Shown: piece by piece, positions 1-64,000 of the stretch
Layout of the letters: each line of letters begins with the position of its first letter
Numbering within the stretch: the stretch's first letter is position 1
Assembly (NCBI GenBank): GCA_963827655.1
Contig: CAWHCF010000006.1
Coordinates: forward strand, 32,001 to 96,000
Direction of reading: 5' to 3'
DNA length: 64,000 nucleotides
Source of the DNA: an uncultured Acidobacteriota bacterium
Lineage (GTDB): Bacteria > Acidobacteriota > UBA6911
The notes under the pieces: model-generated
Databases searched by the model: none
Seen by the model: only the letters and a program-made list of their open reading frames with translations
Told to the model about the DNA's origin: nothing
Translations under genes and position numbers: made by a program

Positions 1-1372
1 CCAACGATACACCGATGCCACGCTGCGCAAGCGCCGCCTGCCGCCCGGCAAGTTCCTCTCCAATGATAGAGCGCAGCTCGACCTGTTCCTTCTTCGCCAC
101 CAGCTCGGACTCGATCTTGGCAAGAGTGAGCAAGTCTTTCACCAGCGTCTCCAGCTGGCGCGCATTACGCTCGATGACGTTCAAGAATTCTTTTCTCAAG
201 GCCCGGTCTTCCCCGGCGCGAGTAAGCAGCGTCTCGGCGTAGCCGCGAATCGAGGTCAGGGGGGTCTTGAACTCATGGGATACATTGGCAACGAAATCCC
301 TTCGCATTTTTTCGATCCGGCGAATGTCGGTCAGATCGTGAAACACGATCACGGCGCCTTCAAGTCCGCCTGCCTCATTGGAGACCGGAGTGATGTGAGC
401 TCTCAGGACGCGTCCCGATTCGGAAGTCAGTTCAACCACGCTTCCTTGAGAGTTATCCAGCACCTTGCGCACGGCACGATCAAAAGCCTCATTGCGGAAA
501 ACCCGCTGAGGCGACCTGCCGATAAGATCATCTTCGCTGCGCAGAATCTCGAGCATCGACCTGTTCGTCAAGCCGATGCGGCCGGTGCGATCCAAAACCA
601 TGATTCCTTCCCCCATCGCACCGAGAATCAACTCGAGCCTCTGCTTCCCCTCGGATAACTCGTGAATCTTTGAACTCAGATTTTCCGCCATGGTATTCAG
701 AGCCGCGCGCAACGCCGCAATTTCATCGTCGCCTCCCGAGGGCAGACGATGCGTCAAATCTCCGGTAGCCATCCGTTTGGCAGCGCGCGCAATCTCGCGA
801 ATCGGGCGAGAGAGCTTCAAGGAGACTGCATAGCCGAACAGCAGCATCAAGACCAGGGAAGCAACAGTCGCGATTATCAGCCGGAAGCGCAGCTCCCCAA
901 TCAAGACGGCTACGTCGGTCAACGGCATAGCCAGCCGAAGCACGCCCGCGTCCAGGCGCTTCGCGACGTACATGAAGTTTTTCCGGACCGTTGCGCTCTG
1001 ACGCACCGATTTCCCTATGCCGACTCTTTTCGCTTCGAGGACTTCCGGCCGGTCGGCGTGATTTTCGACATTCTCCAGCGCAATGCCGTCCAGCTCGGAG
1101 TCTCCCAGCACACGGCCGTCCGTTGCTATCAGGGTGACCCGGACGTTGAGCATCTCCGCGAGCTCGTCGACCACATCGTCGGACCTCCCGGGCGCTGTTT
1201 CCCGGGCCAGGTAAGCTCCGGCAACCGTACAGTCGCGCCGAAGCTGCTGCTCGATCTGGTTTTCCAGATACCACGTGAGGGAAGAATTCAGGATCAGGTC
1301 GAGAACGCCCAGCGTGATGACGATGAGAAGCAGGTTCCAAAGAAGCAGTCGAACATGAAGACGAGGCTTCAC
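1..1372 (-). CDS. phoR: Sensor histidine kinase, PhoR-like (TM-HAMP-PAS-HisKA); runs off the window at the 3' end
   Basis: Manual minus-strand translation from GTG at 1372 (MKPRLHVRLLLWNLLLIVITLG); H-box ANVSHEFKTPLTSIRGYAETL near 225-295; directly follows a PhoB-like regulator. Confidence 0.75.
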   Translation of the reverse strand, partial: MKPRLHVRLLLWNLLLIVITLGVLDLILNSSLTWYLENQIEQQLRRDCTVAGAYLARETAPGRSDDVVDELAEMLNVRVTLIATDGRVLGDSELDGIALENVENHADRPEVLEAKRVGIGKSVRQSATVRKNFMYVAKRLDAGVLRLAMPLTDVAVLIGELRFRLIIATVASLVLMLLFGYAVSLKLSRPIREIARAAKRMATGDLTHRLPSGGDDEIAALRAALNTMAENLSSKIHELSEGKQRLELILGAMGEGIMVLDRTGRIGLTNRSMLEILRSEDDLIGRSPQRVFRNEAFDRAVRKVLDNSQGSVVELTSESGRVLRAHITPVSNEAGGLEGAVIVFHDLTDIRRIEKMRRDFVANVSHEFKTPLTSIRGYAETLLTRAGEDRALRKEFLNVIERNARQLETLVKDLLTLAKIESELVAKKEQVELRSIIGEELAGRQAALAQRGIGVSL

Positions 1373-1376
1373 CGTT

Positions 1377-2063
1377 TTACCCTTTTTCGAACATAACCAT
1401 CCTGAATCCTATTCCGCGGACCGTTTCGAGCCTGAATGCCTCGAAGCCCAGCTTCTCCCGAAGCCGGCCTATATGAGTGTCAAGAGTCCTGGACGTGTGC
1501 TCGTTCCTATGGCCCCAAAAACGGTCCAAAAGGTTATCGCGGGTAACAACGTCTCCTCCGGCCTCGATCAGCGCCGCGAGCAAATCGAATTCCTTGTTGG
1601 TAAGCTCGACCGGTTGACCTTCAACGATACACTCATGCCTTCCGAAAGAAATGCGGATCCCCCCGATTCTCAGGCATTCCTTTTCCTCTTCCTCTTTCTT
1701 GCGCCGCAGGATGGATCTTACCCGAAGAACAAGTTCTTTGGGGCTGAAAGGTTTGGTGACGTAGTCGTCCGCGCCCGTCTCGAGTCCCATCACGCGATCG
1801 GCCTCCTCGGTGCGCGCCGTCAGCATTATGACGGGAATGTTGCGTGAGTTCTCGCCTCGACGCAAGTTTCGACAAACCTCGATCCCATCCAGATCCGGCA
1901 GCATGAGATCGAGGATGATCAGGTCCGGGTTTTCCTGTGAGACGATCTCGAGAGCCTGACGCCCGGTTCCCGCACGCAGTGGCTCATAACCCTCCTGTTG
2001 CATGTGGTAACTTACCAGCACCAGAATATCGGGATCGTCATCTACGATCAGAACACGGTTCAT
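1377..2063 (-). CDS. OmpR/PhoB-family response regulator
   Basis: REC domain (VDDD, DLMLP, GADDYVTKPF) plus winged helix (RTLDTHIGRLREKL, TVRGIGF); ATG at 2063. Confidence 0.9.
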   Translation of the reverse strand: MNRVLIVDDDPDILVLVSYHMQQEGYEPLRAGTGRQALEIVSQENPDLIILDLMLPDLDGIEVCRNLRRGENSRNIPVIMLTARTEEADRVMGLETGADDYVTKPFSPKELVLRVRSILRRKKEEEEKECLRIGGIRISFGRHECIVEGQPVELTNKEFDLLAALIEAGGDVVTRDNLLDRFWGHRNEHTSRTLDTHIGRLREKLGFEAFRLETVRGIGFRMVMFEKG

Positions 2064-2107
2064 AGCAGATTCGCCCTGGGGGAGTGCCAATCACCACTAA
2101 AAAGCAC

Positions 2108-2137
2108 AAGTTACAACGTTGTAAAGAGATGGTAAAG
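2108..2137 (-). promoter_or_regulatory. Pho-box-like direct repeats with 11-bp period
   Basis: Minus strand CTTTACCAtct CTTTACAAcgt TGTAACTT, upstream of the regulator-kinase operon. Confidence 0.55.
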
Positions 2138-2327
2138 ATAGTGAGTCGACCAGGCAGTGTCTCTACCGTGCTCTTTCCGTTCGTAGATTGGATTTCGAAA
2201 ATAACGCCGCTGAGCACGTGCAAGCCACGTTGCGTCCTGTTACGTGCACGTGATCGTGGACGCGGCGATCTAATCAAGCGAAGCACGCGCAATGACGACG
2301 ACCTCCAGAAACACTCAGTAGGCCAAA

Positions 2328-2345
2328 CTTCATGGAATCTTCACA
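2328..2345 (+). promoter_or_regulatory. Pho-box-like direct repeat with 11-bp period
   Basis: CTTCATGgaat CTTCACA upstream of the second PhoB-like gene. Confidence 0.4.
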
Positions 2346-2432
2346 TGCAACGGCAGCTGACTTGTGGCATACATCACCGCGATCGGAGAACAAGGCTGAT
2401 TACTAAGAGCTAACCACTGCTCAGGGGTGACT

Positions 2433-3131
2433 ATGCCGAAAAAGATTCTCGTGGTCGAAGACGATCAAGATCTGGTCGGGCTGCTCAAATACAACCTCGA
2501 ACAGGAGGGCTTCAGGGTGAACTATGCCACCGATGGAAGCGTGGCACTCCCTTCGATACGGAAGTATCTGCCGGATCTGCTCATTCTCGATCTGATGCTT
2601 CCGGGCATGGACGGTCTGGAGGTCTGCCGGCAGATCCGTCAATCCAACAAATACATGGCTCTTCCGGTGCTCATGCTGACGGCGCGGGGCGAAGAGGCCG
2701 ACCGCGTGGTGGGCCTGGAACTTGGGGCCGACGACTATGTCACTAAACCGTTCAGCCTGCGTGAACTCATTGCCCGGGTTCGCGCCCTTCTGCGCCGGCG
2801 CGAGATCTTCAATCTACACACCCGTGTGCTTCAGCGGAAGGATCTGTTCATCGACCCGCAATCCCACATGGTGCGGGTCAACAACAGGGCGATCGATTTG
2901 ACCGCTCTCGAATTCAGACTGCTCTACTTCCTGGCGTCAAATCCCGGGACAGTGTTCTCGCGCGATCGCCTGCTTGATCTTGTTTGGGGAAATGAGCGCA
3001 ACGTGACGCCGCGCAGCGTCGATGTCTATGTTCGCCGGCTGCGCGAGAAACTCGAGACTCACGGCGAAGTTCCGGTGTACGTCCAGACCGTGCATGGAGT
3101 CGGTTACAGATTCACCGCCGCTGAGGACTGA
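2433..3131 (+). CDS. OmpR/PhoB-family response regulator (second copy, divergent)
   Basis: VEDD, DLMLPGMDG, GADDYVTKPF, RSVDVYVRRLREKL, TVHGVGY. Confidence 0.9.
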   Translation: MPKKILVVEDDQDLVGLLKYNLEQEGFRVNYATDGSVALPSIRKYLPDLLILDLMLPGMDGLEVCRQIRQSNKYMALPVLMLTARGEEADRVVGLELGADDYVTKPFSLRELIARVRALLRRREIFNLHTRVLQRKDLFIDPQSHMVRVNNRAIDLTALEFRLLYFLASNPGTVFSRDRLLDLVWGNERNVTPRSVDVYVRRLREKLETHGEVPVYVQTVHGVGYRFTAAED

Positions 3132-3156
3132 CCCGCGAAAGTCCCGGGCGCGAAGT

Positions 3157-4242
3157 TCAATCGGCTTTCCCCTGAAGCGACGACGCGTCGATCCCGAGTT
3201 CATCCGCAGTCTGGCTGATCCCGTCCAGCGTGTCGGAGCTCAGAGGGATCCCTTCCTGGCGGTAGTGCCGCTCCGTTTCGGCCTCGAGTTCGCCCGGAGC
3301 ATAAATCCGGTCGCAACCAGGAGCTTTCTTGCTGCCGCGAATCTGACGAACAATCTGATCCACCCGTCGCTTGAAGAGGCCGGGATCTTCAAAGGCCGAG
3401 ACGTTCAGGGCCAGAAAGAAATGGCCATCGAGTCCCGACTTCGGACCTTCAATCATGTTTCCGGTCTCCGTCCCATAACCCGCTCCTGAAAGAAGAGCCG
3501 AGAGCAAGCCCATCACCAAAGCCAATCCAGTACCCTTGTATCCTCCGATCGGCTGGAGAAGTCCCTCCAGCGCAACCGCAGTGTCAGTGGTGGGATCTCC
3601 GTGGTTGTCGAACGCCCAGTTGCCTGGGATCGCCAGTCCCTTCTGGTGGTAGACGCGGATCTTTCCATGGGAGGATGCGCTGAAAGCGATATCGAGAACG
3701 ACAGGTGGCTCGTCCCCTGCTGGAATCGCCACCGAAAGCGGGTTAATGCCCAGGATTTTTTCAACCCCTCCCCAGGGCGCCATGGTCGGCAAGGAATGGG
3801 TCGTGGCGATACCGATCATGTCGCCGCTCAGAGCCAGCATGGCGTAAAAGGCCATGGCGCCGCAATGATTGCTCCGTCTCACGGCGGCTGCCGCCAGGTT
3901 TGTGGTTCGAGCTCTCTCGATGGCCTGGCGCATGGCGAAGGTAGCCCCGATCTGCCCCATGCTGTTGCCGCCATCCACAACCAGCGCGGCGATGGAATCC
4001 TTGATCACTCGAGGCTCTCCGGCGGGATTGACTCCTCCCTCCTTGAGCTTGCGCACGTATTCCGGAACGCGCAAGACACCATGCGAGTGACACCCTCTCA
4101 GGTCGGCCACCACCAGAGTCTCAGTCAACAAGGAGGCATCGCGCGAGGACATACCGCAGTTCTGGAAGATCGCGGCTACGATCGCCTGCAGATTTGAGGC
4201 TGAAATCAGAACGTCTCTTTTACCTCTGGGATATCCGGCCAT
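3157..4242 (-). CDS. Ldh_2 (malate/L-lactate/ureidoglycolate/sulfolactate dehydrogenase-type) oxidoreductase
   Basis: ADLRGCHSHG, SNHCGAMAFY, LGINPL, GGYKGTGL motifs; start trimmed to ATG 4242. Confidence 0.85.
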   Translation of the reverse strand: MAGYPRGKRDVLISASNLQAIVAAIFQNCGMSSRDASLLTETLVVADLRGCHSHGVLRVPEYVRKLKEGGVNPAGEPRVIKDSIAALVVDGGNSMGQIGATFAMRQAIERARTTNLAAAAVRRSNHCGAMAFYAMLALSGDMIGIATTHSLPTMAPWGGVEKILGINPLSVAIPAGDEPPVVLDIAFSASSHGKIRVYHQKGLAIPGNWAFDNHGDPTTDTAVALEGLLQPIGGYKGTGLALVMGLLSALLSGAGYGTETGNMIEGPKSGLDGHFFLALNVSAFEDPGLFKRRVDQIVRQIRGSKKAPGCDRIYAPGELEAETERHYRQEGIPLSSDTLDGISQTADELGIDASSLQGKAD

Positions 4243-4494
4243 GCCCATCCTTTCGTGCGAGATTGAGCTAACCACGAAGACACGAAGACACCAAGAAACG
4301 CGAAGTATCATCAAGCCTGCATGGGCTGGAAGAACAGAGTCATCGCGTACGTCGAATTCCATGTCGCATATTACCCAAAGAAATGCGCAGGGGTCACTGA
4401 ATTTCACCGGATTCTCGGCAGCACTTGATGCCGATCCGATGAACCTGTATCTTTCGTCAATCGTCCCCTTTTTTTTACAGGTCAGGAGATTCAT

Positions 4495-5373
4495 ATGTCG
4501 ATCCGAACAGCGTCGAGCATTACCAATGACGCGGGAGACACTAATCTTGTCTTCGACAAGAAGGCTTCATGGGACCAGATCCGACTCAGACACTGCAGGG
4601 TTCGCCGGGGAGAAGCGCTTCACCACGGGCATGCCGAAGACCATATTTTTATTCCTCTTGAAGGATCTTTCTATTCCGAGGTCCCATCGGCGGCGGGCGG
4701 ACAGAGAACCGTGCGCGGCGTCGCCGGCAATACCTGCATCATTCCGGCAGGTCTGGGTTATTCGGCACACTGGGAGGATGACCTGGAGCATCTCTCTATC
4801 TTCCTGGATCCGCTACTGCTGACGCGCGTCGCGAGGGAGATGTTCATGAGCGAGCGCGTCGAGCTGGTTGATACTTGCGCCGGGGAGGATCCTTTGATCC
4901 GCCACATCGGGCTCGCGCTCCTGGCGGAGATCGGATCCGAAGGCTCGCCGGCGCGTTTGTACGTCGACTCGCTGGTAAACACTCTGGCGATTCACCTTCT
5001 CAGAAACCACGCCACCCTTGATTTGAAGTGGAAATCTTTCTCCGGCGGCCTGGCCGGATACAGGCTGCGACGTGCCACCGAGTTTATCGAAGAGAGTCTC
5101 GCAGATGACCTGAGCCTCGCCGAAATCGCCCGGGCAGCCGATTTGAGTCCGTATCATTTTGCGCGCTCCTTCAAACAATCGACAGGTCTGACGCCGCTGC
5201 GTTATCTGATGGAGCGACGCATCGAGCGAGCCAAGCATCTGCTGGCCGATACCGAATTACCCATCGTGCAAGTGAGTTATCAGGTCGGTTTCAAGAGCCA
5301 GAGTCACTTCACGACGATCTTCCGCAGGCTTACTGCAACGACACCCAGGGCATACCGCAAGGCGGTGCTGTAG
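4495..5373 (+). CDS. AraC-family transcriptional regulator
   Basis: LSLAEIA..LSPYHFARSFKQSTG and VGFKSQSHFTTIFRR double HTH. Confidence 0.92.
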   Translation: MSIRTASSITNDAGDTNLVFDKKASWDQIRLRHCRVRRGEALHHGHAEDHIFIPLEGSFYSEVPSAAGGQRTVRGVAGNTCIIPAGLGYSAHWEDDLEHLSIFLDPLLLTRVAREMFMSERVELVDTCAGEDPLIRHIGLALLAEIGSEGSPARLYVDSLVNTLAIHLLRNHATLDLKWKSFSGGLAGYRLRRATEFIEESLADDLSLAEIARAADLSPYHFARSFKQSTGLTPLRYLMERRIERAKHLLADTELPIVQVSYQVGFKSQSHFTTIFRRLTATTPRAYRKAVL

Positions 5374-5401
5374 ATTCTTGCGCGTCTTCGTGTCCTGGTT
5401 A

Positions 5402-5634
5402 GGGTTCGCGCAGAAATAAGTTCGCATTCTGCTGCAGGCCCCCAGGCCCGCTGGCAAGGCGCGAGCGACGATGCGTACCCGGTGCGGTACGTGAGGAGCG
5501 AGCAACAAAGCCAGCGGGCCTGCGGGCCGCAGCCCGAAGGGGCGCGATCCTCAGCGTGCTTAGCAAAAGAAAACCCGTTCATGATTGACCACCGACTCTC
5601 GCGCCAGAATGTGAAGTTATTTCTGCGCGAGCCC
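5402..5634. mobile_element. MITE-like element family A, copy 1 (233 bp)
   Basis: ~30-bp TIRs GGGTTCGCGCAGAAATAAGTTCGCATTCTG / CAGAATGTGAAGTTATTTCTGCGCGAGCCC; flanked by TTA on both sides; no transposase; three copies in window. Confidence 0.85.
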
Positions 5635-5797
5635 TTAGTGCCTGGATACGAAGGCGCGAAGCTCTCGCAAAGGCAGCATTCCAGCAAGATCATGAAATAA
5701 TCGGCAACCGCAGAAAAGACAGCCCAACGCGTCAATCGCTAGACTCCTGTGTGACGAGCACCTCACGTCGTCTTCCGGTTCAACCTGGGAGGGAGTC

Positions 5798-6514
5798 ATG
5801 CAAGGCAAGAATTTCTTGAATGCAATCTGGGCCATGCCGCTGCTGTTCACCACGGCGATCTTCGCCGACGGTGGTGCCGGTGAGGCAATTCAGCGCGGCA
5901 ATGAGGCTTTTGGCCGCGGCCACTACCAGCTGGCAATTTTCGAATACCAGGCGGCGCTGGCGGTGGATTCCCGCCGGCACTATGTCATGGCGCGCTACAA
6001 CATCGGCGTCTGTTACTTCAAACTGGGCCGTTTGAGCGACGCCGTGCGCGAGTATCGAGCCGCGATCGCGGCCGGCGACGGGCAGTACTCGAAGGCGCTT
6101 TATGCGCTCGGCGTCGCACTGGAAGATCTGGGGCAATGGGACGAGGCCAGGTCCGCCTTGACCCGAGCGGTTGAACTCTCCGGAGGACGGCATGTAGAAG
6201 CGCTGTTTGAGCTGGGCCTCATACGCCACCGCGAAGGCGATTTTGAAGCTGCCTCCAACCATTTTCGGCGGGCGGTCGCGCAAGTGACCGGAATCTTCCC
6301 GGCCGGGCTCAACAACCTGGGCGTAACCCTGGCGGCACTCGGTCGTCTGTCCGAGGCCGAGCAAGCCTTCGAAAAGGCGCTCGCTCAATCCAGGGGCCGT
6401 CTAGTAGAGGCGCGTCGGAATCTCAGACTCTGCCGCGCCGCGCGCTCGTCTCCCTTTCGAGAACGGCTGGCAAGTCTGACGATAGCCGGAAGAAACGACG
6501 CGGCGGGTAATTAA
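5798..6514 (+). CDS. Secreted tetratricopeptide-repeat protein
   Basis: Signal peptide; repeated YNIGVCY / YALGVAL / NNLGVTL TPR helices. Confidence 0.8.
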   Translation: MQGKNFLNAIWAMPLLFTTAIFADGGAGEAIQRGNEAFGRGHYQLAIFEYQAALAVDSRRHYVMARYNIGVCYFKLGRLSDAVREYRAAIAAGDGQYSKALYALGVALEDLGQWDEARSALTRAVELSGGRHVEALFELGLIRHREGDFEAASNHFRRAVAQVTGIFPAGLNNLGVTLAALGRLSEAEQAFEKALAQSRGRLVEARRNLRLCRAARSSPFRERLASLTIAGRNDAAGN

Positions 6515-6733
6515 GGGTTCGCGCAGAAATAAGTTCGCATTCTGCTGCAGGCCCCCAGGCCCGCTGGCGAGGCGCGAGCGACGATGCGTACCCGGCGCGG
6601 TACGTGAGAGAGCAAAAAAGCGGGCCTGCGGCCGCGAAGGCGCGCGATTCCGAGCGTGCGCAGCTAAGGGAAACCGGTTCATGATTGACCACCAGTCTCG
6701 CGCCAGAATGTGAAGTTATTTCTGCGCGAGCCC
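6515..6733. mobile_element. MITE-like element family A, copy 2 (219 bp)
   Basis: Same TIRs as copy 1; TAA on both sides, the left TAA being the TPR gene stop codon. Confidence 0.85.
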
Positions 6734-6820
6734 TAAGATATAATCCTGGCTTTGCGTCTCAGCGGTCGGTTCTTGTTCGATCAGGATCAACCGAGATGAC
6801 GCAAGGACACCGCCAGGATC

Positions 6821-7381
6821 ATGAAAAAAGATCGCTCGGTCTCAGCCGCCCTCGCCCCGATCGTGCTGCCCGATGTGGATGGAAACGAGATTCTCCTGGG
6901 CTCGCTATGGGCTGACCATCCGGCAGTGGTGGTCTTTCTACGGCACTATGGATGAATCTTCTGCTGGGAACACGTCGCGCAGTTGCGCGACTGCGAAGAG
7001 GGTTTTCGCTCTGCCGGCGCCGGTCTCGTCGCGGTGGGGCTGGGCGATGCCCGTCACGCCCGCGCTTTTCGCGATGGTACCGGCATTCGCTTCACCCTGC
7101 TGGTTGATGAGCACAGGAAGGCCTATCACGCCGCCGAACTGAGGGTCGCGTCCTTGCTTCACATCTTCCGTGGCGACAATGCCAGGGCCCGAGCCCGGGC
7201 CCGGCAGGCCGGACACCGGCAGCGTCGCCACGGGCGGCATCCCTTTCAACTTGGCGGAAGCTTCGTCTTCGCCCCCGGGCACGTCGATCTCTTCTCCCAT
7301 ATTTCTGAGACCTTCGGTGACAACGCCTCGCCCGATACTTTGCTCGCGGTGGTGCGGGAATCTTCGCGTCTTCGTGGTTAG
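6821..7381 (+). CDS. Selenoprotein, AhpC/TSA-like (peroxiredoxin-like 2) thioredoxin-fold protein with UxxC motif
   Basis: ATG 6821 reads MKKDRSV...VVVFLRHYG, then in-frame TGA at 6953-6955, then IFCWEHVAQLR continuing into track ORF 6983-7381 (QLGGSFVFAPG motif); SECIS-like hairpin follows the TGA. Confidence 0.85.
6956..7000 (+). promoter_or_regulatory. Putative bacterial SECIS element
   Basis: Stem GTCGCGC (6974-6980), loop AGTT, stem GCGCGAC (6985-6991); loop starts 25 nt after the UGA and has G at position 2; possible lower stem CTTC..GC / GC GAAG. Confidence 0.7.
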
Positions 7382-7523
7382 TGCGGCGGCACAATAAGCC
7401 AACCACCAAGGCGAACGCAGCCGTGAGGCGGCAAAAATGATCAAGAATGCCTGGCCGCGCTGAGCTATCAGCCGTCAGCGGTCAGCTATCAGCTTTGGCC
7501 AACGGCGTTGCTAGTTTCTGAAT

Positions 7524-7631
7524 GAGAGACGTAAGCATTCGTTTTACTTCGATTACTTGGGCTTCTAATCAACGTGCTGCAACTCGCGGCATAAAAATGT
7601 TGCTCGAAAAACAAGATTTCACAGTCGTGTA
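7524..7631. repeat. 108-bp dispersed repeat, copy 1 (copy 2 at 62335-62442)
   Basis: GAGAGACGTAAGCATTCGTTTTACTTCGAT...GGGCTTCTAATCAACGT...CAACTCGCGGCATAAAAA...GATTTCAC.GTCGTGTA is shared, colinear and of the same length. Confidence 0.85.
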
Positions 7632-7653
7632 ATACGAAGATTCGAAGAAAACG

Positions 7654-8082
7654 CTAAGGCAGCCGCAAACGATCTTCTGCCCGCCTGGGTGCCGGACTTG
7701 ATTCGGCTTCGCGAGCTAGACGCGGAGAAGCCAGGGATTCGACCGCTTTTGCCTGAGCAAGACTCCTGGTCAATGAATCCGGCGCGCGGGCGTATGAAAC
7801 CTTTTTGTCGATGGCTCGACCTGCGAAATAGCCGCCAATGGCGCCGGCGATGGCTCCTATCGCTACGTTCCTGGTCATTTTCTGGGTCGCGTTTATGGCA
7901 TCGTCATCGGATAAACTGTAACCAAGGAAAAATCCACCGACCGCTCCGGCGCTTACCCCGATGATTCGGCCAAGATGGCGTTCGTCGGATCTTGAACCCG
8001 CCGGGCTCTGGGGAAAGACTGGCGAGGAGCTGAATAGCACAGTCGAGAGTAAGGATAAAACCAGGCCTGATCTGAGTCTCAT
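7654..8082 (-). CDS. Hypothetical exported/membrane glycine-zipper protein
   Basis: Signal peptide; GVSAGAVGGFFLG and GAIAGAIGGYFAG helices; SD AGGAG before ATG 8082. Confidence 0.65.
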   Translation of the reverse strand: MRLRSGLVLSLLSTVLFSSSPVFPQSPAGSRSDERHLGRIIGVSAGAVGGFFLGYSLSDDDAINATQKMTRNVAIGAIAGAIGGYFAGRAIDKKVSYARAPDSLTRSLAQAKAVESLASPRLAREAESSPAPRRAEDRLRLP

Positions 8083-8357
8083 AACCAAGTCTCCTTTCTT
8101 GTCAGACTCTGGCAACGCAATGCGGATGCCAGCCCAAAAGCCCGATAAACAGGCATTTCCAGACTGCGACGCCGCAAGAACTCACGGCATTTGACGCGTT
8201 TCTTGCCAGGCGGGACGTCTTCGGGTTTGATTTCCTCGTAAACCGTTCATCCGAAAAAAGACGCGCAAACACAGGACCGGAAGTATTCGCGACGGGCGCG
8301 GAGCAAGGCTGGCATACGGCTTGCGACGTTCGGGAGATGACAGATCAGGAGGATGGG

Positions 8358-8889
8358 ATGAAAAGACATCGGTTCGCTGGCTTGCTGGCCGTGATTGGCT
8401 GTATGACCATGCCCCTGGCGGCATCAGTGATTCCAGGGCGCTGGGAAAAAGTAGATGCTCTGACATCAGGATTCCAGATCGTCGTGACCTTGAAATCCGG
8501 GGACCGTCTCGAAGGCGCCTTCAAAAGCTCCGGACCGGATTTTCTGGAGCTGGTCACTCCAACGGGATCCGATTTGAGGACTGCGAAGCGGGATGTGCTC
8601 AAGATCGTCGCCAAAGAAAAATATCAGGATGGTCATCGCGACGGTCTTCTGGCCGGCTTGCTGTTGGGCCTGGGGGGTGGTATCGCGGCGGGCGCATATA
8701 TCTACTACACCGCATCCGGCGAGGCTCCCGAATCTCCGGCCGGTGTCATGGCTGGCAGCGGAATGTTTGGAGCCGGAATCGGCGCCCTGACGGGCTATCT
8801 AGCCGATCGATCGCATAAGGGAACCGAGGTGCTCTACCAGGCTCCCAGGCCGGACGCATCGCCTGTCGAAGAGCTCGATCTCCCGTTAA
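8358..8889 (+). CDS. Hypothetical glycine-zipper membrane protein; true stop probably near 8889, the ORF extension to 9257 is likely artefactual
   Basis: Signal peptide, small beta domain, GLLAGLLLGLGGG and GAGIGALTG helices; CCG TTAA at 8883-8889 would give TAA with one T removed; the extension runs through repeats and antisense into the next gene. Confidence 0.6.
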
Positions 8890-8908
8890 GTTGCTTCGCG
8901 TTTTCTAA

Positions 8909-8985
8909 GGCTGTCTTGCTTTTCTTGGCACGATTCTTAGTGTTTCTTCGTGCCTTTGAGTCTTCGTGGTATTTGTTTGACAGCT
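8909..8985. mobile_element. MITE-like element family B (77 bp)
   Basis: Ends GGCTGTC / GACAGCT, CTAA on both sides (8905-8908, 8986-8989); related sequence inverted at 31116-31195 and partial at ~47340-47397. Confidence 0.55.
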
Positions 8986-9017
8986 CTAACTACGAAGACG
9001 CGAAGACGCGCCGTGCC

Positions 9018-10247
9018 CTAGACGTTGGTTTTTGTCAAAATCTGTTTGATCCGATCGGCAATAATAGTTTCCTCACCCGAGAGGAGATTGTACGGAAAGA
9101 TCCCAAGTCCCTTCCACGGCGGACGAAACTTTGTCATGTCACTTGCCTCAATCGGGGGTTCTCCGTCTCGCAGGAGCTTGACCATTTCTGCCAGAGTCAC
9201 ACCCAGTTTTCCCTCGTCCCACTGCACGGACAGCCGGGGAGAGTGGCTATAGTCTGAATTGGTGATGTATTCGGTGAACACCGTGGGAACGCCCTTGAGC
9301 CGCGCGGCGATGCGGTCGAGCATGGCGTGCCACTCCCGGCGCTCGGCAGCATGATCTTTCTTCAGATTCCACTCGACTGCAGCCAGCAGTCCGACGATCT
9401 CTTCCTTGCCCACCTTGGCGATACGCGCGAAACGATTGTGGGGAGAACTGTTGGCATAGGCCGCCTCGACCAGGTCCTTCCGGCCGAGCAACAAACCGCT
9501 GCACTGCGGTCCGCGCAGGTTTTTCCCCCCGCTGAAGGCTACCAGATCAGCTCCCATTTTGACGAACTTGCTGAGATTTTCCGCCGGTGGAATCTCGGCT
9601 GCAGCATCGAGGATCACGGGAATTTTAGCGCGGCGCGCGATCTCGATCAGTTCTTCGAGTTCCACCTTGTGGCCCATTGAGTTATGGCTAAGGACCATTG
9701 CCAGCGCCGCCGTTTTTTCGCCAATCGCGCGACGAATCTCCTCGGCCGTTTCGGCTTCGATCAACTTGACTCCGACCATTCGAAAAGCATGGTCGTACGA
9801 ATTCCGGTGAACCTTCTGAATGATGATTTCGCTTTTCATTCCGGTCAGGTCCGGCAGCCGGTCAATCCTGGCCGGGTCTTTTCCTGCAGTGACCGCGCAT
9901 GTCGCCAGGCAAAGGCTCGCCGAGGCCCCGGCCGTAACGAACGCCGCCTCGGCTCCGGTCAATTCGGCGAGTCGCTGCCCCACTTTCTCCTGAAGTTCGT
10001 GAATGCGGACGAATCGACGCGAAGCTTCTTCCATCGCGTGCCGGACTTCGGGGGGCATCACGCTGCCGCTCAAGGTGGTCAGGGTACCGACGGCGTTTAT
10101 GAAAGGCCGCACGCCCAGCCGGGAGTAGACTCCGGACGGGGCGTGCGAGGCTGTCTGAGCGCCGGCAAACACGCGGCTTCCCGCCGCCGGCAAGGCCCAT
10201 CCTGCGTGAAAGAACCTTCGGCGAGAGAGCTTATCGATCAATTTCAT
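9018..10247 (-). CDS. SelA-like/DgaE-family PLP-dependent enzyme with twin-arginine signal
   Basis: SRRRFF Tat motif; RPFINAVGTLT, ILDAAAE, FSGGKNLRGPQCSGLL (PLP lysine), KVGKEEIVG. Confidence 0.85.
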   Translation of the reverse strand: MKLIDKLSRRRFFHAGWALPAAGSRVFAGAQTASHAPSGVYSRLGVRPFINAVGTLTTLSGSVMPPEVRHAMEEASRRFVRIHELQEKVGQRLAELTGAEAAFVTAGASASLCLATCAVTAGKDPARIDRLPDLTGMKSEIIIQKVHRNSYDHAFRMVGVKLIEAETAEEIRRAIGEKTAALAMVLSHNSMGHKVELEELIEIARRAKIPVILDAAAEIPPAENLSKFVKMGADLVAFSGGKNLRGPQCSGLLLGRKDLVEAAYANSSPHNRFARIAKVGKEEIVGLLAAVEWNLKKDHAAERREWHAMLDRIAARLKGVPTVFTEYITNSDYSHSPRLSVQWDEGKLGVTLAEMVKLLRDGEPPIEASDMTKFRPPWKGLGIFPYNLLSGEETIIADRIKQILTKTNV

Positions 10248-10563
10248 GGGGCACCTCCTGAGAGCGAGAATATATCAGATTCCTTTGCGTCCCCCCGTCG
10301 AGTTTCTTACGCGCTTGATGAAACGTGCAAACCAACATGTAGTCGTTCACAAGGGGCCCTTTCGTTCGGGGCGAAGTCCCCGAACGAACCTTAGAGTCTT
10401 CGTGTCTTCGTGGTCAGCGCTGCGGAACAAACCCAACCACCAAGACACCAAGAAACGCTAGGCTCTTGTCGATGCGGGCGGCCTTGCACTATATTTCTAA
10501 GACCAAAATCCAGTTCTGGAGCGGTTTATGCACGGAGCGCTTGGATTCGTGAGGGTATAGCTT

Positions 10564-12024
10564 TTGGAGCAGATCGGAAAATACAGGATCTTGTCCAAGA
10601 TCGGCCAGGGAGGAATGGGTGTTGTCTACAAAGCCCAGGATCCAAAGATTGAGCGTGTCCTGGCCGTGAAGATCATCTCTGCCCGCCTCGATACGGAACC
10701 TGAGCTGCGCAGCCGTTTTCGTCAGGAGGCCCGTTCGGCGGCCCAACTCTCCCACAAGAACATCATAACAATCTTCGAGTACGACGAAGAGGATGGGCTC
10801 GCCTATCTGGCGATGGAGTTTCTTGACGGAGAAGATCTCAAGACCAAGATATCCGACCGGCAATGGATGCCTCTTGAACTGAAGCTTCGCATCATGAAAG
10901 AGGTGGCCGAGGGCCTCTCCCACGCTCACAAAATGGGGGTCATTCACCGCGATGTTAAACCGGGCAACATCTTCATCACGCGGTCGGGCGAGGTAAAGAT
11001 ACTCGACTTCGGGCTGGCCCGGCTCACGACATCGGAACTCACCCGGACGGGAGTTTCTATGGGAACTCCCGCCTACATGTCGCCTGAGCAACTCCGCTAC
11101 GACAGGGTCGATCACAAGTCTGACATATTCTCGGCCGGCGTCGTTTTCTATGAGCTGCTCACTTACCACAAGCCCTTCCATGGCGATTCGAATTTCTCTA
11201 TTTCTCTCAAGATCGTCGACAGCGACCCAGCCCCGGTGGAGGACCTGGAGAAGTCAATTCCGCCGGCGCTCTCGTCGATAATCCGCAGAGCGCTGGAAAA
11301 AGATCCCGCCAGACGGTACCAGACGATGGATGAGCTGCTCGAAGATCTGGATGAGGTCCGCCGCAACCTCGAAGAGCGCACTCTCCAGCTCCAGAGAGAG
11401 ATCGCCGAGGACAGCGGCAAACTAGAGCAATTATTGAGGGATCACAGGCAGTTTTTCCAAACCGAGTCGCCTGCAACATCACAAACTGGCGTTATAGTCA
11501 CTTCACCGCCCGCGGAATCGGCAGGCGATAAAGCGGATTCCGGCCGGAGATCGGGGTCACAGCTCGACTATCTCCGAACTCTGGAGATGCGAAACCAGAC
11601 GCGCATCGAGCTCGACCGGCTCAGCAACTCGCTGATAAAACGGAGGGAAGCGAGCAGGGTTCTCGCCCAGGCTGAGGAACTTGTTGACAAGGGAGACTTC
11701 GGATCGGCTCAGGAGAGCATTGAGAAGGTTCTCAGCCAGGATCCCGAGAGCACAGAGGCGCTGTTTTTGAAAGAGCGCATCGCCGAAAAAACCGCCGCGC
11801 GGGCCAGGCCACTCACGGACTCTTACCCCGGGGAAGGCGACGCCACACAAAGTCCGGTAGTTCCCGTTTTTGAAGAGACTGTAGAAATCGGAAAGCTCGA
11901 CCGGGCCGCCGGAACGATCCCAGCTGAACCCTCTGTCCTCAGAGTCTCTAAAGGATCTGACCCTAAGCCTCCGGCACCCCTCGAGACTGATTCCCTGACC
12001 CATAAGGCCGGCCAGGAGCAGTGA
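10564..12024 (+). CDS. Hanks-type Ser/Thr protein kinase with TPR-like region (probably N-terminal part of a frameshifted gene)
   Basis: GQGGMGVV, AVK, HRDVKPGN, DFG, GTPAYMSPEQ, SDIFSAG. Confidence 0.9.
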   Translation: MEQIGKYRILSKIGQGGMGVVYKAQDPKIERVLAVKIISARLDTEPELRSRFRQEARSAAQLSHKNIITIFEYDEEDGLAYLAMEFLDGEDLKTKISDRQWMPLELKLRIMKEVAEGLSHAHKMGVIHRDVKPGNIFITRSGEVKILDFGLARLTTSELTRTGVSMGTPAYMSPEQLRYDRVDHKSDIFSAGVVFYELLTYHKPFHGDSNFSISLKIVDSDPAPVEDLEKSIPPALSSIIRRALEKDPARRYQTMDELLEDLDEVRRNLEERTLQLQREIAEDSGKLEQLLRDHRQFFQTESPATSQTGVIVTSPPAESAGDKADSGRRSGSQLDYLRTLEMRNQTRIELDRLSNSLIKRREASRVLAQAEELVDKGDFGSAQESIEKVLSQDPESTEALFLKERIAEKTAARARPLTDSYPGEGDATQSPVVPVFEETVEIGKLDRAAGTIPAEPSVLRVSKGSDPKPPAPLETDSLTHKAGQEQ

Positions 12025-12034
12025 TGACTTCGCG

Positions 12035-13342
12035 TTGCTTGAAGACAGTCCCGTGACCCCGGTCGAACCGCCGCAAGCGCGACGACCCAGTTCACGCGTT
12101 TTGCTCTGGGCGGGTGGAGCAATCATCCTATCGGTACTGATCGTGGCGCTCCTCATTCTTCGGCAGAATTTCACGCCGACGCCCGACGTCGACGCGCAAC
12201 TGGCTTCCGCAAGGTCGCTGATCGAACAGAAACAGTACGACAGCGCAATCGACCTGCTGCGCCAGATTAGCGCCGCGCAACCGGCGAACACCGAGGCCCA
12301 GACTCTGCTGGGCGACGCTCAACGTCAGAAGGAAATTGCCGGACTGTTCGATCAGGCTCGGGACCTGACGGGCCAGAACCGTTTCGATGAGGCAAAGGTC
12401 GTTTACGACAGGCTGCTTCAGCTCGACCCTGCGAATAGTCAAGCGGCCGAGCTCAGGAGAGGTCTCGAGAGCACGATTGCGCCACCGCCGGTGACCGACG
12501 CCGACCCTCAGATCGACTCGCAAGCGTCTCTTGCCGAAATCCAGACTCTGATTGCAGCCAACAAGCTCGCGGAAGCGCAAGCGCGTCTGGACAAGGTGCT
12601 GGCCGCCAACCCGAGGGATCCGAAGGGCCTGGCTCTGCGCAAGGATATTCTCGCCCGCATGGAGGCGGCTCGCCGGCAAGCGCTCAAGCAGAAAGAATCG
12701 TTGGAAGCCAGTGAGAGACTGGCCGGACTCGAGCGTCAGGCCGAAACGTTGTTCCGAGAGGGGAAATACGCTCAACTCCCGACGGCGCTTGACGAATGGC
12801 TGATCGCCGATCCTCAGAGCGCGCGAGCCCTTCAGTTGAGGGAGCAACTAAAAGAACTCCAGGTGCAACAGCAGCGGTTCGAATCGGCTGCGAAGATCAA
12901 GAATCCGGACGAGGGCTTGAAGGCTCTTCAACAAATCGAAAGAATGAATCCAAGCGACCCCCGTCTTGCAGAACTCCGCCAGCGCCTTGCCGGCGAAGAA
13001 TTCAAGCCTGCGCCCGCACCCGCTCCGCTACCGCAGACCGCTGCGCCGGCGCGACGCCCCCCGGAACCCTTCTCGATACCCGTGGAACATGGCCACGTTC
13101 TGGGAAAATGCTCCGGCGACTTGCGCATGGATGGGACGACGTTGAGCTACAAGACCAGTCACAAGGACCACGGGTTCACGCTGCCGCTTGAAAAACTCAG
13201 GTTCACCACAGAGAACAACAAGGTAACCGTGATCGATTCGGCTACAAATTATCAGGTGAGAACCTTCAAGGCTCGCGATGCGGAGCAGGCAAAGAGCTTC
13301 ATGCAGGCCTGGGAACGATTGAAGGGAAACAAACCAGTGTAG
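12035..13342 (+). CDS. Single-TM TPR protein (probably C-terminal extracytoplasmic part of the kinase)
   Basis: TM helix VLLWAGGAIILSVLIVALLIL, TPR-like repeats; frame open from 11999 and overlapping the kinase end; no clear RBS. Confidence 0.7.
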   Translation: MLEDSPVTPVEPPQARRPSSRVLLWAGGAIILSVLIVALLILRQNFTPTPDVDAQLASARSLIEQKQYDSAIDLLRQISAAQPANTEAQTLLGDAQRQKEIAGLFDQARDLTGQNRFDEAKVVYDRLLQLDPANSQAAELRRGLESTIAPPPVTDADPQIDSQASLAEIQTLIAANKLAEAQARLDKVLAANPRDPKGLALRKDILARMEAARRQALKQKESLEASERLAGLERQAETLFREGKYAQLPTALDEWLIADPQSARALQLREQLKELQVQQQRFESAAKIKNPDEGLKALQQIERMNPSDPRLAELRQRLAGEEFKPAPAPAPLPQTAAPARRPPEPFSIPVEHGHVLGKCSGDLRMDGTTLSYKTSHKDHGFTLPLEKLRFTTENNKVTVIDSATNYQVRTFKARDAEQAKSFMQAWERLKGNKPV

Positions 13343-13388
13343 TTTTCTCAGGAAAAGCTTAGTCGGTGTTTCTTCGCGTCTTCGTGTC

Positions 13389-16300
13389 TCAGCGGTATTT
13401 GTTCTGGGTTACCGCCGGCCTGGGCGCCGGAACGGGAAAAACCCGGGTGTTATACCTCCGCCGATAGCTTCGATGCTCTTCGTCATCAGGATACTTCTCC
13501 GACGACGAGTACGGGAATTTTGACATTCCGTGAAAAGGGAGCGGGCCCATCACCTCGGGATAGAGCGAGTTGATGTCCATGTCTTTTCCGTAACCATCCG
13601 CGTACAACAGGTAGTCGCGCGCCCAGCCGGCCGGCAGCTGCGGGACTGAGCCGGCGTCGAAGCGCAGCGAGACTTCATCTCCGTGCCGGGTTATGACGAA
13701 CATGTCGTCTTTCTCGAGCAGAAGCTCCCGCACATCGCCAAAGCGCGTATAAGCCCCGGCATGCACGCCCCAGAGCTCAAACGGAAGAATTCGGCTGTAG
13801 TCGTATATCCACGGCAGCTTGCCATCGGGAGTGTAGTAGACAGGATAACCGCGGAAGTGCAGGTCGGCTGCTTCCGGTTCCAGGCGCGTCACCCGAATCT
13901 CGGCATGGTCCGAAGTGTCCACGCGTATGCGGTCCCAGTAGATTTTCATGCTGGTTACGATCCGAACCCGATAGTCATCCGACGGAAATTTTCCCGTCAA
14001 ATCGACCGTCATCGTTTTTGGCAGTCCGGCAGGAAACCCCAGGGACGGAATGACCGTCTTCCATTCGCCGGTTTTATCCTTCGTCTGGAGCAAGGGAGGG
14101 ATGAGCGCAACCCCGGCCTGGCTCGCCGCCAGATTAGAAGACGAATCGGCATAGTCGATCCATGCATCCATCAGCAACACAACTTTCTTTGAGCCGCTCA
14201 GGTTGCCAAGATCGAGCGTGATCGAGTGAGCCTCCGCGTAGCCCTTGAAAGGCAAAGAGCGAAACCTGTCAGGGTAAACGCGATCCTTCGAGGCAATCAG
14301 CGGCAAGATGTCTTCTCCCTGCTGATCCACGGCGGATCGAGGCGGTCGAGCATTACTCGCTGTGATTATCTTGAACTCAGGGAATGGAGGCCCGGGCATC
14401 AGGCGTTCGTCGGGATATACCTCGGTCGCCGCGGGGTGGTCTACCACGAGCAGTCGGGCCTGATCGAACATGATGATTTCTTCCAGCTGATTATTGAGGT
14501 TCAGCAGGTACTTCCCGTCACGAGGAATCAGCTGGCTTCCCTCGATGCGGATATATTCATCGGTATCCGGTGTGCTGTACCGGCCGGGAGCTTGCAGATA
14601 ACCGATGGCGCAGCCTCCCAGAAAATCAGTGACAAACTCAAACTGTTTGCCGTTCCATGCATAAAGGAGCGGGCAGGAGGTTCCTTTACGATCCAGCTCT
14701 TTCACTCGCACGACCCGGTCGGCTGCCACATTGATTTCACTCTGCAAAACGCCGCTGGGCCAGCGCACCGTGATGGAATCTACCTTGGTCGAGTCGAGCC
14801 CCAACCACACCATCTGGCTGTCCTGAGAAAGGTGGCGGCCGTGTCCCTGGACTTCGAACTTCTGGTACAGAGCGCCGGCCCGAATCTCCACCTTTGCTCC
14901 GAGCCCCAGCTTGTTGCTGCGCAACCCTTCCAGTTGAACCGCAACCCAATGGCTGGAATTTCCGGTTTCGTTCTGCCAGACCTGCGGATTTCCGAAAGAA
15001 TCGAGGCAGAGGATGTCAACGCGCCCGTCGCCGTTCAGGTCGGCTGACGGCAGAGCCGCCCCCGGCCGCGAAACCGGTGAGACGGCCGGCGAAAGCGAAG
15101 CTTCCGTCCCCGGCGTTCTCCCACAGGCTGCCACCGTCTTTTTCCCCCAGCAGATAGAGGTCAAGATCCCCATCGCGGTCATAGTCCAGCACGCCTGAAC
15201 CCCAGCGTGACACTCGCGCCAGCAAAGCGGCGGAACGGGAATCAGCCTGCAACGAGCCGTCACCTTTATTCAGAAGCAGAAAATTTCGTCCCTGCTCTCC
15301 ACCTGAGAGAAAGAAATCCATCGCTCCGTCCCGGTTGAAGTCGGCCACCGTCAGGGCGCGGGAAGCTGTCTCAATGCCCGGGCCTGCTTTCCGAAAAATC
15401 TCCGTGAAACGGTCGTTACGATCGTTGGTAAAAAGTTGCGGCGGCGCGTCGTCGTTTAAAACGACCATGTCGATATCACGATCGTTGTCCAGATCTGTAG
15501 CGATCATCCCCAGGCTGCGATGGTTCCCTCCACCCACTCCCAGGGCGCTCGTGTAATCGGCAAAGGTCCCGTCACCGTTGTTGCGATACACGCGGTTGGA
15601 AGAGCCCGCAAGAGAAGAAGGGAACTTCAGCTGTCCCCCCGCGGGAACCTGGGAGGCATCGACGTAATGGCATACATAAAGATCAAGATCCCCATCGTGA
15701 TCGTAGTCGACGAATGCGCCGGAGAGTGCAACTCCGTCGTCGCCTACTTTGGCGGTGGCGGTGACATCCTGAAAGCGCCACTGACCGAGATTGCGAAACA
15801 GACGGTTCCCGCCCAGGCCGGCCAGATAGATGTCGGGCAGCATGTCGTTGTCATAATCTCCAATGGCGGCGCTTATCTGGCCGCCGCTGTTTTTGATGCC
15901 CGAGGACGACGAGCTGTCGGTGAACCTCCCCTTCCCGTCGTTACGCAAGAGGTAAGTCTCCCAGGCGCGCCGCTGCTGTTGAAACCGCGTAATGACGGCA
16001 TCCACGTCGCCGTCATTGTCCAGGTCCGATAGAGCGACGCCACCCCCGAGCTCGGGAAGCAAGCGCGACTTCAGGTACTCGAGGCTCCATTCCGCAGACG
16101 AGAACTCCGAAACGGACTGGAATGGGGATGTATTCACACCGAGTTCGCCCAGTCCCGCTTCGCGCGTTGTGGCCTTGAAAGGGGCGGAAGCATCCAGGGG
16201 CTTGGGGGCCAACGTAACCGGACTGACGACGGGCTTATACTCCATAGCCATGGCATAAGCGCCCATTTCACCGTATTGATTCCCCATGCCGGTGCCGCCG

Positions 16301-16920
16301 CCCGCCTCCCCTTTCTGCTGCAAGGTTCGGAACTGTTCCAGGATTCGATTCCCTTCTTCTGCGCGACCGGTCTTGAGAAGCAAGGAACCGAGGTTGTACA
16401 TCGCGGATGTATTCAAGGGATCCAATTCCAGCGAGCGTCTCAGCGCCGACTCGGCTTGCTCGTTCGAACGCAATCTGGCTCTCAGAACTCCCAGATTATA
16501 GAAGCTGGCTGAGTCTTTCGGATCCAGTTGGGTGACCCGGAGGAAGTGCTCAACGGATTGTTCGTATTCCCCCCTGTTTTTGTGAATAAGGCCAAGCGAG
16601 TAATGGATGTGAGGGCTCGCGGGCTCGCGGGTCAAAGCATCCTGAAGCGTGGACTGTGCCTCATCATAATCCTGTTTGTACAGGAGAGCCAACCCCAGGT
16701 TGATCCGGGCTTGATTAAATGTGGCGTCGGCGTCCACTGCCTTGCGAAATGCCGCCGCAGCTTCGGTGTAAGAGTACTGGTTCATATAGGCGACGCCGAT
16801 GTTGTTCTGCTCGATCGCAGTACGCGAATCGCTCCACGCCGCTGAGGCAATCAGCGCCAGGGGAAGGCAGCAGGCAATGGTTCGAAGGGAACAGGACCCG
16901 TTGCGGAGAATTGAAAACAT
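13389..16920 (-). CDS. TPR + FG-GAP/VCBS repeat + ASPIC/UnbV (CRTAC1-like) exported protein, frameshifted near 15046
   Basis: Track ORFs 15016-16920 and 13389-15263 join as GSAV|ADLNGDGRVD after removing one base; DxDNDG repeats, LGAKVEI..VRWPSG ASPIC domain, SCPLLYAWNG C-terminal domain. Confidence 0.85.
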
Positions 16921-17051
16921 AGGTGTGTTCCTTTTCTTTTAAGTTGGCTGCGAAAGATTATAGCAACTTTCCGTGTGTCATTACGCCTTCGTGGCAAGTT
17001 GACACCACGGAAAGGCTCTGTTATCAATCTGTCAAAAAACCGGAGCAAGAA

Positions 17052-17867
17052 ATGACCTCCGCCTCGCAAGCGGTACGTGTTGCCGACGATCAGAAGGTCT
17101 ACGAACGGCTCCAGATCATCGCGCATGAACGAACCCACCGTAAAGTATTAGAAATTTTTGCCGATTTTCCCGATCGCGGCACGCTCCTGGAAATTCCTGC
17201 CGGAGAGGGAGCTCTAGCCTGGCAACTGAAGAAACTGGGCTATACCGTGACCGCAGGCGATATCGACCCTCGCTTTTTCAAGGTGACGCCCATACCCTGC
17301 ATCTATCTTGATTTGAACCAGGAATTCCCGGTCAAGAATGAAGAATTCGATTTCATAAGTTGTATTGAAGGAATCGAGCACCTTCAAGACCAGTTCCGAT
17401 TCGTGCGCGAGTGCCATCGGGTGCTGCGCCCGAATGGCCGTCTGGTGATCTCGACACCCAACGTCCTGAACCTCGCGTCGCGGCTCAAGTTTCTCTTTTC
17501 GGGTTTCTACTCGCTCTTTCCCCGGCCCGTGAACGAGTTCAGCCTGGTACCCGTTTTCGATCACATCAGTCCGGTCACTTACTACCAGCTCCGCTACATG
17601 CTCCATACTCAAGGGTTCCGAATTACCCACGTCACTTCTGATCTCCAGCGGCGGGGCGCGTCGGCCCTGTATTTCCTGAAACCCCTTATCCACCTCTATA
17701 CCATCCGCACAATGAGGAAAGAGCCGGATCCGCGTCAGCGCAAAACTAATCGAGAAATACGGCAGGTACTGACCTCCCCATCGATTCTGTTGGGAAGGAC
17801 GCTGATTCTGGTCGCCCGGAAATCAACCCATCAGGCGATTCCAACCGTCCAGGCATCGCAGGTCTGA
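17052..17867 (+). CDS. Class I SAM-dependent methyltransferase
   Basis: LLEIPAGEG motif I, FDFISCIEGIEHL, VLRPNGRLVISTPN. Confidence 0.85.
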   Translation: MTSASQAVRVADDQKVYERLQIIAHERTHRKVLEIFADFPDRGTLLEIPAGEGALAWQLKKLGYTVTAGDIDPRFFKVTPIPCIYLDLNQEFPVKNEEFDFISCIEGIEHLQDQFRFVRECHRVLRPNGRLVISTPNVLNLASRLKFLFSGFYSLFPRPVNEFSLVPVFDHISPVTYYQLRYMLHTQGFRITHVTSDLQRRGASALYFLKPLIHLYTIRTMRKEPDPRQRKTNREIRQVLTSPSILLGRTLILVARKSTHQAIPTVQASQV

Positions 17868-17945
17868 CCACTGTCTTTCTTCGCGTTTCTTCGAGTCTTC
17901 GTGTCTTAGAGGTTGGTTTTTGTTGCAATCGAATATAATCGGACC

Positions 17946-18716
17946 ATGACCGAAGAAGCGGGCGTCGTCTTCATCACGGGAGCCGGCAAAGGGCTCGGCA
18001 GGCGCATGGCGCTCGCGTTCGGCGCTCGCGGTTTCGGAGTGGCCGTCACAGGAATAGAAGGTACGCGTGAAACCGGCGAAGAGCTGCGCGCCAAGGGAAC
18101 CCACGCGCTCGATATTCACCTGGATCTAACCCGGCCCGAGCAAATCGAAGAGGGCGTGGCGCGCGCGTTAACCGAATTCGGTTCTATCGATGTGCTCGTC
18201 AACAATGCGGGCGTCGAAGGCCCAACTGCGCCAGTGGCGCAGGTCTCGCTTCGAGACTGGGAAACAACCCTGGCTGTCAACCTCACGGGCGCCTTCCTCT
18301 GTGATCGCGCCCTTATCCCACACATGATGGCGCGCCGATCGGGTTGCATTATCCATATTTCCTCCGTGGCCGGAACCCACGCCTATCCGATGAGAGCGCC
18401 CTACGCCGTCTCCAAGTGGGCTCTGATCGGGCTGACAGAAACGCTGGCCGCCGAGCTCGGGCCTTACAACCTTCGGGTAAATACCATTTGCCCGGGGCCG
18501 GTGCAAGGCGATCGCATGGGCCGCGTCATCGCCGAGCGGGCGCGCGCACAGGGCCGCAGTCCTGGCGAGATCGAAGAGGAGTATCGAGCCAAATCGGCCC
18601 TCCATCGAATGGTTGAGCCTGAAGACGTGGTCGCGCTGGTCTTGTTCCTCGCCTCCGACGCCGCTCGGAGTATTACAGGGCAGGCGATCAGTGTATGCGG
18701 CGGATACGGACTCTGA
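17946..18716 (+). CDS. Short-chain dehydrogenase/reductase
   Basis: TGAGKGLG, NNAG, YAVSK. Confidence 0.92.
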   Translation: MTEEAGVVFITGAGKGLGRRMALAFGARGFGVAVTGIEGTRETGEELRAKGTHALDIHLDLTRPEQIEEGVARALTEFGSIDVLVNNAGVEGPTAPVAQVSLRDWETTLAVNLTGAFLCDRALIPHMMARRSGCIIHISSVAGTHAYPMRAPYAVSKWALIGLTETLAAELGPYNLRVNTICPGPVQGDRMGRVIAERARAQGRSPGEIEEEYRAKSALHRMVEPEDVVALVLFLASDAARSITGQAISVCGGYGL

Positions 18717-18717
18717 C

Positions 18718-18830
18718 GATTGCGGATTGCGGATTGCAGATTGCGGATTGTAGGGATTGCCATCAATAGATCTGCAGAACTCCTGAATCGGGATCCTAAT
18801 CCGCAATCCGCAATCTGCAATCCGCAATCG
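18718..18830. repeat. Inverted pair of heptamer tandem arrays, (GATTGCG)n ... (AATCCGC)n
   Basis: Arrays at 18718-18750 and 18798-18830 are reverse complements. Confidence 0.9.
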
Positions 18831-18844
18831 AAAGGGGGTCAGAT

Positions 18845-19243
18845 ATGAACAGGAATCGTGGGCTGAAGGTGCTGGACGAAATGCTGGGAGCGGAGGCCGC
18901 GCGAGATGTGCGCCAGAACTGGCAAAAGATCTGCCCTGATTTCGAGAAATACGTGGTTGAATTCCTTTCGGGCGAGGTCTGGGCTCGTCCAAGGCTCAGC
19001 CGCAAAATCAAAAGTCTGTGCACGATTGCAGCTTTGGCGGCGCTGGGACGCAACCGCGGGCTTGAACTCAATATTCGGATGGCTCGCAACAACGGCGCGT
19101 CACGAGAGGAGATTCAGGAAACCCTGCTCCAGATTGCGCCGTATGCCGGCTTCCCCGCAGCATGGGAAGCCCTGGTGTTGACCAACCAGGTATTGGGGAC
19201 GGAGAAGGGAAACGGAAGAAAACCAACCAAGCGCAGACGCTAA
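18845..19243 (+). CDS. Carboxymuconolactone decarboxylase (CMD/AhpD-like) family protein
   Basis: GEVWARPRLS..KSLCTIAALAALG, EIQETLLQIAPYAGFP. Confidence 0.88.
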   Translation: MNRNRGLKVLDEMLGAEAARDVRQNWQKICPDFEKYVVEFLSGEVWARPRLSRKIKSLCTIAALAALGRNRGLELNIRMARNNGASREEIQETLLQIAPYAGFPAAWEALVLTNQVLGTEKGNGRKPTKRRR

Positions 19244-19257
19244 GCAACGGCGAAGAC

Positions 19258-19707
19258 TCAGGTGCTGGCACTCGACCGGACCTCGCGATTGAGAGACTCG
19301 AAGAACTGATGCAGCAGCGTCGTCGCCATGCCCTGCAGCATGCGTTGACCCACGGACGCAATCAGCCCGCCTACCTGGACATCGGCCGAGTATCGAAAAT
19401 CGGTGGATCCTGCTTCTTGAGTCAGAGTGACGGATGCCACGCCGCGAACGAATCCGGGAGTTCCCTTCCCTTCCACCGTCAGCTTGTAAGACTTTGGTGG
19501 GTTCAAATCCGACATCGTAACGGTCCCGTTGTAGGATCCCCTGATGGCGCCAATCCCGATCTTGAGAACCGCCTTGTAGATATTCTCACCCATCGGTTCC
19601 AGGCGTTCGCAGCCGGGAATGCAACGGGTGAGGACCGCCGGGTCCATGAGCAGGCTCCAGACCCGCTGCCGGTCGGCGGGAAGCTCTCGAACGCCCTCAA
19701 CCTTCAT
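19258..19707 (-). CDS. coxG: CoxG (SRPBCC) accessory protein
   Basis: VWSLLMDP..CIPGCE, VGGLIASVGQR; follows coxSLM. Confidence 0.85.
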   Translation of the reverse strand: MKVEGVRELPADRQRVWSLLMDPAVLTRCIPGCERLEPMGENIYKAVLKIGIGAIRGSYNGTVTMSDLNPPKSYKLTVEGKGTPGFVRGVASVTLTQEAGSTDFRYSADVQVGGLIASVGQRMLQGMATTLLHQFFESLNREVRSSAST

Positions 19708-19786
19708 TGATGAACCCCAACTCTTTTTGCGTCTCAGGGATGGCCTTGATCATTGCGCGCCAGCAGAGCGGCCAGGAAAACAAAGG

Positions 19787-20653
19787 CTAGCCGCGGGCAC
19801 GGGCTGCGGCTGCTTCGATCGAGCGGCGCGTATAGACAGCCGCCAGCGCCTTGCGGTACTCGCCCGAGGCGTGTATATCCGATAATGCTTCGATTCCTTG
19901 AGTTGCGGCCTCAGAAGCGGAGCGAAGCGCCTCCGGATCGAGAGATTTTCCTCGAAGCCTGGATTCCACCGCGCCGGCGCGAAATGGCATAGACGCCACG
20001 CCGGTGACCCCGATGCGAATATCCGAGCACTTCCCGTCCTCCAGCGCCAGACTGGTGGCGATGCCGACGAGAGCGAAACCGGAGGCCGGTTGCGCGACTT
20101 TGAAATAGGCAGAGCCTGCTCGAGCCCCGGCTTTCTTTACCCGAATCTCGGACAGTATCTCGCCGGCATTCACGGCCGATTGAAGCATTCCGACAAAGAA
20201 GCTGCCTGCCGGAACTTCGCGCGGCCCGCCGGCTCCCACCAGTTTCATTCGGGCATCGAGCGCCAGGATCGCCGCCGGAATATCGGACGCGGGGTCTGCG
20301 TGCACGAGGCTCCCTCCAATGGTGCCCCGGTTCCGGACCTGAACGTCTCCCACATGCGCGGAACACATCGCCAGAAGCGGCGCCTTCTCGATGATGAGAG
20401 CCGAAGTCTCCAGCATGTAGTACGTGGTCGCGCCGCCAACGACGATGTCGTCTCCTTCCTCGCGGATGAATCGGAGCTCGGGAATTCTTCCGATGTCGAC
20501 GAGTACCGAAGGCGCGGCAAGGCGAAGCTTCATTAGCGGAATCAGACTATGGCCTCCGGCGAGGACCTTGGCCTCCGCTCCATGCTGGCCCAGAAGCTTC
20601 ACGGCCTCGGCCACCGACTTGGCAACCACATAGTCAAAGCTCGACGGAATCAT
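19787..20653 (-). CDS. coxM: Xanthine dehydrogenase/CODH-family FAD subunit
   Basis: LAGGHSLIPLMKLR, RNRGTIGGS, ADPASD. Confidence 0.88.
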   Translation of the reverse strand: MIPSSFDYVVAKSVAEAVKLLGQHGAEAKVLAGGHSLIPLMKLRLAAPSVLVDIGRIPELRFIREEGDDIVVGGATTYYMLETSALIIEKAPLLAMCSAHVGDVQVRNRGTIGGSLVHADPASDIPAAILALDARMKLVGAGGPREVPAGSFFVGMLQSAVNAGEILSEIRVKKAGARAGSAYFKVAQPASGFALVGIATSLALEDGKCSDIRIGVTGVASMPFRAGAVESRLRGKSLDPEALRSASEAATQGIEALSDIHASGEYRKALAAVYTRRSIEAAAARARG

Positions 20654-23010
20654 TGAGTGGCCCTCCCTTGCTTGATGATGCGCCAAATCTTTTCGGGTCT
20701 AAGGGGCATGTCGATATGCTTGACGCCGAAGGGCGCCAGCGCATCGACAACGGCATTGACAATCGCGGGCGTGGAGCCGATCGTGCCGGCTTCTCCCACC
20801 CCCTTGACTCCCATCGGATTCACATTCGTGGGAGTCTCGGTCCGATCCGTCTCGAATCGAGGCAGGAAGGTTGCTTTAGGAATGGCGTAGTCCATGAGCG
20901 TTCCGGTGATCAGCTGCCCGTTTTCGTCATAGACCACTTCTTCCCAGAGCGCCTGTCCCATTCCTTGAGCTATGCCGCCGTGTACCTGGCCATCCACGAG
21001 CAGCGGGTTGATCGCCTTGCCGCAGTCATCGATGGCAACATAGCGCTGCCACTTGATCTCTCCCGTCTCGCCGTCGATCTCCACGACGGCGACGTGGGTG
21101 CCGAAGGGAAATGTGAAGTTGCTCGGTTCGAAGAACTGCGTGGACTCGAGCCCCGGCGTTTCTCCCTTGGGAAGCGCCTTGGCGGTGTAGGCGGCCAGCG
21201 CGATGTCCTGCAGACTCGTGGAAAGCTCCCGCTTCCCCTTCACGTAGTAAGTCGGTCCGCTGATGACGATCTGATCGGGCTCGGTCTTGAGCATCATGGC
21301 TGCGAACTGCCTGGCCTTCTCCTTGATCTTCTCGATGCACATGTAGACCGCCGTGCCTCCCACGGCTGTGCCCCGGCTTCCGAAAGTGCCGATTCCATAC
21401 TGCACGATAGCGGTGTCGCCGTGGCTGACGACGACGTCTTCGGGGTTGACGCCCAGCATGTCGCAGGCGATCTGAGTAAAGCTGGTCTCCTGTCCCTGCC
21501 CGTGAGGCGAGACGCCCGTGAGAATCGTGACTTTACCTGTCGGAGCAACCCGGACCGTGGCCGACTCCCAACCCCCGGCGGGCATCGCCGACGACGGGCC
21601 CAGGGCGCAGATCTCGACGTAGCTTGATAATCCGATGCCAAGGTACCGCCCATCCTTCCGCAGCCTCGACTGCTCTTCACGCAGCTTGTCGTAGCCTGCT
21701 TTTTCAAGAGCGATCTTCAGCGCGTTCTGGTAATTCCCGCTGTCGTAAACCAGTCCGGTCGACGTGGAATAAGGAAAATCTTCAGGTTCCACCAGGTTCT
21801 TCGTCCGGATCTCGACCGGATCCTTGTTAAGGTCTTGCGCGATGCGGTCCATCATGCGTTCGAGCAGGTAAGTGGCTTCCGGCCTCCCCGCTCCGCGATA
21901 GGCGTCGGTCGCTACTTTGTTCGTGAACACGCCGATCAGATCCATCTGAATCGCTGGAATCTTATAAGGGCCCGATAGCATCAGGCCGGTGAGCGTGGGA
22001 ATTGCCGGGGTCAAGAGCTGATGGTACGCGCCAAGGTCCGCCAGGACGCGGCAACGAAGCCCGAGGATAGTTCCGTCATTCTTGACCGCTACCTCAACTT
22101 CGTTGATTTGAGCCCGGCCCTGGATCGTGCCCGCGATATTCTCCCGCCGCGTCTCGGACCACTTGACCGGTGTGTTCAGCATCCTGGTCAGATAAGCCAG
22201 AAGGCCTTCTTCCCGGTAGACATTCAGCTTGCAGCCAAAACCGCCGCCGACTTCCGGCGCGATCACGCGAACCCGGTTCTCCGGCGCCCCCACCATCACC
22301 GCGACCTGAGTGCGCAGCAGGTGCGGAATCTGCGTTGACGACCAGAGATTGATGGTTTCTTCGCCCAGATTGTACTGTGCCACGACGGCACGGCACTCGA
22401 TCGAAATAGGAGCGAGGCGTTGATTTACCAGCCGCTGGGTCACGATCTTGTCCGCGCTCGCGAACGCCTTCTCGATATCGCCTCCCCCTTTTTGAACAAA
22501 AGTAAAAGCGATATTGTTCTCAAACTCCGGATGGACCTTGGGAGAATCCGGCTTTGCCGCCGCCTCTGAATCGACTACGGCCGGAAGCGGGTCGTATTCG
22601 ATCTGAACCAGGTCAGCGGCATCCCTGGCGGTATAGCGATGCGTGGCAATGATCGCGACGACCGGTTCGCCTACATACCGGACGGCATCCACCGCCAGGA
22701 CGGGATGGAAGGGAGCCTTCAGCCCCGGCATCCCGGCAGCGCAAGGGACCGAACCAATGAGGTGGGAGATATCCTTGCCGGTCAGAACCAGGATGACTCC
22801 CGGCGCGCGCTTGGCCGCCTCGGTATCGATGGAAATGATATTGGCATTCGCATGGATGCTGCGCACGAAGCCCACATAGAGCATGTGAGGGAACTTGAGA
22901 TCATCCACATACGTGGATGATCCGGTGATGAGGCGCGGATCCTCCTTGCGCTTCATCGAGGAACCCATTGCGCCAGGAAGCGTTTCTTCCATCGGTTTAG
23001 CGGTAGCCAT
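20650..23010 (-). CDS. coxL: Xanthine dehydrogenase-family molybdopterin subunit, form II CoxL-like
   Basis: VGGGFG, active-site AYRGAGR (form II, not AYxCSFR), GQGQET, GQVHGG, KGVGEAG. Confidence 0.88.
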   Translation of the reverse strand: MATAKPMEETLPGAMGSSMKRKEDPRLITGSSTYVDDLKFPHMLYVGFVRSIHANANIISIDTEAAKRAPGVILVLTGKDISHLIGSVPCAAGMPGLKAPFHPVLAVDAVRYVGEPVVAIIATHRYTARDAADLVQIEYDPLPAVVDSEAAAKPDSPKVHPEFENNIAFTFVQKGGGDIEKAFASADKIVTQRLVNQRLAPISIECRAVVAQYNLGEETINLWSSTQIPHLLRTQVAVMVGAPENRVRVIAPEVGGGFGCKLNVYREEGLLAYLTRMLNTPVKWSETRRENIAGTIQGRAQINEVEVAVKNDGTILGLRCRVLADLGAYHQLLTPAIPTLTGLMLSGPYKIPAIQMDLIGVFTNKVATDAYRGAGRPEATYLLERMMDRIAQDLNKDPVEIRTKNLVEPEDFPYSTSTGLVYDSGNYQNALKIALEKAGYDKLREEQSRLRKDGRYLGIGLSSYVEICALGPSSAMPAGGWESATVRVAPTGKVTILTGVSPHGQGQETSFTQIACDMLGVNPEDVVVSHGDTAIVQYGIGTFGSRGTAVGGTAVYMCIEKIKEKARQFAAMMLKTEPDQIVISGPTYYVKGKRELSTSLQDIALAAYTAKALPKGETPGLESTQFFEPSNFTFPFGTHVAVVEIDGETGEIKWQRYVAIDDCGKAINPLLVDGQVHGGIAQGMGQALWEEVVYDENGQLITGTLMDYAIPKATFLPRFETDRTETPTNVNPMGVKGVGEAGTIGSTPAIVNAVVDALAPFGVKHIDMPLRPEKIWRIIKQGRATQ

Positions 23011-23018
23011 GGTTCCTC

Positions 23019-23513
23019 CTAACCGGATGCCGAAGCAACCTTCGATTCCCGAAGCTTGCGCGCGGCGTGTTCGACGGCGTTAACAATATGTTGATACCCG
23101 GTGCAGCGGCAGAGATTGCCATCCAGGCCATGCCGGATCTGCTCTTCCGACGGATTGGCATTTCTCTTCAGCAGCTGGCAGGCGGCCAGGATCATTCCAG
23201 GCGTGCAAAAGCCGCATTGCAAGCCGTGCTCTTCCCAGAATCCTTCTTGCATGGTATGCAGCGTGCCATCCGGCGCTAACCCCTCGATGGTGGTCACCTC
23301 GGATCCCGCAGCTTGAACCGCCAGCAGCGTGCACGATTTCACCGCCTCTCCATCCAGCAGTACCGTGCACGCCCCGCAGATGCTGGTTTCGCAACCGATA
23401 TGCGTCCCTGTGAGACCCAGTATTTCGCGCAGATAGTAGACCAGGAGCAGCCTTGGTTCGACATTGTTTTCGTAATCTCTTCCGTTGACTTTGACGCGAA
23501 TCGCATATCCCAC
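23019..23513 (-). CDS. coxS: (2Fe-2S) subunit
   Basis: [26 protein letters not shown]. Confidence 0.9.
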
Positions 23514-23761
23514 GTCCGTTACCTCCCCGGGGATTTACCTGAAGAATTGAGAGAAAAAATCGCTTCGGGAATTTCTTCGAAACGACCTTCGGACTAGGCC
23601 TAAATGGGGTTTCACGCTATCACAGGGCAAGAACAAAAGCCACCGCTAAGACGCGAGACGCAGAGTGCAATCGGGCGTTCGAACATGGGTGGAGTGGGGG
23701 GGCGCCCGGTAGCTTACACCTGGCTTGAAATTCTTGTCCACGATGTTCAATAATCGTCGCG

Positions 23762-24169
23762 ATGAAGGACCCTTACTCGGTGCTTGGGATAACACCCCAG
23801 GCGAGCGAAAGAGAGATCCGCTCTGCTTATCGCGCGCTGGCCAAGAAGCTTCATCCCGATACCGGCGCAGGCTCCTCGGAGGAGAAGTTTCGCGCGATTC
23901 AGGATGCCTATGAAGTGGTGAGCGACCCCGAAAAACGCCGGTCCTACGACAGAGCACGCCAACGCGCTGCCGCGGCGCGCTATGGGCCCGTGATTCCGGA
24001 GACGCGCCTGAATCCAAGATCGTCCCACATCGATCTGCGCAACCTCTCCGGCGAGAGAAGAGGCGAGCCCATCCGCTTCACAGCCGGTGCGGACCGCCGC
24101 GTCCGCTCAGTCGATCCCTTCTCGGAAGTTCAGGCCCTCTTCCGATTATTCGACGATTTCTTCTTCTAG
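23762..24169 (+). CDS. J-domain (DnaJ-like) protein
   Basis: DPYSVLG..AYRALAKKLHPD..AYEVVSDPEKRRSYD. Confidence 0.85.
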   Translation: MKDPYSVLGITPQASEREIRSAYRALAKKLHPDTGAGSSEEKFRAIQDAYEVVSDPEKRRSYDRARQRAAAARYGPVIPETRLNPRSSHIDLRNLSGERRGEPIRFTAGADRRVRSVDPFSEVQALFRLFDDFFF

Positions 24170-24174
24170 AACCG

Positions 24175-25080
24175 ATGGCGCAAGACTACATTGAAGTGCG
24201 CCTGAAAACCACGGTGGATCCGGGGGAACTCCTCGGATTCCTCAACCAGGAAGAAATCAGCGGGGCATGGGAAAACGACGGCGTGGTGTATCTATACTGG
24301 CCGGTCGACCACTGGACTGCGGAAATCCTGAACGCGATCGAGGAGGCGCTGCGCCGGCTGGGCGATCAAACCGCAACCACTCTCGGCGTGGATCGAATCC
24401 ATGATCAGAACTGGAATGAAGTCTGGGCGCAATCCATCCAGCCCGTCCGGGTCGGCCGTCGCATGCTGATCCGGCAAAGCTGGAATTGGCAACCACGCCG
24501 AACCGGAGAAATCGAACTCGTGATTGATCCCAAGCGGGCATTCGGAAGCGGCCATCACGCTACAACCCAGCTGCTGATGGAATGGCTGGAAGACCGGATA
24601 CAGGGCAACGAGCGCGTGCTCGACATCGGAACCGGAAGCGGGATTCTGGGAATGATAGCTCTGCGTCTGGGCGCCGTCTCGGCACTGGGAATCGACCATG
24701 ATCCAATCGCAATCGAGTGTGCCCGGGAGTGTGCTGCAATCAATGGATTTGGCCCCGAGCTGGATCTCCGGACCGCGGCGATCGGCGAGTTGAGCGCCCG
24801 GACGTTTGACCTGGTGCTGGCCAATTTGGATCTCAACACTCTGCTTGCTTATGCCGATCGCGTCGTGAGATGTGCCCGTCCCGGAGGGACCATTCTCATC
24901 TCGGGGATTGCTCCTCAGGACTACCAGGAGATCTCCACGGCGTACGCGGCCGCCGGCGGGCTCGTGGTGAGCCGGCGCGATCGCGACGAGTGGATGGCGC
25001 TCGAAATAGGTGACAGGCTACCTTTCCAATTTCGCAAGGGTTCCAGTTTTCTCACGAAATTGGAAGGAGCCTGTCACTAA
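24175..25080 (+). CDS. prmA: Ribosomal protein L11 methyltransferase
   Basis: IDPKRAFGSGHHATT, VLDIGTGSGIL, FDLVLAN. Confidence 0.88.
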   Translation: MAQDYIEVRLKTTVDPGELLGFLNQEEISGAWENDGVVYLYWPVDHWTAEILNAIEEALRRLGDQTATTLGVDRIHDQNWNEVWAQSIQPVRVGRRMLIRQSWNWQPRRTGEIELVIDPKRAFGSGHHATTQLLMEWLEDRIQGNERVLDIGTGSGILGMIALRLGAVSALGIDHDPIAIECARECAAINGFGPELDLRTAAIGELSARTFDLVLANLDLNTLLAYADRVVRCARPGGTILISGIAPQDYQEISTAYAAAGGLVVSRRDRDEWMALEIGDRLPFQFRKGSSFLTKLEGACH

Positions 25081-26690
25081 AATCCGGGTGGGGGCTCGAA
25101 CCCTCCGATGACCTCCGTTACGCGACCGGCAATATCAATCGCGGTCGCGTCCTCAAGATACGGACCCATGATCTGGAGCCCTACCGGCAAGTTTGCTTTC
25201 GTTCTTCCTACTGGAGCCACCGTGGCGGGGCATCCGGAGAGTGTGGCCGGCGAAATCCACTTCAACATATCCGCGTACAATCTCTCACCCTGAGGAGTGG
25301 CGACCTTCCTCTCAAAAAACGTCAATTTCTGATCGTGGGGAAAGGCCGGCACGATGTTTTCCGGCATCAGAAAAGCATCGCAGGTCTTGAAGTATTCTTC
25401 CCAGACAGCTCGGACTTTGAGGCGCCCTTCGGTCAGGCCCATCCACTGTCTGTGGGTAAGGTTCATCCCGTCGAGCCAGCCCTGAGCGTAGTGCCCCCAG
25501 GCACTTTGGGTAGACTGCTGGATTACCCTGATTTGTTCTTCTCCCAACCCGGCGCCTATGACGGCCGCCAGCAGACGCAGGTAAGTCTCGAAGCTGTCTT
25601 GAGGGTGGAATCCCTTGGGCCAACCTTGAACAAGTTCCAGACCTGCCTTTCGCAAGGCCTCGATCGCGATCGAGAGAACCTCGAGCACATCGGACCCCAA
25701 GGGGCAGAACGGGTCGTCCAGCACGTAACCGATCCGATAATCTTTGAGCCTGGAACCGCGCGCGGAGGGGAGATGCCACCGGTAGGCGATGGAGTCCTTC
25801 GAGAAGGGACCCGCCATGACCTCGAGTTGCAAGGCCAGGTCGCGGGCGCTCCGCGCCATCGGACCAGCGACAGGCAGATCTGGCGTCGTCGGCATCGTTC
25901 CGGGCGGAGGAGGTATATGGCCCTCCATGGGAACAACATTGAGAGTGGGTTTGTGGCCGTAGATGCCACAGAAGTGGCTCGGGGTGCGAATGGAGCCTCC
26001 GATATCGCTTCCAAGCTCGAGGAAGCCGATTCCGGCCGCAATACACGCGGCCCCTCCTCCGGTAGAACCTCCCGGTGTTCGTTTGGTATCCCACGGGTTG
26101 TTCGACGTGCCGACGATTTCGTTGAACGACTGCAGATCACCGGCAAACTCGGGCATGTTGGTCTTGCCTATGACGATCGCGCCCGCCTTTTTCAGGCGCG
26201 CCACCGCCGCGGCATCCTCTTTGGGAACATGCTTCTCCAGCATCTTCGAGCCGGAAGTCGTTCTCACGCCCGCAGTTTCGAAAGCATCTTTGATGACAAT
26301 GGGTAGTCCGTGAAGCGGTCCCCAGAGATTGCCCGCCGCCCGGTCCTGATCGGCCAGTCGACCCCGCTCTGTCGCCTGCTCCTCCATCAGGGTCACAAAC
26401 GCATTAAGTCTTGGATTATGTTTCTTGATGCGGTTGAACGTCGTTTCCAGCAGTTCGCGCGATGAGATCACCCCCTCGCGCAGCGCGCGCAAGGCTTCAT
26501 GCGCAGGACCGAAATTGGGATCAAAGCGGCGGGCGGCTGCCGACGGGCGTGGCATGCGACTGAGGTATGGAGCTGCCATCGGAACAGCGGCGACGGTTTT
26601 CAAAAAGGACCGGCGATTCGATTTACGATTGACGATTGACGATTGACGATTGACGCCAGGCGGCTGACGCGTGACCTGCGGTTTATTCAT
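25077..26690 (-). CDS. Amidase-signature family enzyme, Tat-exported
   Basis: NRRSFLK; GPLHGLPIVIKD, GGSTGG, GSDIGGSIRTP. Confidence 0.9.
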   Translation of the reverse strand: MNKPQVTRQPPGVNRQSSIVNRKSNRRSFLKTVAAVPMAAPYLSRMPRPSAAARRFDPNFGPAHEALRALREGVISSRELLETTFNRIKKHNPRLNAFVTLMEEQATERGRLADQDRAAGNLWGPLHGLPIVIKDAFETAGVRTTSGSKMLEKHVPKEDAAAVARLKKAGAIVIGKTNMPEFAGDLQSFNEIVGTSNNPWDTKRTPGGSTGGGAACIAAGIGFLELGSDIGGSIRTPSHFCGIYGHKPTLNVVPMEGHIPPPPGTMPTTPDLPVAGPMARSARDLALQLEVMAGPFSKDSIAYRWHLPSARGSRLKDYRIGYVLDDPFCPLGSDVLEVLSIAIEALRKAGLELVQGWPKGFHPQDSFETYLRLLAAVIGAGLGEEQIRVIQQSTQSAWGHYAQGWLDGMNLTHRQWMGLTEGRLKVRAVWEEYFKTCDAFLMPENIVPAFPHDQKLTFFERKVATPQGERLYADMLKWISPATLSGCPATVAPVGRTKANLPVGLQIMGPYLEDATAIDIAGRVTEVIGGFEPPPGF

Positions 26691-26837
26691 CGAGGACGCT
26701 CCTTCGATTTACGATTGACGATTGACGATTTACGATTGCAGCAGCGCCTCATGCGTGCCATGCGGTTCATTCCCATCGAGAGACGCTTCTTCGATTGTCT
26801 TTAAATCGTAAATCGTCAATCGTCAATCGTCAATCGT
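26620..26837. repeat. Heptamer arrays (GATTGAC)n at 26620-26655 and 26706-26738; inverted (AATCGTC)n at 26804-26837
   Basis: Read directly; partly inside the amidase N-terminus and the MFS C-terminus. Confidence 0.9.
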
Positions 26838-28093
26838 CTGACCGGCGCTCCGCGGTAATAGTGCCGCAAGGCGGGAGTCTTGAGCGCAATCCACAGGGTG
26901 GCAATCAGACTTCCGATACCTCCGGTGACCACTGAGAAGGGAGCGCCATACCAATTTGCCACCAGTCCGGCCTCCAGTTCTCCCAGCTGCGGACCACCCA
27001 TGAAGAACACCATGTTTACGCCGGTCATCCGCCCCCGCAGATGATCCGGAGTTTCGATCTGGCGGATGATGTTTCGAAGCACCATGCTCACGGTGTCGGT
27101 CACGCCTGTCAGCGCCAGACAAAAGAACGTGAGCCAGAAACTGCGCGAAATGCCAAAGATCAAGGTTGCCAGGCCATAACCCGCGACGGCCCAAAGCAAG
27201 ACCGATCCGCGCCTCTGGATGTGGTCGACCACCCGCACCATGACCGCGCTTGCGAGTACGGCACCCACGGAGGGGGCCGCATACAGCCAGCCGTATCCTT
27301 TCGCTCCCACCCGGAGGATGTCCTGCGCAAAGATCGGCAGCAGCGCCGTAGCCGATGAGAAGAACGTCGCAAAAAAATCGAGCAACATGGTTGAGCGGAT
27401 CATGGGCGACGAGAAAACGAACCGCAGCCCTTCACCGGCGGCATGGCGGCTGATTTTTCCCCTGTCGCTGTCCAACGGCCTGGCAACGTCGCGCATGAGG
27501 AGTAGTGCCACAATTACCACGACAAACGAGAATGCGTTGACTACATACACCCACTTCACGCCGGCCGTGGCAACCACTACTCCCGCCAGCGAGGGGCCGG
27601 CAACCGAGGCGATCTGAAACATGATGGTGTTGAGGCTGATGGCATTGGCCAGGTGTTCGCGCGGAACCAGGTTGGGAATCAATGACTGCCGAGCCGGGCC
27701 ATCAAAGGAACCCGCCGCCGAGCTCAGCGCCGTCAGCAGGTAGACCGGCCACGCTGCCGAAAGGCCGCGGAATGTCAGAAAGGCGAGCAAGCCGGCGAGA
27801 AGCGCCATGGCGGTTTGTGTAGCCGTCATCAGTTTACGACGATCGAGCGCATCCGCAACCACTCCACTGATCACCGAAAATACGACGATCGGGATCACCC
27901 GCACCAATCCCACCAGGCCGAGGGCTAACCCCTTTTGATCGGCCGGCACAAGAAGGGAGACGTGCCACAGAATCGCCGCATTCTGCATCATGGAACCGGA
28001 AAACGAAATGAGCTGGCCCCACCAAAGCAGCCGGAAATTACGGTGTTGGAGGGCTACGAGAGAAGAGGCTATGAGGCGCGAGGAACTAGGGAT
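26816..28093 (-). CDS. MFS transporter (MFS_3/EntS-like); start probably upstream of track ORF
   Basis: Multiple TM helices, GVVADALDRRK; conserved ALQHRNFRLLWWGQLIS lies in frame upstream of ATG 27991; ATC at 28093 follows AGGAG. Confidence 0.85.
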   Translation of the reverse strand: MPSSSRLIASSLVALQHRNFRLLWWGQLISFSGSMMQNAAILWHVSLLVPADQKGLALGLVGLVRVIPIVVFSVISGVVADALDRRKLMTATQTAMALLAGLLAFLTFRGLSAAWPVYLLTALSSAAGSFDGPARQSLIPNLVPREHLANAISLNTIMFQIASVAGPSLAGVVVATAGVKWVYVVNAFSFVVVIVALLLMRDVARPLDSDRGKISRHAAGEGLRFVFSSPMIRSTMLLDFFATFFSSATALLPIFAQDILRVGAKGYGWLYAAPSVGAVLASAVMVRVVDHIQRRGSVLLWAVAGYGLATLIFGISRSFWLTFFCLALTGVTDTVSMVLRNIIRQIETPDHLRGRMTGVNMVFFMGGPQLGELEAGLVANWYGAPFSVVTGGIGSLIATLWIALKTPALRHYYRGAPVRRLTIDD

Positions 28094-28133
28094 GACTGCT
28101 CCTGGGAGTTCGTCTTATACGTTTGCCTGCTGC

Positions 28134-29408
28134 CTACTGCTTTTGTGTCACCAAATACGGGATCGTCATCGGTCCCTCGGGAAGCACCGCGATCGCAGAG
28201 TCTCGACCGATGCGTTTCAGCTCTTCGCCGACCTCGTCACCGATATCCAGGACGGGGTCGAGATGGGCGCGCCTCACCTCGGACGAATCAATCTCGCTGT
28301 AAAGCCCGACGCGGGCCTTCCGGCGGATCATCGCCAGCATTTGGGCCTCCCACTGATCGTACATCGAAAACCCCGGAGCGAGGATGGTATCGAGAATGTC
28401 CTTGGGCGAGGCGTGGTCGAAGAGAAGCTTGCGGAAATTTCCATGCGCTGGAAAGCCGTCATTGCACCTGGATGCAGCCAGGATCAACCCGCCCTCTGCC
28501 ACGATCTGCGCCCCGGCAGACATCCCCTTGACTGCCTGATAGAGGTTCTGGTCGAGCGGATAACCCCCGTTGGTGGTGACTACAATCGGGTAAGCCTGTT
28601 CGCACGCCACCATGGCGGTCGACTTGGCGAAAATGCAACCCTGCTCGTGCGCGGTCAGGGTATCCCCGCAGAAAAACCCCGTGATCTGCCGGTTCCGGTT
28701 CTGGGTGACATTAATGCAGAAATCGACCGGAAGAAGAGACCCGTTAGCCCGGATTTGGTCCTGTGTCGGATTCCGTTCCAGCACTCCCCAGGTGCTTCGC
28801 GGATCTCCGATCACCGAAGCGCGATGGTAATGCATGATCGAGTCGATATCCGCCAGGGCTGGGAAGATCCCTTTGTATCCGCCGGAAAACCCGGCCATGA
28901 AATGCGGCTCGATAAACCCGAGCACGATACGCCGGTCGGCCTGCACGTATTCCTTGTTCATGAACACGATTCGCCCATCCGGCGATTTCCCTGCCGGCAG
29001 CAGAGTGGCGGGGTCGTGAGATGAGTGGTTGACGATTCGATACTTTGAGGCGATCTCGGCTCCCACCATCGCGGCCAGTTCCGGCTCGGTATTGGGACGA
29101 TGCGAGCCGGTGCCGACGATAATGGTGAAATTCTTCTCCGGCACTTGCGTCAGCTCTTCGAACGTCCAGCGCAGGAGGCGATCAGTCACCAGCGGCCGCG
29201 TGATATCAGGTATCACCACGGCCACGCGCTCCTCCGGCCCTATAGTCTCCCGGAGCGGCCGCGTGTTGATCGGGTTGCGCACCGAAGCGCGGAAAGCGGT
29301 CTCTTCGTCTTGAAGCCCTTCCAGGAATTTCGGGGCTATCACGCTCACGTTCAACGACGGGATTTGCACATCGAGTCCGTCTCTTCCGTACTCCAGGCGC
29401 ACATTCAT
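28134..29408 (-). CDS. larA: LarA-family nickel-pincer-dependent hydroxy-acid racemase/epimerase
   Basis: PDITRP, GTGSHR, EPHFMAGFSGGYK, GYPLDQNLYQAVKG. Confidence 0.85.
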   Translation of the reverse strand: MNVRLEYGRDGLDVQIPSLNVSVIAPKFLEGLQDEETAFRASVRNPINTRPLRETIGPEERVAVVIPDITRPLVTDRLLRWTFEELTQVPEKNFTIIVGTGSHRPNTEPELAAMVGAEIASKYRIVNHSSHDPATLLPAGKSPDGRIVFMNKEYVQADRRIVLGFIEPHFMAGFSGGYKGIFPALADIDSIMHYHRASVIGDPRSTWGVLERNPTQDQIRANGSLLPVDFCINVTQNRNRQITGFFCGDTLTAHEQGCIFAKSTAMVACEQAYPIVVTTNGGYPLDQNLYQAVKGMSAGAQIVAEGGLILAASRCNDGFPAHGNFRKLLFDHASPKDILDTILAPGFSMYDQWEAQMLAMIRRKARVGLYSEIDSSEVRRAHLDPVLDIGDEVGEELKRIGRDSAIAVLPEGPMTIPYLVTQKQ

Positions 29409-29423
29409 CGGTTTCTCTCCGTA

Positions 29424-29587
29424 TTTACGATTTGACGATTGACGATTGACGATTGAAAAGCCTCACCTAGCATCTACCAAACACCGCCGAGTCTATTGCC
29501 AAGATCTCTTTCGAACTTAGTTCGGGGAATCGCCTCCCTACTATTCAAGATACCAATCGTCAATCGTCAATCGTAAATCGTCAATCG
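29424..29587. repeat. Inverted pair of heptamer arrays, (GATTGAC)n ... (AATCGTC)n
   Basis: Arrays at 29424-29455 and 29554-29587 around a ~100-bp unique spacer. Confidence 0.9.
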
Positions 29588-31027
29588 TTAGACTTTCCGT
29601 TCTTTCCAGCGGCCGCGCCGGAACATTAGAGTGCCCACTACCGCCAGGGTCGAGAACGCGACCGTGATCGCCACGAAGACTCCGCGCGGCCCCATGCCTG
29701 CAGGCTTTGCCAGAGTGTACGCAAGCGGAATCTCCCATAGCCAGAAGCAAAAAAGATTGATCATGGTCGGGGTGAAAGTGTCGCCCGCTCCGTTGAACGC
29801 CGCCACCATCACCATGCCGTAGGCGTAGAAAATAAAACCGTAGCTGATAAAGCGCAGGCAGTCCACCCCCAGAGGTACTACGGCTGGATCGTGAGTAAAA
29901 ATCCGGATCAGAGAATCCGCGAACACGACAAACAGCAACCCTACCGTTCCAAGAAAAACCATGTTGTAAAATCCGGCCAGCCACACGGCACGCGCGGCGC
30001 GTTCGGGTTTTCTCGCGCCCAGGCTTTGACCGACCATAGTCGCGGCGGCATTGCTCATGCCCAATGAGGGCAGGATCCCAAATATTACAATACGAATTCC
30101 AATCGTGTAGCCCGCGACGGCCGCGCTTCCGAAAGTCGTCAGGATTCGGATCAAGCCAACCCAGCTCGACGTTCCCACCAGAGCCTGGAAAATACCGCTA
30201 GAGGAAAGCCTCAGCAGACGCATCATCACCGCCGGATCCAGACGAAGATGTGAGCGCCGTAAGGCGATCCGCCCCCGGCCACGCGCAAGCACCATGAACT
30301 GAGAAATGACGCCGATGCCGCGGCCCAGATTCGTGGCCACCGCCGATCCGGCAACTCCCAGCTGCGGAAAAGGCCCCAGTCCGAAGATGAGGCATGGATT
30401 GAGCGCTATGTTGATTCCGTTGGCAAACCAAAGGACCCGCATCGCGATTGCCGCGTCGCCCGCCCCACGGAAGATAGCGTTGATCAGAAAGAGCAGCACA
30501 ACGGTGGCGTTCCCGCCCAGCATGATGGTAGTGAATTTCGATCCCTTTTGGACGACGGCTGCGGGCGCGCCCATTACTTCGAGCAGCGTTCGAGCGAGCA
30601 ACCCACCGGCGATTCCAAGAACGGCGGCCACAATAATCCCCACCGCGATGGCCTGGACCGCCGTAGAAGCGGCGCGTTCGCGGTTCTTCTCCCCGATCCG
30701 GCGGGCGACCATTGCTGTCGCACCCATGCTCAGTCCGATCGCCACGGCATAGATTATGGCCATCATCGACTCGGTGATTCCGACCGCTGCCACGGCATCG
30801 GGACCTAACTTCGAGACGAAGAAGACGTCGACCACGGCGAAGAGCGACTCCATCGCCATTTCCATGACCATCGGGACGGCAAGCAGGACGATGGCGCGCG
30901 GGATCGAGCCTTCGGTGAAATCGTGCCGCGATCCTCGTATGGCTTCGCGCACGATTGCCCAGACTCGGGCCGCGCGCCTGGCTTCGGGTGCTGTCCGGGC
31001 TTCCCAAAGGGAGTCACCCATCGACAA
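29588..31027 (-). CDS. MATE-family efflux transporter
   Basis: LAVPMV..VDVFFV..LG, FRGAGD, LGVAGSAVAT, NGAGDT. Confidence 0.92.
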   Translation of the reverse strand: MSMGDSLWEARTAPEARRAARVWAIVREAIRGSRHDFTEGSIPRAIVLLAVPMVMEMAMESLFAVVDVFFVSKLGPDAVAAVGITESMMAIIYAVAIGLSMGATAMVARRIGEKNRERAASTAVQAIAVGIIVAAVLGIAGGLLARTLLEVMGAPAAVVQKGSKFTTIMLGGNATVVLLFLINAIFRGAGDAAIAMRVLWFANGINIALNPCLIFGLGPFPQLGVAGSAVATNLGRGIGVISQFMVLARGRGRIALRRSHLRLDPAVMMRLLRLSSSGIFQALVGTSSWVGLIRILTTFGSAAVAGYTIGIRIVIFGILPSLGMSNAAATMVGQSLGARKPERAARAVWLAGFYNMVFLGTVGLLFVVFADSLIRIFTHDPAVVPLGVDCLRFISYGFIFYAYGMVMVAAFNGAGDTFTPTMINLFCFWLWEIPLAYTLAKPAGMGPRGVFVAITVAFSTLAVVGTLMFRRGRWKERKV

Positions 31028-31082
31028 TCCATTTACCGCTGAGACGCAAAGCAGCCGTGAAGCCGCAACCGAAGTGCTGTTA

Positions 31083-31216
31083 GTGTTTCTTCGTGTCTTT
31101 GTGTCTTGTGGTTAGAGCTGTCTAACAAATACCACAAGACTCAAAGACACGAAGAAACACCAAGAATCTTGCCAAAAACCCAAGAAGTTACGACTAGAAT
31201 ACAAAGACGCGAAGAA
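31083..31216. repeat. Nonamer-type palindromic repeat (30-bp inverted repeat, 1 mismatch) overlapping a family B copy
   Basis: GTGTTTCTTCGTGTCTTTGTGTCTTGTGGT versus ACCACAAGACTCAAAGACACGAAGAAACAC; TTAG-AGCTGTCTAACAAAT end at 31112-31130. Confidence 0.75.
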
Positions 31217-31232
31217 GCAGAATCCGGAGAGC

Positions 31233-31994
31233 TCAACCGCCGGTGATCGTCAGGCCGCCATCCACCATAATCTCGGCGCCCGTTATGTACGAAGACTCGT
31301 CCGAGGCAAGAAACAAAGCACAGTAGGCAATGTCTTCCGGCTGGGCTAAACGACCGAGCGGCACTCCCTGTGCGATTGCCTTCTTGCTTTCTTCGCCCAA
31401 TTCCCTCTGCATGGGCGTATCGACGAAACCCGGGTGAATGATGTTGGCCCGAATCTTCCTGTCGCCGTAGACCACCGCGATCGACCGGTTCAATGAAATC
31501 AGCGCCCCTTTACTGGCCGTGTACGCGTCCTGCGCTCGCCGGTAACCTCGAAGGGCTGAAACAGAACTGGTTGTGATGACCGAGCCGCCGCCCTGCTTGA
31601 TGAGTTCCGGTATCCCGTGCTTGCAGACGAACACGGGGCCCTTCAAGTTGATAGCCATAACCCGATCCCAGGTTTCCTCGACGGTCCGGGTAACCTCAAA
31701 GTCTCGGTCTCGCCACAGCACTCCGGCATTATTAAAAAGGATGTTCAGCTTGCCAAAAAAGGAGACGCCCTCCGTGACCGCCCGTTTCACCTGGTCTTCG
31801 AAACCGACATCACATTGAATGAAAACCGCATCCCCTCCCTGCTCGCGAACGCGGGATACCGTCTCCTCGCCGGCTTCTCGATTGACGTCCAGAGCCACTA
31901 TTTTCGCCCCCTCGCGGGCGAACAGCAGCCCGGCCGCTCTCCCCATCCCCATACCGGCGCCGGTAATCAATGCGACTTTATCTTTCAGTCTCAC
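31233..31994 (-). CDS. Short-chain dehydrogenase/reductase
   Basis: TGAGMGMG, NNAG, YTASK. Confidence 0.92.
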   Translation of the reverse strand: MRLKDKVALITGAGMGMGRAAGLLFAREGAKIVALDVNREAGEETVSRVREQGGDAVFIQCDVGFEDQVKRAVTEGVSFFGKLNILFNNAGVLWRDRDFEVTRTVEETWDRVMAINLKGPVFVCKHGIPELIKQGGGSVITTSSVSALRGYRRAQDAYTASKGALISLNRSIAVVYGDRKIRANIIHPGFVDTPMQRELGEESKKAIAQGVPLGRLAQPEDIAYCALFLASDESSYITGAEIMVDGGLTITGG

Positions 31995-32126
31995 TCCTCT
32001 CTCCTTTGGGCAATTTCTTAGCGTCTTCGCGTCTTCGTGGTTAAGTGTGAAGCTGGAGCTTAAGGCTTCGAGACGCAGGGCGTTGGGTCATACAAAGGCG
32101 GGCAGCCGATCGGGGAAGCGAGATCG

Positions 32127-33974
32127 CTAGAACAGGTCGGGAATTTTTGACATGTCCACGTCTTCGGTTCGAGATCCGTCTGAAGTGCGGCTGGCAATGA
32201 ACTCGCCCGTCACCATTTCTTTGTAACCCATGCCCGGTCCGACCATAGGATAAACGCAGGCATCCTGATCAATCATTACCTCGAGGAAGGAAGGCCCCCG
32301 GTGTTCGACGAAAGCCTTCAGAACTTCCTTTACCCGGGCCTTCTCCGTGAGGCGCTCGGCAAACCCGAATCCGTCCGCCTCGGCGGCCTTGACAAAGTCC
32401 TTCTGGTGGAGCGATTTGTCCGTTCCGGAGAAGCGATTGTTGAAGTACATCTTCTGCCACTGCCGCACCATCCCGTCCCCGAGGTTATTCATAACCAGAA
32501 CCTTTACCGGGAGATTGTAGGTGGTTGCCGTTTCCAGTTCACCCAGGTTCATGCGAATGCTGCCGTCTCCGTCTACGTCGATCACGAGGCGATCGGGGCA
32601 GGCCGCCTGGGCGCCTATGGCCGCGGGAAGGCCGAACCCCATGGTGCCCATGGAACCCGAGGTCAGCCATGAACGCGGTCTCTTGAAATCGAAGTACTGG
32701 GCCGCCCACATCTGGTGCTGGCCGACGCCGGTCGAGACGATCGCTTCACCCTTTGTGATCTCGTTCAGGCATTCGATCACGTAGTAAGGCTGGATGAGCT
32801 TGCTGTCGCGGTCGTAATTCAAAGCGTGGCGTCTCTTCAGTCGCTGAACGTAGGCAACCCACTTCGAGAAATCTCTTTTGAAGCTCTTCCTCCCCTGGGC
32901 AATGAGGTCGCTTAGGCCGGTCTTGGCATCGCCGATAAAAGACCAGGTGACGTGCTTGACCTTGCCGATCTCCGCCGCATCAATGTCTATGTGAGCGATG
33001 TATTTGGCGCGCGGCGCAAATTCATGGACCTTGCCGGCGACCCGGTCATCAAAGCGAGAGCCGACCGCGATCAGAAAATCGCAATCCTCGACCGCGTAGT
33101 TGGCGTAGGCCATGCCGTGCATCCCCAGCATGTGCAGCGAGAGATCATGGGTAGTATCTATCGCGCCGATGCCGAGCAGAGTTGTGACCACCGGAATCTG
33201 GAAGGTGGCGGCAAAGGCGCGCAGCTGTTCGGCGCCGTTGCCGTTGATGACTCCGCCGCCGGCATAGATGAGCGGCCGTTCACTCCTGCCGAGCAGATCA
33301 AAGAATGCTGCGCCTCTCTCCTCCGAAACTCTGGAGAGGCGAAGCGCCTTCATTCGAGCTTCGTAGCCGCGAAAATGGAGGAGACCTCCACCCTGGAACC
33401 CGCCGCTCCAGTTCTGGACGTCCTTGGGAATATCTACCACGACCGGTCCCGGACGTCCGCTGCGGGCCATCTCGAAAGCCGTGCGCATGGTGGCTTCGAG
33501 CTCCTCGGCCTTGTGAACCAGGAAGATATGCTTGGTGCACGGACTCATGATGTTGAATACGGGAGCTTCTTGAAAGGCGTCCGTGCCGATGGCGTGTCGC
33601 GGCACCTGGCCGCAAATCAGCACCACGGGAATCGAGTCGGCCATGCAGTCGCGAATGGGAGTGACGCTGTTTGTGGCGCCCGGTCCCGATGTGACCAGAA
33701 AGACACCCACCTTGCCGCTGGCCCGCGCGTAACCTGCCGCCATGAAGCCAGCCCCCTGTTCATTGGCAGGCACGATCAAGCGGATTGGATTCGCGCCTCG
33801 CCCTTCCTGCACGGCGTTATAGCGGAAGATCGAGTCATAGGTCGGCAGGATGGCGCCGCCGCTGTAACCAAAGATCGTGTCGACGCCCTCATCCGCGAGC
33901 ACCTGAATGATCATATCCGCCCCGCTCATGGATTTGCCTGCGAGCGGATGCCGAGCCATCAATTGTGGCTTCAT
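32127..33974 (-). CDS. ilvB: Acetolactate synthase large subunit
   Basis: FGYSGGAILP, TSGPGATN, MLGMHG, GTMGFGLPAAIGA, GDGS...NN ThDP motif. Confidence 0.95.
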   Translation of the reverse strand: MKPQLMARHPLAGKSMSGADMIIQVLADEGVDTIFGYSGGAILPTYDSIFRYNAVQEGRGANPIRLIVPANEQGAGFMAAGYARASGKVGVFLVTSGPGATNSVTPIRDCMADSIPVVLICGQVPRHAIGTDAFQEAPVFNIMSPCTKHIFLVHKAEELEATMRTAFEMARSGRPGPVVVDIPKDVQNWSGGFQGGGLLHFRGYEARMKALRLSRVSEERGAAFFDLLGRSERPLIYAGGGVINGNGAEQLRAFAATFQIPVVTTLLGIGAIDTTHDLSLHMLGMHGMAYANYAVEDCDFLIAVGSRFDDRVAGKVHEFAPRAKYIAHIDIDAAEIGKVKHVTWSFIGDAKTGLSDLIAQGRKSFKRDFSKWVAYVQRLKRRHALNYDRDSKLIQPYYVIECLNEITKGEAIVSTGVGQHQMWAAQYFDFKRPRSWLTSGSMGTMGFGLPAAIGAQAACPDRLVIDVDGDGSIRMNLGELETATTYNLPVKVLVMNNLGDGMVRQWQKMYFNNRFSGTDKSLHQKDFVKAAEADGFGFAERLTEKARVKEVLKAFVEHRGPSFLEVMIDQDACVYPMVGPGMGYKEMVTGEFIASRTSDGSRTEDVDMSKIPDLF

Positions 33975-34056
33975 GGTTTTCTCCCGAAACGAAACAAATA
34001 CCACCAAGACGCCAGGACACGAAGACGAAGCATCGGTCTCTCAATCCGCAATCGTC

Positions 34057-35109
34057 TTAATTCCTGTCGCCTGCCTTGGCCATAACCTCATTGGGCTGCG
34101 CCTGAACCGTGTGCGACGTCTTGGGCAGGAACGACATCATCTCGCGCAGCCGCTTACCCACAACCTCCACCGAATGTGCCGCCTCCTCACCGCGCATGCG
34201 GTTGAAATTCTGACGGCCGGTCTCGTTCTCGGCAATCCATTCTTTGGCGAACTCGCCGCTCTGAATGTCGGCCAGTATCTTCCTCATGGTTTCCCGGACA
34301 TGATCGTCTACAACCTTGGGACCGCGGCTGTAGTCACCATATTCCGCCGTGTCGCTTACCGAATAGCGCATGTAGGCGAGGCCGCCCTGGTAAATCAGGT
34401 CGACGATCAGTTTCAGCTCATGCAGACATTCAAAATACGCGATCTCAGGCTGGTATCCCGCGTTCACCAATGTTTCGTAAGCAGCCTTTATCAAGGCCGA
34501 AACACCGCCGCAAAGCACCGACTGTTCGCCAAACAGGTCGCTTTCGGTCTCTTCTTTGAAAGTAGTTTCGATAACGCCCGCCTTGAGGGCTCCCAGCGCG
34601 TGCGCATACGCAAGCGCATTCTGCCGGGCCCGCCCGGAAGCGTCCTGGTGCACGGCCAAAAGCGCTGGAACTCCGACGTCCTCCACATAGAGTTCCCGCA
34701 CGCGATGGCCGGGACCCTTGGGAGCAATCATCGAAACATCCACCGTCGCGGGCGGGATCACCTGCTTGAAATGAATATTGAAGCCATGGGCAAACATCAG
34801 GGTCTGGCCCGGACGAAGATGGGGAGCAATCGACTCCTGATACACTTTTTTCTGAGTTTGATCCGGAATCAGGACCATGACGAAGTCAGCCAGTTTCGTT
34901 GCATCCTCCACGGCGCGGACCGCGAGTCCGGCTGCCTTTGCCCTCTCAGCGGATGGGCTGCCGGTATAACACGCGACCATCACGTCCACACCGCTATCAC
35001 GCAGGTTAAGCGCATGCGCATGCCCCTGGCTTCCATAGCCTACAACTGCCACCCGTTTTCCCTTCAACAGCGTGAGGTCTCCGTGCTGTTCGTAGTAGAT
35101 ATTGGCCAT
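34057..35109 (-). CDS. ilvC: Ketol-acid reductoisomerase
   Basis: [36 protein letters not shown]. Confidence 0.97.
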
Positions 35110-35131
35110 CGTTGTTCTCCCCAGTTTTTTT

Positions 35132-35698
35132 CTATGAAGTTGCGGTTAAAGAACTGTCGTCGCGCCCGGGCGCCGCCACGACAGAATTACGCTGCAGCGC
35201 CACTCTTCCCGTTCGCACCATGTCATCGATTCCGTACGGGCGCACAACATCGAGGAAGGCCTCGACCTTGCCCGAATCACCGGTAACCTCGAAGACATAG
35301 CTCTCCGGAGTCGCGGTAACGACCCGGGCCCGAAAAATCTCCGCCTCGGTCAGAAGCGTCGCCCGCTTTTCATGAGGCGCCCGTACCCGTACCAGCAGCA
35401 GCTCGCGCTCGACGCAATTCTCATTCGTCAGGTCGACGGCGTTGACAACGTCCATCAGCTTGTTCACATGCTTCAGAATCTGCTGGGCCAAATTGGGTTC
35501 GCAGCGCACGACCATGGTAATGCGCGAGAGCGACGGGTCGGAGCCGCCCGCCACGGTCAAGCTTTCGATGTTGTATCCGCGAGCGCTGAACATTCCGGCT
35601 ACCCGGGCCAGCACGCCGAACCTGTTTTCCACCAGGACCGACAGCGTTCTTGTCCCCTGTTCGTGATCAGCTTGAGACTTTGATCCGGTTTGCGCCAT
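35132..35698 (-). CDS. ilvN: Acetolactate synthase small (regulatory) subunit
   Basis: [32 protein letters not shown] domain; start at ATG 35698. Confidence 0.95.
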
Positions 35699-35825
35699 TT
35701 TGATTTCCGTCTGCGTTCCGTGGTTGCTCGAAAGCGCGTCAGGCGCTTGCAATGAAATGATGAACAGCGCGATAAGGCTATGAACGCTTCGCGCTGCGTG
35801 ATCCGTTCCCTCTCGACGCCTATCT

Positions 35826-35859
35826 AAAAAAAAAGCCGTCATCCGGTTCGGATGACGGC
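35826..35859 (-). terminator. Attenuator intrinsic terminator of the ilv leader
   Basis: Minus strand GCCGTCATCCG-AAC-CGGATGACGGC-T9; perfect 11-bp stem. Confidence 0.9.
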
Positions 35860-35886
35860 CTTGGGTATCCCCCATTTATTATGCCA

Positions 35887-36060
35887 TCATCCGAACCACA
35901 ACGGGCGGACAAGGACGGAAGCTACATTAATAATAAGTCCGAATACCAGAGAGAGCGCGACTACGAGAGGAAGAGACAGATCACCAAGGATAAATTTGCG
36001 AATCCGATCCTGAATCCGACCCTTAAGGAACCTTCTCATAAGGAACCTTCTCATAAGCAT
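35887..36060 (-). CDS. ilv operon leader peptide (57 aa)
   Basis: GGAGGA SD 9 nt before ATG 36060; 18 of the last 35 codons are Leu/Val/Ile; stop codon lies within the antiterminator strand. Confidence 0.8.
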   Translation of the reverse strand: MLMRRFLMRRFLKGRIQDRIRKFILGDLSLPLVVALSLVFGLIINVASVLVRPLWFG

Positions 36061-36092
36061 GACGTGGTATCCTCCGACTTTTGTAAAGCACG

Positions 36093-36122
36093 AAAGTAAC
36101 AATAATAACCAATCACTGTCAA
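36093..36122 (-). promoter_or_regulatory. Sigma70-type promoter of the ilv leader
   Basis: TTGACA, 18 nt, (TGt)TACTTT on the minus strand. Confidence 0.7.
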
Positions 36123-36638
36123 CAACTTTTACTCCTGCCGACCTTCGCGTCCTTGTGGTGAAGGTTTCTTATGTTCGCACCGCTTTTACTTCCTTTGCGC
36201 CTTCCCGTCCTTGGAGTGCGGTAGCTTGCTGCCGCTCTGGTTTGCTAAGCTCGCTTCTCCTTCCCGCTGCAAAAGCAAGGTGTGAATCAATTGACGGGTG
36301 CCCCTAGTCACGTTCTCAGGGACGGAGTCGGCGAAGCAAGCTTCGCCGTGGAGTTCGGACATTTTTTCGCCGGAGCCGAAGGTCCGGCACGCCTAGCCTA
36401 ACCCCGGGCCGTGGCCAAAATCCGATTACGACCACGTCCACGACTGCACGTGCTCGTGGTCGCCGGTTGCTGTTGTTCGAGGATTTGGCTCTCACAACCA
36501 TGGGCGCCAATCCGCGGCACTTGAAAGCTTCAATCAAAGACATCCACAAGCTTCGCCCCTCACTGGTTTGCGCCTCAACATGCTATCCCGTATAATTCCG
36601 CGACGGTTCACACCGGGGACTCTTCGTGAACGAGAAAT

Positions 36639-37613
36639 CTGAAGAAACAGAAATCGAGCCGCTCCAAGCGGAACTCTCAGCCCGAAGAGACCAAACTCGA
36701 AGACTACCTGGAACCTAAAGAGGACGTCCAGATCGATTCAACCGAGCTGGCACGGTACGATCCCCTCAAGCGCTATCTCCTCGAAATCAGCCGATTCGCG
36801 CCGCTAACGCGCGAAGAAGAGCACCGGATGGCCCTTCTCTACCAGGAGGGCGACCGGGAAGCCGCGTATCGACTGGTGACATCGAATCTGAAACTCGTCG
36901 TAAAGATAGCCATGATCTACCAGAAGGTTTACCGCAATATTCTGGATTTGATCCAGGAGGGGAATATCGGCTTGATCCAGGCCGTCAAGCGTTTCGATCC
37001 TTTCCGGGGCACCCGCCTTCCCACTTATGCGGCCTGGTGGATCAAAGCCTACATCATCAAGTTTCTATTCGACAATTCCAGGATGGTGAAGATCGGAACC
37101 ACCAACACCCGGCGGAAAATTCTCATGAACCTCAATCGTGAGAAGCGGGAGCTCGAATCGAAAGGGATTACGCCGACGTCGCAGCTGCTGGCAAGAAACC
37201 TGGGCGTAGAAGAAAGCGAAATTATCGAAGTGGAGCAGGGAATGTCGGGTCCGGATATCTCCCTGGACGCGCCGGTAAAGGGCGACAGCGACCTGCGCAT
37301 CGTCGACACCCTCAACGTGGTCGAGGAAAGCGTCGACGATAAAATCGCGCGCGGCGAGTTCCAGGAACTCATCCAGGATAAATTCGCCGAATTCGAGCAG
37401 ACTCTTTCCGAAAGAGAGCGCGTGATACTGAACAACCGGCTTATTGCCGAGAGCCCTCAGACATTGCAGCAGATCGCGGACCCGTATGGCGTTTCCCGTG
37501 AGGCGATTCGAGTGGCGGAGAAAAAGCTGATCGCCCGGCTCAAGAAATACATGACTGATTCTTTCAAGGACGTTCGCGAGATAGAAATCCACCTCGGGAG
37601 TCAGGAGCATTGA
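36639..37613 (+). CDS. RNA polymerase sigma factor, RpoH/sigma-32-like
   Basis: Region 1.2 DPLKRYLLEISRFAPLTREEE lies upstream of the track start; DLIQEGNIGL, FDPFRG..TYAAWWIKA, TLQQIA..GVSREAIR; frame open back to CTG 36639. Confidence 0.85.
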   Translation: MKKQKSSRSKRNSQPEETKLEDYLEPKEDVQIDSTELARYDPLKRYLLEISRFAPLTREEEHRMALLYQEGDREAAYRLVTSNLKLVVKIAMIYQKVYRNILDLIQEGNIGLIQAVKRFDPFRGTRLPTYAAWWIKAYIIKFLFDNSRMVKIGTTNTRRKILMNLNREKRELESKGITPTSQLLARNLGVEESEIIEVEQGMSGPDISLDAPVKGDSDLRIVDTLNVVEESVDDKIARGEFQELIQDKFAEFEQTLSERERVILNNRLIAESPQTLQQIADPYGVSREAIRVAEKKLIARLKKYMTDSFKDVREIEIHLGSQEH

Positions 37614-38608
37614 GGCATTTCGGCGTTCGCGTCACCGATCGCTTTCGCCTGGACACGCTGCGGACTCTCATTCTTGAAAACGAACTGCTTCGTGTCACCT
37701 TCCTGATAGACCAGGGTTGCGACATCATCGAGCTGTTGTACAAACCCAAGGATGTTGATTTCCTGTGGCGTTCGCCGCAGGGCGTCCGGCGCCGGGACCA
37801 CTTCATTCCTACCTCAAGCACGCAGCGGCCGTTCTTCGATTACTACGAAGGGGGCTGGCAGGAGTTGTTCCCTCACGCCAGCCGGGCTACCGAATATGCA
37901 AATGCGGAGCTGGGATTCCACGGCGAGGTGTGGGGCCTTCCATGGGATTACCAGATCCTGACCGACCAGCCGGAAGAGGTGGTCGTCCGATTCTGGGTTC
38001 GCACCGTGCGGCTCCCCTTTTATCTGGAGCGGACGGTATCGCTTCGCACGCAGGAATCGACACTGCGCTTCCACGAGGTTGTGCGCAACGAAGGCAAGAC
38101 GCCGTTGGACTTCATGTGGGGGCACCACCCGGCCTTTGGACGCCCCTTCCTCGACGACCACTGCATCCTCAATGCCCCTGCCCGGAAGGTGCAGATCGGC
38201 GAGGAGTTGGTTCCCTGGCCGGTCGATCGCAACGGGACCGACCACAGCCGGCTCGTCCCCGAGAAGTCCGACAGGGAAGTGATGAAGTATCTGCATCAGC
38301 TGCGTGAAGGATGGGTTGCGCTGACAAATCCCAGGAAAAAGCTGGGCGTCGCGCTGGTCTTCGATACCAGGATCTTCAGTTTTGTCTGGCTGTGGCAGGA
38401 GTTCGGATACACCCAGGATTTCCCGTGGTTCGGCCGCGCGTACGTGCTCGGCGTGGAGCCTCAAAGCAGCTTGCCGGGAGCGCGGGAATCAAACGGGAGG
38501 TTGTTGCACCTCGAGGGAGAGAGTAAGATCGAAACGGATCTCCTGGCTGTGGTTTATGAAGGGAGCGCAGTTCGCCGTGTTACGGCGGAGGGACGGGTCC
38601 TTCGATGA
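37610..38608 (+). CDS. Galactose mutarotase-like / aldose 1-epimerase-family protein
   Basis: LENELLRV, GGWQELFP, FHGEVW, MWGHHPAFG, LGVEP. Confidence 0.8.
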   Translation: MRHFGVRVTDRFRLDTLRTLILENELLRVTFLIDQGCDIIELLYKPKDVDFLWRSPQGVRRRDHFIPTSSTQRPFFDYYEGGWQELFPHASRATEYANAELGFHGEVWGLPWDYQILTDQPEEVVVRFWVRTVRLPFYLERTVSLRTQESTLRFHEVVRNEGKTPLDFMWGHHPAFGRPFLDDHCILNAPARKVQIGEELVPWPVDRNGTDHSRLVPEKSDREVMKYLHQLREGWVALTNPRKKLGVALVFDTRIFSFVWLWQEFGYTQDFPWFGRAYVLGVEPQSSLPGARESNGRLLHLEGESKIETDLLAVVYEGSAVRRVTAEGRVLR

Positions 38609-38653
38609 TGAGACAAAATCCACCGCCAGGACCCGAAGGCACAAAGAAAAAAT

Positions 38654-40687
38654 ATGATCGAGATCAAGCGCAGCGTCTGCCCGCTGGACTGTCCTGATAC
38701 CTGTTCGATTCTGGTCACGGTCGAAGACGGCAAACTGGTCAAGCTGCAGGGCGACCCGGATCATCCTTTTACGCGCGGCTATCTCTGCGGGAAGGTCTCG
38801 CGCTATGACGAGCGGGTTTACTCGCCGGAGCGACTGCTGCATCCGATGAAACGGACAGGGCCGAAGGGAACCCAGCAGTTCCGGAGAATTACCTGGGATG
38901 AAGCCCTGGACACGATCGCCGCCCGTTTTCAGAAGATCGTGGAAGAACACGGCGGTGAGGCTATCCTTCCTTACTCATACGGAGGAACCCTGGGTGTAGT
39001 CCAGCGCAACGCGGGCCACCGGTTCTTTCACCGTCTGGGCGCCAGCCGGCTTGTGCGCACCATCTGCAGTCCCGCAGCAACCTTCGGTTTTAATTACACG
39101 GTGGGAGCGTCTCTCGGGCCCGATCCCGAGTCGGTTACGGAGTCGGACTACATCGTGATCTGGGGGCAGAATACCGCGGTGGTAAATCTCCACCTGATGC
39201 CTTTCATCAAGGAGGCGCGCCACTCCGGAGCGAAGCTCGTGGTCATCGATCCTTACCGGAATGACACCGCCCGCCTTGCCGACGTTCACCTGCAACCGCT
39301 CCCCGGCACGGATGCCGCCCTGGCCCTGGGCATCATGCACGTTCTAATTGCCGAAGACCGGGTTAATCGCGAGTACATTGCATCACACACCCTCGGGTAC
39401 CAGCAGCTAAGAGAGCGGGTCCTGCGGGAATATCCCCCCGAAAAAGCCAGCGCCATAACCCGCGTGCCGGTCGAATCAATCCGGCAACTGGCGCGCGAAT
39501 ACGGGTCCGCTCGGGCGCCCTTCATCAGGATCGGAGACGGGCTTTCCCGTCACACCAACGGCGGTATCGCAGTCCGCAGCATTGCCTGCCTGCCGGGACT
39601 GGTGGGCTCATTTGCCCGGAAAGGAGGAGGCGCTTTTCAGAGCACCGGAGGATCCTTCAAGATCGATGAAGACTACGTGCGCATGCCTGACCTCTCTCCC
39701 GACGGCGTGCGCAAGATCAATATGGTCAAGCTTGGCGACGTCCTGACTTCAGGTCTCAAACCCCCCGTTCTCGGCCTCTACGTCTACCATTGCAATCCGG
39801 CCGCCGTGGCGCCGGACCAGTCCCGCGTACTTCAAGGGCTTCGGCGCGAGGACTTGTTCACCGTCGTGCACGAACAGGTCATGACCGATACCGTAGACTA
39901 TGCCGACATCGCACTTCCGGCGACTACGTTTCTCGAACATGGCGATCTCTACAAATCATACGGCCACCTCTATCTGCAGAAAGCGGATCCGGCGATCGCG
40001 CCCCTCGGAGAGTCGAAGTCGAATCTGGAAGTGTTCCAGCTATTGGCCGCCCGCATGGGGTTCATGGAGGAAATATTCCAGGAGCCGCTGGAGAGCCAGA
40101 TAGAAGGTAGTTTGAACGTAGCGAGCAAGGAACTCGAAGGCGCCGGTTACCCGCAGATCAGAGACGGGAAGCCGCATCGTTTGAACGTGCCCGCGCAGCC
40201 CTACGAAAGCGGCTTTCCCACGCCTTCCGGAAAACTCGAATTCTATTCGGAGACGCTTGAAAAACTAGGGATCGATCCGCTCCCCTTCTACCGACCCTGC
40301 TATCACTCGAACGGGGAGGGGGAGGATGGAGCGCTCCATCTGCTGGCGCCCCCATCCAAGCATTTCCTGAATTCGACTTTCGGCGCCGTGCCGAGCCTGG
40401 TCGAGCGGGCTCGACGCCCTTCACTCCTCATTCACCCGGCCGAGGCCGCGGCGCGTAGTCTAGAGGACGGTCAGCTGGTGCGGGTTCACAATGAGAACGG
40501 AGAATGCAGGCTGTACGCAGCACTCACGGAGGATGCGCCTCGAGGCGTCGTCGTGGCGGCCTCGGTCTGGTGGCAAAAACATTCTCCCGACGGAAAAGGA
40601 ATCAACCACCTTACTTCACAAAAGACGACCGACCTCGGAGACGGCAGCACCTTTCACTGCAATCTGGTCCATGTCTCGCCTGCCTGA
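38654..40687 (+). CDS. Molybdopterin (bis-MGD) oxidoreductase
   Basis: CPLDCPDTC 4Fe-4S motif, RLLHPMKR, RTICS, ADIALPAT, C-terminal molydop-binding domain. Confidence 0.9.
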   Translation: MIEIKRSVCPLDCPDTCSILVTVEDGKLVKLQGDPDHPFTRGYLCGKVSRYDERVYSPERLLHPMKRTGPKGTQQFRRITWDEALDTIAARFQKIVEEHGGEAILPYSYGGTLGVVQRNAGHRFFHRLGASRLVRTICSPAATFGFNYTVGASLGPDPESVTESDYIVIWGQNTAVVNLHLMPFIKEARHSGAKLVVIDPYRNDTARLADVHLQPLPGTDAALALGIMHVLIAEDRVNREYIASHTLGYQQLRERVLREYPPEKASAITRVPVESIRQLAREYGSARAPFIRIGDGLSRHTNGGIAVRSIACLPGLVGSFARKGGGAFQSTGGSFKIDEDYVRMPDLSPDGVRKINMVKLGDVLTSGLKPPVLGLYVYHCNPAAVAPDQSRVLQGLRREDLFTVVHEQVMTDTVDYADIALPATTFLEHGDLYKSYGHLYLQKADPAIAPLGESKSNLEVFQLLAARMGFMEEIFQEPLESQIEGSLNVASKELEGAGYPQIRDGKPHRLNVPAQPYESGFPTPSGKLEFYSETLEKLGIDPLPFYRPCYHSNGEGEDGALHLLAPPSKHFLNSTFGAVPSLVERARRPSLLIHPAEAAARSLEDGQLVRVHNENGECRLYAALTEDAPRGVVVAASVWWQKHSPDGKGINHLTSQKTTDLGDGSTFHCNLVHVSPA

Positions 40688-40761
40688 ACGGTGCAAGACT
40701 GACCGCGTTCACAACCGCGCTCATCGACAATTTGGCGAGAAGTTCGAAAGGAGAGAACTCA

Positions 40762-41157
40762 ATGCAAGCAGAGCAGAAAGTCACGGGTAACGCAGCAGCC
40801 AACTTGAGTGAGTATGATGCGATTACCAGGACGGTTCAGCACTATATCAATGGCGCCAGGTCGGGCCGAGGCGCCGACATGAAGCCCGCCTTCCACCCGG
40901 ATGCAACGATCTTTGGCTATGTCGGCGCCGATCTGTTCGCCGGGCCTATCCAGCAGCTCTTTGACTGGAATGATCAGAATGGCCCGGCAACAGAGCTTCA
41001 GGCGCGGATCGCCAGCATTGATATCATCGGCACGGTTGCCACGGTGCGCCTGGAACTCGACAACTGGACCGGCCATCGGTTCACCGACCTGTTTACGCTT
41101 CTCAACGTTGAGGGGGAATGGACGATTATAAACAAGGTCTTCTACCTGCACCCCTGA
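40762..41157 (+). CDS. NTF2-like (Lumazine_bd_2) protein
   Basis: YINGARSG..MKPAFHPDA, FTDLFTLL..EWTIINKVF; SD AGGAG. Confidence 0.85.
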   Translation: MQAEQKVTGNAAANLSEYDAITRTVQHYINGARSGRGADMKPAFHPDATIFGYVGADLFAGPIQQLFDWNDQNGPATELQARIASIDIIGTVATVRLELDNWTGHRFTDLFTLLNVEGEWTIINKVFYLHP

Positions 41158-41274
41158 AGGTGCAATAGCATTGAAACCTTCGCCTGATTCAACTGCCGCG
41201 ACGCGAGGTAGAACACTTACTCGCTTCTCCAGCGTTGAATAAAACCCATCATCCACAAGCAAGGGAGCAGCAAT

Positions 41275-41340
41275 ATGGCAAACCCTCGAAATCTGCTCAC
41301 GTCGTCTACAGCACAAGACGCTTCGAGGAAATGATTGATA
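41275..41340 (+). pseudogene. Possible N-terminal remnant of a VOC/glyoxalase-family gene
   Basis: SD GGGAG + ATG, then after a frame change KPSKSAHVVYSTRRFEEMID, resembling VOC N-termini; does not continue. Confidence 0.35.
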
Positions 41341-41416
41341 GCTCGGCTTTACGCCAGGCCCGATGGCCCGGCGAATTCATCAACCAGCAGTACCAACTAA
41401 TGGGAGAACCTAATAT

Positions 41417-41821
41417 ATGCAAGGCGAAAAGATCGGCGAAGAATCAGGGAAGGTGACGTCACGGAGAGTTCTGCCGAACCCGGGTGGCAGCCCGAAGATG
41501 GAAACCTCCGTGCAGACCGACCTGACGTTGCTCGGTGTAAAAGCAACCAATACGGTGACCTACTGGTCAGCTGTCCGGCCCGATGGGACTTTGTATGGCG
41601 AAGGCCAGGGTATCGTCATGGGCAAGGAGGGAGACCTGGCCACATTCATAGGCCAAGGTGTCGGCACTATTAAGAAAGATGGCTCCGTCAGTTTTCGCGG
41701 CGCCCTGTACTATCAGAGTTCGTCCCCCAAGTGGTCGCGGCTGAACAGCGTTGCCGCGATCTTCGAACACGAGGTCGACAGCGCGGGGAACGTCCACTCA
41801 CAGTCATGGGAATGGAAGTAG
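41417..41821 (+). CDS. Hypothetical beta-rich protein
   Basis: SD GGAG, clean 134-aa ORF, RPDGTLYGEGQG motif; family not recognised. Confidence 0.7.
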   Translation: MQGEKIGEESGKVTSRRVLPNPGGSPKMETSVQTDLTLLGVKATNTVTYWSAVRPDGTLYGEGQGIVMGKEGDLATFIGQGVGTIKKDGSVSFRGALYYQSSSPKWSRLNSVAAIFEHEVDSAGNVHSQSWEWK

Positions 41822-41886
41822 CACGCGGCTTAGCGGTTTTCAGCGAGGTGGTTCGACCGCCAAACGCGTGATACACTTTACACACT

Positions 41887-42099
41887 GTGAAGCTCGACGA
41901 TTACAAAATCATTCTCTATAGGCAGCCGGACGGTAGCTGGGTGGCTGAGGTGCCGGCGATTCCCGGCTGCTATGCGTTGATGCCGAGCAAAGACGAAGCG
42001 CTTGCTGAACTCGACGCGGTCTTCGTCATGCTGTCGCAGGAGTACGCCGAAAAGGGGCTGTCCCTCCCAGCGGATACCACTGAGATCGTGAATGCCTAG
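41887..42099 (+). CDS. hicB: HicB-family antitoxin (short form)
   Basis: YKIILY..DGSWVAEVPAIPGC..EAL; overlaps hicA start. Confidence 0.8.
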   Translation: MKLDDYKIILYRQPDGSWVAEVPAIPGCYALMPSKDEALAELDAVFVMLSQEYAEKGLSLPADTTEIVNA

Positions 42100-42298
42100 C
42101 GCTACTGCGCGCGACTTCGAGGCGGTTGCGCGTAAGCTGGGCTTCGCCCGAACTCGGCAGACTGGAAGCCACGAGCGCTGGAACCACGCTGACGGGCGGG
42201 CTGTGACGATTCCACTCCTACGGTGGACGTGAGATCGGCCCGCCGCACCTTGCCGCAGGGGTTGGCGATAGCGACTACCGTGGACACGTCTGCTTCTA
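42092..42298 (+). pseudogene. hicA: HicA-family toxin, frameshifted and apparently truncated
   Basis: MPSATARDFEAVARKLGFARTRQTGSHERWNHADGRAVTIP, stop at 42232; the +1 frame continues GGREIGPP then becomes unrecognisable. Confidence 0.7.
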
Positions 42299-42464
42299 AC
42301 ACGCAGTCTTGCCCATCCTCTCGCACCAGATGAGATTGAAAGTCCGAAGGACGCGTGGGGCCAGAATTCAGGATCCAGTCCGGCGGTCCTGCCCGAATTC
42401 TGGATCCTGAATCCTAGGCTGGATTTCGAGACCGGCCGCTACGGCTGGTCCCGCAGATTACTTA

Positions 42465-43109
42465 TTAGAAAGTCCGGCCGGTGCGATTGCGATAGCGGCG
42501 GCTGCCGTTAAATCCGTCGCCGTATCCCTCTTGAAAGCCTCGGCGATATCCGGCTTGATAGTCACGCTTGTTGCCGTAACTCGATCGATAGCCGTCATCG
42601 GCATCCCGGTAGTCGCCATGCCGGTTGACATCCGGATTGCGGTTCTTCCGGTAATCTTCCAGACCCTTTTCCTGGCCGTCGCGGTATCCGCGCTCGAAGC
42701 CCATTTCAAACGCCTGGCTGTACCGGGTGTTCTGTGGATAACGCGAATCGGGGTAACGAGAATCATCCGGGTAGCGATTGGGGAAGCGAGAATCGCCTCT
42801 TCCGTTCCCTTGATAGCTGGCGCGATACCCAGTCTCGTACCCTTGTCGATATCCTTTCTGGTAGTCGCCTCTGTGCCCTATAGAATTTCTCCAGCCATCA
42901 TCGGCCCTTCTGTACCTGTCGTTCCGAGGATCGTGGCCCCTTCCGGCGCGATAATCGTTCTGCCCCTCGCGCGCGCCGTCTCGATATCCTTCATCGTATC
43001 CGAGTCTGAAGGCCTGGTCCTTGCTAACGGCCCCTTGCGCAGCGTGGGGCAGCACGAATGAACCCAAAAAGAGCGTGCATAAGATTGCAATCAAGAATTC
43101 TCTCTTCAT
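42465..43109 (-). CDS. Secreted Gly/Tyr/Arg/Asp-rich protein with two ~68-aa internal repeats
   Basis: Signal peptide; AFxxGYxxGYRDG...DYQxGYRxGYxxGY unit twice. Confidence 0.8.
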   Translation of the reverse strand: MKREFLIAILCTLFLGSFVLPHAAQGAVSKDQAFRLGYDEGYRDGAREGQNDYRAGRGHDPRNDRYRRADDGWRNSIGHRGDYQKGYRQGYETGYRASYQGNGRGDSRFPNRYPDDSRYPDSRYPQNTRYSQAFEMGFERGYRDGQEKGLEDYRKNRNPDVNRHGDYRDADDGYRSSYGNKRDYQAGYRRGFQEGYGDGFNGSRRYRNRTGRTF

Positions 43110-43262
43110 CCTTCCACCTTCCTCAAACAGAGCATTTGTCATGTTCCGTTAGATGAATCGAGGAGTGAAATGTTTCAATTTCTTGAAGCGAGTATAATCG
43201 CCTCTGTCCGGCGGGGACCCTAGTGTTTCAAGCGTCTTCGCCCCGTCGCTGAAGGAGAAAAC

Positions 43263-44298
43263 ATGAAACCTAAGATCGCTATGGCCCGATACCTGACTGC
43301 GCTGCTCTGCCTGGCAACGAGCGGGTTCTCTGAAACCCACACCATCTATCCCAACCACCATTCCCGCGTGTTTTCGGCGTACAAGACCCCCGTATTGCGA
43401 ATCAAGTCCGGCGACACGGTGATCACGCGCACCTGGGATTCCGGCGGCCAGGACTATCAGGGCGTCCGGCACATCCAGCACCCCTATGTCTACCCCGAAA
43501 GCGGGAATCCGCTGATGGGTCCGTTCTACATCGAGGACGCGGATTACGGTGATGCGCTGGAAGTGCGTCTCGACCGGGTGCGCCTGAACCGAGACTGGGG
43601 ATACACGAGCTACCGCTTGAGCCCCGCCGTGCTGAATCCGGGAACATCTCTGTACGAGAACTTCTACAAAATGGATGCTCTGCGTCCCAAACGGGCTGAC
43701 CTGATTCCGTGGGACCTCGATCTCAAGCGCGGCGTGGCGAGTCCGCGGCTGCTCGAGGGCTCCGGCGTCAAGATCGAGGTGCCGGTCCGGCCGATGCTCG
43801 GGTGCATCGGAGTCGCGCCGCCGGGAGAGCGGGTCGAGACGTCAGGGCCGTCCTCGACCCACGGCGGCAACATGGACTACAACGACATCATCGAGGGGAC
43901 CACGGTCTATTTCCCCGTGTATCACAAGGGCGCGTACTTCTACATTGGGGATGGCCATGCGCTCCAGGGCGACGGCGAAGGCCTCGGCTCCGGCGTGGAA
44001 ACTTCACTCGATGTGCAGTTCACGGTTCGGGTCCTCAAGGGCAAGCGCCTGTCGATTCCGCGGCTCGTGACCGACACGCACCTCGTCTCCATCGGCAGCC
44101 AGGCCGAGTTCTCGAGCAGCATGGATCACGGCCTGCGCATGGCCAATACGGACATGCTCAACTGGCTTACCTCGGAGTACAAGTTCACCCAGCCCGAGGC
44201 CCACATGCTGCTGGGGACCGTCGGTGGAGCACAAGATCGTCACGTACTTCGGCACCATCAGCACGCTCATGCCGAAGAAGTACCTCCCCAAGCGCTGA
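43263..44298 (+). CDS. Acetamidase/formamidase-family protein, frameshift near 44223
   Basis: GNPLMGPFYIEDA, HGGNMD, GDGHALQGDGE; removing one G gives TVVEHKIVTYFGTISTLMPKKYLPKR* and avoids overlap with the next gene. Confidence 0.85.
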
Positions 44299-44412
44299 AA
44301 CCAAGCGTCTGTGGAGAGCCCATGGGTTTAGGCTCTTCTTGTTCCTTCGGTCCGAAAGGAAAAGGAAGAATCGCTGGCGGCGCTTCTTCGGCTGCGAAAG
44401 CGCAAGAGTGTC

Positions 44413-46971
44413 CTACTTGCGGCTACGTTCCTCCTCGTCATCGTCGTCATCCCCCGATTTCGGCGGGATGATCGAGTGCCCTGTCTTACTCATCAGAGCG
44501 CGGCGCACCGGAGCCGGATAAGGAACCTCCACTCCCTTGATGCTGTGCCAGATGGCGCGGTTGAGCGTGTCTTCATCCGCAACCGTCAGCCGGTCGTAGT
44601 CGGAAAAATCGAGTTCGAGCGAGGCTTTCGCCCCGTAGGCATTGTCCGGATTCTTCGCCAAGAGGTCGACGCGCGCCGGAAGCGCGGTATACAGGGTAGA
44701 CTCCTGTTTCATCGTGAACGAGTTATACATGGGAGTTGCCGACGCATCATACTGGCTCATCGGGGGCAGCCCCAGGATCAGCTCGATCGTACGGAGCATC
44801 GAGACCGTGGTATAGAAGGTGCTGTCCAGGTGGCGACGCCTGGTATAAGGGGAAATCACCAGCGCGATCGTGCGGTGCGCGTCTACGTGATCGGGACCGT
44901 TCTGGGCATCGTCTTCGATCACGAAAATCGCCATCTCCTTCCAGTACTTGCTTCGCGTGCAGGCTTCGACAATCTTGCCCAGCGCTATGTCGTTGGAGGC
45001 AACGCAGGCCTTGGGCGTGAACGTGCCGGGACGCGTGCCGGTGGTGTGGTTTTCACCCAGTGACATGATCATGAAACGCGGCAGGCTGTTCGTGCGCTCA
45101 AATTCGGCAAGCTCCTTGATAAAAACGTCGGCTTTCTCCGGGTCTCGCTTGCCGGCTGCGCGCGCGGCCTGCCAGGCGGCGCTGGCGTGTCCCTTCAGTC
45201 CCGTGACTCCGTCGCCGCTGGTCAAGGGACCGGGCGGGGCCTCGGTCCCGGTGGCATAGACGTACTCGCCGTACGATCGGTAGGAAAGGCCCTTGCGCGC
45301 GCACAGATCCCAGATGTAGCCGGCCGGCGGGACGGTTACCTGCTCGGTCAGAGGCTGCCTTCCGCGACCGGCATACTGGGCGGGCCAGGAGCGAGCCGTA
45401 ATATCGGTGACATAGGCTCCGGTGCTCCAGGGGTGTCCGTCAGCCGAGACCTCGCCGCTGCAATAGGTGTTGTCCAGGAGCACATACTGTCGCGCAAGCT
45501 CGTGGTGATTCGGGGTAACATCCTCGCCAAACAGCGTGAGGTTGGGATCGCCGTTGCCGAGGGGTTTCCCGTTGCTGTCTTTGAAAGCGCCGAAGACCTG
45601 ATCGTAGGTGCGGTTCTCTTTGATGATGTAGAGAACATGCTTGATCGGAGAAGGATCGCCTACGCGCGAAGGTACCGGATTCGAGCCGGCGCGCGGAGCT
45701 CGGGCCGGACGATCTATCAGCGTGTCCTTGTACGGCGTATTGGCGTAAACCTGGCGCGTGAAGGCGGCCAGCCGGTCGTCATCGGGGAGCTCCAGCAAGG
45801 AAATCAGACCCCCTAGCAAGGTGCCGATATAGTCGTAACCCTTGGGAGCGACCGGATCGATAGGGAGCGTCTTGACAGGGTTGGCGCGGGTTCCAAGCCC
45901 CTTGCCGCTTGCGATGAACAGGCGCTTTCCATCGGGCATTGCGGAGACGGCTGTGGGATACCAGCCGGTGGGTATGAAGCCGCGCACCCGGCTGGAACCG
46001 GGACGTGAGATGTCGACCACCGCGACTGCATTGTTATCGGCATTGGCCACGAACAGCGAGTGCCCGTCCGGCGAGAGAGCCAGCGCGTTGGGAGTCGTTC
46101 CCGCGGGTGAGCGCGGCGTGAGCGAAACACGAATCTGCTCGTGGGTCCGGCCGTTCAAAGGATCGAGCACGACCACGGTGTCATCGTTGCCGCAGGATAC
46201 GAAGGCGCGCCCGTCAGGCGCAAAGACGAAATCGTTGGGGTGATTTCCGGTTTGCAGCACACGAGAGGTGGAAAGATCGTTCGGATTCAGGGCAAGAAGA
46301 CTGCTCAACGCCCATTGCGTAACGTAGAGCACGGAGCCATCCGGCGCGAAACGGAGGCAATAGGGACGCGCTCCCTGCGCGAGAGGCTTTCGGGTCTTGA
46401 CCTTGCCGTCCGGAAGGCTGAGCGCGTAGATGGTATCGGTCGCGATGTTGGCCGCATAAAGCGTCGAGCCGTCCGGAGAGAGCGCCAGTCCGGCAACATA
46501 GGCCTGCCCTTTCTCCTTCTCCTTCGAGGCATCCTGGGTGAGGTCCGGCAAGTCAATCTGCCGCCCGGCGCCAAACTTGCCCTGGTCTTCTTTCCTGAAA
46601 ACGTGAATACGGGGTGACGCGCCGCCGGAGACGTAAAGCGCGCTGCCGTCTTTCGACCAGACGATGCCGTTCCAGGCCCGTTCGAGCGGAAGCGATTGAC
46701 GTATTTTCCCCGTAGCGGTGTCTACCAGATGAAGCGTGTGAGGAGCGTACCCGGCGCTGGTCAGAGCAAGAGTCTGTCCATCGGGACTGAGGGCGCAGCC
46801 GAGCAGCATGTCGCCCGTCTCCTGGTGTTTGCCGGCTGGTGTGATGGTCCAGCCCGAATGAAGACGAACGCTCTTCTGGTCGCGTTCAGAATCGGCATAG
46901 ACGGCGGTGAGGAGAAGAGCGCAGGTAACCGCAACTCCCGCCTGCAGAGTTCGAGATTTCGAAAGGCGCAT
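44413..46971 (-). CDS. YVTN/YncE beta-propeller + alkaline phosphatase/phosphoesterase-superfamily protein
   Basis: LSPDG propeller repeats; IKHVLYIIKENRTYD, SADGH, EDDAQNGPDHVDAHR. Confidence 0.88.
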   Translation of the reverse strand: MRLSKSRTLQAGVAVTCALLLTAVYADSERDQKSVRLHSGWTITPAGKHQETGDMLLGCALSPDGQTLALTSAGYAPHTLHLVDTATGKIRQSLPLERAWNGIVWSKDGSALYVSGGASPRIHVFRKEDQGKFGAGRQIDLPDLTQDASKEKEKGQAYVAGLALSPDGSTLYAANIATDTIYALSLPDGKVKTRKPLAQGARPYCLRFAPDGSVLYVTQWALSSLLALNPNDLSTSRVLQTGNHPNDFVFAPDGRAFVSCGNDDTVVVLDPLNGRTHEQIRVSLTPRSPAGTTPNALALSPDGHSLFVANADNNAVAVVDISRPGSSRVRGFIPTGWYPTAVSAMPDGKRLFIASGKGLGTRANPVKTLPIDPVAPKGYDYIGTLLGGLISLLELPDDDRLAAFTRQVYANTPYKDTLIDRPARAPRAGSNPVPSRVGDPSPIKHVLYIIKENRTYDQVFGAFKDSNGKPLGNGDPNLTLFGEDVTPNHHELARQYVLLDNTYCSGEVSADGHPWSTGAYVTDITARSWPAQYAGRGRQPLTEQVTVPPAGYIWDLCARKGLSYRSYGEYVYATGTEAPPGPLTSGDGVTGLKGHASAAWQAARAAGKRDPEKADVFIKELAEFERTNSLPRFMIMSLGENHTTGTRPGTFTPKACVASNDIALGKIVEACTRSKYWKEMAIFVIEDDAQNGPDHVDAHRTIALVISPYTRRRHLDSTFYTTVSMLRTIELILGLPPMSQYDASATPMYNSFTMKQESTLYTALPARVDLLAKNPDNAYGAKASLELDFSDYDRLTVADEDTLNRAIWHSIKGVEVPYPAPVRRALMSKTGHSIIPPKSGDDDDDEEERSRK

Positions 46972-47071
46972 CGTGTGTTCTCCTTGAATAAAACGAAACT
47001 GAAGGCGAGAGGGGTCTCGGATGCGACTCTAGCAAAATTCAGATCGGAACACCACGAAAGTTCTGGACTAA

Positions 47072-47302
47072 GGGTTCGCGCAGAAATAAGTTCTCATTCT
47101 GCTGCAGGCCCCCAGGGCCCGCTGGCGAGGCGCGAGCGACGATGCGTACCCGGTGCGGTACGTGAGGAGCGAGCAACAAAGCCAGCGGGCCTGCGGGCCG
47201 CAGCCCGAAGGGGCGCGATCCTCAGCGTGTTAGCTTACAGACCGATTCATGATTGACCACCGACACTCGCGCCAGAATGTGAAGTTATTTCTGCGTGAGC
47301 CC
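47072..47302. mobile_element. MITE-like element family A, copy 3 (231 bp)
   Basis: Same TIRs and internal sequence as 5402-5634; flanks TAA / TGA. Confidence 0.85.
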
Positions 47303-47417
47303 TGAGTGCAATCCGAGAGTCAAAGTTCTGGTAAGATTGATTTCTTGCTTTTTCTTGGTGTATCTTCGTGTCTTTGAGTCTTAGTGGTATTTGTTAGTTG
47401 GGTTCTGGAGACCTGCG

Positions 47418-48860
47418 ATGACGAAAGCCATTCGAGTCCTTTTGTTTGCCCTGTCGGTTCTGGTTGTTTCGGCGCCCGCGCAAGACAAAGCGGCAAAGAT
47501 CGACGAGCTGATGTCGCAATATCACGAGTACCGGCAATTCAACGGCTCGGTCCTGGTGGCGGATCAGGGAAAGGTCATCTACAAAAAGGGCTTTGGTCTG
47601 GCCGACATGGAATGGAACATCCCCAACACTCCGGAAACGAAGTTCCGGCTGGGATCGATTACCAAGCAATTCACAGCCGCGGTGGTTCTCCAGCTGGTCG
47701 AGGAAGGAAAACTCCGGTTCGAGGGAAGGATCTGTGATTACCTCCCGGAGTACCCAAGGAAATCCGGAGAGAAAGTAACTATTCATCAGCTGCTGACGCA
47801 CACGTCCGGTATCCCCAGCTACACAGGCCTGCCTGACTTTTTCGAGAAGATGAGTCGCGATCCCTACTCTCCAACTGATTTCCTCAAGGTATTCTCCGGA
47901 CTCGATTTTGAATTCGAGCCCGGGTCTAAGTTCCGCTACAACAACTCCGGCTATTTCCTTCTGGGAGCTATCATCGAAAAAGTCAGCGGCGAGAGCTACG
48001 AAAAGGTTCTCCAGGACAGGATCTTCAAGCCGTTAAACATGAAAGACAGCGGGTACGATCTTCACAAGACCATTCTCTCCAGGCGCGCCGCCGGTTACAG
48101 CCGCACTCTCGATGGTTATGAAAATGCGCCCTACCTCGACATGTCGCTTCCCTATTCCGCAGGCTCACTCTATTCGACGGTCGAGGATCTCTTCCTGTGG
48201 GACCAGGCCCTCTACGCCGATAAACCGGTCTCGGGGAGGTCCAAAGAGCTGATGTTCAAAGCCAACCTGGAAAATTATGGTTACGGCTTGATCATCCGAA
48301 AGGCGCCGATCATCGAAGGGAAAAACGAGGTAACGACCATCGGCCATGGCGGCGGCATCAACGGGTTCAATACCCTGATAGAACGCCTGGTCGAAGATAA
48401 GCACCTCATCGTCCTGTTGAACAACACCGGCGGAACCAGATTGGGCGAAATGAGCCAGGCGATAAAAAACATCCTGTACGGCGCGCCTGTCAAAAACCCT
48501 CTGAAACCGGTTTCGCAGGTGTTATACAAGACTATTCTCGAGCAGGACCTGGCTTCGGCTGTGAAGCAGTACCGGGAGCTCAAAGCGAACCAGTCCGCGC
48601 AATACGATTTCAGCTGGCCCGAGCTCGATATGGTCGGACGGCACTTGCTGCAGGCGAAAAAACACAAGGATGCTCTGGAGATCTTCAATCTGAATGTCGA
48701 AGCCTATCCCAAGATCGCGGCCGTGTACAACAGCCTGGGGGATGCCTATCGGGAGGCGGGAAACAAGGAACTTGCGGTCAAGAATTATGCCAGGGCTCTT
48801 GAACTGAATCCTGGGAACCGGGGACTGGTGGATAAAATCAAAACTGTGGTTGATAAGTAA
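47418..48860 (+). CDS. Beta-lactamase-family (class C-like) serine hydrolase with C-terminal TPR
   Basis: SITK, LLTHTSG, YNNSGY, HGG motifs. Confidence 0.9.
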   Translation: MTKAIRVLLFALSVLVVSAPAQDKAAKIDELMSQYHEYRQFNGSVLVADQGKVIYKKGFGLADMEWNIPNTPETKFRLGSITKQFTAAVVLQLVEEGKLRFEGRICDYLPEYPRKSGEKVTIHQLLTHTSGIPSYTGLPDFFEKMSRDPYSPTDFLKVFSGLDFEFEPGSKFRYNNSGYFLLGAIIEKVSGESYEKVLQDRIFKPLNMKDSGYDLHKTILSRRAAGYSRTLDGYENAPYLDMSLPYSAGSLYSTVEDLFLWDQALYADKPVSGRSKELMFKANLENYGYGLIIRKAPIIEGKNEVTTIGHGGGINGFNTLIERLVEDKHLIVLLNNTGGTRLGEMSQAIKNILYGAPVKNPLKPVSQVLYKTILEQDLASAVKQYRELKANQSAQYDFSWPELDMVGRHLLQAKKHKDALEIFNLNVEAYPKIAAVYNSLGDAYREAGNKELAVKNYARALELNPGNRGLVDKIKTVVDK

Positions 48861-48951
48861 AAGTAGAAGTTCTTTGCGTCCTGGTGTCTTAGGGTAGTTT
48901 GCGCAAAACCAGGAAGCCCTCTCGCCGGCGAGGCGAAGAACGGAGACTCTG

Positions 48952-50670
48952 ATGAGCATCGCACTTCTTGCCGCGGTTGTTCTGACGGTGCTGGCCGTGG
49001 GATACGTCCTGTACGGAAGGGTCGTCGCCCGCGTCATGGGTCTGGATGCCGCGAATCCCACTCCAGCCAATACCGTCAATGACGGAGTCGATTTTGTGCC
49101 GACCCGGAAGTTTTATCTGCTGGGCCAGCACTTTTCCGCGATCGCGGCGGCGGGTCCGATCGCCGGACCCATTCTGGCGTGCCAGCAATTCGGCTGGCTT
49201 CCCTCGATTCTGTGGATCGCTCTGGGTGTCGTCTTCATCGGCGCCGTTCACGACTTCTCCAGTCTCATAGCTTCAGTTCGTCACGGAGCGAAGTCGGTGG
49301 CAGAGATCATGCGGGAGCACGTCAGCCGCCGCGCCTGGAAGGCTATGATGACCTTTATCTGGGTCGCCCTGATCTACGTGATCGTTGCGTTCACCGATAT
49401 AACCGCCAGCACCTTCGTGGGTGTCACCCAGGAGTTCCCGCTGGAGAACGTGACCTTCAATGCCGGCGGGGCGGTGGCGCTCGCAAGCACGCTCTATTTA
49501 CTTCTTGCGGTGCTGATGGGATTCATCCAGAAACGCTGGAATCCGCCGCTCTGGACTCTGACGGTGACATTTGTTCCCGCCACCTTCGTCCTGGTATGGC
49601 TGAGCACCAAGGTTTCTACACTGTTTGTTTTCGCCATGGCCAACCCGGCGAAAATGTGGGGCCTGTTAATCTTGGCTTACTGTTTCGCGGCCTCGCTCGT
49701 GCCGGTGTGGAGTCTGCTCCAACCGCGCGGCTATCTCGGCGGGTTTGTCCTTTACGCGGCCCTTGCTGTAGGAGTGATCGGCATGTTCTTCGGCGGTTTT
49801 AACGTCGCCCAGGACTCATTCAAGACCTGGACCGCTACGTCTAGCGACGGCTCGCCTCTTCCCTTGTTCCCCTTCTTATTCGTAACCATCGCATGCGGCG
49901 CCTGCTCGGGTTTTCACGGTCTGGTCTGCTCCGGAACGACCTCGAAGCAGATCTCGCGCGAACCCGACTGTAGACCCGTAGGCTACGGCGCAATGCTGCT
50001 GGAAGGCTTTGTCGCGCTGATCGCCCTGGCAACCATCATGATTGTCGCTCCGGCGCAGACCAAAGGGATTGCCCCAGGGACGATCTACGGCAACGGGATT
50101 GGCGCTTTTCTCACGGTGCTGATCGGCGAAGAACATCGGCTGTTTGCGATTACCTTCGGCGCGATGGCCTTTTCGACTTTCGTATTCGATACGCTGGACG
50201 TGGCGACCCGACTGGGACGTTACATCCTGCAGGAGTTGTTCAGCTGGACGGGCAAGAGCGGCATGATTCTGGGAACGTCCGTCACGCTTCTGCCGGCTTG
50301 CATTTTCATAGCGACTGCCGAGAGAGGCGCGTACTTGAAGTACTGGACGTTGTTCGGCACGTCGAACCAGCTATTGGCCGCACTGACGCTTCTGGCGATC
50401 ACGAGGTGGTTGATGCGGACGGGGCGAAACTACTGGATTACGCTGGCGCCCATGCTGTTTGTTCTGACGGTAACGTTGTGGGCTCTCACCCTGCAGTTCG
50501 CCAACTTCTCGCGAACCGTGATGAATCAGGGTTTCGTGGCGGCAGGATCGACGACGATCAACGCGATCGCCGCTTTTCTCCTGTTGTTGATGACGGCGAT
50601 TATTCTTTGGGAAGCGCGTCGTTCTTTGGGAGGGCCGGGGAAACTGCAACTCGAGGGGGTCAGGCCGTGA
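48952..50670 (+). CDS. cstA: Carbon starvation protein A family transporter
   Basis: DGVDFVPT, HFSAIAAAGPIAGP, GAVHD, TIACGACSGFH, FGTSNQLLA. Confidence 0.92.
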   Translation: MSIALLAAVVLTVLAVGYVLYGRVVARVMGLDAANPTPANTVNDGVDFVPTRKFYLLGQHFSAIAAAGPIAGPILACQQFGWLPSILWIALGVVFIGAVHDFSSLIASVRHGAKSVAEIMREHVSRRAWKAMMTFIWVALIYVIVAFTDITASTFVGVTQEFPLENVTFNAGGAVALASTLYLLLAVLMGFIQKRWNPPLWTLTVTFVPATFVLVWLSTKVSTLFVFAMANPAKMWGLLILAYCFAASLVPVWSLLQPRGYLGGFVLYAALAVGVIGMFFGGFNVAQDSFKTWTATSSDGSPLPLFPFLFVTIACGACSGFHGLVCSGTTSKQISREPDCRPVGYGAMLLEGFVALIALATIMIVAPAQTKGIAPGTIYGNGIGAFLTVLIGEEHRLFAITFGAMAFSTFVFDTLDVATRLGRYILQELFSWTGKSGMILGTSVTLLPACIFIATAERGAYLKYWTLFGTSNQLLAALTLLAITRWLMRTGRNYWITLAPMLFVLTVTLWALTLQFANFSRTVMNQGFVAAGSTTINAIAAFLLLLMTAIILWEARRSLGGPGKLQLEGVRP

Positions 50671-50715
50671 GAACCCACGACCTGACCCCTGGTGAACCTT
50701 GCTTCGCCTGAGATT

Positions 50716-51138
50716 TTATCTTCGGTCTTTATTCTCCGTCTGCCTGTGAAGCAGGTAGCCGGCCCCGGCTCCGATGGCGGCGCCGATCAAGGCGCCTTTG
50801 GTGCCACCCGCGATGGCGCCGGCAGCCGCGCCCGCTCCGGCGCTGCTTCCGATCAGGACCGTCTTTTCTTTGCCGGTACGTTCGACGCGGTGTCCATTGT
50901 TCTTGGTCGCGCCCTCGTAGATTGCGCTCCCGGCTCCGCCGATGATGGCGCCGGCAAGGGCTCCCTTCTTTCCGCCTGTCACCGCACCGATCACGGCGCC
51001 TGCCGCCGAGCTTCCGCCGATGATAAGGGCCTTTTCTTTGGTACTTCTTTCGTTATGGTCGGCCCATACCAGGGAGCTATTGGCGGTCATTCCGACCAGC
51101 AACAGCATCATGAAGAAAACTGATAATTTCTTTGTCAT
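50716..51138 (-). CDS. Exported glycine-zipper (YMGG-like) protein
   Basis: Two GAVIGAVTGGKKGALAGAIIG-type repeats after a signal peptide. Confidence 0.8.
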   Translation of the reverse strand: MTKKLSVFFMMLLLVGMTANSSLVWADHNERSTKEKALIIGGSSAAGAVIGAVTGGKKGALAGAIIGGAGSAIYEGATKNNGHRVERTGKEKTVLIGSSAGAGAAAGAIAGGTKGALIGAAIGAGAGYLLHRQTENKDRR

Positions 51139-51296
51139 CGTTTCCTCCTTGTCCCTCAGACAGAGACGAAAGGAGAGAGACTCCGACGAGCGGAAAGTTT
51201 CATCCCTTCCCCGAGAGGCTTCGCGACAAAGCTCTTAGCGTTTCTTGGAGTCTTCGTGTGCTCGAGGTTGGCTTTTCGAGAGCGTTCGAAAGCTTT

Positions 51297-51782
51297 TCAG
51301 TGACGCGCGGTTTTGTGGAGCGGAGCCGCATTCTCGATGAAACCCAGCGCAGCCGCCACTCTTCTTGCCTTGCGGGCCGGAACAAACTCGACGACGATGA
51401 CCGCCAGCACCAGCAGGATAAGGAAAGCCGGAATCCACGGGCTGTCCAGCGGCGAGGGCCAATCGGTTCGGATGATGATGTAGACGCTCAGGAGGGCGGC
51501 GAAAACCCAGTAGCCATGCAACCAGCGGCTTGCCTTCCGGCTCAAGGGCGGCGCCGGGATCTCTCTCTTGAGCCTGTTGCGCAGCCGATGATTGAAGTCA
51601 TCAGCCAGCAGCGGCGGCTCCATTCCGCGTCGCGCCCGGAGCAGCTCGGCATGAGCCAACCACTGCGCCTGGCAGCTTGCGCATTCTGCTGCATGCCGCT
51701 CGAAAGCCCGCCGTTCCTGGTCTGCATGCGTACCGCTCAACGCGAGCTCGAATTGATCGAATTCATTACAACCGCTTGCCAT
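51297..51782 (-). CDS. Zinc-binding (ZAS) anti-sigma factor with two TM helices
   Basis: HAAECASC (HxxxCxxC); overlaps the end of the ECF sigma gene. Confidence 0.75.
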   Translation of the reverse strand: MASGCNEFDQFELALSGTHADQERRAFERHAAECASCQAQWLAHAELLRARRGMEPPLLADDFNHRLRNRLKREIPAPPLSRKASRWLHGYWVFAALLSVYIIIRTDWPSPLDSPWIPAFLILLVLAVIVVEFVPARKARRVAAALGFIENAAPLHKTARH

Positions 51783-52389
51783 AAGCCACACTCTTCTTCT
51801 GCATTCGAGCATACAGACGCTGGCGTCCTCGATGCAAATAAGATTTCACGGTGCCTGGAGGAACCCCGAGGAATTCCCCGATCTCTTCGATACTGCACTC
51901 CATCCAGTAATGCAGGTAGAGAACCGAGCGGTACAGATCCGGAAGCTGCTCCATGCAACTCCGCACCAGCTGACGCTGCTCTGCGTTCTCGGCAACAGTC
52001 AGCGGGCTCGGCCTCGACCGGTCCGGGAATTCCTGAAGTGCTTCCACCGGAACATGGGGATGGCGGCTCCGCGCACGGCGTTTCGCGTCGATGGCGCGAT
52101 TAAAAGCAATCCGGTAAATCCATGTGCCAAACCGGCTCTCCTGGCGAAAAGTCTCCAGCTGTTTGTACACGATCACGAAAACTTCCTGGGTCACCTCTTC
52201 AGCTTCGGCGGCGCAGGCAGGACCCAGGATGGACAAGACAAGCCTGAACACGCGATCTTTGTAGCGCTCCACCAGAAGCTCAAACAAATCTTCGTCTGAG
52301 GTTCTCAGGAAATCTGCAATGATCTGAGAATCTTCCATTGAAGCGCTGGAGGTCTCAGGTTGCGTGCATGCGGTCACGGCGCCCATCAT
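51766..52389 (-). CDS. ECF RNA polymerase sigma factor
   Basis: AEEVTQEVF, FGTWIYRIAFN, GTVKSYLHRGR; exact start uncertain (52389 or 52338). Confidence 0.9.
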   Translation of the reverse strand: MMGAVTACTQPETSSASMEDSQIIADFLRTSDEDLFELLVERYKDRVFRLVLSILGPACAAEAEEVTQEVFVIVYKQLETFRQESRFGTWIYRIAFNRAIDAKRRARSRHPHVPVEALQEFPDRSRPSPLTVAENAEQRQLVRSCMEQLPDLYRSVLYLHYWMECSIEEIGEFLGVPPGTVKSYLHRGRQRLYARMQKKSVAYGKRL

Positions 52390-52495
52390 CGATTCCAGGA
52401 TGTCAGACCTCGAATATTTTCTTCCTGCGGGCGCGGCTGCCCAGGGCGCCATTTGCGAAAACGAAATACTCGCGGTGTGACACCCGTTTGGAAAC

Positions 52496-52885
52496 CTAAC
52501 GCAGTGATCGGCGAATGAACAGGTAGTATAGAACAAACCCGACCCCGATGAAGCCAGGTATGAGACCTACGCTCCACACTTTGTGTAGCTCGGAGTCCGG
52601 CACTATGAGGAAGGCCGCCACCATTCCGGCTCCGCCGAAGATCAGGATCAGACCGCACCCGAGTGCCAGCTTGGGAATCGCGATCGAACCCGACAGGTAA
52701 TCCAGCAACGAGCCGCTCGGTTCCTCCGCAAGAGTGGGGAATTCCGGCAGCGGAATCCCTTTTTCCATGGCCAGCAGCCTCTCCCGATGAAGCATCTCCC
52801 GCTCCAAATGCCGTTTACGGAGCTTCAGGTATTGTCTCCCCCAGATAAACGCGAGAATCACAGCCAACGCCAGTGCGACTTCCAT
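52496..52885 (-). CDS. Small membrane protein, DUF6249-like
   Basis: HRERLLAMEKGIPLP motif between TM helices; SD AGGAG. Confidence 0.7.
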   Translation of the reverse strand: MEVALALAVILAFIWGRQYLKLRKRHLEREMLHRERLLAMEKGIPLPEFPTLAEEPSGSLLDYLSGSIAIPKLALGCGLILIFGGAGMVAAFLIVPDSELHKVWSVGLIPGFIGVGFVLYYLFIRRSLR

Positions 52886-53057
52886 CGATAGTCTCCTTTT
52901 CGAAATCAGCGTCCTTTTGACGGAGGAACGACGGCTTAGGTGGCAAAAAACAGTAGGCAGTAAGCGGTAGGCAGGGCTACTGCCTGAAAGCCTACTGCAT
53001 GATATGCTCGATGGAGGATGGCTGCAGCCACTGCCTACTGTTTCTGAGGAGTGTGAC

Positions 53058-54305
53058 ATGAAGCTTCAACGCGGAGTCGGAAAAGATCTTCGGGTTGTTC
53101 TATCGATCATTGCCCTGTGTCCGGCCCTTTGCCATGCGCAGGACTGGACGCAATGGCGAGGCTCGAATCGTGACGGCATTGTTATCGGGTTCTCTGAACC
53201 CAAAACCTGGCCGGAGCGCCTGACGAAGAAGTGGGAGGCCACCGTCGGGATCGGGCACTCGTCTCCCGTGGTAGTTGGCCGGAAGGTCTATCTTTTCGCG
53301 CGACAGAAGGAAGACGAGGTTATTTCCTGTCTCGACCTGGACACGGGGAAGGAACTGTGGCGCGATCAGTACCCCGTGCCTTACCAGATGAACCCGGCGG
53401 CAACGACGCACGGCAAGGGGCCGAAATCGACACCTGTCGTCAGCAACGGCAGGTTGTACACCCTGGGAATCAGCGGGATTCTCTCCTGTCATGACGCCCT
53501 GTCAGGAAAGCTCCGCTGGCGCAAAGACTTTGCTTCGCAATTCGCCAGCACTTCTCCCCACTTCGGCACCGCAATGTCGCCGGTAATAGACGCCGGCCTT
53601 CTGATCGCGCATGTCGGAGGTCACGACAGCGGAGCGCTGGCGGCCTTTGATGCCGAAACCGGCGAGCCAAGATGGACCTGGAAGGGGGATGGACCGGGCT
53701 ACGCTTCTCCCCTTGTCGTCGATCTGGGGGGCGTGCGGCAGGTTGTCACACAGTCGCAAAAACAGCTGATTGGAGTCTCGGCATCCGATGGCGCGCTACT
53801 GTGGAGCATTCCGTTTACTACGGCCTACGTCCAGAATGTCGTGACTCCCATCATCTACAAAGAGATGTTGATCTTCTCCGGCCTCAACAAGGGAATAATG
53901 GCCGTCCGGCTCGCCAGGAAGGGGAGCTCCTGGGTGCCGGAAAAAGTCTGGGAGAATTCAGAAATCTCCTTTTATATGAGCACACCGGTTCTCCACGGGG
54001 ACCTTCTGCTCGGAATGTCCAACCGCAACAAAGGACAGTTCGTCTGCCTGGATGCACGCACGGGGGCTCAGGTCTGGGCAGGGGACAGCCGTCAAGGAGA
54101 GAATGCGGCCATAGTGAAAGCCGGAGAGAAGCTGTTTTCCCTGACCACTGACGCGGAGCTGATTGTCTCCCGGATAACTTCCAACGGACTGGAGCCGCTG
54201 AAGCGCTACACCGTCGCAGCCAGCCCGACCTGGGCGCACCCGGTTATCGTCGGCAACCGTGTGCTGATCAAGGACGAGTCTACCCTGGCACTGTGGAGCT
54301 TTTGA
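53058..54305 (+). CDS. PQQ-binding-like beta-propeller protein
   Basis: DWTQWRG.NRDG, SSPVV, LDLDTGKELWR repeats, TWAHPVI. Confidence 0.88.
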   Translation: MKLQRGVGKDLRVVLSIIALCPALCHAQDWTQWRGSNRDGIVIGFSEPKTWPERLTKKWEATVGIGHSSPVVVGRKVYLFARQKEDEVISCLDLDTGKELWRDQYPVPYQMNPAATTHGKGPKSTPVVSNGRLYTLGISGILSCHDALSGKLRWRKDFASQFASTSPHFGTAMSPVIDAGLLIAHVGGHDSGALAAFDAETGEPRWTWKGDGPGYASPLVVDLGGVRQVVTQSQKQLIGVSASDGALLWSIPFTTAYVQNVVTPIIYKEMLIFSGLNKGIMAVRLARKGSSWVPEKVWENSEISFYMSTPVLHGDLLLGMSNRNKGQFVCLDARTGAQVWAGDSRQGENAAIVKAGEKLFSLTTDAELIVSRITSNGLEPLKRYTVAASPTWAHPVIVGNRVLIKDESTLALWSF

Positions 54306-54364
54306 GCCTCCCTGCGCGATTCGCGATTCCGCGTCCGTTGTTCTTTTTCGAAACGACCCGATAC

Positions 54365-54674
54365 ATGTGCGGACGGGCTATCAAGCCCGTCCGGCTCCCG
54401 AGGGGCACTACTGAACTTTTAAGGTTAAGGCTACGATTACGTAACTTGCGACGGGCCAATGGAGACTGTTGCAAAACTCGCCAGTTGATGTGCGGACGGG
54501 CTATCAAGCCCGTTCGGCCCTCGAGGGCCTACTGAACTTTTAAGGTTAAGGCATCGCGATTACGTAACTTGCGACGGGCCGATGGCCCGTCGCCACAGGG
54601 TGCTCTCAGAATGTCTGAGCCACACTACCAGGGGAATCTGAGTCTTGCGACAGTCTCGATGACCCGTCGCCACA
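54365..54674. repeat. Duplicated ~110-bp hairpin-rich unit; the outer copy is interrupted by an element that carries the inner copy
   Basis: ATGTGCGGACGGGCTATCAAGCCCGT...CTACTGAACTTTTAAGGTTAAGGC...GATTACGTAACTTGCGACGGGCC at 54365 and 54488. Confidence 0.9.
54462..54657. mobile_element. MITE-like element family C (196 bp)
   Basis: 18-bp TIRs GAGACTGTTGCAAAACTC / GAGTCTTGCGACAGTCTC (2 mismatches); flanks AATG / GATG. Confidence 0.75.
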
Positions 54675-54751
54675 TTCGGGGAATGGACGTGAAGCCGGCT
54701 GACAAGCCGAATTACTTTGAACCTTGCGCCCAAAACAGAATCTAATGAACC

Positions 54752-55447
54752 ATGATGCGCAGGCATAGTCTCTCAGCCCTGATCCTGTTCCTTGGCCTCA
54801 ATTCCTTCGCTTACACGCACGATAACGATTGTGATCACAACCTGTTGCGACTGCCGGATTATGTGACGATCACGGCTCTCAACGGCACACTGATGGCCCT
54901 CGACTCGATCCATGGCGGAATCGCTTACGAACGGCTCGGACCTGGAGAAGAACTCCGGTACCACTTCGAATCGGGGGTTGTGGGTATTGCACTCACGAAC
55001 TTCCGGATCGTGGGCTTTAGCGCAGCGTCGGGCTCCTGGGCATCGTATCGATTCTTCGGGAATGAAGTTCCTTTGAACGATGGCTTGCGACTCAGCTCGC
55101 GCCTGGCTTTGCTGGTCACGACGCGAAAGGCCGTCCTTTTCGATTCTGCAACCGGAAGCTGGATTCAAACCAACTTGCCCCCTTTCGATTCACCGCTCGG
55201 CCTCTATGTCACGGAAAACCTCGCTCTGGTAGTTACTCAACGGAAAGTGCTCGGCTATTCTGCCGGCTTTTGTGAAGATCAAAGACCCAGAGTGAGGGCC
55301 TGGACCGGGCTCGATCTCCGCATCAAGGAACCCATAACCGATATCGCCGTGGGCGACACCCTGGCTACCCTGGATACGCCTCAGCGATTGCTGGTATTCA
55401 ATGCGGCAAGCGCGTGGTCGTGGGTGGCCAAAAACCGGCTGTTCTAG
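54752..55447 (+). CDS. Hypothetical exported protein with ~40-aa beta repeats
   Basis: Signal peptide; repeated ALxxTxRxxxxFxAxxGSW. Confidence 0.7.
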   Translation: MMRRHSLSALILFLGLNSFAYTHDNDCDHNLLRLPDYVTITALNGTLMALDSIHGGIAYERLGPGEELRYHFESGVVGIALTNFRIVGFSAASGSWASYRFFGNEVPLNDGLRLSSRLALLVTTRKAVLFDSATGSWIQTNLPPFDSPLGLYVTENLALVVTQRKVLGYSAGFCEDQRPRVRAWTGLDLRIKEPITDIAVGDTLATLDTPQRLLVFNAASAWSWVAKNRLF

Positions 55448-55503
55448 CCGAACCGAATTACCCCGACGCTTCGCGTATTTTTAGAGTCTTCGTGTCTTCG
55501 TGC

Positions 55504-55989
55504 TTAGTACGATGGACGCGCTGCCCGCGCAAACAGCGCGCTCGGCAGTCCGACTCCGAGGGCATGAATCAGGAGTCCATTGACGAGCACGGGCAGCGAC
55601 ATCGGTCCCGTGGCGGCCGCCGAAAGCGGAATAACCACACGGTTCATGATCACGAACACAACAACACCATACAGTAGACCACACAGCACGGGGTGGCGCG
55701 TGAGAATGCCCAGCCGGCGGCTCACGAGGTAGTAGACGCAGACAATCCCAAAAGCAATGAAGAAGTGGAGCAGGGCACCGAGCGCGGCGGTCGCAGGCCC
55801 ACCGCGAAAAGCGTCGCGGCCCAGGAGTCCTGCCGCGATGCTTTGGAGTATCCGGACGGGCGTCACTCCCCGCAGGCCGAAGAACACCATCGCATCGATC
55901 AGGTCGAGCACCCCGACCGTGAGCGTGCCAAGAAGCACGGCCTGGGCTGGACTCAACGAGCGACTCGTGTAGGGTTGGCTCTCGGTCAT
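55504..55989 (-). CDS. Hypothetical 4-TM membrane protein
   Basis: ILQSIAAGLLG, LGALLHFFIA, GLLYG..MNRVVIPLS. Confidence 0.75.
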   Translation of the reverse strand: MTESQPYTSRSLSPAQAVLLGTLTVGVLDLIDAMVFFGLRGVTPVRILQSIAAGLLGRDAFRGGPATAALGALLHFFIAFGIVCVYYLVSRRLGILTRHPVLCGLLYGVVVFVIMNRVVIPLSAAATGPMSLPVLVNGLLIHALGVGLPSALFARAARPSY

Positions 55990-56164
55990 CGAACAAATCA
56001 GAATCAGGATACAACGAATTCAGGCCCGATCCAGGATCAATCCAGGATATAGGATTCAGGCCCAACCCACCAGACTCGATCTCTGAATCCTGAATCTTAG
56101 ATCGTTAATCCGTGCCACGCTGCTTTTGCGTGGAACTGATCACAGAACAAGTTCTTTTCTGTTG

Positions 56165-57634
56165 TTACACGATAACCCCCAGTGAAGAACGCTGCGCAGG
56201 GGCTGCCGGACTGTAGGCTTTCCAGGCGCGGCCGAGACGCTCCACGCCTTCCCGGATCTCGTCCAGCTCGAGAGCGAAGGAGAGCCGCAGGAATTGTGTG
56301 CAGCCGTTTCGGGCCGAGCAGATCGGTCCTGGAACCACCGATACGCCGTGGCGTAGAGCAACCTGCGCGAATTCACCCGCGTTGGCCCGAGGCAACCGCA
56401 CCCACAGCGTGAGCCCGCCGGCGGGTCGCTGCCAGGACCACTCCGGCAGGAGCCGGGCAAGCTGTTTCGCCATCACGTCCAGCCGCTCGCGCATCTCGCG
56501 GCGCCGAATCTCCCGAATAGCGCGGGCGCGGGGCAGAAGGCGGGCGGCAATCGCCTGGCTGACCAGCGAACTGCCAAGATCGGCCATGACCTTGAAGCGC
56601 GCCAGCCGGGAGATGATCGGCTCCGGAGCGCGAATCCAGCCGATACGAAGACCTCCCCAGAGCAGCTTGCTGAGCGAACCAATCGTAAGAACCGGCGCAG
56701 ATCGAGCGAAAGAGCCCAGCGGCGGCGGCGGCAGCTGGCCATGATCCAGGTCGGCCAGCGTGTTGTCCTCGATGATCGGAATCTGCTTTTCTTCGGCCAG
56801 CCGGACCATTTCGCGGCGATTCTTTTCCGGCATGACCACTCCGGTCGGGTTCTGAAACGTCGGCATGAGATAGATCAGACTGGGGGTCTCGCCGGCCAAT
56901 GATTCTCGAAGAAGTTCCAGCCGAACCCCATCCCGGCCGACCGGAACAGAAATGAGTCGGGCGCCCGCCGAGGCGAAAACATCGATGGCGCCCAGGTAAG
57001 TCGGTTCCTCAAGAACGACGGTGTCACCCGGCTGGACATAGAGCGCGGTTATCAGGCCGATCGCCTGCTGCGCGCCGTGCGTGACCAGAATCTGATCGGC
57101 AGTTGAAGGGAGACCGGAGTGAGTAAGATGGGCGGCAATCGCCTCCTGCAAGGACGGAAGTCCGAGCGCCATATAGCCGTGGTGCCTGAGCAGCGGCGCG
57201 AGGTCTTCGCGTGCCTGGGCGACCGCCTCCTCAACGAACGGAGCGGCGGCGGGGAGATGGGCGCCGAGGAACTCGATCGTCGAACCATCCGATTCGATCA
57301 GGCCGCGAAAGACCGTGTTGCGCTGGAACGACCTCAAGGCCGCGCTCTCCCGATCGGTCGCGGCGCGTGAGGCGCCGGATCGGCGGACGCGCGTGCCACT
57401 TCCCTGCCGGCTTTCGAGCCACCCTTCGGTCCGCAAAATCTCAAAGGCTCGAACGACCGTGGTGCGGCTCACGGCCAGGGCTTTCGCGAGCGGACGCTCG
57501 GCGGGCAATCGCAGACCCGTAGAAAGATCACCGCGTTCGAGGATGCCACGCAAGGTGTCCGCAAGCTGCAGGTACATCGCCTCCGGTCCGGACGACCAGT
57601 TGCCCAAATTGTGAACCAGCTCAGCCGCTCTCAT
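56165..57634 (-). CDS. MocR/GabR-type GntR regulator (wHTH + PLP aminotransferase domain)
   Basis: LPAERPLAKALAVSRTTVV, THGAQQA, PTFQNPTG, GSLSKLLWGGLRIGW. Confidence 0.92.
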   Translation of the reverse strand: MRAAELVHNLGNWSSGPEAMYLQLADTLRGILERGDLSTGLRLPAERPLAKALAVSRTTVVRAFEILRTEGWLESRQGSGTRVRRSGASRAATDRESAALRSFQRNTVFRGLIESDGSTIEFLGAHLPAAAPFVEEAVAQAREDLAPLLRHHGYMALGLPSLQEAIAAHLTHSGLPSTADQILVTHGAQQAIGLITALYVQPGDTVVLEEPTYLGAIDVFASAGARLISVPVGRDGVRLELLRESLAGETPSLIYLMPTFQNPTGVVMPEKNRREMVRLAEEKQIPIIEDNTLADLDHGQLPPPPLGSFARSAPVLTIGSLSKLLWGGLRIGWIRAPEPIISRLARFKVMADLGSSLVSQAIAARLLPRARAIREIRRREMRERLDVMAKQLARLLPEWSWQRPAGGLTLWVRLPRANAGEFAQVALRHGVSVVPGPICSARNGCTQFLRLSFALELDEIREGVERLGRAWKAYSPAAPAQRSSLGVIV

Positions 57635-57795
57635 AACGCCTGCCTCAAAAAACAGTCCAATAATAGCAAAGTGGATATTGAATTGGAATTAAACTCCGCA
57701 CATCATGACCCAGAATGCTCCAGATTGGATTCTTTGGCTTGTTATGGCGGTCAATTGGCCTGCTTGCTTCCGGGCCCAACCAGAGAGGAAAAGTT

Positions 57796-58740
57796 ATGCT
57801 ACCGAAATACGCCTTCTTCAGAGATCGCATCGTTCCGTACGCTGATGCGAAGGTCGGGGTGCTGACACACGGCCTCAACTACGGTACCGGGTGTTTTGCC
57901 GGGCTTCGAGGTTATTGGAACAGCGACCAGGAGGAACTCTTCGTCTTCCGCCCGCACGACCACTTCAAGCGGTTTCTTGAATCGGCCGCCTTGCTGCGGA
58001 TGGACCTGCCCTACCGACCGGCCGACCTGGTGACCCATCTGTTTGATCTTCTACGCGCCGAGGAGATCAGGACCGACTGTTACATCCGACCGCTGGCGTT
58101 CCTCGCCGATGAAACCCTGGGCGTCAAGCTGCACGGCCTGACTCCTGTGGTGTCGATCGTCGCTTTCCCTTTCGGCAAATTCATCGAGAAAGACGACGGA
58201 GCGCACGTAACCGTTTCAAGCTGGCGCAGGATCGACGACAACATGATCCCGGCCCGCGGCAAAATCACCGGCGGTTATGTCAACTCGGCGCTGGCGAAGT
58301 CCGACGCGCACCATGCGGGCTTCGACGACGCGATCCTGCTTAACCAGGAAGGGCGCGTCTCGGAGGGCCCGACCGCCAATGTCTTCCTGGCCCGCGGCGG
58401 TGCCGTCGTTACACCGCCGGTAACCGACGACATACTTGAAGGCATCGTTCGAAGAACGATTATTTCGCTTCTGCGGGACGAAATAGGCGTGCCGGTCGTC
58501 GAACGTTCTATCGACCGTTCCGAACTGTTCGTGGCGGATGAGGCGTTTTTTGCAGGCACTGGAATCCAGATTGTTCCGATCACGCGTATCGACCACCGGC
58601 CGGTGGGCAACGGACGGCCAGGCGCGCTGACCACCAACCTGAGATCCCTCTACTTCGATGTTGTCCGGGGCCGGGTGGCGAAGTACCGTACCTGGTGTGC
58701 GCCGGTTTACGCGCCTGTGAGCGCGGCGCTTTCTGCTTAG
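57796..58740 (+). CDS. ilvE: Branched-chain amino acid aminotransferase (PLP fold IV)
   Basis: HGLNYGTG, KITGGYVNS, EGPTANVF, ILEGIVR, DEAFFAGTG. Confidence 0.88.
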   Translation: MLPKYAFFRDRIVPYADAKVGVLTHGLNYGTGCFAGLRGYWNSDQEELFVFRPHDHFKRFLESAALLRMDLPYRPADLVTHLFDLLRAEEIRTDCYIRPLAFLADETLGVKLHGLTPVVSIVAFPFGKFIEKDDGAHVTVSSWRRIDDNMIPARGKITGGYVNSALAKSDAHHAGFDDAILLNQEGRVSEGPTANVFLARGGAVVTPPVTDDILEGIVRRTIISLLRDEIGVPVVERSIDRSELFVADEAFFAGTGIQIVPITRIDHRPVGNGRPGALTTNLRSLYFDVVRGRVAKYRTWCAPVYAPVSAALSA

Positions 58741-58793
58741 GAAACCGCGAAGACGCCAACAATCAAACGCGAAGGGTTTACGGAGACACGATC

Positions 58794-59306
58794 ATGAGTG
58801 CATACCGCGAAAGAATGCTGTCGCTCCTGGGCGACCGGTCGCCCGGCGAGGCGATGGATGCGGCTCGCAAGCGCATCGAGGAACTTGTCGATCAACTGGG
58901 CGAGGAGGGTTTCTCACGAAGCTATGGACCGGGAAAATGGACGGCAAGGGAGATACTCGTGCATCTGGCCGATGCCGAGCTGGCCACCGGCTTCCGCATA
59001 CGCCAGGCGCTGGCCGAAGAGAACCACACGGTTCAGGTTTGGGACCAGGACCTCTGGGCCACGCGGTACGGCGATTTCGACGCCCGGCTTGCCGCCCGTA
59101 CCTTTGGCTCGCTCCGGTCATGGAATCTGGCGTTGATACGAACCCTCAGTGCCGAGGATCTCGCCAGGCCCGTGATGCATCCCGAACGCGGGATCGAATC
59201 GATCGGGCTCATGATCCGCATGCTGGCCGGACACGATCTTAATCACCTGGCGCAGCTCCAACAGATCGCCGGGCAGAAGAAAGAGGCGGCGACCAGAGAG
59301 TGCTAA
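58794..59306 (+). CDS. DinB-family protein
   Basis: GKWTAREILVHLADAE, HPERG, AGHDLNHL. Confidence 0.85.
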   Translation: MSAYRERMLSLLGDRSPGEAMDAARKRIEELVDQLGEEGFSRSYGPGKWTAREILVHLADAELATGFRIRQALAEENHTVQVWDQDLWATRYGDFDARLAARTFGSLRSWNLALIRTLSAEDLARPVMHPERGIESIGLMIRMLAGHDLNHLAQLQQIAGQKKEAATREC

Positions 59307-59414
59307 AGGCGGGTGATAGCAAACGAAGGACTTTTCAAATCTGTCGGAATTCTCGCTAGCAGGGGAGAGTTTTCCAGTGCTCAATGGCGCCTCAGCACGA
59401 GCAGGTTATTGACA

Positions 59415-60299
59415 ATGACACGACGCCCGAATTGGTTCAGCCGCGAATTCTCCTTCGATCTTCCTCTCTGGACATACCCCAATATCGTCGAGCGCTTGCG
59501 AGGGACGCCGGCGCGGCTGGAAGACCGGATCAGCTCGTTGCCGGGGAAAACCCTGACCAGGCGAGATCGCAATAACTGGTCGATCCAGGAAAACGCCGGT
59601 CATTTGCTAGACCTCGAGCCCCTGGGAATGGACCGGCTCGATGACTTCGCCGCCGGGCGGCAAACTCTGCGGGCTGCCGACCTTGCGAATCGAAAGACTT
59701 ACGAGGCAAATCACAACTCGAGTGCCATCAAAGACGTCTTGCTCTCCTTCCGGGCGGCACGCCTGGCGTTCGTCGAGCGATTGGACGGCTTCGACCAGGC
59801 ATTCGTTCAGCGCACGGCGACGCATCCCCGTCTCAAGAAGGAGATGCGCGTCCTGGACCTGGCTTTCTTCATCGCCGAGCATGATGACCATCATCTGGCT
59901 CGCATCACGGAACTGATCCGACTGTTCGAAAGCCAGGTACGCCGCGCGCTACGGGCGGCAAATTGGAACGAGCGAATAGGCTTGAAGGTATTGCGTTTAG
60001 TTCCACGAGGTCAGGGTAAGACCCCGTCTTTCCCACCGCCGCGCCGGGCGCCGCGGCGATGCTGGAGACGCTACGGTTCAATATCGGTCACATTGCGTCG
60101 TCGATCGAGTTCGACCCGGATAGCATCCGCTTCGTGCTTGATTTTACCGTCCCGGTACATCAGAAGGAGTCCAGTCTGGGACGGCGACGCTACATCGCCG
60201 CCCGTCACCCCCAGAATGGTGAGGGTGCTGCTTCCGCCTGCCGGTACGCCCGTTGCAGGCACTCCCGAACCGACGAAGCGAGGCGTAGCCGGCGTATAG
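59415..60299 (+). CDS. DinB-family protein; domain ends near 59930, the extension is probably a lost stop
   Basis: WSIQENAGHLLDLE, HPRL, AEHDDHHLARI. Confidence 0.75.
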   Translation: MTRRPNWFSREFSFDLPLWTYPNIVERLRGTPARLEDRISSLPGKTLTRRDRNNWSIQENAGHLLDLEPLGMDRLDDFAAGRQTLRAADLANRKTYEANHNSSAIKDVLLSFRAARLAFVERLDGFDQAFVQRTATHPRLKKEMRVLDLAFFIAEHDDHHLARITELIRLFESQVRRALRAANWNERIGLKVLRLVPRGQGKTPSFPPPRRAPRRCWRRYGSISVTLRRRSSSTRIASASCLILPSRYIRRSPVWDGDATSPPVTPRMVRVLLPPAGTPVAGTPEPTKRGVAGV

Positions 60300-61070
60300 G
60301 TAATGTCCTCGATCGCGTCTGTCAGAATTCCAGTAAAGTAGTTGTCGAACGCAAACACTGAAAAATCGAAGCGGCTGTCAAGGGTCAGACCAAGAGCGGA
60401 CAGCGGCGCAGTCAGGATGGCATTGCCTGAATTCAGATCTGCATCCGTGAAGAAGAAAACCGGAATAGGCGTACCCGGCGGCGCGGCAAGGTTAGCGACT
60501 GCCACGACATTCTGGCCGGTCACCGCAAATCCTCCATTCTCGACATTGAAGACGACATAGTCGGGCGCGCCATCACGATTCGAGTCGACGTAGATGTCGA
60601 ACCCGGCGGATAGTTGGGATGAGCACGCTCTCCGAAGGTACTGATGGCAACTGAATTGCCGGATCCAATGAGCTGTTCACCAACAGGGCGCCGACCCCCT
60701 CATGTCGACGATGGCGAAGTTATCACCCGGGCCGGGCAACAGTGGTTTCGGAATTTTGCGGCTCTTCCCCAGGAGCGAGAAACGTCGACACGACCGGGAA
60801 CCGCTCCTTGTACGTGTTCAGAATGACCGTTGCGGTGCCGTGCACTGGACCTCGTCCGAATCGGGACGCACGGCAGCTGCGCGGTGCGGCAGTATCTGCC
60901 AGGGCAGGCGGATGGTGTCGGTGCTGTCGGCCAACGTCACGAATCCGTCAAACTCCACGTCCTGCAGTCTGAAGCCATCGCCGCCGCGGCTGCCACCGTT
61001 CAACGTCCATATGGAATTTCGTTGCATCTATCCTCAACCGGATTCTGAATGATGCGCTCCCGTTGGCGGA
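60071..61070 (-). pseudogene. Fragmented C-terminal part of a large secreted protein, probably an S8 (subtilase-type) peptidase
   Basis: Pieces in different frames (LNGGSRGGDGFRLQDVEFDGFV..RLPWQILPH; DADLNSGNAILTAPLSALGL..FDNYFTG); no N-terminus or catalytic motifs seen. Confidence 0.55.
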
Positions 61071-61165
61071 TGCCGGTGCAAGAATCGTCATGAGGTCCTG
61101 AACCAGGGATGGCATTTGAGTCTGAGCTACGCGGGGCCATTGAGTACGGCAGCCACATGTTCCCG

Positions 61166-61582
61166 CTATGTGCCGGTTTTCGTGATGTGTGCTACCGATT
61201 GCTGGATCAGTTTCTTCAGCGTAGGCAGATCGACGTCTTCGATTCTCTTGATGTACAAACACCCCTTCCCGGTCTTGTGCTTTCCCAGTTTTTTCAACAA
61301 CTCGCCCTGACCCTTGAATCCCGGCATGAAGTAAAGCGTCAAGGCCTCTTTGCGCGGAGAGAATCCGGTCAAGAACCAGTCCAGCTCGCGCCCGCTTTCG
61401 TACCTGTAGCAATAGCTGCCGAACCCCACAATGCTGGTTCCCCACATCTTTGGTTCGGACCGGGTGACCTGTTTCATGATCTCCAGGACCGTCAAGCAAT
61501 CGTTCCGTTTTTTTTCATCCGCGACGCCATCCAGGAATTTCTCAACGCTTGCGTCATTCTGTTTCGTCTTGAGTTCCGCCAT
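61166..61582 (-). CDS. DUF1801 (YdhG-like) protein
   Basis: PKMWGTSIVGFG.Y.Y, GFSPRK, LGKHKTGKGCLYIK. Confidence 0.85.
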   Translation of the reverse strand: MAELKTKQNDASVEKFLDGVADEKKRNDCLTVLEIMKQVTRSEPKMWGTSIVGFGSYCYRYESGRELDWFLTGFSPRKEALTLYFMPGFKGQGELLKKLGKHKTGKGCLYIKRIEDVDLPTLKKLIQQSVAHITKTGT

Positions 61583-61612
61583 CTTTAACTCCTTCAGGAT
61601 TGTGTCTGCGCG

Positions 61613-62095
61613 TCACCGGTTTTTCCGCTCGAGGGCGAGCAGGATTTCTTTGATATGGAGTCCCCCGCCGTATCCCGTCAAATGACCGCTGCTTCCGACG
61701 ACGCGATGGCAAGGGATGACAATCGGAAGCGGGTTCCGGCCATTCGCCGCTCCTACGGCGCGAATTGCCGAGGGCCTTCCGATGGCACGGGCCAGATCCC
61801 GGTAAGAAGTGGTCGCGCCGTACGGTATCGAGAGCAGCCCGCGCCACACCGCTTGCTGAAAAGGAGTACCCGCCGGGGCCAGCGGGAGGTCGAAGGTCTT
61901 GCGCGTACCTTCAAAATACTGTGAGATTTGCCGGATTGCGTCCCTGAACGGGACGCCATCATCTTCCCAGTGCGGATCAAGCTTGATTGTTTCTGTTTCC
62001 GAACAAAACTCGATCCGCTGCAGTCCGGCACAATCGCCGGCAAGGAACAATCTTCCTACCGGTGTTTCTGTGAAGCTGTAGAACAGTCTGGTCAT
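61613..62095 (-). CDS. ogt: Methylated-DNA--protein-cysteine methyltransferase
   Basis: GTPFQ, IPYG, RAVGAANGRNP, PCHRV. Confidence 0.93.
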   Translation of the reverse strand: MTRLFYSFTETPVGRLFLAGDCAGLQRIEFCSETETIKLDPHWEDDGVPFRDAIRQISQYFEGTRKTFDLPLAPAGTPFQQAVWRGLLSIPYGATTSYRDLARAIGRPSAIRAVGAANGRNPLPIVIPCHRVVGSSGHLTGYGGGLHIKEILLALERKNR

Positions 62096-62334
62096 CAGGC
62101 ACCGGTCACAACGAAGACTCAGCGCGGCCATCCGGCCGCGCTCTGGATTTGGCCAGTCAGGCCAAGAGCGCTCGCGCGGGGATTCCACGACTTGTCCGAG
62201 ATCCGAGTCGGCACTCCGATGTGTCGCACCTTCGGCGCTCGTTTCTAAACCTGAACTCTTCCCGGTTCCGCTGCCGGCCTCGGCTGCGCGCACCCGAGGC
62301 CGTCAGCTATCAGCTGTAAGCTTGCCGTTGCTGC

Positions 62335-62442
62335 GAGAGACGTAAGCATTCGTTTTACTTCGATCGCCTGGGCTTCTAATCAACGTCCGCCAACTCGCGG
62401 CATAAAAACGTCGCTCGGAAAACAGGATTTCACCGTCGTGTA
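62335..62442. repeat. 108-bp dispersed repeat, copy 2
   Basis: Colinear match to 7524-7631. Confidence 0.85.
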
Positions 62443-62457
62443 CTGCAATGAAGAAAA

Positions 62458-64000
62458 TCAATCGAGGCGCGACAGCCGGACGGCTTTCAATTCCATGACA
62501 GACTCGCCAGGTTTGCTGAGAGCTTTCACGTAGAGCCGGTTCCGGCCTTGCCGGAGGTCCAGGACTCCGGGCGTCAGGGGCGCCCAGACCTTTTCGTAGA
62601 CTTCGCCCCGCGGAACGCGATCAGGGCTGGGAAGAGACTCAGGGTCGTGGGCCCGCCCGATCACGCCCTCGACCGCCTGACCTGCAACCTCGACACGAAT
62701 TCGCGATCCGACATCGCGCTCGGGGCAGGTAAACAGAAGCGTCACTTCGAAACGACCCGGCTGCACGACGTCAATCTCCCACGACACGGAGTCTTCGATT
62801 CGTTGCCATCCGGTAATCCAATCGTTAGCCCAACCCTGGCCTCCTTTGAATCTAAGGTTCCCGCTGAAATAGCTCTCGGGCGCCGGGAGTTCAACCATGC
62901 GCGCCTGCGGATAGCCCACCGGTATCGGTAATCGTTCGATGCCGTTCTGCGTCACGTCCTTTAACCAGGCGTCATAGGCAGACCGCAGGGTCTCTACCAG
63001 GCTGGTATTCTCGCCGGCGATGTCTTTTCGTTGCTCCGGGTCTGCAGACATATCATATAGCTCGCAGCGCTTCCCGTCGGTCACAAGCCGATGGCGCTCG
63101 CTCCTGACCGCCCCCAAAGCAGAATTCATCGCCCCGCCGCGCGATTGAACGGTAAAGATCCTGCGCTCGGGCCAGCCTTCGGACTTTCCTTTCAGCAGCG
63201 GTACCAGGCTGGTGCCATCGAGCGGCAATGTTCGCGGCATTGGAACCCCGCACAGTTCAAGCAAGGTCGGAAAGAGATCGATGTGAGCGGCAATCTTTTC
63301 CACTGTCATGCCCGGCTGGATGCGCCCCGGCCAGCGGATAAACAACGGCACGCGCACGCCTCCTTCGTGGACACTCCCTTTGATTCCTTTCATGCCGCCG
63401 TTGTAGCGTTCACCGTTCGGGCCGTTATCCGTGAGAAAAAGAACGATGGTCCGATCGGTCAACCGAGCCGCCTCGAGCTGCTTCAGGATCCGGCCCACGT
63501 TATCGTCGATATTTTCGACCATGCCGTAGATAGCCGCGGTCTTGTCGTCGAACCCACGTCCCTTATATTTACTGAAGTAGCGTTCGGGCACCTGAAACGG
63601 GCCGTGCGGCGCGTTGTACGGAATGTAGCAAAAGAAAGGACGGCCGCGCTGTTTGTCGATGAACGCGATCGCCGCGTCGGTCAGCACGTCGGTGATGTAA
63701 CCGTTCGTCTTGAAGGGCCTGCCGTTGTGCTCCAGCGTGGTGTCAAAGTAATTGTTCCAGTGGCCGGCACAGAAGCCGAGAAACTCGTCAAAACCCTGGC
63801 CCCCGGGACTGTGGGGATAGTGCGCGCCGTTATGCCACTTGCCGAAGCATCCGGTTGCGTACCCGGCATCCCGCAGAGCCTCGGCCAGAGTGAGCTCCTC
63901 GCTGCGCATCGTTTCCAGTCCGCGAGTCACCCAGGCGACACCCGTCCTCGGGTGGTACCGCCCGGTCAGCAAGCTTGCCCGCGTGGGAGCGCAGACCGGA
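62458..64000 (-). CDS. Arylsulfatase (formylglycine-dependent); 5' end outside the window
   Basis: PVCAPTRASLLTGRY read at the window edge; GKWH, APHGP, TDNG, EGGVRVP. Confidence 0.92.
   Translation of the reverse strand, partial: PVCAPTRASLLTGRYHPRTGVAWVTRGLETMRSEELTLAEALRDAGYATGCFGKWHNGAHYPHSPGGQGFDEFLGFCAGHWNNYFDTTLEHNGRPFKTNGYITDVLTDAAIAFIDKQRGRPFFCYIPYNAPHGPFQVPERYFSKYKGRGFDDKTAAIYGMVENIDDNVGRILKQLEAARLTDRTIVLFLTDNGPNGERYNGGMKGIKGSVHEGGVRVPLFIRWPGRIQPGMTVEKIAAHIDLFPTLLELCGVPMPRTLPLDGTSLVPLLKGKSEGWPERRIFTVQSRGGAMNSALGAVRSERHRLVTDGKRCELYDMSADPEQRKDIAGENTSLVETLRSAYDAWLKDVTQNGIERLPIPVGYPQARMVELPAPESYFSGNLRFKGGQGWANDWITGWQRIEDSVSWEIDVVQPGRFEVTLLFTCPERDVGSRIRVEVAGQAVEGVIGRAHDPESLPSPDRVPRGEVYEKVWAPLTPGVLDLRQGRNRLYVKALSKPGESVMELKAVRLSRLD

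Follow-up and report, generated by a model that had tools for sequence, protein, structure and literature searches.

Positions 6821 to 7381 on the forward strand of the window (by which we mean the whole stretch of DNA analysed, 64,000 nucleotides) are a genuine gene, encoding a small redox enzyme with a thioredoxin fold, and an in-frame TGA within it is read as selenocysteine (Sec, U). In our preferred reading, to which we assign a probability of about 0.88, the product is a 186-residue oxidoreductase of the Prx-like2/PRXL2/SelL-related type, the UGA is recoded as Sec via SelB and a SECIS element, and Sec45-Ile-Phe-Cys48 forms the redox centre. Proteins of this kind have been described before; the present clade is widespread in Acidobacteriota and is cut short in public annotation. 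The features to which we refer are the following:

6821..7381, + strand: selenoprotein coding sequence, 186 codons including Sec45, with the TAG stop at 7379-7381
6953..6955, + strand: in-frame TGA at codon 45, read as selenocysteine (U45), the proposed attacking residue of UxxC
6962..6964, + strand: TGC codon of Cys48, likely the resolving residue of UxxC; Cys in 81/81 sequences
6974..6991, + strand: SECIS-type mRNA hairpin in the centroid fold, with a 7-bp stem and an AGUU loop; -12.1 kcal/mol
6983..7381, + strand: 132-aa ORF with a TTG start, the standard gene-caller product, as found in the plain ORF list

The original prediction described a 186-codon frame that is absent from the ORF track and carries TGA at codon 45 within FLRHYG-U-IFC, and both parts of this description were borne out. 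The frame contains a single internal stop, the TGA at 6953-6955 (context FLRHYG*IFCWEH), and an ORF track would miss the full frame because the plain ORF list splits it into a 44-aa piece with an ATG start (6821..6955) and the 132-aa piece listed above. The nearest upstream in-frame stop is the TGA at 6797-6799, and the ATG at 6821 is the first start thereafter.

Searches with the read-through protein, in which the programs handled Sec as Cys, placed it among the Prx-like2 / PRXL2 / SelL-related thioredoxin-fold proteins. In Pfam it matched PF13911 (AhpC-TSA_2) with 53 bits and E = 5.2e-14 (cut-off 27) and PF00578 (AhpC-TSA) with 36.5 bits and E = 5.5e-09, and its only NCBIfam match was to the ‘SelL-related redox protein’ model NF040769, where it scored 104.9 bits, short of the cut-off of 120, in an alignment spanning the model from one end to the other (residues 16-177 against positions 8-172 of 173). 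A sequence search of the PDB returned human prostamide/prostaglandin F synthase (PRXL2B, 9us9) at the top (E = 1.1e-08), and U45 was aligned on Cys44, the first Cys of the PRXL2B motif CVVC (RRFGCVVC against RHYGUIFC). The AlphaFold2 model, built from a 49-row alignment, has a pLDDT of 92.1 and a pTM of 0.89; in it U45 follows strand 35-39 and precedes helix 46-57, which is where the active site of a thioredoxin fold classically lies, and the residues upstream of U45 form strands 15-18, 23-25 and 35-39. Foldseek against the PDB gave 9usa/9us9 first (TMt 0.89/0.83), followed by the Bcp and PrxQ peroxiredoxins and ResA-type thiol-disulfide oxidoreductases, with a probability of 1.00 for PRXL2B, Bcp/PrxQ and ResA alike. 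A typical peroxiredoxin (PF00578, PxxxT/SxxC(U)) was considered and rejected: VVVFLRHYGU has His42 at -3 and Val38 at -7 from Sec, and because the PxxxTxxC/U signature is absent we class the protein as a CxxC-type Prx-like2 protein, not as a typical peroxiredoxin.

The position of the TGA within this family was determined in a distant set of 150 representatives of 50%-identity clusters, in which the motif was CxxC in 98, CxxS in 3 and CxxA in 3, the column carried another residue in 11 and was absent in 35. Cys thus occupies the Sec column in 104 of the 115 representatives that cover it, which makes the Sec/Cys pairing of selenoprotein candidates very clear. Together with the PRXL2B alignment, this upholds the earlier placement of the TGA at the column that has the leading Cys of CxxC in proteins of the PRXL2 type.

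To follow the codon itself, one genome per GTDB species was scanned, giving 384 relatives of which the best 80 were kept. Patterns in the C-terminal peptide served to choose the loci, and a tblastn query carrying Cys45 to rank them, so that the selection is unbiased towards TGA. The proposed tBLASTn check, for Cys or TGA at this column, returned TGA in 80/80 loci (the best 80 of 384, from different species-level genomes), as in the window. A codon alignment of these 80 loci with the window (81 genes) has the UxxC motif, with Cys48, in 81/81 sequences and TGG at the Sec column in 0/81. Nearly all of the 80 loci (best of 384) belong to Acidobacteriota MAGs, the remaining few being assigned to bins of other phyla. 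In the 81 sequences, the protein is conserved upstream and downstream of the TGA alike while its synonymous sites vary freely, with a codon entropy of 0.46-2.26 bits at conserved residues 8-44 and 46-177, the hairpin codons and Cys48 excepted.

The frame would also be open if the organism read TGA as sense, as in genetic code tables 4 and 25. TGA, however, acts as an ordinary stop in this organism and its relatives: it terminates 18 of the 39 Pfam-supported ORFs of the window and 37 of the 80 homologous genes, which excludes a reassigned TGA. Moreover, the G+C content of the window is 58.2%, and the closest named matches of its acetolactate synthase are Acidobacteriota MAG proteins at 81-82% identity, a phylum not known for TGA-sense codes. 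We regard the probability of this explanation as practically negligible.

A search over 5.8 billion proteins gave 1720 matches, and the best 120 clusters were classified. In the majority, 87 of these 120, the protein is 125-153 aa long and starts just past the TGA column or a few residues further on, many of these short forms beginning M/V-FCREH...; full-length forms have Cys at the Sec column in 24, Trp in 6 and Gly in 1, and the motif was unmatched in 2. Several of the short forms bear the NCBI names ‘AhpC/TSA family protein’ or ‘peroxiredoxin-like family protein’, and the named ones come from Terriglobales, Candidatus Angelobacter, Acidiferrum and Bryobacteraceae MAGs. Pipelines do mis-call this gene, as had been anticipated, although by reporting N-terminally short forms under generic names. 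These names follow from the marginal coverage of the clade by NF040769, on which the short NCBI forms score 79.7-88.5 bits, while at least 120 bits is reached by 14 of 20 read-through relatives and by 12 of 24 Cys relatives; the clade of the window protein lies at the edge of this model. The Cys forms in the database were compared with the TGA loci, because near-identity would point to a display artefact; identity to the closest such locus was 57-85%. There is a discrepancy in the frequency of the Cys forms, with 24 among the best 120 protein clusters versus 0/80 among the genome loci (best 80 of 384). One database relative (P0022) has S at the fourth motif position.

The prevalence of short forms, and the fact that Sec machinery was not found in the window, could be taken to mean that the TGA is a true stop, and that the locus is a decaying pseudogene or that the 132-aa C-terminal ORF (6983-7381) alone is expressed. 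Against this, the 44 upstream codons are conserved at the protein level, synonymously free and in frame with the downstream part in the 81 sequences, and the upstream residues form strands of a confidently modelled thioredoxin fold, whereas the short product would be without the first active-site residue. A stop mutation, moreover, would not be identical in 80/80 species. We therefore hold a genuine stop to be highly improbable, and return to decoding of the UGA as Sec, for which the RNA downstream of the codon is the relevant evidence.

The SECIS-like hairpin of the original prediction, with a perfect 7-bp stem and an AGTT loop 25 nt after the TGA, was located at 6974-6991. Its arms are GTCGCGC (6974-6980) and GCGCGAC (6985-6991), which form 7 perfect pairs around the loop AGTT (6981-6984), and 25 nt separate the TGA from the first loop base. 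The published bSECIS model, as described in the Figure 2 legend of PMC13188914, allows 3-9 nt in the loop and 4-16 bp in the upper stem, and requires a G within the first two bases of the loop, often followed by G or U, together with a UGA-loop distance of 16-37 nt and an MFE of -7.5 kcal/mol or lower. The hairpin falls within this description at every point, with the 4-nt loop AGUU, G at loop position 2, 7 bp, 25 nt and -12.1 kcal/mol. The RNAalifold consensus of the 81 sequences retains the loop on a G-C stem of 5 bp (-8.46 kcal/mol), and this conserved core comprises the 5 G-C pairs 6976-6980 / 6985-6989; the two outer pairs of the 7-bp stem are unconserved, with pairing in 15/77 and 58/77 sequences.

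Taken alone, the hairpin is within chance. Folding of the 60 nt from the TGA was unremarkable (z = -1.09, with 27 of 200 shuffles equal or better), and in a scan of the window for read-through frames with at least 20 codons on each side of the TGA and at least 90 in total, 13 of 171 carried a hairpin within the bSECIS ranges. The other 12 had no Pfam match at E up to 0.01, and 6821-7381 is the only one of the 13 that matches a protein family. What stands above chance, as judged from sequence, is the protein match across the TGA and the conservation of TGA and hairpin in 80/80 loci. Neither the window as a whole, at gathering thresholds, nor 6900-7060, at E up to 10, matched any Rfam family, and the hairpin core motif recurred in the window just twice, each time with 1 mismatch, which is within chance. 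A scan of 6500-7700 for promoter and terminator consensus sequences found none.

Constraint at the RNA level was measured in the 81 sequences by synonymous-site entropy instead of covariation, because the stem is too conserved for the latter: covariation is absent, with 84.0% of cells pairing versus 84.5% in shuffles and changes on both sides in just 1 pair. At hairpin codons 53-56 the synonymous entropy is 0-0.17 bits, and the codons used there, compared with those for the same amino acid elsewhere in the gene, are:

Ala53: GCG in 81/81; elsewhere GCG in 255/900
Gln54: CAG in 81/81; elsewhere CAG in 119/162
Leu55: TTG in 79/80; elsewhere TTG in 165/1301
Arg56: CGC in 77/79; elsewhere CGC in 315/544

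Fisher tests on this codon usage counted related sequences as independent, and their p-values are overstated for this reason. The loop G demanded by the bSECIS model falls on the third base of Gln54. The Cys48 codon is likewise frozen (TGC in 80/81, 0.10 bits). Among single-base departures in the 5-bp core, 14 of 19 still pair as G-U, and in one locus (L043) with an Arg-to-Ser change a shifted 3′ arm restores a 6-bp stem with a 6-nt loop. Hence the case for a putative SECIS rests on synonymous-site conservation, and the earlier claim of a SECIS-like hairpin gains from it: in addition to agreement with the bSECIS description in PMC13188914, the core and the loop G are synonymously frozen in the 81 sequences. 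The UGA and the hairpin are conserved beyond the needs of the protein sequence.

The peptide encoded by the hairpin, AQLR, is kept in 78/81 TGA forms, in 7/7 W/G forms and in 14/24 Cys forms, and this bias toward TGA forms is expected if the RNA, not the protein, fixes AQLR. It also bears on the homologues with Trp or another non-Cys residue, which the original prediction had taken as evidence against itself. Such homologues are partly absent and partly present: W was found in 0/150 of the distant representatives, but 6 W and 1 G forms are among the best 120 clusters. The W/G forms are most likely TGA genes that gene callers have translated with code 4 or 25; the metagenome mode of Prodigal includes code-4 models. 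These same seven database proteins are what would speak for read-through that is independent of SelB, by a near-cognate or suppressor tRNA (e.g. for Trp), with a hairpin that merely stimulates it. All 7 retain AQLR, however, as code-4 or code-25 translations of TGA genes would be expected to, TGG occurs in 0/81 loci as W does in 0/150 representatives, and Trp at the catalytic CxxC position would abolish redox chemistry, so that we find this explanation scarcely credible.

Decoding of the UGA as Sec would require the corresponding machinery. Within the 64-kb window we found none of selA, selB, selD and tRNA-Sec; ARAGORN reported 0 tRNAs in the window, and the flanks of the 80 loci contained no tRNA-Sec but only tRNA-Gly, Val, Phe and Thr. 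A gene at 9021-10247 on the reverse strand that matches PF03841 (SelA) was rejected as a candidate, being a DgaE/selA-related PLP lyase (TIGR01437, 206 bits; TIGR00474, 60.9 bits versus a cut-off of 267.9). We infer that the organism decodes Sec, solely on the conservation of the TGA and of the hairpin. For the phylum, Table 2 of PMC1794560 gives 3 selenoprotein families with 4 proteins in Acidobacteria, and selenoproteins in Acidobacteriota are also reported in PMC13582414. The neighbourhood of the gene offers no operon partner that could be proposed, since no conserved gene neighbours are shared with the window; the commonest neighbour, a divergent short-chain dehydrogenase at 23 of the 81 loci, is absent from it.

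The same UGA and hairpin could serve a SelB-dependent tRNA of the tRNA-ReC type, which would insert Cys and give a CxxC protein. Such tRNA-ReC-like tRNAs decode UGA as Cys with a downstream SECIS in several bacterial phyla (PMC13582414, in a passage citing Vargas-Rodriguez et al. 2018), and the content of the window does not tell Sec from Cys insertion. According to PMC13582414, however, their genes are found together with canonical tRNA-Sec and are infrequent (∼13-17% of genomes), and TGA in 81/81 sequences would be puzzling were a single substitution, to TGC or TGT, enough to give the same protein without the machinery. Cys insertion is thus very unlikely in our estimate, and Sec insertion remains the reading we prefer.

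In the mechanism we propose, the UGA at 6953-6955 would be recoded as selenocysteine during translation, with the hairpin at 6974-6991 acting as a bacterial SECIS that recruits SelB with Sec-tRNA(Sec); SelB, tRNA-Sec, SelA and SelD should then exist in the source genome. The selenolate of Sec45, placed at the N-terminus of helix 46-57 in the model, would attack an oxidised substrate, which, if PRXL2B and the CxxC enzymes of the thioredoxin fold are a guide, may be a peroxide or endoperoxide (as for PRXL2B) or a disulfide. Cys48 would resolve the intermediate to a selenenylsulfide, a thioredoxin-type reductant would recycle it, and the protein is probably located in the cytoplasm.

Thioredoxin-fold UxxC selenoproteins are the commonest bacterial selenoprotein type. 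A 2026 review of prokaryotic selenoproteins inventories 119 families and subfamilies (PMC13188914 Table 1), and a cd02970 peroxiredoxin-like selenoprotein with the motif UxxS is already catalogued there as a high-confidence prokaryotic prediction. Like the window protein, it is of the Prx-like2 / AhpC-TSA_2 class with one Sec, first in UxxX, whereas its motif is UxxS and that of the present clade is UxxC in 81/81 sequences. Table 1 of PMC13188914 lists other thioredoxin-fold UxxC families and has no cd02970 UxxC entry, and the available passages of PMC1976440 do not name a family of the cd02970 type. No paper was found that uses ‘SelL-related’ or ‘NF040769’, nor was a description of this clade found in the main texts of the literature on selenoproteins of Acidobacteria/Acidobacteriota, whose supplements may list it.

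Further bacterial relatives in PMC13188914 Table 1 are the Prx-like thiol:disulfide oxidoreductases (PF00578; UxxC/UxxU), whose thioredoxin fold, Sec-containing redox motif and SECIS within the coding sequence match what is proposed here; the best Pfam model of the window protein, in contrast to these PF00578 selenoproteins, is PF13911. Sec-peroxiredoxin (PxxxTxxU) similarly combines a thioredoxin fold with a SECIS in the coding sequence, but its PxxxTxxU signature, as given in PMC13188914, is absent from the window protein. In eukaryotes, selenoprotein U / PRXL2A-C shares the Prx-like2 domain, according to PMC3473315. As in the window family, PRXL2A-C have Sec or Cys at the first position of an xxC motif, and Sec and Cys forms both exist. 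PRXL2B is the best match of the window protein in the PDB by sequence and by structure, yet the two are only 22-24% identical over the structural alignment, and the SECIS lies in the 3′ UTR in eukaryotes versus inside the coding sequence here. SelL of fish and invertebrates is, by the NCBIfam name, a related redox protein with Sec in an xx-spaced motif; it has two Sec two residues apart, as stated in PMC3316567, versus one Sec and one Cys here.

It is conceivable, and we put it forward tentatively, as something less than an even chance, that this UxxC Prx-like2 clade, unlisted in the 119-family inventory and present in many soil and peat Acidobacteriota, is a bacterial counterpart of SelU/PRXL2. 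In that case many Terriglobia-type soil bacteria would decode Sec, a common trait that has been overlooked, and it would be the SECIS RNA, not the protein, that dictates the invariant AQLR. The gene introduces no new category or principle, and its value lies in annotation, in the selenium biology of soil and in the SECIS model. For annotation, the calls of 132-134 aa named ‘AhpC/TSA family protein’, here and in many Acidobacteriota MAGs, should give way to the full gene, since at least 80 species-level genomes carry the gene and the short annotated products are without the catalytic residue. For soil biology, the sequence points to a selenium-dependent redox defence in abundant soil bacteria. 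For the SECIS model, the putative element is compact and highly conserved, a G-C stem closed by an AGUU loop whose G is the third base of Gln54, and would make a clean target for the study of SelB recognition outside the classical models.

In the protein database relatives (best 120 clusters), the selenocysteine column is occupied by Trp in six full-length proteins (P0011, P0013, P0018, P0022, P0030 and P0031) and by Gly in full-length P0029, the replacement falling exactly on this column in each case. The hairpin-encoded peptide AQLR was preserved in all of these W and G relatives, and the substituted residues probably reflect translation of TGA by metagenome gene callers under genetic code 4 or 25. 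In P0022 the resolving Cys is also replaced, by Ser, so that this relative reads, from its sequence, as a UxxS-like form.

Departures from the usual arrangement were found in three related genome loci:

L043:3118-3165, altered hairpin region, in which Arg56 is replaced (AQLS)
L076:2992-3918, long read-through frame with a C-terminal extension
L031:383-1996, long read-through frame with a long open upstream frame

In L043 the 3′ arm of the hairpin is shifted, and the usual stem gives way to one of 6 bp capped by the 6-nt loop AGUUGA, a change that looks like structural compensation. The frames of L076 and L031 are far longer than the usual ∼180 codons, and they could represent either fusions or just frames that happen to lie open.

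Several other window features were considered:

6938-7444 (-), antisense ORF of 168 aa overlying the selenoprotein gene
9021-10247 (-), PLP enzyme of 409 aa, scored with Pfam and NCBIfam profiles
38654-40684 (+), molybdopterin oxidoreductase of 677 aa, scored with NCBIfam
61616-62293 (-), gene of a family with listed selenocysteine forms
19790-23513 (-), three-gene cluster of the xanthine/CO-dehydrogenase family

The antisense ORF, which has no Pfam match and a counterpart in 57 of the 81 loci (the window plus the best 80 of 384 relatives), was rejected as a gene, being a shadow ORF that mirrors the conserved coding strand. Lying 1.6 kb from the selenoprotein gene and matching PF03841 (SelA) at 4e-14, the PLP enzyme is easily misread as a selenocysteine synthase. 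This assignment was rejected, as TIGR00474 (selA) gave only 60.9 bits against a cut-off of 267.9, and TIGR01437 gave 206 bits (cut-off 385); judged by these profiles, it is a DgaE/selA-related enzyme of the ammonia-lyase type.

Relatives of the molybdopterin oxidoreductase include formate dehydrogenase alpha and enzymes of the DMSO-reductase family; all its NCBIfam scores fall below cut-off. Its family often carries selenocysteine; its gene has no in-frame TGA, making it a Cys-type or non-selenocysteine member. Nor is there an in-frame TGA in the gene at 61616-62293, for whose family selenocysteine forms are listed in a 2026 review of prokaryotic selenoproteomes (PMC13188914). In the xanthine/CO-dehydrogenase-family cluster one gene encodes a 2Fe-2S subunit, another the molybdopterin-binding large subunit and the third an FAD-binding subunit.
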